Shown here piece after piece: positions 1-32,000 of a DNA stretch of 32,000 bases. How positions within the stretch are numbered: the first letter of the stretch is position 1; each line of letters opens with the position of its first letter. A program made the translations under genes and the position numbers. The stretch comes from an uncultured archaeon (GTDB taxonomy: Archaea > Asgardarchaeota > Thorarchaeia > Thorarchaeales > Thorarchaeaceae), in NCBI GenBank assembly GCA_964354495.1, contig CAYHAA010000018.1, forward strand, positions 30,155 to 62,154, in the 5' to 3' direction. The notes beneath the pieces are model-generated. The model was given only the letters and a program-made list of their open reading frames with translations, was not told where the DNA came from and did not search any database.

Positions 1-108
1 ATGAGACTCGCCAATACCCTGTGCTATTGGCTCGCCGCGAGGTCTGGAGTCCCTCAGGTACTCTTTTGGAGGAATGACTGACAGGACGTATGCATGTGTC
101 TCGAACAT
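1..108 (-). CDS. DUF655 family putative RNA-binding protein, N-terminal part (runs off the window start)
   Basis: Manual translation from ATG at 108 gives MFETHAYVLSVIPPKEYLRDSRPRGEPIAQGIGESH, matching the DUF655 N-terminus pattern (AYVL...EPIAQxIGE). It sits in the conserved archaeal rpl21e-rpoF-DUF655 order. An in-frame ATG at 141 is an alternative start. Confidence 0.8.
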   Translation of the reverse strand, partial: MFETHAYVLSVIPPKEYLRDSRPRGEPIAQGIGESH

Positions 109-264
109 CCTGTTTTGTTGTCCTTCCAACCATGACCACATCCGGTTATACTGGAGTACATTGTGGTATTGGTCTTCGGCAACGGATAAAAACTAATCGG
201 ACCAAGAAGCAGTCCTCGGCCTTCTGGCACGACTGCTCGTGGGATTAAGATATGTCTATACTGT

Positions 265-600
265 CTAAGATCGGCTCTTGACCATCAGGTCTAGAACCTC
301 GATGAGTTTCTCATCGGTGAAACTCGTCAGGCGGGTATCGAAGATGGACTTCAATTCCTCCACCGTGATAGGAGCAATATTCACGATTTGGACTGCTTGG
401 GACCTCGTGACGCCATAGCTTTCTATCAGCTTCTCGACAAGCTTTGTAGCTACTGCAGGTGCCATCCTCGAAAACGTTGTGGCATGTTCGAGAGTTATCG
501 ACTGCTGAAAAGACAGTTCTCCCTCTTTTGCTCGTTGGGCCAAGACTTTCTTGACCTGTGGAAGAGTGATTTCTTCCTCACTGATTATCTCCTTGGGCAT
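265..600 (-). CDS. rpo4: DNA-directed RNA polymerase subunit Rpo4 (RpoF)
   Basis: MPKEIISEEEITLPQVKKVL...QIVNIAPITVEELKSIF is the RpoF pattern; directly downstream of rpl21e. Confidence 0.93.
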   Translation of the reverse strand: MPKEIISEEEITLPQVKKVLAQRAKEGELSFQQSITLEHATTFSRMAPAVATKLVEKLIESYGVTRSQAVQIVNIAPITVEELKSIFDTRLTSFTDEKLIEVLDLMVKSRS

Positions 601-609
601 TTCTATCCC

Positions 610-906
610 TCAATTCTTATTGACTCGGAGATGCTCAGGTCTAATGATGAGGCTTCTCTTGGCTTTCCCTATGCCGACATCGACAAGAACGGCTCGCCCA
701 CGAACTCCAGTGGCGATTCCCGTCTTTCCCTGATATCTCTTATGAGGCATACCCTTGTGGAAAGCTGAATCGATGACGATATTCACACGCTGGCCTGCTT
801 CATATTGAACGAGTACATTGTCTGGTGAGCTCACGCCCTTCTCACGCACTCTCTTGGTCATGAGGGCACGTGTACGGACTCGGTATCCATGACTCTTCTT
901 TACCAC
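610..906 (-). CDS. rpl21e: 50S ribosomal protein eL21
   Basis: SHGYRVRTR, HKGMPHKRYQGKTG and IRPEHL motifs; GTG start. Confidence 0.97.
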   Translation of the reverse strand: MVKKSHGYRVRTRALMTKRVREKGVSSPDNVLVQYEAGQRVNIVIDSAFHKGMPHKRYQGKTGIATGVRGRAVLVDVGIGKAKRSLIIRPEHLRVNKN

Positions 907-991
907 AAGTCATCACTACGAATTACTCTCTCTCGAGTGCTCTGCCTGAGCTGAACTACACTCGAGGTCCAGCATGACCTCTTGGGTCACC

Positions 992-1006
992 ACTTAAGGA
1001 TTTCGC
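992..1006 (-). promoter_or_regulatory. Putative BRE/TATA promoter of the rpl21e operon
   Basis: Minus strand reads GCGAAATCCTTAAGT (purine-rich BRE-like then TTAAG box), about 90 nt upstream of rpl21e. Confidence 0.45.
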
Positions 1007-1033
1007 AACAGTCACTCTTTTCGAGAAGTGGCA

Positions 1034-2431
1034 TCAGCGCTCGTCACTGTATATTGCAGTGACATTAAGCTCCTTACAAACACAGCCTGTTCCAAGCACT
1101 TCGGCGATAGACGGCTTGGTCCTTCCTGCATCTCCTGAGATGAGCTCCTTGATGTACGTACCACCTTGGACCTTGAAGAATGCTTGAAGAGTACCATCTC
1201 TCTCGCGTGTCATGCGAATCTGGTGAATCCGTTTCTTTCTCACCAAGTCGCTCCTTCGATGAGAGACTCGATTCGGAGTCCTCTGTTCAATCACAACATC
1301 CTGAAACAACTGAACTACCCTCTGGATCGCATCATCAGTCACGGGATTCTCAGTCTGGATGACTGCAGCATATTCCTTGACATTTGATGATGCATCCTCC
1401 TTCAGTTTCTGCAGGCGATGCCTGTCAGTAAGTTCCAAGTCCTGAACTTCGATTCTACCCCCGGCCTCGCTGTTAATAGTCCGGGTTAAGGCTTGGAGGT
1501 CTGGTTTCCGTACTCGCGGCTGTGTCACCTCGACAACAAAGGGTCTCCCCTTGCCCAGCATGAGGACATCTACATCCTCTCTACCTGCAGCATGGAACTT
1601 GAAGCGAGAGCCATATGCAAGGCGCTGTGCATGAATCCCAACATATTCTGATATTGAGTCTGGGTACTTCCTTCCGGTTCCGCCACAATCATCACAGCCC
1701 CTACCCTTGCACTTCTTACAGTCCCATCTACTCTGAGGCACACCTCGGACCAACTTCCGATATCTCCCGTAGATGAATACTGGATTGATCTGCAGTCGCA
1801 CCTCATCTTGATTCATATCATAGATGAACACGGCATCCGGTTTCTCAAAGTCTACGGGCTTTCCCAATAGCTCCTGTAATTGAATGCCTGTTAGACGATT
1901 GAAATGTGACTTCAAGGTCTCTGAGTGCAGAGTCGAGTATGTTGCAGTCATCTCATCTTGCCGCTCTACTAAGAGGGGCGAAGGTATTGATCCCGCAAGG
2001 ACAGTCTCGAATTCGACCTGACCTGCACATTCAGCCATCCGTCGAGCAATCATCGGGATTCTATCAAATATTGAGCTACCGTCAATGAAACATAGGTGAC
2101 AGCTATCTCTCGTCACATAGTCGATTGAGTTCTTAGTTGCGATGGCCTGTGCAGGAGCAAACATACCATTGCCAGCAAGGGTCTCAATGGAATGCCTTCC
2201 TGCGTCACTGTCCTCGGACTTAAGCTGGTCATCGGCAATCATACATAGGATTAGCTTAATGGAATGCCCCCGGTCCTCATTGGATGTTGCAGTGCCCAAC
2301 CACGCGAATTGCCGGCCTAGACATCGATCGCAGAGAGTGTGCTGATTGAGCATCTCTTGTGCAGTTTTCAGCATACCATATTCATCAAGATTAGTCATAG
2401 GCCTTGACCTCTTGCCGCTCCTGACGGGCAT
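1034..2431 (-). CDS. pus10: tRNA pseudouridine(54/55) synthase Pus10
   Basis: N-terminal LCDRCLGRQFA, YGRYRKLVRGVPQSRW, catalytic FHAAGREDVDVLMLGKGRPFV, QRTPNRVSHRR and QGGTYIKELISGD. Confidence 0.96.
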   Translation of the reverse strand: MPVRSGKRSRPMTNLDEYGMLKTAQEMLNQHTLCDRCLGRQFAWLGTATSNEDRGHSIKLILCMIADDQLKSEDSDAGRHSIETLAGNGMFAPAQAIATKNSIDYVTRDSCHLCFIDGSSIFDRIPMIARRMAECAGQVEFETVLAGSIPSPLLVERQDEMTATYSTLHSETLKSHFNRLTGIQLQELLGKPVDFEKPDAVFIYDMNQDEVRLQINPVFIYGRYRKLVRGVPQSRWDCKKCKGRGCDDCGGTGRKYPDSISEYVGIHAQRLAYGSRFKFHAAGREDVDVLMLGKGRPFVVEVTQPRVRKPDLQALTRTINSEAGGRIEVQDLELTDRHRLQKLKEDASSNVKEYAAVIQTENPVTDDAIQRVVQLFQDVVIEQRTPNRVSHRRSDLVRKKRIHQIRMTRERDGTLQAFFKVQGGTYIKELISGDAGRTKPSIAEVLGTGCVCKELNVTAIYSDER

Positions 2432-2435
2432 CCAT

Positions 2436-3647
2436 TCATAAAAACGGATTGATATATCTAATAGCTCGAAGTCCCAATAGGACCATCCGAGGGTCTGTCA
2501 CTAGTCTCTTTATGACTTTCCCCTGAAGGTCCATATCCCCTTCGCTCTTCACAACATCAAGAAGTCCTAGTTCTGCCGCATCCTTGATGATGGAGTCTAA
2601 TCCCTTGTCGCTCAAGGATGACAGAGCTCTCTGCGTCAGATACATTGCACGCAGTTCATTGAAGACCATGGACTTGCATTGTTTCTCATATTGTTTGATG
2701 CTTCCTACTTTAGCGTCTTGAGAGAGAGCTTCAGCAACCGCCTTACCTGCTATTCTCGCTGTGATTCCCCCCAAGATTACGCCCCCACCAGTTGTGGCCT
2801 TCACAATGCCTGCAGTATCACCCACGGCCAGAACATTCCGATGAGTCAGCTTCGCAATAGGCATCCCGACTAGCACAATACCCCCAAGTGATCGTTCAAT
2901 CTTTGCGCCCTCTAACCTCCTAGCTAGTATCTTGTGATGGGCAATGAGTGCATCGAGACGTGCCCTTGATTTGTTTCGAGCTGCTAGTCCTACTCTGGCT
3001 CTTTTCTCTCCTAGCGGTATGATCCAAGCAAAGAATCCCGGCGCGACATTTCGTCCATAGAACATCTCCACCATATCGTCATCAAGATTGACACCTGAGA
3101 CTTCATACTGGAATGCCGGATACTTGCTAGACTTCTCCACGGCAGGAAGCCCCACACTTCTCGACAAGCGACAACGAGAACCCTCGGCAATGATGAAGCA
3201 TTTCGATTTCAGTTCATTCTCATTCTTCTCATTGACCCGAATTGTCCGGACTAGGGCGCCTTCTCTAGTGAATCCTGTTGCCTTGGCATTGGTTGTAATG
3301 TCTACTCCTGAATCTATCGCTCTATTTGCAACCCATGCATCAAAACGTCTTCGATCGATAACACACGCCTCTCTTTCTGCCCGCTCAATGGTCACGGAAT
3401 TGCCCGAGGGAGAATAGATTCTCGCACCCGATACCGTGTTCTGTATGATGCCCTCTGGCATTCGCAGTCCTAAGCGTGCGAGTCCTGATGTGCTGAGAAG
3501 TCCTGCACAGTGGTCTGGCTCGCCAACACGCTCATGTTCCTCTACCACACGAACATGGAACCCTCTCTTGGCTATCTCTGTCGCTGCAAAGAGACCTGCT
3601 GGCCCAGCGCCAATGACAAGAGCATCATAATCCATTGTTGTACCCAT
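2436..3647 (-). CDS. Geranylgeranyl reductase family FAD-dependent oxidoreductase (DGGGPL reductase-like)
   Basis: GAGPAG FAD motif, HCAGLLS, FFAWIIP, VGDTAGIVKATTGGGV. Confidence 0.88.
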   Translation of the reverse strand: MGTTMDYDALVIGAGPAGLFAATEIAKRGFHVRVVEEHERVGEPDHCAGLLSTSGLARLGLRMPEGIIQNTVSGARIYSPSGNSVTIERAEREACVIDRRRFDAWVANRAIDSGVDITTNAKATGFTREGALVRTIRVNEKNENELKSKCFIIAEGSRCRLSRSVGLPAVEKSSKYPAFQYEVSGVNLDDDMVEMFYGRNVAPGFFAWIIPLGEKRARVGLAARNKSRARLDALIAHHKILARRLEGAKIERSLGGIVLVGMPIAKLTHRNVLAVGDTAGIVKATTGGGVILGGITARIAGKAVAEALSQDAKVGSIKQYEKQCKSMVFNELRAMYLTQRALSSLSDKGLDSIIKDAAELGLLDVVKSEGDMDLQGKVIKRLVTDPRMVLLGLRAIRYINPFL

Positions 3648-3707
3648 TCAGACATGCCGAGGGCACGTTTTTAACTCTCCCCTCAGAAGAGCTTTGGAGC
3701 GCCCACG

Positions 3708-4076
3708 ATGATAGCAGGGAAATTCCAGTATAAACAGGTCATTGCTGTCAGAACTGACCTTGGCATGAGCAGAGGGAAGATGGCAGTGCAGGTGGCACAC
3801 GGGTCGCTGAGTGCTTCGGAGAATGCCCGTGTCGCACACCAAGATATCTGGCATGCCTGGTATAGAGAGGGTCAGAAGAAGGTTGCAGTCAAGGTGTCCT
3901 CTGAGGAGGAGCTCTTGGAACTGAGAAGACAGGCAATAAACCACAGACTGCCGCATGCTTTGATTCGCGATGCTGGAATGACCGAGCTACCTCCTGGAAC
4001 AATAACAGTCTTGGGTATTGGCCCTGCAAAGTCTGAAGTCATGGACGGAGTCACCGGAGATCTCAAGCTACTATAG
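3708..4076 (+). CDS. pth2: Peptidyl-tRNA hydrolase Pth2
   Basis: KQVIAVRTDLGMSRGKMAVQVAH, GQKKVAVK, IRDAGMTELPPGTITVLGIGP. Confidence 0.96.
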   Translation: MIAGKFQYKQVIAVRTDLGMSRGKMAVQVAHGSLSASENARVAHQDIWHAWYREGQKKVAVKVSSEEELLELRRQAINHRLPHALIRDAGMTELPPGTITVLGIGPAKSEVMDGVTGDLKLL

Positions 4077-4086
4077 AGGGATTTTG

Positions 4087-5427
4087 GTGAAGGAAGGTCA
4101 CCCTTTTGAAAAGCCATTTGGTATGGAGTTCTATTCCACGGACAGCATCGGAATCGGTGGCAGGCTCAAGAGGAGATACGAGGACTTCCTGGTAGAGGAG
4201 ATTGCTTCCGATGGAGTAGTAATCAGTTTCAAAGACTGGCAAGAGAGACCAATCAGAGAATCAGTCATTGCAGGGAAGAGAGATAGGTATGTTATCTTCA
4301 CGGTTCAAAAGATGGGCATCTCGACTATGGATGTTTCAAACATACTTGCATCGTCACTGAAGCTTCCGCGGAATTTTGTCTCATATGCTGGGTTGAAAGA
4401 TAAGCGTGCGATTACAGTCCAACAGATGTCAGTTTCCTCTCAAGCAGCAGGTGAGCTGACAAAGCTAGAACTCTCACGGATAGATCTTCGTGATTTTTGT
4501 TACACTCGCCATCCTCTTCAGATAGGTGATCTCTGGGGGAATAGATTCACAATCATCCTTAGGGATCTGGAAGCTGACCGTGTCACGGCAACACAAGCAG
4601 TGGAAGCAGTCCGAGGAACTCCTCTGCTCAACTATTTTGGAGTTCAACGGTTCGGACTTCCTAGACCCAGCACTCATCTTGCGGGGAAATCTCTCATCAA
4701 ACGAGACTTCGAGGAAGCAGTCCGAATCATGCTCTGTACTGAAAGTGCATTTGAGTCAGAGGAGCTGAAGCAGGTTCGGCTGAGACTGACTGAAGACCTC
4801 ACGCCCACGGAGAATATGATTCGCGCCTTTCCAAGAGACCTGAATTATGAACGGACCGTCTTGACTGAACTCATCAAACATCCTGGTGAATTCGAACGTG
4901 CTCTGCAGAGGGTGCCACCACGTGTTCTCACATTGATGGTGCATGCCTACCAGTCCTACCTCTTCAATCGTCTTCTCAGTCAGCGAGCAGCTGCGAAACT
5001 ATCCCTTGTCCAGCCAATACCTGGTGACTTCATGATTGAACTGGACACGACCCACTCAGGGCGCGATTCGTGGCTCTTCGTGACTGAGCGGTCATTGGAG
5101 GAACGAATCAAGCAGGTAGAAGTGGGAAAATATGGACTGGCGCTACCGGTACTAGGGTACACGACTCGACTTCCGCCAACTCCACAGACAGACTCACTCA
5201 GGGCGCTCATGAAAGAAGAAGGCATCACACTTCGGGACTTCAGAGACCCAAACACAAGGTCTCTCGACTCGCCGGGAGGGCTCCACCTCGCAGCGATTCT
5301 GATAGATGATCTTGATGTATCGTTTGTTGATGAGGGTCTCCGGGTTGTATTCAGCCTGAGAAAGGGATCATACGCAACAGTAGTTCTGCGCGAACTAATG
5401 AAGAACCATCCAATCAATCGAGTATGA
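4087..5427 (+). CDS. truD: tRNA pseudouridine(13) synthase TruD
   Basis: GGRLKRRYEDFLVEE, YAGLKDKRAITVQ, GNRFTI, NYFGVQRFG and FSLRKGSYATVVLREL. Start moved to the in-frame GTG at 4087, after the pth2 stop. Confidence 0.95.
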   Translation: MKEGHPFEKPFGMEFYSTDSIGIGGRLKRRYEDFLVEEIASDGVVISFKDWQERPIRESVIAGKRDRYVIFTVQKMGISTMDVSNILASSLKLPRNFVSYAGLKDKRAITVQQMSVSSQAAGELTKLELSRIDLRDFCYTRHPLQIGDLWGNRFTIILRDLEADRVTATQAVEAVRGTPLLNYFGVQRFGLPRPSTHLAGKSLIKRDFEEAVRIMLCTESAFESEELKQVRLRLTEDLTPTENMIRAFPRDLNYERTVLTELIKHPGEFERALQRVPPRVLTLMVHAYQSYLFNRLLSQRAAAKLSLVQPIPGDFMIELDTTHSGRDSWLFVTERSLEERIKQVEVGKYGLALPVLGYTTRLPPTPQTDSLRALMKEEGITLRDFRDPNTRSLDSPGGLHLAAILIDDLDVSFVDEGLRVVFSLRKGSYATVVLRELMKNHPINRV

Positions 5428-5434
5428 TTCGCAG

Positions 5435-6022
5435 CTACCTGGAACGCTGATCCTCTATCTCTTTCATGCGTTCCTCAAACTCGTCTTTAGTCTCTTCGTC
5501 TTTCACTATTCTCCTCCGATCATCTCGGAATTCGAAGAGAACAGACTCGTTCATGATAGCTGAGATGATGAATCGAAGCTCCTCCTTACTGTACTTGATT
5601 CTCTCCCTGTCTGCTTCTCGGAGTATGACAATGCTCTCCCTCGCTCCATCTGGTGAGTGGAGACTATTGACGCCCACCTCATTTGCTGGAGAAATGAACT
5701 CTCTGACCACAGTCCGTAGTTTCGCAGGTCCCTCTATGACAATGAGCTCCCCGAATCGCTCAGTCATCTCATGAGTCAAGGACTCCTCTGAGAGTAAGAG
5801 CTCCTTATTCTTCTTCTTCACCACGAGGACCAGGCGGTTTCCTGCCTTGGCTGCTTTCAAGATAACCAGGTTCTCAAGATTCGGATGTTCCTTTTCCCTG
5901 TCCAGTAACCATTTGCTGAACTCGATGTCGAATTTTGTGATTTCCCCTCGTTCAAGCCTAGCTTGGCAGTTTGAGCATAACATATCAGATTCTACATCAA
6001 AGTTGCAGACCGGCAGTCGCAT
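5435..6022 (-). CDS. Archaeal NusA-like KH-domain protein with N-terminal Zn-finger-like motif (NusA2 type)
   Basis: MRLPVCNFDVESDMLCSNCQARLERGEITKFD resembles the NusA2 N-terminal pattern (PxCxxD...LCxxC..KLxxGxIS). A KH-like region follows, with FISPANEVGVN. Confidence 0.65.
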   Translation of the reverse strand: MRLPVCNFDVESDMLCSNCQARLERGEITKFDIEFSKWLLDREKEHPNLENLVILKAAKAGNRLVLVVKKKNKELLLSEESLTHEMTERFGELIVIEGPAKLRTVVREFISPANEVGVNSLHSPDGARESIVILREADRERIKYSKEELRFIISAIMNESVLFEFRDDRRRIVKDEETKDEFEERMKEIEDQRSR

Positions 6023-6088
6023 TTGTTCTTCCTCGCCAGTTTCGAAGGCTCAGTAGAAACTGGACTTCGGGTGACAACATAAATGCAT

Positions 6089-6427
6089 CTATTTTGAGAG
6101 TGTTATGTCAATGGTTGACACATTCAGGTCGCTGCCTTTATCCGTCTGGACCGTGGTAGTGTCGATCTCAATATGCTTGACTGAGAGACCCTCTATGAAT
6201 CTGTGTCTAGTGATCTCTGCAACATCGACAGCGCGGCTGATGAGCCGTCCTCTTGCCTTTATGACGACTTCTGTTGCGCCCTTATTGAATAGTGTCACAC
6301 AAGCCAGTACATAGGACATGACATTCTTGTTACCAACTAAGATGCAGTCCATGTTGTTGTTTCCCCGCAGTTCCTTTTCTTCAGTTTTCTTACTGCTGGG
6401 TCTCTTTCCAGTGCTTTCCTCCGTCAT
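6089..6427 (-). CDS. albA: DNA/RNA-binding protein Alba
   Basis: [41 protein letters not shown]; about 22-aa charged N-terminal extension. Confidence 0.96.
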
Positions 6428-6619
6428 GCGAACTCTCTCCGCCTACTACTGGGACCTACTCTTAGTGATGAGTCGTACCTTCCTTATGTAGATTTTGTAA
6501 AGCTATAGGCCTCAAGGGCATGTGTAAACCAAGAAAAATCTGTTTTGGTCTTCACAAGGATACCTTTGCAAACCTTTTTCTTGGCCAGACAGTGGCGTGC
6601 AGCTGGATGTTGTCTGCAG

Positions 6620-7885
6620 ATGGCGAAACTAACATTTCTTGGTTCCTGTAGAGAGGTTGGCCGTTCTGGTTTTTCCCTTGAAGAAAAGGATGAGAGCTTT
6701 CTTGTAGACTTTGGTGTCAAGTTTACAGAACCTCCTACATTTCCTGATATGATACCAACAGAGGGCCTTCAGGGAGTCGCTCTTACACATGCTCATCTTG
6801 ACCATTCTGGAGGTATTCCATTAATCCTTAAGGCGACCGAGGCATCTCTCTTCTGTACGCCAGCGACCCGTGATCTAAGTATCCTTCTTCTTCGCGACAT
6901 GTACAAGATATCACATGGTAGATTGCCGTTCACTCTCAAGGATATTGCCGCTATGCGGAAACAATGTCAGTCCACATCATACGAGGAAACCATGCCCATT
7001 GGTCGTCATTTCGAGATGACCCTCTTCAATGCAGGACATATACCCGGCAGCGCCATGGTTTCAATCAGAGTGGATGGCAAACGAATTCTATTCACTGGGG
7101 ACTTCAATGCAACTGAAACGCATCTCAATCCTGGTGCCAGAAAGAATCTTCCGAAACATGATATTGTTGTGACGGAGAGCACCTATGCTCGTCGTATCAA
7201 CCCTCCGCGACAGGCCACCGAAGAGGCCCTCATTCAGACGGTCATCGAGACCGTCGAACGTGGGGGTACTGTTCTCATTCCTGCCTTCGGTGTGGGCAGA
7301 AGTCAAGAGATCCTGTGCATCCTAGAAGGAGCGAATCTCCCCAAGAAATACCCAATCTATATCGATGGAATGGCACGCGCTGTCAACGAGATACTTGTAC
7401 GCCATCCTCAATATCTGCAGAGCCCTCAAGCGCTTCAGAGAGCTGCAGGGCGTGCGCTCATCATCAACGACGACCGCGACCGAAGAAATGCGGTAAAACC
7501 GGGCAGCGTCATCGTTTCGCCTGCAGGCATGCTCAAGGGCGGCGCATCAACTCTCTATTTCAAGATGCTTCATGATGACCCTAAGAACGCGATTGTGTTC
7601 GTGAGCTTTCAGATTCCAGGCACTCCTGGGGAAGAGCTTCTCCGGACAGGAAAGGTCATGGCAGGGAATCGTGTGTACAAGGTGGCTGCAGATGTCCGTC
7701 AACACCATCTATCATCACACTCTGACTCCAGAGGTCTGCTAGATATGCTGACGATGATACCCGGTGAGCCTGAATTCTACCTAGTCCATGGCGAGTCTGA
7801 ATCCTGTGATGCACTTGCTGAGAAACTGGAAAAACGAGGAAAGAAGGCTCATGTCGCAGAGCTCAATCAGAAGATAGTATTCTAA
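6620..7885 (+). CDS. Beta-CASP metallo-beta-lactamase ribonuclease (aCPSF2-like, no KH domains)
   Basis: LTFLGSCREVGRS, THAHLDHSG, AGHIPGS, TGDFN, TESTY, PAFGVGRSQE, SSHSD and LVHGE. Start set at ATG 6620. Confidence 0.9.
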   Translation: MAKLTFLGSCREVGRSGFSLEEKDESFLVDFGVKFTEPPTFPDMIPTEGLQGVALTHAHLDHSGGIPLILKATEASLFCTPATRDLSILLLRDMYKISHGRLPFTLKDIAAMRKQCQSTSYEETMPIGRHFEMTLFNAGHIPGSAMVSIRVDGKRILFTGDFNATETHLNPGARKNLPKHDIVVTESTYARRINPPRQATEEALIQTVIETVERGGTVLIPAFGVGRSQEILCILEGANLPKKYPIYIDGMARAVNEILVRHPQYLQSPQALQRAAGRALIINDDRDRRNAVKPGSVIVSPAGMLKGGASTLYFKMLHDDPKNAIVFVSFQIPGTPGEELLRTGKVMAGNRVYKVAADVRQHHLSSHSDSRGLLDMLTMIPGEPEFYLVHGESESCDALAEKLEKRGKKAHVAELNQKIVF

Positions 7886-8103
7886 GCCTCTCCAGGTTTG
7901 GTCTCTGTTCTAGCCTCGATGATCTGGCACTTCACCTGCTGGAGGATCTCTTCAGCCTTCTGGGGCTCAAGGATGATGGTGTAGAGGTATCTATTCGTGC
8001 GGAGTTTGAGCTTGACCGAATCCGTGCCCCTCTTGACACGACACTCTTTCGCATCCTCGGTCATCTCGAGGAACTTGTCAACATCGGTGATTATTCTTGG
8101 CAT
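7882..8103 (-). CDS. rpl38e: 50S ribosomal protein eL38
   Basis: MPRIITDVDKFLE...KECRVKR...VKLKLRTNRYLYT; 4-nt convergent overlap with the beta-CASP gene. Confidence 0.92.
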   Translation of the reverse strand: MPRIITDVDKFLEMTEDAKECRVKRGTDSVKLKLRTNRYLYTIILEPQKAEEILQQVKCQIIEARTETKPGEA

Positions 8104-8340
8104 TTGAACGCCCCATTGTGCTGTTTGGTGGTGGGCCGGGGGAGGTTTGAATCACTCCAGCGCGACTAATTCGGAGGTCAATTGCTTGCGTTATAACTGT
8201 AACGATAGGAATTATGATGTCCTTCCAATCTGTCAACTGCGAAGAGGGGAAGACAACGCGACTACGGGGACATTTGTGGACAGGGAGCTCCTTGAACAAA
8301 TCCTTAGCTAAATCAGTAAAGCCGCATGATAGCGTCATTC

Positions 8341-8348
8341 TTATAACT
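8341..8348 (+). promoter_or_regulatory. Putative TATA box of tRNA-Val
   Basis: TTATAACT lies 25-32 nt upstream of tRNA position 1 (8373). Confidence 0.55.
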
Positions 8349-8372
8349 ACTAAATTCCCGAACGCAGTGTAT

Positions 8373-8574
8373 GGGCCGGTGGTCTAGACCGGTTATGATT
8401 GGGTCAGACTTCTTGACCTTCTAACACACGTCGCCTTCACATGCGAAGTTCAATATCGAGCTTGGATTGAAAAAAAAACCAGACTCGGCTGTGCTTCTCT
8501 GGAAGCGGCGAAGGCCACGAGTTCGATCATTTCGAAACCACTTCGAAATGGAACAAATCTCGTCCGGCCCACCA
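8373..8574 (+). tRNA. tRNA-Val(CAC) with three introns (8398-8427 at 23/24; 8442-8505 at 37/38; 8527-8556 at 58/59), CCA encoded
   Basis: Spliced sequence: GGGCCGG TG GTCT AGACCGGTTA TGAC G TCGCC TTCACAC GGCGA AGGCC ACGAG TTCGAAT CTCGT CCGGCCC A CCA. Acceptor, D, anticodon and T stems pair as expected (D stem with the usual U13-U22 mismatch). Each intron boundary forms a bulge-helix-bulge. Confidence 0.95.
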
Positions 8575-8665
8575 TCCTGATCATCATTTTCTGCTTTCTT
8601 GTTTCCCAAATGCCGATTATTCATGCGGTGAGGTCTGCCAGACCGGGATCAACAAGTGAAACCTC

Positions 8666-9088
8666 TTAGCTGGATTTTACAGCTTGTTTCATCCGCTCAA
8701 GGTCTTCCCAATCCATCGATAATGCATGCATCGCCCAGTGGGTTTCACGATGGCATTTCTGGCACAATGAAATCCAATCATCAGGATTCATCACTCGAAG
8801 ATGCTTTTTCCTTTTCAGTATGTCTCTGCCATGCCGTCGTCCATCTTTCCTGTGAACAGTCAGTGTTTTCTCACGATAATGCACGCCACAATGGAAACAG
8901 GTTTCGCCAAAGAGAAGGCGTCGCAAATCATAATCACCTAACTTTGGATTCTCGATTATCTCAAGGAATTTTGCTGAAGATGGTGCATTGTCATCAGTTT
9001 CGTAGAACGGCTTTGCTTGCTCAACATTGCGATTGGCTTTTGACTTCTTGGGTACCCCGCTCTCTTCGCAGATCTCTTCTTTTGTCAT
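8666..9088 (-). CDS. HNH-like (His-Me finger) nuclease domain protein
   Basis: CFHCG...LTVHRKDG...MNPDDWISLCQKCHRETH matches the CxxC...H...N...LCxxCH...H HNH layout. Start at ATG 9088, preceded by AGGTGAGAGG. Confidence 0.65.
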   Translation of the reverse strand: MTKEEICEESGVPKKSKANRNVEQAKPFYETDDNAPSSAKFLEIIENPKLGDYDLRRLLFGETCFHCGVHYREKTLTVHRKDGRRHGRDILKRKKHLRVMNPDDWISLCQKCHRETHWAMHALSMDWEDLERMKQAVKSS

Positions 9089-9431
9089 CCTCTCACCTAA
9101 GAAACACATGTGCTGAGATGTATCAAGAATGTTTGGCAAGTCGTAGAGACCCGACAATAGCGTTGAAAATCGAATATCAGGAGCTGATAATGGTCAATGG
9201 AGGCTAATCGCCGGCGAGAATAGGTCAAACTCTCAAGAGCGCTTCTAATGTGGGAATTCTGGGGACTTCAAGTATCAAAACTGCAATCTCCTGACATTCT
9301 CGCAAGGCGATTACGCTCTTCGAGTGTTCGTACCCCTGCAGAACATTGGCCAACTCTGTCTGGAAAGCAGCTTCATACTTGCATCTCGAATGTGAGTCGG
9401 AATATCCGGAGAAGCATGGATGAACGGGGAC

Positions 9432-9946
9432 TCACCGGGTCTTGACTATCTCAATGGTCCCTGAGGCACGCAGTAGTCGCACATGTAGACTCTGTCATCC
9501 TTAGTCTTTGATACATCTATGTCGGCATCGCATCTTGGACAGAGAATCAATGAAGTCATGGCCCGCCATATGTTGATTCCTGTGCTCTAAGCTACACCAC
9601 AAAACAGGCATGGGAGTGCAAGCAGTATGAAGATTAGCGGAATGCCGATGCCATACGCCCGAGAGCTTGGTTCCATTGCTGCTATGGTGACAAGAGAAAG
9701 AATCACAAAATACAGAAACATGCCAATCAGAAGGCTTGCTCCACTTGCTGCCGCACAATCATCCGAACAGTGGATACCATATCTGTTGACTCGCCAGTTG
9801 TCACTCTCGATCGTTCCACACCATTGAGATCTGACAATCTTTGTAGAGTCTACTGCGACATATATCAGAAGCGACTCTCTGTTCTCTATCATGTCCCCTC
9901 TGACGTCAGCTTGGATTCGAAGGGTTATATTCATTCCCCTCTTCAT
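9432..9946 (-). pseudogene. Disrupted paralog of the Zn-finger membrane protein at 13894-14523
   Basis: ORF 9587-9946 aligns by eye to the paralog (IVRSQWCGT vs IVRCFWCGT; HCSDDC vs YCSREC). After an in-frame TAG at 9587-9589 the frame continues ...LCPRCDADIDVSK...YMCDYC. A 1-nt deletion near 9468 hides GASGTIEIVKTR* (paralog CDQCGATGTIKI). Confidence 0.8.
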
Positions 9947-10064
9947 CAGTCATGCTTCGTATCTCTCGTATCAATGATAGCCTTGGAAGTCCGAACAGGC
10001 CCATCAGCTGTGACCGAGCCAGACTTGGTAATATATAAGAAGCAGTCCCCTCTACTATGATATC

Positions 10065-11339
10065 ATGAAGCCTCAGAACCTCGGTGATGATCTGGTCATG
10101 CGGAACGCGACCCACGAGGACATCCCCGCACTACTGGAACACTTTGGCACGGTCCATGGCAGACAGATCACTGACGAGATGAAAGCCCTCCTTGAGCAGT
10201 ATCCCAGACGCTCGTGGGAGGATGTCTTCGTCATAGTGAAATCCGAATCGGGGGAGGTTGTCTCATGTGTCATGCTCCAGCGAAATGCGTGGACCCTAGG
10301 TGGCATCCAGTTTCCCACTGTCGAGATGGAGGCAGTAGGCACGCTAGAGGCATACCGTCATAGAGGACACATGCGCTTGCTCAATGATGCATATGAGAGA
10401 CGGGTATCTGAGATTCAGCCTGTCTTCCAGGCAGTGGCAGGAATCGAGAACTTCTATCGCAACTTCGGGTATGAATATGCTGCTGCCTTGGGAGGCGGTT
10501 ATCCAGTGACACCGGGATTCATCCCGAAACTTACTAAGGGAGAACAGGAGCCAGTCACCTTCGAGAAGGTGGACAGGAAGAGCTTCAAGAAGTTCCTGAG
10601 ATATCGAGAGGAGAAGGCATCAGGCGTGATACAGAATACGACATGGCAGAGGATGATCCACCCAGAGGACTCAGCCTACCTTCTCTTCGAGCCAACGACT
10701 GATGAACAAGAGGCCTTCTTCTATTACCTTGTAAAGGAGAAGCAAAGAACTGTAGGAGTGTTCTACCTGTCGCGCTGGGAGAACAGGGTCGACGTTGTAG
10801 AGCTGTACCTTGACACGTACAACCATGTCGATGCAGTCCTGAGGTTCGCTCAGGCAAAGGCACAGGAGTGGGGCGGACTCCCTGTCAGGGTTGTACCTCC
10901 AAATCAGGCACAGGTCAGCGAATACGTACATGCAAGACCAGCCTATGGCACGAAGAGCATCAATCGCTATGCGTGGTATATCAAGATTACCTCCGTCCCG
11001 CGATTCATCGAGACCATGGCACCGCTCCTCTCTGATCGTCTGAAACAGACCGAGTTTCATGACTTCACCGGCGAACTGAAGATAACAGATTACAAAGAGG
11101 GCTGGACCCTCACCTTCAGCAACGGTGCGTTCATTGGAATCGTCGAGAATGAAGGCAGAGACCCTGGCAAGTACAGCCTCCGTATACCAAGGGGCCCCCT
11201 GACAAGGCTACTCATGGGCTACGAAACCTATGACTCTCTCGCTGGTCATGAACCAGATGTGGTATGCTCTCCAGTGATGCAACCACTAGTGAGAACACTC
11301 TTCCCACAGCTGAACGCCAATGTCGATCCCTTTTACTAG
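10065..11339 (+). CDS. Eis-like GNAT family N-acetyltransferase with C-terminal SCP2-like domain
   Basis: VGTLEAYRHRGHMRLL acetyl-CoA motif, GIENFYRNFGYEYA, C-terminal LTRLLMGY...LFP typical of Eis-type proteins. Confidence 0.8.
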   Translation: MKPQNLGDDLVMRNATHEDIPALLEHFGTVHGRQITDEMKALLEQYPRRSWEDVFVIVKSESGEVVSCVMLQRNAWTLGGIQFPTVEMEAVGTLEAYRHRGHMRLLNDAYERRVSEIQPVFQAVAGIENFYRNFGYEYAAALGGGYPVTPGFIPKLTKGEQEPVTFEKVDRKSFKKFLRYREEKASGVIQNTTWQRMIHPEDSAYLLFEPTTDEQEAFFYYLVKEKQRTVGVFYLSRWENRVDVVELYLDTYNHVDAVLRFAQAKAQEWGGLPVRVVPPNQAQVSEYVHARPAYGTKSINRYAWYIKITSVPRFIETMAPLLSDRLKQTEFHDFTGELKITDYKEGWTLTFSNGAFIGIVENEGRDPGKYSLRIPRGPLTRLLMGYETYDSLAGHEPDVVCSPVMQPLVRTLFPQLNANVDPFY

Positions 11340-11543
11340 CGCCTGAACGATACTCTGCACTGGTGGGGAAATACAGAGAATAGGATATCATCTTCGATGG
11401 TTGTGTAAGGCAATCCACCGTGAGCAATCCATTGTTAGAGAGAAACTGCAATTGTGTTGGCACGCCTACGAACAAGTAGATTAGGCAGTGGAACACAATG
11501 AGTGTCAGGCTCATATGCAGGTCCAAGTCGAGGAGGAGGACAG

Positions 11544-12377
11544 ATGCTAGCATTCCCGCCAACTTACGCCATTCCTATTTCCTTGGTCTTCATCTGTACT
11601 GTGTTGCTCTTTTGCTATGCGCCCGTACGTGAAAGGCTGCGCCCGCAACGGCTGCTCATTCTTGCACTCGCAGCGACACTCATATGCGTTCCAGTCTATG
11701 CCATCAACTATCAGCAGACTCCAGCATACGACGTAGGAAGTGTTGTCTTCAGAGATAGAGCCTGGGACTTCACAATCTGGCCAGGGAACACAGAGAGAAT
11801 CGACGATATATCCAATATTCATGCAGTAGCCGCCGCATATATCACGATAGTCTGCGACTCGAACGTGACATTCTACCTCATCGATCAAAACAGACCAGAA
11901 GCGCATCACCGGGAGGCCAACTACTCAGAAGTAGAAACTACATTTCGTCTACCCTATCTCTACACAGAGACAGGGGTGCCAGCACAATGGTCAATCTGTC
12001 TAACGAACTCCAATCCCACACTCCTACATGTCCGTATCGAATCAATATGGCTTGAGGACAGCATCGAAATGGCGTGGTGGGGCATAGAGTACAGTCTTTA
12101 TTTGCCGTTAGTACTCCTCTTTGCAGTCTGGATGGCACTAGGTCTACCTATGTTGATTCTCTACCGAAGGAGAGCAGAATCACAGGAATTCATGACTGGT
12201 CTGGCTCTCACAATTCTAGGCGTCGGTCTTGGAGTAGTTCTAGCTTCCCTAGTGCCATTCTATCTACTCTCTCCGAGTTCGATTGGGATACTTGTGATTG
12301 TTGCGCTCTTTCTCGTTTACGGATGCAATCGAAAGAAAACAGAAGCGCCTCCTGCGCCAACTCCAGCTGTCGTATAG
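11544..12377 (+). CDS. Hypothetical multi-pass membrane protein
   Basis: Long ORF with two N-terminal and three C-terminal hydrophobic segments around a soluble domain; GAGGAGGAGG SD before ATG 11544. Confidence 0.7.
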   Translation: MLAFPPTYAIPISLVFICTVLLFCYAPVRERLRPQRLLILALAATLICVPVYAINYQQTPAYDVGSVVFRDRAWDFTIWPGNTERIDDISNIHAVAAAYITIVCDSNVTFYLIDQNRPEAHHREANYSEVETTFRLPYLYTETGVPAQWSICLTNSNPTLLHVRIESIWLEDSIEMAWWGIEYSLYLPLVLLFAVWMALGLPMLILYRRRAESQEFMTGLALTILGVGLGVVLASLVPFYLLSPSSIGILVIVALFLVYGCNRKKTEAPPAPTPAVV

Positions 12378-12553
12378 ACTCTAAGACTGACATGAGTCTT
12401 ACCTAGAAGGTACAATAAGAAAGTCATAAGATATGTCGATGAATCAGTCCAGATTTCCATCAGTAATTAGTCCCGCATTTTGACCCCAGAGCTGTATCCT
12501 ATTCAGATAGTAACATAGGACGGCTGGAGTCCCGAACACTCGGTGCTCAATAG

Positions 12554-13897
12554 ATGACAGGTTTTGAGGAACAATACCGAGCTCGGACTCAGAAATCGTT
12601 CAATATGTTCCAAGAGGCTAGCAAATCGCTCCCTGGTGGAGTTGCTGCTAATGGAAAATTCCTAGAGCCCTATCCCATATACGTGGATAGAGTGAGAGGA
12701 GCATACCTTTGGGACATAGACGGTAATCAATACACAGACCTCCTGATGGGCGCAGGAGTTCACATACTTGGACACAACCCAAAGATTGTCTTGGACGCAG
12801 TCAAGAGGCAGTTGGAGATGGGTGTCCATTACTATTTGCCAGCTGAGGCAGAGGTGAAACTGGCAAAGAAAGTATGCCAGCTCATGCCTGCAGTTGAGAT
12901 GGTCAGGTTCCTGAACACTGGCTCAGAGTCTACTATGATGGCTCTGCGAACTGCCAGAGCATACCGGAAGAAGGACAGAATTGCGAAATTCGAGGGGAAC
13001 TTTCACGGACAGCATGATTCAGTACTGGTCAGTACCATGAGCACCGGTGGGGAACCTACAAATCTCCGTCCAAACATAGATAGTGCAGGTATTGCAAAGG
13101 CAGTCGCTCAGGATGTTCTAGTCCTTCCGTATAATGACATAGATGGAGCTATTTCTGCAATTCGCAAAGAGGCGAATAGTCTGGGAGCAGTGATTGTTGA
13201 ACCAGTATCAGCGTTTGGCCTTGGTAGTGTTCCAGCTGACAAGGAGTTCCTCAAGGCGCTCAGAGAGGTCACGAAGGAGAATGATATTCCCCTCATCTTC
13301 GATGAAGTTGTCACCAATTTCCGACTGGCACTCGGAGGAGCAGTAGAATTCTTCGGTGTAAAACCAGACCTTGAGTGCCTTGGGAAGATACTAGGAGGAG
13401 GTTTCCCCATCGGCGGATTCGGTGGAAGGAGAGACATCATGGACAAGATGGTCACACCTAAGACGGGACTCTGGGACCTCAAAGAGCAGATCTTTCAATC
13501 AGGGTGCTTCTCAGGCAATGCCATATCCATGACCGCCGGTCTTGCTGTCTTGGAAGAACTCGAGAAGAAGAAGGTCCATCCTCGTCTGAACTCTCTGACA
13601 GAAAAACTGCGAAATGGTCTGTCTGAGATTGGAAAGCAGTACAAGTATGACATGCTGGTGACCGGAGTCGCATCAATCCTTCAGGTTCACTTCGGCGTAA
13701 GAGCCATCAGAAACAAGCGTGATGCAATGAAAGTGGACAAGGCGATGACCAAGGCATTCCATCTGGGGATGCGAGCAAAGGGAGTCATGGCAAGTGCACA
13801 TCCGCTCTTTCTCTCTACAGAACACACAGAGAAGGATGTAGCGCACATTCTAGAAGTCGCTGAAGTAGTTCTGAAGGAAATGAAGAGTCATAACTAA
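12554..13897 (+). CDS. Class III PLP aminotransferase, glutamate-1-semialdehyde aminomutase-like
   Basis: GAYLWDIDGNQY, NTGSESTMMALR, KFEGNFHG, LIFDEVVTNFR, PLP lysine in LGKILGGGFPIG, GCFSGN. Confidence 0.88.
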   Translation: MTGFEEQYRARTQKSFNMFQEASKSLPGGVAANGKFLEPYPIYVDRVRGAYLWDIDGNQYTDLLMGAGVHILGHNPKIVLDAVKRQLEMGVHYYLPAEAEVKLAKKVCQLMPAVEMVRFLNTGSESTMMALRTARAYRKKDRIAKFEGNFHGQHDSVLVSTMSTGGEPTNLRPNIDSAGIAKAVAQDVLVLPYNDIDGAISAIRKEANSLGAVIVEPVSAFGLGSVPADKEFLKALREVTKENDIPLIFDEVVTNFRLALGGAVEFFGVKPDLECLGKILGGGFPIGGFGGRRDIMDKMVTPKTGLWDLKEQIFQSGCFSGNAISMTAGLAVLEELEKKKVHPRLNSLTEKLRNGLSEIGKQYKYDMLVTGVASILQVHFGVRAIRNKRDAMKVDKAMTKAFHLGMRAKGVMASAHPLFLSTEHTEKDVAHILEVAEVVLKEMKSHN

Positions 13898-14523
13898 CTC
13901 AGGTCAGCTCCAAGAATCTTGATGGTTCCTGTCGCACCGCATTGGTCACACCTGTATGCCATATCAGGACCCACTTTTTTCAGGTCAATACTTGTATCGC
14001 ATTGCGGACATGGAGCAGTGGGAGGCAACACCTTCAGCAGAGATGTGTTCGAGGGAACTACAGCGTCGCGAGAGTATCTTGGAACTGCTCTCCGATGGCG
14101 ATATTCTCCTAGTCCCTTGATGAGCAGTGGCGAAAACAAAACCGTAACAACCAAGAAGATACCAAGGTATGCAACTATAGACGTTATTCCTGCGATGCGT
14201 GCCGAACCGGCTATGAAACTTGGAAAAATGAACACAGCAAGAAGGAAATTGCCGAGTGTTTCATCCACTTTACTAGCTTGAACGCATTCCCGCGAGCAGT
14301 ATACTCCTGTATGAGTGGTGGTCCATGCTGGACTCTCTGGAGTGCCACACCAGAAGCATCGCACAATCTGCCAAGCATCAACTTTGATATAGATCTCCGA
14401 TGACGACTTGCTACTTATCACAGCTGGCGAGAGAATCGCCCCCTCATGACATCTATATCTCAACTGGTTATATTCGTTCGCTTCCTCGTTTGAAAGGTGT
14501 GTTTCATCAAGATGTCGAGTCAA
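13894..14523 (-). CDS. Hypothetical membrane protein with N-terminal CxxC...CxxxC finger, two TM helices and C-terminal Zn ribbon
   Basis: RCFWCGT...YCSREC, two hydrophobic helices, then CPQC...CDQC; paralogous to the 9432-9946 pseudogene. Confidence 0.75.
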   Translation of the reverse strand: MTRHLDETHLSNEEANEYNQLRYRCHEGAILSPAVISSKSSSEIYIKVDAWQIVRCFWCGTPESPAWTTTHTGVYCSRECVQASKVDETLGNFLLAVFIFPSFIAGSARIAGITSIVAYLGIFLVVTVLFSPLLIKGLGEYRHRRAVPRYSRDAVVPSNTSLLKVLPPTAPCPQCDTSIDLKKVGPDMAYRCDQCGATGTIKILGADLS

Positions 14524-14537
14524 TGATTCAAGTAGTC

Positions 14538-15514
14538 TTAGACTGTTGAGACCTGAATTATCTCTAGAACGCCAGTCCAGTCTGCAACATATACGAAATC
14601 ACCGACGACATCCAAGTTGATAGCTTCACCGCCATCGTAGAAACTGGCAATCAATACTGGGCTCTGTGGAGTGCTCATATCAACGATGAGTAGCCCCAAT
14701 TCAATGTCTGCCACATAGGCGATGCTGCCTACGACATGAACAGCGAAGATTGAGCCATTTGCATCGAACAGCCCAGTCTGGATGATCTCTGATGGGTCAC
14801 TCACATCTAGAATCCGTAATTCTCCACCCTCCAGAGATCGTCGTCAGGCATGTAGCTCCCAGCGAATGCTGGGTGCGATGGGTCACTGATATTCAACACT
14901 TTGATGCCCGTCTGGGCACTTCTATGGTCCACAACAAATGCAAGATCGTCAACGACATGAAGCTGGTGACAGGCTCCTGTGATGGAGTAGCTTGAGAGAT
15001 ATTCCGGATTGCTGGGATCAGACACATTGAGGATTATCAGACCATTGTTCCAGTCTGCAACGAAAGCAAGGCTGCCGACCACTTGCACATCATACACCTC
15101 GCCACTGCCAAGATACTCACCCACCTTGTAGGGACTTACTGGATTACTGACATTGATGATTTCCAATCCATACTGTGCATCAGCTATGTACGCGCAACTC
15201 CCTGCAACATCTACCTTGCGGGGCCATCCTCCATCACGATACGAGGAGAGCTCAGTAGGATTCGATGGGTCGCTGATATTGATGAGTACAAGTCCCCCTG
15301 GAGTGTGCTCATTCTGGTCTATGACATAGGCAATGTCCCCAACCAGTTTCACATCCACTGCCATCTCTCCAATATCGAACTGGCCAATCTTTGTCAGAAG
15401 TAGTGTTGGCTCGGGGGTCTGATTGTTCTGGAGGATAACCAAAGAGATTGCCACGCCAACTGCCAACATGACTGCGATTGTGAATGCAATGACGCGGACT
15501 CGCCCACTTTCCAT
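14538..15514 (-). pseudogene. LVIVD-repeat beta-propeller protein with N-terminal anchor, split by a frameshift near 14815-14830
   Basis: Repeats GLVLINISDP, GLEIINVSNP, GLIILNVSDP and GIKVLNISDP. After DDDLW the frame changes; the other frame reads GELRILDVSDPSE into ORF 14538-14804. SD GAGGAGG precedes ATG 15514. Confidence 0.8.
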
Positions 15515-15753
15515 GTTCCATCCTCCTCTATTCTCTTCATTCCCCAACCACGAATACTGCAACCAAACTGACAGACATTGATAGGGGAAGCTAGTAATCA
15601 CATCTGGTTGGTCACTATTTAAGAGGAAACATCAAAGCAACATGTTTTCAACTTTAGAGTGCTGATTCCTTGGTTGCCACATGAATTTGAAAGGAGAAGA
15701 ATAGAATGTGTGTTGTCAGATTCCAGGTTCCAGACCATGAATTTCATCCTCAA

Positions 15754-15775
15754 GCAATATATTGCAGTACTAGTA
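15754..15775. promoter_or_regulatory. Two adjacent perfect palindromes upstream of the mutY-like gene (possible operator overlapping a TATA-like box)
   Basis: GCAATATATTGC (15754-15765) and TACTAGTA (15768-15775) in a divergent intergenic region; function is inferred only. Confidence 0.3.
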
Positions 15776-15830
15776 TATGTCAGCAGCCTGCACAATACAA
15801 GATACTGCAGCAGAGATAGTGGTGTCAGAC

Positions 15831-16649
15831 ATGACTGTCAACCTTGACCAAGAGTCCGCACATATCTTTCAACAGAAGGTCATGGACTGGTGGAGCAAGA
15901 ATGCCAGAGATCTCCCCTGGCGAAACAATCCTGGTCCCTATGAGGTCCTTGTGTCCGAGGTCATGCTGCAACAGACCCAGGTCAACAGAGTAATTCCGAA
16001 GTACCTAGAGTTCCTGCGGGAGTTTCCCACTGTGGAAGCCCTTGCCTCTTCAGAGACGAAGCGATTGCTGACTGTCTGGAGCGGGCTCGGGTATAATCGC
16101 CGAGCCGTATGGTTGAGAGAGGCTGCACGCGAGATCGTAGCAAGAGGCGGTTTTCCGCAGGAGGTCAAGGACCTACGAGAGCTGAAGGGTATCGGTCCCT
16201 ATGCATCCCGGTCAATTCTGATATTCGCATTCAACAAGGACCTGGCTGCAGTGGATACGAACATTCGGCGGGTCCTCATTGCATCAGGATTCGCTAACGA
16301 ATCGATGACACACAAAGAGGTTCAGGCGGTGGCTGATGCGTTGCTCCTGCGGGGCAGGTCGAGTGACTGGCATAACGCCCTGATGGACTACGGCTCTGAG
16401 GTACTCACGGCTAACACGACAGGTATTGCTCCGAAGTCTAGACAGCCTAAGTTCAAGCAATCAACCCGGCAAGTTCGCGGGATCATCGTCCGTGTTCTAA
16501 CACAGAATAATTCTATGTCCCTGAGGCAGTTACTCTCCCAACTCGATTTTGAATGTAATGAAAGAGATATCCAGCCAATACTTGACCAGATGGTGGCAGA
16601 AAAACTCATCGAGTTCACAATGACAGGCAACTACAGGATTGTGGACTAA
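15831..16649 (+). CDS. MutY-like A/G-specific adenine glycosylase (HhH-GPD), lacking the 4Fe-4S motif
   Basis: RDLPWR, VSEVMLQQTQV, WSGLGYNRRA, HhH LKGIGPYAS and VDTNIRRV are present; no C-x6-C-x2-C-x5-C. Confidence 0.85.
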   Translation: MTVNLDQESAHIFQQKVMDWWSKNARDLPWRNNPGPYEVLVSEVMLQQTQVNRVIPKYLEFLREFPTVEALASSETKRLLTVWSGLGYNRRAVWLREAAREIVARGGFPQEVKDLRELKGIGPYASRSILIFAFNKDLAAVDTNIRRVLIASGFANESMTHKEVQAVADALLLRGRSSDWHNALMDYGSEVLTANTTGIAPKSRQPKFKQSTRQVRGIIVRVLTQNNSMSLRQLLSQLDFECNERDIQPILDQMVAEKLIEFTMTGNYRIVD

Positions 16650-16693
16650 GGTCAATGGACCTCTGAGTCTATCCCATTCATCCCGATACTCGG

Positions 16694-17467
16694 CTATTCA
16701 CTCCAGTCTTGAAGAGCCACCTTGACTGAACGGCGCATCTCTGCTGCGAACGTAGAGCCGGTCTTCCGCAGGAAGACACTCTGCCCAAGATTCTGAGCGC
16801 CGCCAAAGAAGCTGCTCGGATGACCAAAATGCTCCATGAGCATGGCCTCGAACTCCTTGCTGTCTACGTGCGAGTACTTGTCCTTGAAATACACGAATCG
16901 TTGAGGGAATCGGGGTGTCTTCTCACGGTCAGCACGTTCTCCACCAACGGGATAGCCAAAGCATAGGAGGGCGATGGGGAATACCCACTTAGGCAGATCA
17001 AACATCTTACGATGGGTCTCTATGTTCTCCATGATGTCCCCGATATAGCACGACCCAATCCCCAGTGACTCGGCTGCGATTACTGCATTCTCTGCTGCTA
17101 CCAATGCATCACAGCACGCAAGCAGGAGGTCAGACTCTTGTGGTGTGACATAGTCGAGACCTCGCTCCCTGCACATCTCTGGCACACCTGAATATCGAAA
17201 GAGGTCGTACCACCTCTGCAGGTCTGCGAGGAATAGTAGAACTAGAGGGGCCTTCGCAATGAAGGGTTGATTGTCGCATGTTGTGACCAGCTTATCCTTC
17301 ATCTTCTGGTTCACCACCTCAATGACTGAGTAATGCATCATGTTTCCAGCTGTAGGAGCACGGAACATGCTGTGAAGGATCCACTCTTTGTGCTCTTTTG
17401 AGATAGGCCGAGGGTCATATCCCCTCAGGGTCCTTCGATTATCAAGCACTTTCAGGGTCTCGTTCAT
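16694..17467 (-). CDS. Nitroreductase family flavin oxidoreductase (NfrA/Frp-like)
   Basis: RRTLRGY, RAPTAGNMMHYSVI, NQPFIAKAPLVLLFLAD, AAESLGIGSCYIGDI, LCFGYP. Confidence 0.9.
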   Translation of the reverse strand: MNETLKVLDNRRTLRGYDPRPISKEHKEWILHSMFRAPTAGNMMHYSVIEVVNQKMKDKLVTTCDNQPFIAKAPLVLLFLADLQRWYDLFRYSGVPEMCRERGLDYVTPQESDLLLACCDALVAAENAVIAAESLGIGSCYIGDIMENIETHRKMFDLPKWVFPIALLCFGYPVGGERADREKTPRFPQRFVYFKDKYSHVDSKEFEAMLMEHFGHPSSFFGGAQNLGQSVFLRKTGSTFAAEMRRSVKVALQDWSE

Positions 17468-17575
17468 AGATGGCCTATGAGTAAGACTCGCATATAACAG
17501 AATCCCATGAATGGAAGACCTTATAGTCCTTCGATTGTTGTACCAAACATCATTGAAATTGATGGGCTGATGTGA

Positions 17576-18142
17576 GTGAGCGGTACAGAGGAGTGCGTAA
17601 GGGCTGTGGCTGATGAGATCTTACGCGGGCATGTGCTGAAACTCGATGAGCCATTGTCGTATCCGGGAATTGCCATCATTCCAATCATCAGAGTGCAAGA
17701 ACAGAAGCAGTCCAAGAGGCTCATGCATATCCCCAGGTCCACACTGACTGAAGATGTCCACAAGGTCATAGTGGGAAGTATACCGATGAATTCGTGTGGC
17801 GTGCTCATTCTAGACTCGCTTGGCGATGTCATAACCTTCAAGTTGCATCAGGAAGTCCGTGCATTCTGGGAACGTATCAACTTCGTCGAGAAGATAGTTG
17901 CAGAAACCTACAGAGACACAAGAAAACCACTGAGCAGGGCAGGTGCCACTGCCAGAGTGGTGGCCTTTCTCACGCGGCTTAGAAACGATGGAACTGAGGC
18001 AGTCGTGACGGAGAGGACAAACTACTTCGTGGTTTCATTGACTGATGCAGCGAAAGAAGCAGGAACCATCCAGAACCATCTCGAGGCGACTGCGGCGATA
18101 CTGTATAGCTCAGCGAGCAGGCAGCAGATTCCTCTTGCGTGA
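17576..18142 (+). CDS. Hypothetical protein
   Basis: 188-aa ORF with protein-like composition, filling the gap between genes; no confident family. Confidence 0.65.
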   Translation: MSGTEECVRAVADEILRGHVLKLDEPLSYPGIAIIPIIRVQEQKQSKRLMHIPRSTLTEDVHKVIVGSIPMNSCGVLILDSLGDVITFKLHQEVRAFWERINFVEKIVAETYRDTRKPLSRAGATARVVAFLTRLRNDGTEAVVTERTNYFVVSLTDAAKEAGTIQNHLEATAAILYSSASRQQIPLA

Positions 18143-18211
18143 TATCAGGGAAGATACGTCAAAGAGAAGACATATACTATCATTTTAGTATCTTTTCGGC
18201 GGTGAAGATAC

Positions 18212-18472
18212 GTGTCGATACAGAAGCTCAGCTCTCTCGAAGGCAAAGGGCCAGAACCCGACTATGATGCAATGAGAACGAGAAAAGAGTGTAGGAACAC
18301 GGCAATCTACTGTGTTGTCTCATTGGGTCTGCTCATTGCCGCCTTTGCGATAAGTAATCCCGCGGTAGCCGCAGCCCTCCCAGGCGGACCAGCGACTGTC
18401 CTGTTCTTGGGCATTCTCATCATCATTTCTGTGCTATTGCTCTGCTACTGGCAGAAACCGAGGCGAAAGTAG
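18212..18472 (+). CDS. Small two-TM membrane protein
   Basis: Two hydrophobic helices and a basic tail (QKPRRK); GGTGA SD before GTG. Confidence 0.65.
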   Translation: MSIQKLSSLEGKGPEPDYDAMRTRKECRNTAIYCVVSLGLLIAAFAISNPAVAAALPGGPATVLFLGILIIISVLLLCYWQKPRRK

Positions 18473-18571
18473 TACATTGCAAAAGGGAGTATGAGGGAAT
18501 CTCCTAGTACCTTACGTGACTCGAAAGGATATAATAACCGGCAGCAGACATATCCGTTGAAGGTGCGCGCA

Positions 18572-19315
18572 ATGGAACTGCTCTATCTAATGCCAGGAAA
18601 TGGTATGCCAGATGATGAGGTCAAGCGACGAAACGAGGTCGCAAATTCGCTGACCAGACAAGGAACAAGGGTCACCGTCGAGGAGGTAGGAGAGGGACCG
18701 CTCTCGATAGAGTCTGCCATTGAGGAGTACATCTCGATTGGTCCGATGCTGAAACGACTCTATGGGATTCGAAAAGAGAAGAGGTACAATGCCATCATCA
18801 TCGGGTGTGCTGGAGACCCCGGACTACGAGCAGCCAGAGAGCTCATGGACGTTCCAGTCATCGGACCGGCAGAATCATCGTACCACTTTGCCTGCATGAT
18901 AGCAGACCGATTCAGTGTGATCACCCCAATGCAGGCGGGGGTGGCATCAGCTGACGAGGTCATTGTGCGGATCAGAGAGATGGGGCTCTCAAGCCGGCTC
19001 GCCTCTGTCGAGTTTGTTGACATACCAGTTGCAGAGATGTGGACAGATGACTCTGCTGCGGTGACCAAGCTGGCGACAAAGGCAATCAAGAGGGCAGAGG
19101 AGAGTGGTGCAGGTTGCGTTGTCCTCGGCTGCATGTCCATGGCGTTTCGAACCACAATGTCAGCATGGAGAGGTGTCAGTATTCCTGTCATCAACCCTCT
19201 CAAGATAGCAATCAAGACTGCTGAGTGCTTTGTCGACCTAGGCGCACAGCATAGCCGCATCACGTATCCAGCAGCAGACTTCGAGAAGCTTGTGGGAACT
19301 GTGTTCAAGGACTAG
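18572..19315 (+). CDS. Asp/Glu/hydantoin racemase family protein
   Basis: GPLSIES, catalytic IIGCAGDPG and VLGCMSMA, VPVIGPAESS, PVINP. Start at ATG 18572 after GAAGGTG. Confidence 0.9.
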   Translation: MELLYLMPGNGMPDDEVKRRNEVANSLTRQGTRVTVEEVGEGPLSIESAIEEYISIGPMLKRLYGIRKEKRYNAIIIGCAGDPGLRAARELMDVPVIGPAESSYHFACMIADRFSVITPMQAGVASADEVIVRIREMGLSSRLASVEFVDIPVAEMWTDDSAAVTKLATKAIKRAEESGAGCVVLGCMSMAFRTTMSAWRGVSIPVINPLKIAIKTAECFVDLGAQHSRITYPAADFEKLVGTVFKD

Positions 19316-19331
19316 AGAGGTGGAGAAGAGA

Positions 19332-19757
19332 ATGGGCAAGAAGATCTACTGGGCGAATGCATTGTTCTCTGAGGCCGATAGAAAGTTCAATGAGGTGTCT
19401 GTGGCTCGCGTGCGTGCAGCTGGGTATACCGTCTTTCTTCCACAGGAGGCATTTAGCAAAGATGCAGACCCCACCAATGAGGAGATCTTCAGAGTCGATA
19501 CAGAAGAGCTTCAGTCATGTGATGTGATTGTAGCATGCCTGGACCAGTTTCCAGAAGACACCGGAGTCGCATGTGAGATTGGCGTTGCCTACGGCGCCAA
19601 CATTCCAGTGATAGGTCTCTATACGGACATCAGAAGGTATAGAACAGGTCCGGGAAGGATGTACAAGAACCAGTACGTGCTTGGAGCGATTGAGGTAAAT
19701 GGCGAGATTGTATCCAGTGTAGATGAGCTGCTAAAGACGCTGCCAAAGTACATGTGA
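19332..19757 (+). CDS. Nucleoside 2-deoxyribosyltransferase / 2'-deoxynucleoside 5'-phosphate N-hydrolase-like protein
   Basis: KIYWANALFSEAD, VFLPQE, IFRVD...CDVIVA, DTGVACEIGVA (catalytic Glu position), N(Q)YVLGAI. Confidence 0.85.
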   Translation: MGKKIYWANALFSEADRKFNEVSVARVRAAGYTVFLPQEAFSKDADPTNEEIFRVDTEELQSCDVIVACLDQFPEDTGVACEIGVAYGANIPVIGLYTDIRRYRTGPGRMYKNQYVLGAIEVNGEIVSSVDELLKTLPKYM

Positions 19758-19829
19758 TGGCATCTAGTCCAGTGGCGAGGTCTCCGTTTCAGAGCTTGAT
19801 TAGTCCACGACAAGCGAAGGTGTATTTCA

Positions 19830-20351
19830 ATGGAAAAGACGTTCGAAAAGGTCGAGAAGAAGGTCAGGGGGAAGAGCTTCGGAGTCCTGAGCACGATAAG
19901 TCCGTCGGCATGGGCGCAATCCTCCGCTGTGCAATATGCCGTTTCAGAGAGGAAATCCAACTTTGCCTTCTACATCCTGTCCGACGGAACCTATGTGAAA
20001 GTCAAGAACATACAACAGAATCCCAAGATCTCGTTCGTCATTCCTTTTCCGCACCACATCCTGAGATTCATCCCAGCACCGACTGTTTCTTTCCAGGGCA
20101 CTGCGGAAGTCCTCCCGTTCGATGATCCGATGGTGCGAGCTGCCTATTCAGGGCGTGCGCAAAAGGGGATGATCCGGTTCACGGAGGACTCCAAGTACAG
20201 GGAAACTGCGGTCTTTCTGAAACTGACACCCATCGGGAAGCTGACGTGCTTTGGACTCGGTATCAAGCTGACAGAGATGATGAAGGACCCACTCAATGCC
20301 CGGTACACAGTACAGATTCCTTCAGAGCGGGTGCAGAGTCAGAATGAATAG
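19830..20351 (+). CDS. Pyridoxamine 5'-phosphate oxidase-like (split-barrel flavin-binding) protein
   Basis: FGVLSTIS, FYILS...YVKVKNIQQNPKISF pattern. Confidence 0.75.
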   Translation: MEKTFEKVEKKVRGKSFGVLSTISPSAWAQSSAVQYAVSERKSNFAFYILSDGTYVKVKNIQQNPKISFVIPFPHHILRFIPAPTVSFQGTAEVLPFDDPMVRAAYSGRAQKGMIRFTEDSKYRETAVFLKLTPIGKLTCFGLGIKLTEMMKDPLNARYTVQIPSERVQSQNE

Positions 20352-20392
20352 GAAGGATGGAAATGCTTCCACATATTATCATTGACTGAGTT

Positions 20393-20965
20393 TCAGTGTC
20401 GGCTCCTAGAAAGAACTACCGCAGCGCATAGCATGAACAGGACTAGCCCGCCACCCAGAAAGAGACAACCGAGGTTCTGTGTCTCGTAGAAGCCGGGCGA
20501 GGTCCAGAAGACAGAACCGTCTACATGCATTACGAACATCATTTCATACCAGAATGTCACGGTCGTGTTAGTGCCCTCCCAAATCACAATCACATCGAAA
20601 TCCTGACTCTCTACCCCGCTCTTAGCAGAAACGTTGGGAAATGTCAAGCCACTCACTGCTCCCGAGACCATTGACTGGTTTGGAATAGTCCCATTACATT
20701 CAGAAACGACTACAATCGACACATTCGCTCCACTGGTGTTGAAGGAGTAAATGCTGAGTCTCTGGGCACTGATTGTTATATTCGCCTGTTGGCAAGATGC
20801 ATTCACATTCAGACTGACTACGTCACCACCCCAGTGTCCCCACCAGAAACTCACAGGACCAATCCCACTCTGGATGAAGGTGCCGCTGTACATGAGTAAC
20901 AGGCATCCCGGGGAGATGGTAATGATGAGGACAATTACAAGGGACCTGAGTGAGCGCTTGTTCAT
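20393..20965 (-). CDS. Hypothetical surface protein with N- and C-terminal TM segments
   Basis: Hydrophobic ends and a Ser/Thr/Asn-rich middle with 8 N-x-S/T sequons. Confidence 0.7.
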   Translation of the reverse strand: MNKRSLRSLVIVLIITISPGCLLLMYSGTFIQSGIGPVSFWWGHWGGDVVSLNVNASCQQANITISAQRLSIYSFNTSGANVSIVVVSECNGTIPNQSMVSGAVSGLTFPNVSAKSGVESQDFDVIVIWEGTNTTVTFWYEMMFVMHVDGSVFWTSPGFYETQNLGCLFLGGGLVLFMLCAAVVLSRSRH

Positions 20966-21055
20966 AATACAGATACTATTCTAGGTCTGGCAATAATAGT
21001 CTTTGCAATTAAGAGTGTGGACTTGCAGAGAATGAGCTCCAGTATTCCAGCTACT

Positions 21056-21292
21056 TCAACGAGTCGGCGCCAATCTGGAAACTGCATCCTTCAATCGTTT
21101 CTTGAATCCTTCACAGTCGTCACTGTCAAGTTTCTTTCGTACCAATTTCCAGACTGCAGCGCTGTTCGGATAGTCAACACTCAACATGTCGTGAATTATC
21201 TCATCGATTGTGCCCCTATTCTCATTGGTGATCTCTATTCCAAGCTCTGAGAAGAGGTCGACCATCCGTGAATTCTTGAAGTAGTGAGTCAT
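21056..21292 (-). CDS. Small conserved hypothetical protein (paralog of 27541-27750)
   Basis: THYF...LGIEITNENRGTIDEIIH...YPNSAAVWK aligns with TCYF...IGIEVTSANRKEIDRKIH...YSNCPAAWK. Confidence 0.8.
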   Translation of the reverse strand: MTHYFKNSRMVDLFSELGIEITNENRGTIDEIIHDMLSVDYPNSAAVWKLVRKKLDSDDCEGFKKRLKDAVSRLAPTR

Positions 21293-21371
21293 CGCTGCCC
21301 GAGATTGTTACATATATCGTATTTATCTCCAACGCGTGGGAATATGGAAGAAGGACGAGGTGTATTATGCC

Positions 21372-23750
21372 TCACCATCTACCGGGACAGCAGTGATGTC
21401 CTCTATGGGGCTTTTCAATGTGAATCACGATAGCTCCATGGACCTTTCCGAGAGGATCATATCCCGCTTCGTACCAGAGCTGACCGCTGGGGTCATAGAC
21501 ACGAATCTGGAAGATGTCTTTCGCACACTTTCCACGATTTTCCCAGACATCGACTCTAACTCTATAGCCGCTGTCAATTGTGAAGTGTTTGAAGCAGTGT
21601 GACTTGTACTGCACGATGATACATTCTGCCTCGAAATATGCATGGTTGCCATCGATTCTCATTGCCAGCCATTCTGTGCTCACAACTGTATAGTGCAATC
21701 TGTCAGACTTGAAGGTGTACATGAACACTCCACAGATGTCGCCATCTGCGCCCAGCCTCACAACAAAGGCGAAATGACCTTTATTCCCACTGGCGTCAGC
21801 AATCCAGCCACCGCCTGTCACAAATCCTAATTCAGAATCCATACTGATTGTGATGGTGGCGGATGCAGCACTCGCTTCTTGGTCGATGTCACCCCTGTCA
21901 ATGTCCCCATTGAAAGCAGTGACGGTTATGTTGTGTGTCCCTGCTGAGGCGGGAACTGCATAGTCACCTATTGCGTTGCCCACAATCGCTCCGTCAATCA
22001 CGACAATCAGAGTAGCTATTCCACTCTCCAAATCACTCGCTGTGACTGCCCACAGACCGGGATCTGAAACCGTAGTTCCACCTGAGTGGACTATTGCCAC
22101 CTCAGGACCGGTAGTGTCATCATCCACTATTGTGACAGTCTCGGAGAGAGTGCTGAGCTCTTGGTCCTCAGTGCCAGTCGCTAGGTCTGCATTGGCTGCA
22201 TTCACCTCGATTGTGTGAGTGCCAAGGAGATTCGGGACTGCATAGTCACCCGGAACAGTGCCAACAAGAACTCCATCAATCAGTATCGTGATCCAATCAA
22301 TACCGCTCTCAGAGTCCACTACTGTCGCAGTCCAATAACCGGGACTGCCGTCTGTCGCGTCGCCAGTGTACATGATTGTGATGATTGGACCGGTGATGTC
22401 GGTGTCAATGATGAATGTGGAAGACTGTGTGAGTTCCACATTGCCCACAACATCAGTGGAATAGTAGTGGATAGCGTTGATACCATCAGTGACAACTGTG
22501 AATGGTCCAGTATAGGTGTCCCAGTTCTTGAGATCGAGGCTATACATCGTCGAGGCGACGTAGAAATCATCTGTCGCTGTGAGAGTCACAATTACCTCTG
22601 AGATATACCGGCCACTGTCACCGAGTATTCCATCAAGTGATATCTCTGTGACGGGAGGCGTAGTGTCATCAATTACATCCAAGACAATTATCTTCACCAG
22701 CGCTAGCGCGCTGTATTCCGAACCATCAAAGACACGATAGGTGAAGGAGTCAACGCCATACCAATTAGGATTTGGAGTGTAGACGAATATATCGCCAGGA
22801 ATAACAGCGAAAGTCTGGATAGCTGCAATATCGAGGGTGCCAAAGGAGGGATAGTCCTCGATAGAGATGATGAGCATATCGCCATCTCCATCGTAGTCAT
22901 TGTTCAAGAGGTCTGATGCCATTATTTCTAGGACCGTATCCTCGTACATCGTGAACTCATCATCAGCAGCCACAGGAGCATCACTCACCGGATTGACTGT
23001 AATCGCCACGGTGGCCGGGTTGCTGTAGGCAAATGTATCAAACGCTCGATATTGGAAGTAGTCTATTCCATACCAATCAGGATTGGGGATATACTCGAAG
23101 TCACCCTCAAGGAAGAAGACGAGTGAACCATGTTCCGGTCCTATCACAAGTTCAGCAGTGACAAAGTCATACAGGTCTACATCATAGTCATTTACTAGGA
23201 CTCCATACTCACGACCAACAACCAGAGTGGTATCCTCATCAGTCGTGTATGCATCATCGACTGCAACTGGAGCATCATTTGACAGATTCACAGTTATGAA
23301 GACCGTTGTGGGCTTACTATCCAGCTTTCCGTCACTGGGGTAGTAGGCAAAGGAGTCTTCCCCAAAGAAGTCTGGCTCGGGAGTATAGATGAACGAACCA
23401 TCTGCCAAGAGAAGAAGTGAACCATGGGAAGGCGCGGCTGTCAGCACAGCAACAAGCGAGTCATTATCAGCATCTGCATCGTTTGCCAAGATGCCTGGCG
23501 CTGGAACTATCAGAGAAGAGTCTTCGTTGGTCACATAGATATCATACTCTGCCTTCGGAGCTGTATTGTTCTTTATGATCACGTCCTGAAGATGAAATTG
23601 GCCATAAGGGAAAGACGGTGTAGCGGCAGCAGGGCTTGCGTTAGCTCCTACTGAATGATATGCTACCTGTGGAACTACGTTCAGAAGAACCACAAAGAGC
23701 GCAAGTGATATCACAAACAGACAGGCATTCTTCTTTACATGCATGAACAT
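21372..23750 (-). CDS. Secreted/surface protein with three cadherin-like tandem-95 (Big_9) repeats, further Ig-like domains and a C-terminal GFVTGGGWI domain
   Basis: N-terminal KK plus hydrophobic signal, then three NxAPxAxxD...ED...NDxDxD...YTP...G.DSF repeats, DTTPP/DITGP/DTTGP-starting Ig-like modules and GFVTGGGWI. Confidence 0.88.
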   Translation of the reverse strand: MFMHVKKNACLFVISLALFVVLLNVVPQVAYHSVGANASPAAATPSFPYGQFHLQDVIIKNNTAPKAEYDIYVTNEDSSLIVPAPGILANDADADNDSLVAVLTAAPSHGSLLLLADGSFIYTPEPDFFGEDSFAYYPSDGKLDSKPTTVFITVNLSNDAPVAVDDAYTTDEDTTLVVGREYGVLVNDYDVDLYDFVTAELVIGPEHGSLVFFLEGDFEYIPNPDWYGIDYFQYRAFDTFAYSNPATVAITVNPVSDAPVAADDEFTMYEDTVLEIMASDLLNNDYDGDGDMLIISIEDYPSFGTLDIAAIQTFAVIPGDIFVYTPNPNWYGVDSFTYRVFDGSEYSALALVKIIVLDVIDDTTPPVTEISLDGILGDSGRYISEVIVTLTATDDFYVASTMYSLDLKNWDTYTGPFTVVTDGINAIHYYSTDVVGNVELTQSSTFIIDTDITGPIITIMYTGDATDGSPGYWTATVVDSESGIDWITILIDGVLVGTVPGDYAVPNLLGTHTIEVNAANADLATGTEDQELSTLSETVTIVDDDTTGPEVAIVHSGGTTVSDPGLWAVTASDLESGIATLIVVIDGAIVGNAIGDYAVPASAGTHNITVTAFNGDIDRGDIDQEASAASATITISMDSELGFVTGGGWIADASGNKGHFAFVVRLGADGDICGVFMYTFKSDRLHYTVVSTEWLAMRIDGNHAYFEAECIIVQYKSHCFKHFTIDSGYRVRVDVWENRGKCAKDIFQIRVYDPSGQLWYEAGYDPLGKVHGAIVIHIEKPHRGHHCCPGRW
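22671..23567 (-). repeat. Three approximately 95-105-aa cadherin-like protein repeats
   Basis: Repeat starts NTAPKAEYD, NDAPVAVDD and SDAPVAADD (aa ~62-360); coordinates approximate. Confidence 0.8.
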
Positions 23751-24022
23751 ACTCTCTCCCAGTTGCGATACGTGGTACTATGATGCGTTCATGTGAACTG
23801 ACTTGAGCCAACACGAGAGCGAATTTTTGCTGTGGGTGTCCTTCGCAACACCGCGATGGTATGGACAAGAGGCTTATAAAACCTCATTTTCCAATTCCAT
23901 AATCTGAAAAATCGAGCTCTTCACCGCATTTTGGCCATCTCTGTCGCATTATGGTACCAGAATCAGCTGTGTCATGCAGGATCTCCCCAATGTGATTTTT
24001 AGGTGGGTGTGCATGTACATTC

Positions 24023-24937
24023 ATGCCTGCGCGCACCATGCGAGAGAGGCGAGATCAAAAGAGGCACTGGGTGCTCTTACCAATGCTGACAATCATCGTG
24101 ATCACTGTGGCTATAGCTATACCAGCTGCAGTCTTTTTCTATGCATTCGCGAAGTCCACAAGACTGCCGGGGAATCGTCCATCTGAGTATCTCAAGAGGA
24201 AATGGGCAGATGACAACCAATCGGTGGTTGTCCTGGCCGGAGACAGTCTGACACATGGAAAGGTGGGCGTGGACTACGTTCAGATGCTAGCAGATACAGT
24301 CGATGCAGAGCGATACGCACTAGTTAACGCAGGAGTGAACTCCCATCTTGCATGGAACTTACTTCAGAGACTGGACGAGATCGTCGAGTGTGACCCCAAG
24401 ATTGTGACCATTCTGATTGGTACCAATGATGCAAATGCTGCCACGTCAAGAGAAGAGGCAAGAGCATATGTGAGAAGTATGAAGCTTCCTCAGCTCCCTG
24501 ATAACACATGGTTCCGAGAGACCCTAAGAACGATTGTCACACGACTGCAGAGTGAAACCTCTGCTCGGATAGCACTCCTCTCAATCCCCACAATAGGAGA
24601 GAAACCTGATGATCCAGCGTTCCTTCTGAGCCAGAGTTATGGCATGACTGTCAAGGAGATAGCAATGGAAACAGATGCGACATATCTTCCCCTGCAGGAG
24701 CAGATGGTGGCGTATCTCAGAGAGAATCCAGGAGCTCCGAAGTATCCCTTTGAGAAGAGGAATGTGCAGATGTACAAAGCGATAGCCAAGCGACATCTTC
24801 TCAGGAAGAGCTGGGATACAATAGCAGAAGATACTGGATTCAAGCTTCACACTGACTATCTTCATCTGAATAGTGCTGGTGCAAAGCTGGTTGCTGACCT
24901 GATTCTGCGATTCATCGAGGATACTCAGCCACACTGA
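24023..24937 (+). CDS. SGNH/GDSL hydrolase family protein with N-terminal TM anchor
   Basis: Block I AGDSLTHG, block II NAGVNS, block III IGTND, block V TDYLHLN. Confidence 0.9.
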   Translation: MPARTMRERRDQKRHWVLLPMLTIIVITVAIAIPAAVFFYAFAKSTRLPGNRPSEYLKRKWADDNQSVVVLAGDSLTHGKVGVDYVQMLADTVDAERYALVNAGVNSHLAWNLLQRLDEIVECDPKIVTILIGTNDANAATSREEARAYVRSMKLPQLPDNTWFRETLRTIVTRLQSETSARIALLSIPTIGEKPDDPAFLLSQSYGMTVKEIAMETDATYLPLQEQMVAYLRENPGAPKYPFEKRNVQMYKAIAKRHLLRKSWDTIAEDTGFKLHTDYLHLNSAGAKLVADLILRFIEDTQPH

Positions 24938-25085
24938 AGAACGCATCAGTGAAGGATTTCCGAATCAACAGGAGGGGTGTCCATCAGGCTTGGTTCCAGC
25001 CTATCTCAACCGAGATTAACGAGTGGTTCCTAGTCTGAGTCAGCCCCTGTTCTCACTCTGTGACACCTCTGTTGTATTGTGTGCT

Positions 25086-25502
25086 CTATTTCTCTAGAAG
25101 GGTCCTGAATGTGTTGTGATGATCCTCTTCATCAGCGAGTATGTCCTCAAACATCTCGCGAGAGACGTAGTCCTTCTCGGCATCTGCCTTCTCAATGATG
25201 GTCTTGTAGAGAGCGATTGCCTCCTCTTCAGCCTTTACGTCAAGAGTGATCATCTCTTTTGGCTCATTACCCACTGTGATCTTCGCCGGAATTGTTGTAG
25301 GGATGTCACCCAAATAGTCGACTCGCTCAGCGATCTTCTCAGCGTGTTTCATCTCTGCAATCGCGATTTTCTTCAGTTCGTCAGCAATTGCCAGGTGGTC
25401 AAAGCCATAGATTCGGACGTGCTGCCACATGTATTGAATGCTCACTTGAATCTCTCGTGCGATTCCCTTGTTCATAAGATCAATCAATTCTTTTGATGCC
25501 AT
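25086..25502 (-). CDS. Bacterioferritin-like ferritin-family protein
   Basis: REIQVSIQY, AEMKHAE (includes the Met at the Bfr heme-ligand position), AEEEAIALY, DEEDHH diiron ligands. Confidence 0.88.
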   Translation of the reverse strand: MASKELIDLMNKGIAREIQVSIQYMWQHVRIYGFDHLAIADELKKIAIAEMKHAEKIAERVDYLGDIPTTIPAKITVGNEPKEMITLDVKAEEEAIALYKTIIEKADAEKDYVSREMFEDILADEEDHHNTFRTLLEK

Positions 25503-25621
25503 TTTCAAATCTCCTTGAGATTACGTTTGTTTTGCGTTCTCTCTATGTACTATCTTTCTGATAAATCGGTTGGTCTGACAGCATTGCAGTAAGACTCGTA
25601 CGGAAACGCTGGTCATACTGC

Positions 25622-26170
25622 TCATATGTCCTCAGGAACGGAGCCAGGATTGTTCTTTCGGAGGTCCTGCCAATAGAGAACTATTGGTGTGCGTCTATCA
25701 AATCCAACGCCTTCATAGGCCTTGCGTGCAGGAATATGAGAGTCATCAAGATCCGTCTCAACCATAGCAACCGGTACGTCATGCTCTCTAAGGTACTGGA
25801 GCACATACCGATACATGTACTTCCCCCAACCTCTCCCTGCATACTCTGGAAGCACCCCATTGTTCTCGATAATGCCAAGATTTCCCTCTTTGTTGATCTT
25901 GAACGTCACGAATCCGAAGATGTCCTCAGCGTTCTCAAGGACCCAGGCCCACTCAGGATTTTCTGCAAAGACCTCACGATTCTGTGCAGCCTTTCGTCTT
26001 TCCCAAGGGATAGCAGGGTCTCTGAGCTCGTTATAGATACCTTGGCTCTGCAGTGCTACCCAGCTCTCATGGATTGCCTTGTAGCAGATGGCAGTGATCC
26101 TGTCGACCTGCGGCATGTCTTCCGGTCGAGCGTATCGCAGGATAGCCCCTTTGTGTTCTGCAATAGTCAT
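25622..26170 (-). CDS. GNAT family N-acetyltransferase
   Basis: LRYARPED, NGVLPEYAGRGWGK, ARKAYEGVGF. Confidence 0.88.
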   Translation of the reverse strand: MTIAEHKGAILRYARPEDMPQVDRITAICYKAIHESWVALQSQGIYNELRDPAIPWERRKAAQNREVFAENPEWAWVLENAEDIFGFVTFKINKEGNLGIIENNGVLPEYAGRGWGKYMYRYVLQYLREHDVPVAMVETDLDDSHIPARKAYEGVGFDRRTPIVLYWQDLRKNNPGSVPEDI

Positions 26171-26310
26171 CGTCAGACCTCCATCAACTAGTCATCTCTC
26201 GAGCATGCTCTGCATGGGGTCTCGGTTATTGAAGTTATTTCCAGATGAGGCTGGTTGAAATCATGATGACCCATCGAAGACATTATTTACTCTGAACTAT
26301 TGTTAATAGA

Positions 26311-26703
26311 GTGATGAAGATGAAGAAGGAATCTGATGAATGGAAACTCAAACTGAGTCCTGAGCAATACCGGGTCCTCAGGCAGTGCGGTACTGAGCCG
26401 CCCTTCACGGGGAAGTATATCCATCACAAGGAGAATGGTGTGTATGTCTGTGCGGCGTGCGGAAACGAACTCTTCTCCTCAGAAACGAAATTCGAGTCAG
26501 GGAGCGGCTGGCCTAGTTTCTGGGACCAACTATCCAAGGACAGTGTCGAGAGGAAGATAGACAGGAGTCACGGAATGACAAGAATCGAGGTGGTATGCAA
26601 GAAGTGTGGAGGCCATCTGGGGCATGTCTTCGATGATGGTCCAAATCCGACAGGCCTACGATATTGTATCAACTCACTATCACTTGATTTCAAAAAAGAC
26701 TAG
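26311..26703 (+). CDS. msrB: Peptide-methionine (R)-S-oxide reductase MsrB
   Basis: [46 protein letters not shown]. Confidence 0.97.
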
Positions 26704-27464
26704 TGGACCGTCTTCCGGGACTCTATCCTCATACGTGCCTTCTGAATCGCGACAGTGAGACTTTCAGCTGCATCTGACAGTTCTTTGAGAGTCTGTGGGG
26801 AAGGGTCGCTCATCATCACCATGGGGAGAACCGGGAGAGTCTGGAATAGGTTCCGTATAGATGGTGGAATCTCCTCAGAGTGCTCAGAGTCTTGAAGAAG
26901 AAGCCTGGGTAAGGGAAGGAGTGTGTTCTCGATCTTCTCACGCAGCTCGCTGCAACTATCAATCTCAGACTCAAGAAATTCAATACCCCTGTCAGTGAGC
27001 TCGTATCTTCGAGTTCTCCCATCGGAGTCAGAGAGCTGCCGTGTCAGACCCTCTCGATGGAGGCTATTCAGAAGCGGATACATAGAACCCGGTCTCGGCT
27101 TCCATCGACCATCCAACTCAGCTCCAATTGCGGATGTCAGCTCAGCACCAGACATCGGATGTTCCTTGAGCTTGTGCAGTACCCTGTATCGCAAGAATCC
27201 CTTTGGAACCTTAGCAGTATGCTGCAACCATTTACGCATAGGGCTGGGAAACCCTACTCGCTCCTGAAAGAGAGCCAGTCGCTCCTCGGACAGGTAGTAT
27301 TTGTTTCCCACCCGTACAATGGGATCCATATCTGGGGGAAAAGGGGGCTTGACATGCTCAAGCCTCTCTGGAAATCCCAGTTCTTTCCATGTCAACGCCT
27401 TCTCAGGTGTAGTTGCGCCTCGCTCTCGGAAGGTATCTACTATCCTGCGGAAGGGACTGAACAT
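26700..27464 (-). CDS. PadR family transcriptional regulator with an extra N-terminal domain
   Basis: [17 protein letters not shown]...[20 protein letters not shown]...RRYELTDRG. Start set at ATG 27464 to avoid overlap with the upstream gene. Confidence 0.88.
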
Positions 27465-27540
27465 GAATGGGGGAGTAATTGAACTTGGCTTTATCTTATT
27501 CGCATCATCGACAATTGGGAGGGAGTCTTGAGCAGAGAAA

Positions 27541-27750
27541 CTAGGCAAGAGCCCTATCGAGATCAGCCAAGAATTTCTCTTCATCCTCTGCCATTCTACT
27601 CTTGATTGCTTTCCATGCGGCTGGGCAATTACTGTAGGAGCCCCCTACCAATTCGTGTATCTTTCTGTCAATCTCTTTCCTGTTAGCTGACGTGACTTCA
27701 ATTCCAATCTGCTCAAAGATCAACTTGAGGTGCCTGAAATAACAGGTCAA
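27541..27750 (-). CDS. Small conserved hypothetical protein (TCYFRH...NCPxxW)
   Basis: TTG start at 27750 after GGTGA SD; paralog of 21056-21292. Confidence 0.8.
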   Translation of the reverse strand: MTCYFRHLKLIFEQIGIEVTSANRKEIDRKIHELVGGSYSNCPAAWKAIKSRMAEDEEKFLADLDRALA

Positions 27751-27911
27751 GGGACTCACCACTCCTTCCGACTCAGATGATATCCTATCAACCTTTCGAC
27801 ATCTATGATAGGCGGCACTGCCTCTGCCCCTGACGACGGGTTTCGTTCAAGTCATTGGCCACTATGGAATCTTATTTATAGTTAATTTTCCATCCAGCCA
27901 CGGAGATTCTT

Positions 27912-28898
27912 ATGCGATATAGACGAGTTGGAAAGAGCGGCCTGAAGATCAGCGAGATTTCTCTTGGCTGACCTACGGTGGCACTGTCGAGGATCGGGTT
28001 GCCAAGGAGTGTATGAATGCAGCAGTGGAACAGGGTATCAACTTCATTGACTGCGCCGAGGTCTACGCTGGAGGAAGAGCCGAGCAGGTCATTGGTGAGT
28101 GGCTTGCTGAGGAGACTGTCAACAGAAGGAATCTTGTCATCTCGAGCAAGGTATTTTGGCCAACGAGTAAGGACATCAATGCTTGGGGTAATAGCAGGAA
28201 GAACATCACCCATGCCATTGAAGGCTCTCTCAAACGACTCAATATTGACTACCTTGATATCTACTTCCTACACAGATACGACCATCTCACACCTGTCATA
28301 GAGACCGTGGAGACCCTCGATGGTCTGGTCAGGAGATGTGCTTTACTGGGGCACTTCCGTCTGGACTGCAGCTCAGCTCGAACGTGTCCAGGCTGTGGCA
28401 AAGGAACTCCATGCCCATAGGCCAATTGTGGAGCAGCCAATGTACAACCTGTTCTCAAGGCATATTGAACTCGAGATTATGCATGTTGCTAGGACTCATG
28501 GCATGGGCTTCACTGTCTGGAGTCCTCTTGCACAGGGACTTCTCACTGGGAAATACAATGATAGCGTCCCTGATGGAAGCAGGGGTTCGAGGTCAAGGGA
28601 CATGAAGGACCTGCTCACAGAGGAGAATCTGTCGAAGGTGAGGAGGCTAGGTGAGATTGCCAAATCCCTTGACATCACTACAGGCCAGCTGGCATTGGCA
28701 TGGATTCTGAGAAGACCTGAGATTTCCGCAGCAATCACCGGAGCAACAAGACCAGAGCATGTCATTGAGAGTGCAGAAGCGTCCGACGTGGAACTCTCAG
28801 CAGATGTTCTGGAACAGATTGAGGAAGTACTGGACAATGCACCCCAATGGCCGCCCACGTATGAGCCCAACATCTACTATCAGGATAGAATGAGATGA
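27912..28898 (+). pseudogene. Aldo/keto reductase (Kv-beta-like), disrupted by two frameshifts
   Basis: MRYRRVGKSGLKISEISLG (ATG 27912), frameshift at ~27968, then LTYGG...INFIDCAEVY...DIYFLHR. A second frameshift at ~28335 is followed by GDVLYWGTS...EQPMYN...WSPLAQGLLTGKY...GATRPEH. Confidence 0.9.
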
Positions 28899-28933
28899 GG
28901 AATATGAAGCAGAGAACGCACGGGGATGAGCGA

Positions 28934-29338
28934 ATGAGGAGTACAGCATCGAAACAAGACGCAGCCAGAAAGGGCACATCAGCCAAAACTGTGGACGACT
29001 ACCTCGCAGTATTGCCTCAAGACGCAAAGACTGCTCTTGGAGAACTTCGCAGAGTGATTAAAGTCGCCGCACCAAAAGCTGACGAAGTCATTAGCTATCG
29101 GATTCCAACGTACAAGTATCACGGGCCACTGGTCCACTTTGCAGCATTCAAGGACCATTGCAGTCTCATTGTGGTGAGTGAACCGACTTTGAGAAGCTTC
29201 AGCAACGAACTCAAGCCCTATCGCACGTCTGGGACAACCATTCACTTCTCAGCCGAAAAGCCGCTTCCCGCCGAACTCGTGACAAGAATTGTCAAGGCAA
29301 GAATTGAAGAAAATGAACTACGGGCTAAGAAAGAGTAA
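28934..29338 (+). CDS. DUF1801 / YdhG-like protein
   Basis: TVDDYLA, LRRVIKVAAPKADEVISYRIPTY, LVHFAAFKDHCS, GTTIHF...KPLPAELVTRIVKARIEEN. Confidence 0.9.
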   Translation: MRSTASKQDAARKGTSAKTVDDYLAVLPQDAKTALGELRRVIKVAAPKADEVISYRIPTYKYHGPLVHFAAFKDHCSLIVVSEPTLRSFSNELKPYRTSGTTIHFSAEKPLPAELVTRIVKARIEENELRAKKE

Positions 29339-29436
29339 CGAAGAATGGATGATGAGCTTACGACTGAAATGTCAATCCGGCTTCTCTTCTGTTAGTATAA
29401 ATGCGAGAAGTAATCAAGGATCGAGGTGCATGAGCG

Positions 29437-29904
29437 GTGGTCACGATGACGGGCATACCTAAAGGACTGAGGAGTTGGTTATGGATTCTGAAGACATGGA
29501 TTGTTCTTTACCCGATGTTGCTCCTGGTGGGAGTCATAGGCGGAGTACTTCTTGGTCCTAGTTATTACTGGATGGCAACAATCATCGGAGTGCCCCTTGC
29601 AGTCATACCGATTACCTACAGAAACCTTGTCGGTGGGGGATGTAGTCTAAGGTTCCACATATGCGCCCTAGTCAAGGGAATCATGGCGGGTTCTGTGTTC
29701 CTCGCACTGTCCTTGGGCGCGGACTTGGTCACCTGGCAGGTCATAGGTACCGGGCTGGGATGGAACCCACTGACTCTTGACCTGTCCTGGGATATCTACT
29801 TCATCTGGCTCTTCAGTGGAATGGTTGGAGGATTCGGTGCCCGCATAGTAGAGATGGGAGGACAGACTAAACCCACTGAGATCACCATTGCTGGATTCGA
29901 ATGA
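29437..29904 (+). CDS. Hypothetical multi-pass membrane protein
   Basis: 155-aa ORF with about four hydrophobic helices; start could be GTG 29437 or ATG 29446. Confidence 0.7.
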   Translation: MVTMTGIPKGLRSWLWILKTWIVLYPMLLLVGVIGGVLLGPSYYWMATIIGVPLAVIPITYRNLVGGGCSLRFHICALVKGIMAGSVFLALSLGADLVTWQVIGTGLGWNPLTLDLSWDIYFIWLFSGMVGGFGARIVEMGGQTKPTEITIAGFE

Positions 29905-29971
29905 TTAGGAGTCAGAAAGTAAAAGAACTAGTCACATATCAGACAGTACGTCCTCACAGAGGGACGATACG

Positions 29972-31153
29972 ATGGCAGAGCCAACCCCGGCACAAATTCA
30001 CTGGAATCAACTTCGAAAGCAGCATCTTCTGGACGAGAAGGCTTCGGACTGCTATGAGGTAGCCAAGGCGCAGCTGGGGCTGCACTCCACAGACTACTGG
30101 ACACCCTACTTCTCAGTGTGGGCGAGGATAGGCGACTTTGATACAAAGAGGATGTTTGAGTCAATCAACAATGGTAAGAAGCTGGTCAGGACCCATGCAT
30201 TCAGGACAACGCTCCATGTCGTACATATCGACAATCTCTCCATGATCATCAGTGCCACAGGACCTGCTCTGTACAAGGTCTGTAGAAATGACAAATTCAC
30301 GAAAGTTGACCAGCTGAGTGACCGAGAGATTGAGAAGATGCTCAGCCATGTGAGAGATGCACTACAGGATGGTCCCCTGCAGACCAGCAAGTTGAAACGG
30401 ATAGTACCTGATAAGATGCATGTACGCTCTGCTCTGTTGATGCTCATGGCGAGGGGTGAGGTGGTCCGGGCCAGGGCAAATCATGCTCGCAGTAATCTCA
30501 CATCGTACGCTCTATTAGATAAATGGGTCAGTGGTTTCAAGTTGAAGGTGGTAGATGAACAAGAAGCAACAACCAAGTTGATTGGAGGTCACATTGGACG
30601 CTTTGGACCAGTGTCAATCGATGACATTTCATGGTGGCTGAGGCTGACTAAGGCAGCAGTCAAGAGGGCGATCCAGAGCCTCGGGGACGATATTACCACG
30701 ATTTCCCATCGTGACAGAGAGTGCTACATACTCACCTCTGACCATGAGATTGCATCAGCCATCGAAAGACCTGAGGAGGACATGGTATGGTTCCTACCAT
30801 ACGAGGACCATTTTCTCAAGGCGTACATCGATAGAACTGACTTCATCAGTGGGGGCATCCAGGCCAGGCTATCCCCAGCAGATAGGAAGCACTACTGGCC
30901 GTCCAATCCTGAGGCACCACGAGTGATGCCAAGCAGGGCATTAGCAGCTACTGGGGAAGTCAGGCCTTCTATATGGTTGAATGGCAGAGTGGTCGGTCGA
31001 TGGGAGATGGATGATTTGGGAGAGCAAAAGAGCATCGTGACAAGCCTGTACACGCAGGATGCCAGAAATCATCATGAGAGTATTGAACAGATTCGCCGCG
31101 AGCTTGAGGATTTTGTGAACCAAGCATTGCTGCCAATATCAACTGGTAAGTGA
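29972..31153 (+). CDS. AlkZ/YcaQ-family (HTH_42) winged-helix DNA glycosylase-like protein
   Basis: GLHSTDYWTPYFSVWARI, RTHAFRTTLHVV, HIGRFGPVSIDDISWWL, FLPYEDHFLKAY, PSIWLNGRVVGRW. Confidence 0.82.
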   Translation: MAEPTPAQIHWNQLRKQHLLDEKASDCYEVAKAQLGLHSTDYWTPYFSVWARIGDFDTKRMFESINNGKKLVRTHAFRTTLHVVHIDNLSMIISATGPALYKVCRNDKFTKVDQLSDREIEKMLSHVRDALQDGPLQTSKLKRIVPDKMHVRSALLMLMARGEVVRARANHARSNLTSYALLDKWVSGFKLKVVDEQEATTKLIGGHIGRFGPVSIDDISWWLRLTKAAVKRAIQSLGDDITTISHRDRECYILTSDHEIASAIERPEEDMVWFLPYEDHFLKAYIDRTDFISGGIQARLSPADRKHYWPSNPEAPRVMPSRALAATGEVRPSIWLNGRVVGRWEMDDLGEQKSIVTSLYTQDARNHHESIEQIRRELEDFVNQALLPISTGK

Positions 31154-31334
31154 GTGCTGTTCTGTGAGCCTGTTGTGCATGCCTAGCACCTAATATTGGC
31201 CAATGAAGAACTTCTGCTGATTGGTCACCAAATGAAACATAGTGAATCGACGTGCCCCCAAGGTCAAAAAGCGTTAATTCCTTGACACAACGCACAAATA
31301 CTGATTTGTTTATGAAAAGAGCAACCATCCGGAG

Positions 31335-31553
31335 ATGAAAAGAATGGGAAAAGGTCTAGCTATATTTGGGCTCTTGCTAATCATAGTAGGAGTCCTTCCT
31401 CTCATCTTGCCGATGATTGGATACGGTTCGTATGCCCTTATGTTCTACCTGGGGTACTACACACTCAATATAGCAGGATACCTTCTTTCTGAGCTCATGC
31501 TCATACTGATTGGAGTCGGTTTCCTGTTTCTTGTTATTGGTGCCCTGACGTAA
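31335..31553 (+). CDS. Small hydrophobic membrane protein
   Basis: 72 aa, two hydrophobic helices, GGAG before ATG. Confidence 0.7.
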   Translation: MKRMGKGLAIFGLLLIIVGVLPLILPMIGYGSYALMFYLGYYTLNIAGYLLSELMLILIGVGFLFLVIGALT

Positions 31554-31578
31554 ACGGCGCATACAAAAAAGAGAAGAC

Positions 31579-31600
31579 GGGGGGAGTGTTTGCTCCCCTC
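31579..31600. terminator. GC-rich hairpin between convergent genes (possible bidirectional terminator)
   Basis: GGGGGGAG-TGTTTG-CTCCCCTC stem, with an A-run upstream and a T-rich stretch downstream. Confidence 0.5.
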
Positions 31601-31625
31601 CTTTATTTGTCTTACAAGTCTTGTT

Positions 31626-31988
31626 CTACTTGATTCCTAGCTTTGATGCAATCTTCACAATGATGAAGACCACAAATGCGACTATGATGAAAGTGATCAG
31701 ACTGTCCATGATTGGACCTCCAGAGAGTACGTAATTATCTGGTGCGGGTGGACTGATGGGAGGATATACAATCGCAACCAGTGGCATAATGAAGCTGCTG
31801 ACCAAGGCTCCCACAACATTACCAATGTAGATACCCAAGATGAACGCGACGGCCAGCCCGAGTACCTTATACGCCGAGATGAAGGCAACAAACTCGTTGA
31901 CCAGTCCCTTCGGTGGAGCTGGAGGGGCTGGGGGAGTCAGTAGTCTTCGTATCTCTCTCAATTCTACAAGCATTTCGTTATCTGTCAT
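31626..31988 (-). CDS. mscL: Large-conductance mechanosensitive channel MscL (atypical domain order)
   Basis: S1 helix NEFVAFI, TM1 KVLGLAVAFILGIYIGNVVGALVSSFIMPLV, TM2 GPIMDSLITFIIVAFVVFIIVK; SD GAGG before ATG 31988. Confidence 0.92.
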   Translation of the reverse strand: MTDNEMLVELREIRRLLTPPAPPAPPKGLVNEFVAFISAYKVLGLAVAFILGIYIGNVVGALVSSFIMPLVAIVYPPISPPAPDNYVLSGGPIMDSLITFIIVAFVVFIIVKIASKLGIK

Positions 31989-32000
31989 TCTAACAACCTC

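Follow-up and report, generated by a model that had tools for sequence, protein, structure and literature searches.

The MscL-family gene at the end of the window (the whole 32,000-nucleotide stretch of DNA that was analysed) is predicted to encode, in a Thorarchaeota-like Asgard archaeon, a true subunit of an MscL-family channel, which retains the S1-TM1-loop-TM2 order of the family but lacks the C-terminal bundle helix S3 and instead carries a short amphipathic helix (hereafter, the N-helix) ahead of S1, joined to it by a proline-rich spacer. Many Asgard and TACK archaea share this layout, which is old and strongly constrained. We regard the protein as a variant of a known family in which the N-helix is likely to act as a functional 'N-terminal S3'; its derivation from S3 by permutation is unproven. 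A preliminary description of the locus had proposed that MscL was circularly permuted here, with the cytoplasmic bundle helix moved from the C- to the N-terminus, and knew of no earlier account of such a channel. Full-text literature searches agreed with the latter point, giving no description of an MscL with an N-terminal bundle helix or a permutation, although their coverage was incomplete and novelty is unproven.

The open reading frame is complete, and its 120-residue translation, which starts with MTDNEMLVELREIRRLLTPPAPPAPPKG and ends with ...IVKIASKLGIK*, is identical to the one quoted in the preliminary description. Pfam assigns residues 29-114 to PF01741 (MscL) with an E-value of 6.2e-12 and 46.4 bits (cut-off 27.4). 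The match covers positions 1-95 of the 123-position profile and stops there, leaving the positions for the C-terminal helix (96-123) unmatched. The MscL equivalog models of NCBIfam align with residues 28-118, far under their cut-offs (42 bits versus 176). Among solved structures, the best phmmer matches in the PDB are the fusion of the archaeal MaMscL (4Y7K/4Y7J, E 3.4e-10) and S. aureus MscL (3HZQ, E 6e-10), and the alignments to solved MscLs all begin at S1, around residue 29, and finish at the end of TM2. A Foldseek comparison of the monomer model with the PDB also placed MaMscL (4y7k) first, at an E-value of 0.58, with nothing significant. The genome that contains the window has a single MscL gene, and a hidden Markov model (HMM) of the N-helix located the N-terminal module at no other site in it. 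The gene and the parts of its product are arranged as follows.

31626..31988, minus strand: complete MscL-family open reading frame, 120 codons plus a TAG stop at 31626-31628
31996..32000, minus strand: Shine-Dalgarno-like GAGGT, 8-12 nt upstream of the ATG, also found in the ortholog L002
31938..31982, minus strand: N-terminal amphipathic helix, residues 3-17 (AF2 monomer, invariant residues, hhalign to S3, heptad register)
31905..31937, minus strand: proline-rich, non-helical spacer, residues 18-28 (TPPAPPAPPKG; coil in the AF2 model)
31767..31904, minus strand: amphipathic S1 helix (NEFVAF motif), continuous with the pore-lining TM1, residues 29-74 (start of the Pfam match, alignment to 4y7k/3hzq, AF2)
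31719..31766, minus strand: residues 75-90, an extracellular loop that varies more than any other part of the protein (alignment, AF2)
31641..31718, minus strand: TM2, residues 91-116 (Pfam, PDB alignment, AF2)
31629..31640, minus strand: C-terminal tail LGIK, residues 117-120, without an S3 helix (alignment, classification of termini)

In the AF2 monomer model, which was calculated from a 42-sequence alignment and has a mean pLDDT of 83, residues 3-17, 29-74 and 91-116 are helical and residues 18-28 form a coil. The core follows the family order of an amphipathic S1, a pore-lining TM1 and a lipid-facing TM2, with NEFVAF...LGLAVAFILG aligning from profile position 1 at residue 29. Thus, 28 residues lie ahead of S1 and only 4 follow TM2, which bears out the claim that the C-terminal bundle helix is absent. 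The N-terminal 30 residues on their own matched no family in a Pfam scan. The spacer is constant in length, with 14 residues separating L17 from the S1 glutamate E32 in 170 of 212 distinct sequences (80%), and has a mean proline fraction of 0.38 in the same set. The short C-terminal tail also has a conserved feature, a G-I-(E/K/D) motif in which G118 is nearly invariant and I119 is invariant in a 31-sequence and nearly invariant in the 42-sequence alignment.

The contig ends only 12 nt upstream of the mscL ATG (31989-32000), so the start site was judged with the help of a 98%-identical ortholog from a Thorarchaeota MAG (L002). In this ortholog, an in-frame stop lies 44 codons upstream of the gene, with no Met codon in between, and an A/T-rich box precedes the ATG by ~50-60 nt. 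Ahead of TM1, the only in-frame Met codons are M1 and M6; since the next one is M68, within TM1, every plausible start includes the N-helix. Its residues E9, L10, I13 and L17 are invariant across 78 species-level genomes, in which L10 and L17 are each encoded by all six Leu codons, I13 by all three Ile codons and E9 by both Glu codons, while R14 is retained in 66 of the 78, with all six Arg codons in use. This invariance in the face of full synonymous codon use amounts to purifying selection on the N-terminal protein sequence. The possibility that the helix-coding part is an untranslated leader or an annotation artefact, or that translation starts downstream of it, was ruled out by this codon-level conservation together with the lack of an in-frame start between M6 and M68. 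In RNA libraries, a 224-nt metatranscriptome contig of a 95% relative extends from position -19 to position +204 and takes in the codons for the N-helix, and a second contig spans the gene from codon 38 onward; being contigs, these matches show neither transcription nor a start site.

In profile comparisons, the likeness of the N-helix to canonical S3 is real and falls on functional residues, whereas it is weak by single sequence. When a profile of the N-terminal extension was aligned to the canonical full-length profile with hhalign, residues 3-21 were placed onto positions 127-145, the last 19 positions, which correspond to S3 (P 8.2e-4, score 20.5). None of 200 column shuffles of the query reached this score (mean 8.5, sd 2.1, maximum 16.5), and the reversed extension scored 10.6. 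The reciprocal comparison, of the canonical C-terminal extension with the full-length N-helix family, returned residues 3-20 (P 7.8e-4, score 19.7), again above all 200 shuffles (maximum 17.6). The hhalign probability is only 24-25%, and the common motif comprises about 8 residues of generic coiled-coil composition. Its register superimposes L10, E12, I13, R14, L16 and L17 on L122, E124, I125, R126, L128 and L129 of E. coli MscL. In a COMP-like model of the E. coli helix that is backed by cross-linking, L121/L122, I125 and L128/L129 make up the bundle core, R126 forms a conserved ring of inter-subunit salt bridges with E124 and D127, and the bundle does not come apart when the channel opens but persists, as a 'hanging basket' that acts as a pre-filter (PMC2217331).

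At the level of individual sequences, an HMM of the canonical C-helix built from 14 diverse sequences gave the N-terminus of the window protein 2.5 bits, which ranks it 348 among 39,367 ORFs from all six frames of the genome that it comes from. The notion that MscL itself provides the best C-helix match in the genome was dropped on account of this rank. Conversely, the N-helix HMM matched the C-helix in 4 of 14 canonical MscLs, at no more than 6.3 bits, which is suggestive only. The statement in the preliminary description that the N-terminal helix closely matches the S3 motif therefore holds for profiles, as the alignment of the N-terminus with MscL C-terminal helices lands on S3 in both directions, but not for single sequences.

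Set beside canonical MscL (EcMscL, TbMscL; PF01741), the window protein has the same S1-TM1-loop-TM2 core and a similar accessory element, consisting of a short amphipathic cytoplasmic helix with an L-x-E-I-R-x-L-L pattern on a Pro/Ala-rich tether. The two differ in the placement of this element, which is N-terminal and tethered to S1 in the window protein but C-terminal and tethered to TM2 in canonical MscL, such that the linker follows the helix in the former and precedes it in the latter. They also differ in detail, with an invariant Glu at the g position in the window family and a Leu (L121) in E. coli, and with a charge pair at positions 12 and 15 in place of two acidic residues (E124 and D127). 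The closest solved relative of the core, the archaeal MaMscL (4Y7K, 4Y7J), resembles the window protein in having no C-terminal domain. However, the MaMscL type has no helix at either end, whereas the window protein adds a 28-residue N-terminal module of helix and spacer.

This module is a general property of a large group of archaeal channels. A word-indexed search returned 1,530 relatives, which carry the database name 'MscL family protein', and all full-length members among the best 120 of them contain the motif (M/I)LEEL(R/K)EIRKLLTP, followed by a proline-rich stretch and KG before S1. The label thus conceals a distinct archaeal architecture that at least 230 species-level genomes encode, those of many Asgard archaea among them. 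In the 42-sequence alignment, which reaches down to 38% identity, the N-helix holds 4 of the 12 invariant columns (E9, L10, I13 and L17), and, in ~350 homologs, the N-terminal motif ranks with the best-conserved parts of the protein. An exhaustive profile search of 1.84 billion representatives yielded 5,789 matches at E <= 1e-3. When each GTDB species was represented by a single genome, 230 genomes proved to encode a relative, with the full N-helix architecture present in all of the best 80, whose hosts comprise Thorarchaeota, Promethearchaeota, Hermodarchaeota, Bathyarchaeia, Nitrososphaerales/Thaumarchaeota, Conexivisphaerales and Methanomethylicus. The mapping of the taxonomic range that had been suggested earlier thus leads to Asgard lineages, Bathyarchaeia, Nitrososphaeria and Methanomethylicus. 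Within a sample of the phylum of the window, 84 of 201 genomes gave a match, as did 30 of 43 in its own family, nearly always from profile position 1-3 through to the end. A survey of transporters in five Asgard proteomes reported MscL in MK-D1 only (PMC7997004). The full N-helix architecture was also seen in a MAG labelled 'bacterium' (L060), possibly a mislabelled or misbinned archaeal contig; all other labelled hosts are archaea.

The regions outside the core were classified in 150 representatives of the profile search. The N-helix forms among them have 2-5 residues before the helix, the order helix-linker-core, and 1-5 residues beyond TM2. The C-helix forms, with the motif ...LLxEIRDLLK, have short, non-helical, Lys-rich N-termini and no N-helix. 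A third group, of the Methanosarcina type (e.g. P0191), begins directly at S1 and has a helix at neither end; the absence of the whole C-terminal domain from the archaeal MaMscL was already known (PMC6167328), so that a missing S3 does not exclude a protein from the MscL family. Among the 120, 150 and 80 sequences examined, out of 5,789 matches, there were no forms with both an N- and a C-terminal helix, so that the joint retention of a C-terminal bundle, named in the preliminary description as an outcome that would speak against a relocated helix, was not observed. Nor were the other two adverse outcomes listed there encountered. The same sequences included no tandem, fused or double-helix intermediates.

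Other modules are also attached to MscL cores. In P0130, P0133 and P0131, the helix, the proline-rich spacer and the core are preceded by a long linker and, ahead of it, one or two DUF1508 (YegP-like) domains, indicating that the N-helix can be internal and that the N-terminus tolerates extra cytoplasmic domains. In P0223, P0225, P0241, P0247 and P0248, the core is followed by a zinc-ribbon-like tail (CPxC...CxxC) without a bundle helix, and in P0198 an N-terminal C2H2 zinc finger replaces the bundle helix. The occurrence of DUF1508 domains, a C2H2 finger and zinc ribbons at either end of MscL cores suggests that terminal modules are readily gained. In P0143, a P-loop kinase-like N-terminal fragment (AAA_33/SKI matches) takes the place of the helix and is fused straight to S1, possibly as a chimera created by gene calling or assembly.

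With regard to its function, we think it probable that the N-helix is the N-terminal counterpart of S3, with the five short helices of a pentamer forming a parallel bundle that is tethered to S1 and lies under the pore. They would associate as a short parallel coiled coil on the channel axis, with a core of M6, L10, I13 and L17 that is flanked by an ion pair between E9 and R14. Consistent with this idea, a heptad register with I13 at position d puts M6 at d, L7 at e, E9 at g, L10 at a, R14 at e, L16 at g and L17 at a. E9 (g) and R14 (e) are the two most conserved charged residues of the N-helix and stand in an i to i+5 relationship, and a g-e' inter-helix pair with this spacing is classical in parallel coiled coils. 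The N-helix thus shows the heptad pattern of an aliphatic a/d core with g-e' ion pairs, and both features are conserved. Moreover, the charges at positions 12 and 15 are swapped between relatives, with E..K/R in 138 distinct sequences, K/R..E in 36 and the same charge at both positions in 1. This swap leaves an acidic residue beside R14, as E124 and D127 stand beside R126 in E. coli. Aliphatic a/d residues and peripheral ion pairs around a conserved Arg are likewise found in the parallel five-helix coiled coil of the COMP type that served as the template for S3 of EcMscL (PMC2217331), in comparison with which the N-helix would pack as a pentamer over fewer than two heptads. Against a bundle speak this short length, the Glu instead of Leu at position g, the weak single-sequence similarity to S3 and the reversed polarity, relative to the membrane, that the N-helix would have in it.

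The assembly of the channel was also modelled, using four copies of the window protein and one copy of an 88%-identical ortholog. The predicted complex obtained a score of 0.32 (best control 0.00), classed as 'weak support', and the result concerns assembly in general and contains no information on the N-helix. In the calibration of this score, 58 of 80 solved complexes attained the mark, as did 2 of 110 mismatched pairs; only 7 of the 80, but both mismatches, lay at or below 0.60. The runs agreed in at least 70% of contacts, with a partner pLDDT of at least 56. Since solved MscL pentamers exist, the pass may reflect structures already known to the predictor, and the alignments supplied were our own.

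A bundle of N-helices would take over the tasks ascribed to S3 as a 'hanging basket': it would keep the subunits together and their gating symmetric, and would serve as a pre-filter. However, the N-helix would enter the bundle with a polarity relative to the membrane that is opposite to that of canonical S3, and each helix would be joined to S1 by a rigid proline-rich spacer of ~11 residues. Tethering to S1, and not to TM2, would couple the bundle to the part of the channel that connects it with the bilayer, and through this coupling the bundle could set the gating threshold or limit the expansion of the channel. A polyproline-like strut of 11 residues would span roughly 30 Å. In the E. coli model, R104 lies at a radius of 21.7 Å in the closed and 35.6 Å in the open state (PMC2217331). 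Given that the span of the strut is comparable to the distance of the cytoplasmic TM helix ends from the channel axis, five struts could converge on an axial bundle and would probably stay connected to it on opening. The function of MscL is largely insensitive to the loss of S3, with only mild effects in bacterial MscL (PMC6167328), and the functional consequence of the N-helix may therefore be small.

The resemblance of the N-helix to S3 could have arisen in different ways. A true circular permutation, which is compatible with the bundle mechanism because it concerns origin only, would have involved a tandem duplication and fusion of the gene, followed by a truncation that left S3 of the first copy ahead of S1-TM1-TM2 of the second, making the N-helix S3 by descent. 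Both termini of MscL are cytoplasmic, so that a tandem fusion is topologically allowed, and the reciprocal best match of the two helices at the profile level, with their functional residues superposed, argues in the same direction, as does their strict mutual exclusivity in the sequences examined. We nevertheless regard this route as rather doubtful. Duplication and truncation predict the order linker-helix-core, whereas the order seen is helix-linker-core; this arrangement mirrors the canonical order instead of rotating it, and implies that the proline-rich spacer must have arisen anew. In addition, ~350 sequences yielded no tandem, fused or double-helix intermediate, the match to S3 amounts to about 8 generic coiled-coil residues at a low hhalign probability, the core is closest, among solved structures, to the helix-less MaMscL, and other modules sit at either end of MscL cores. 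What stands of the proposed circular permutation is thus the N-terminal position of an S3-like helix and the absence of a C-terminal one, but not the rotation itself. The last two of these points, and the weak single-sequence similarity to S3, fit a convergent recruitment, in which a helix-less ancestor of the MaMscL type gained a new N-helix together with its proline-rich spacer and came to resemble S3 because a short parallel five-helix bundle imposes the same structural requirement. That helix-less archaeal MscLs exist, that the linker is attached to the other end of the helix than in the canonical layout, and that the g position and the 12/15 pair differ from their E. coli equivalents are all in line with such an origin, which appears quite possible, if just short of probable. 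It has to account for a reciprocal profile match that falls exactly on S3, in functional register and above all 400 shuffles; convergence on an identical L-x-E-I-R-x-L-L string is possible but notable. A tree of the 88-residue core, which has few columns and many open forks, unites 28 of 32 N-helix representatives in one clade (SH-aLRT 96). The cores of two others, P0134 and P0138, group with C-helix and zinc-ribbon forms (SH-aLRT 90), as permutation would allow, and those of P0142 and P0159 with helix-less forms (support 80), such that the supported branches force at least two changes of state. The placement of these four proteins may reflect an exchange of modules, an older origin with losses, or weak resolution of the tree.

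Instead of forming a bundle, the N-helix, the proline-rich stretch or both may serve as a docking motif for a cytoplasmic regulator or scaffold, or as an autoinhibitory or membrane-surface element. Proline-rich stretches and short amphipathic helices are often linear interaction motifs, some relatives have two cytoplasmic DUF1508 domains before the helix, and the range of the architecture is confined to Asgard and TACK archaea. Yet the loci of the window and its ortholog share no conserved neighbour gene, the combination of heptads, g-e' pairs and a match to a known self-associating helix favours homomeric packing, and the composition of the N-helix, rich in E, R and K with a narrow Leu/Ile face, would be atypical of a helix on the membrane surface, making this alternative quite improbable. 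The most far-reaching form of the original proposal holds that MscL underwent a natural circular permutation across Asgard and TACK archaea, with S3 relocated by descent into a pentameric bundle on polyproline struts to S1 that sets the threshold, the expansion limit or the sieving of the channel; taken as a whole, we deem it unlikely. The functional reading, of an N-terminal counterpart of S3, makes no claim as to descent.

MscL provides the reference model of force-from-lipid gating. The role of its S3 bundle, in assembly, symmetry or pre-filtering, and that of S1, as a membrane anchor or gate, are still debated. The N-helix family provides a natural comparison set beside the helix-less archaeal and the C-helix bacterial MscLs. 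If the permutation reading were true, nature would have run the missing 'move the bundle' experiment on the roles of S1 and S3. With its 28 residues, the module is also small and transplantable, which may be of use in the engineering of MscL nanovalves.

In the window, mscL is followed on the opposite strand by two genes, and these neighbours do not indicate an operon partner.

29972-31153, plus strand: AlkZ-like DNA glycosylase, 393 aa (PF06224, E 1.3e-40)
31335-31553, plus strand: 72-aa open reading frame, almost wholly hydrophobic, with 2 or 3 predicted membrane helices and no Pfam family, convergent with mscL
31579..31600, no strand assigned: GC-rich hairpin GGGGGGAG...CTCCCCTC with an A-run upstream and a T-run downstream, between the convergent mscL and 72-aa reading frames (consensus scan only)

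The hairpin looks like a bidirectional terminator. Upstream of mscL, where the window contig breaks off, the ortholog locus (L002, 1-2647) contains no RNA gene or repeat array (tandem repeat) that would explain the break. It has, ~350 bp from mscL, a divergent gene of at least 882 aa, whose product is rich in N-x-S/T motifs, has an N-terminal membrane anchor and is probably a surface protein.
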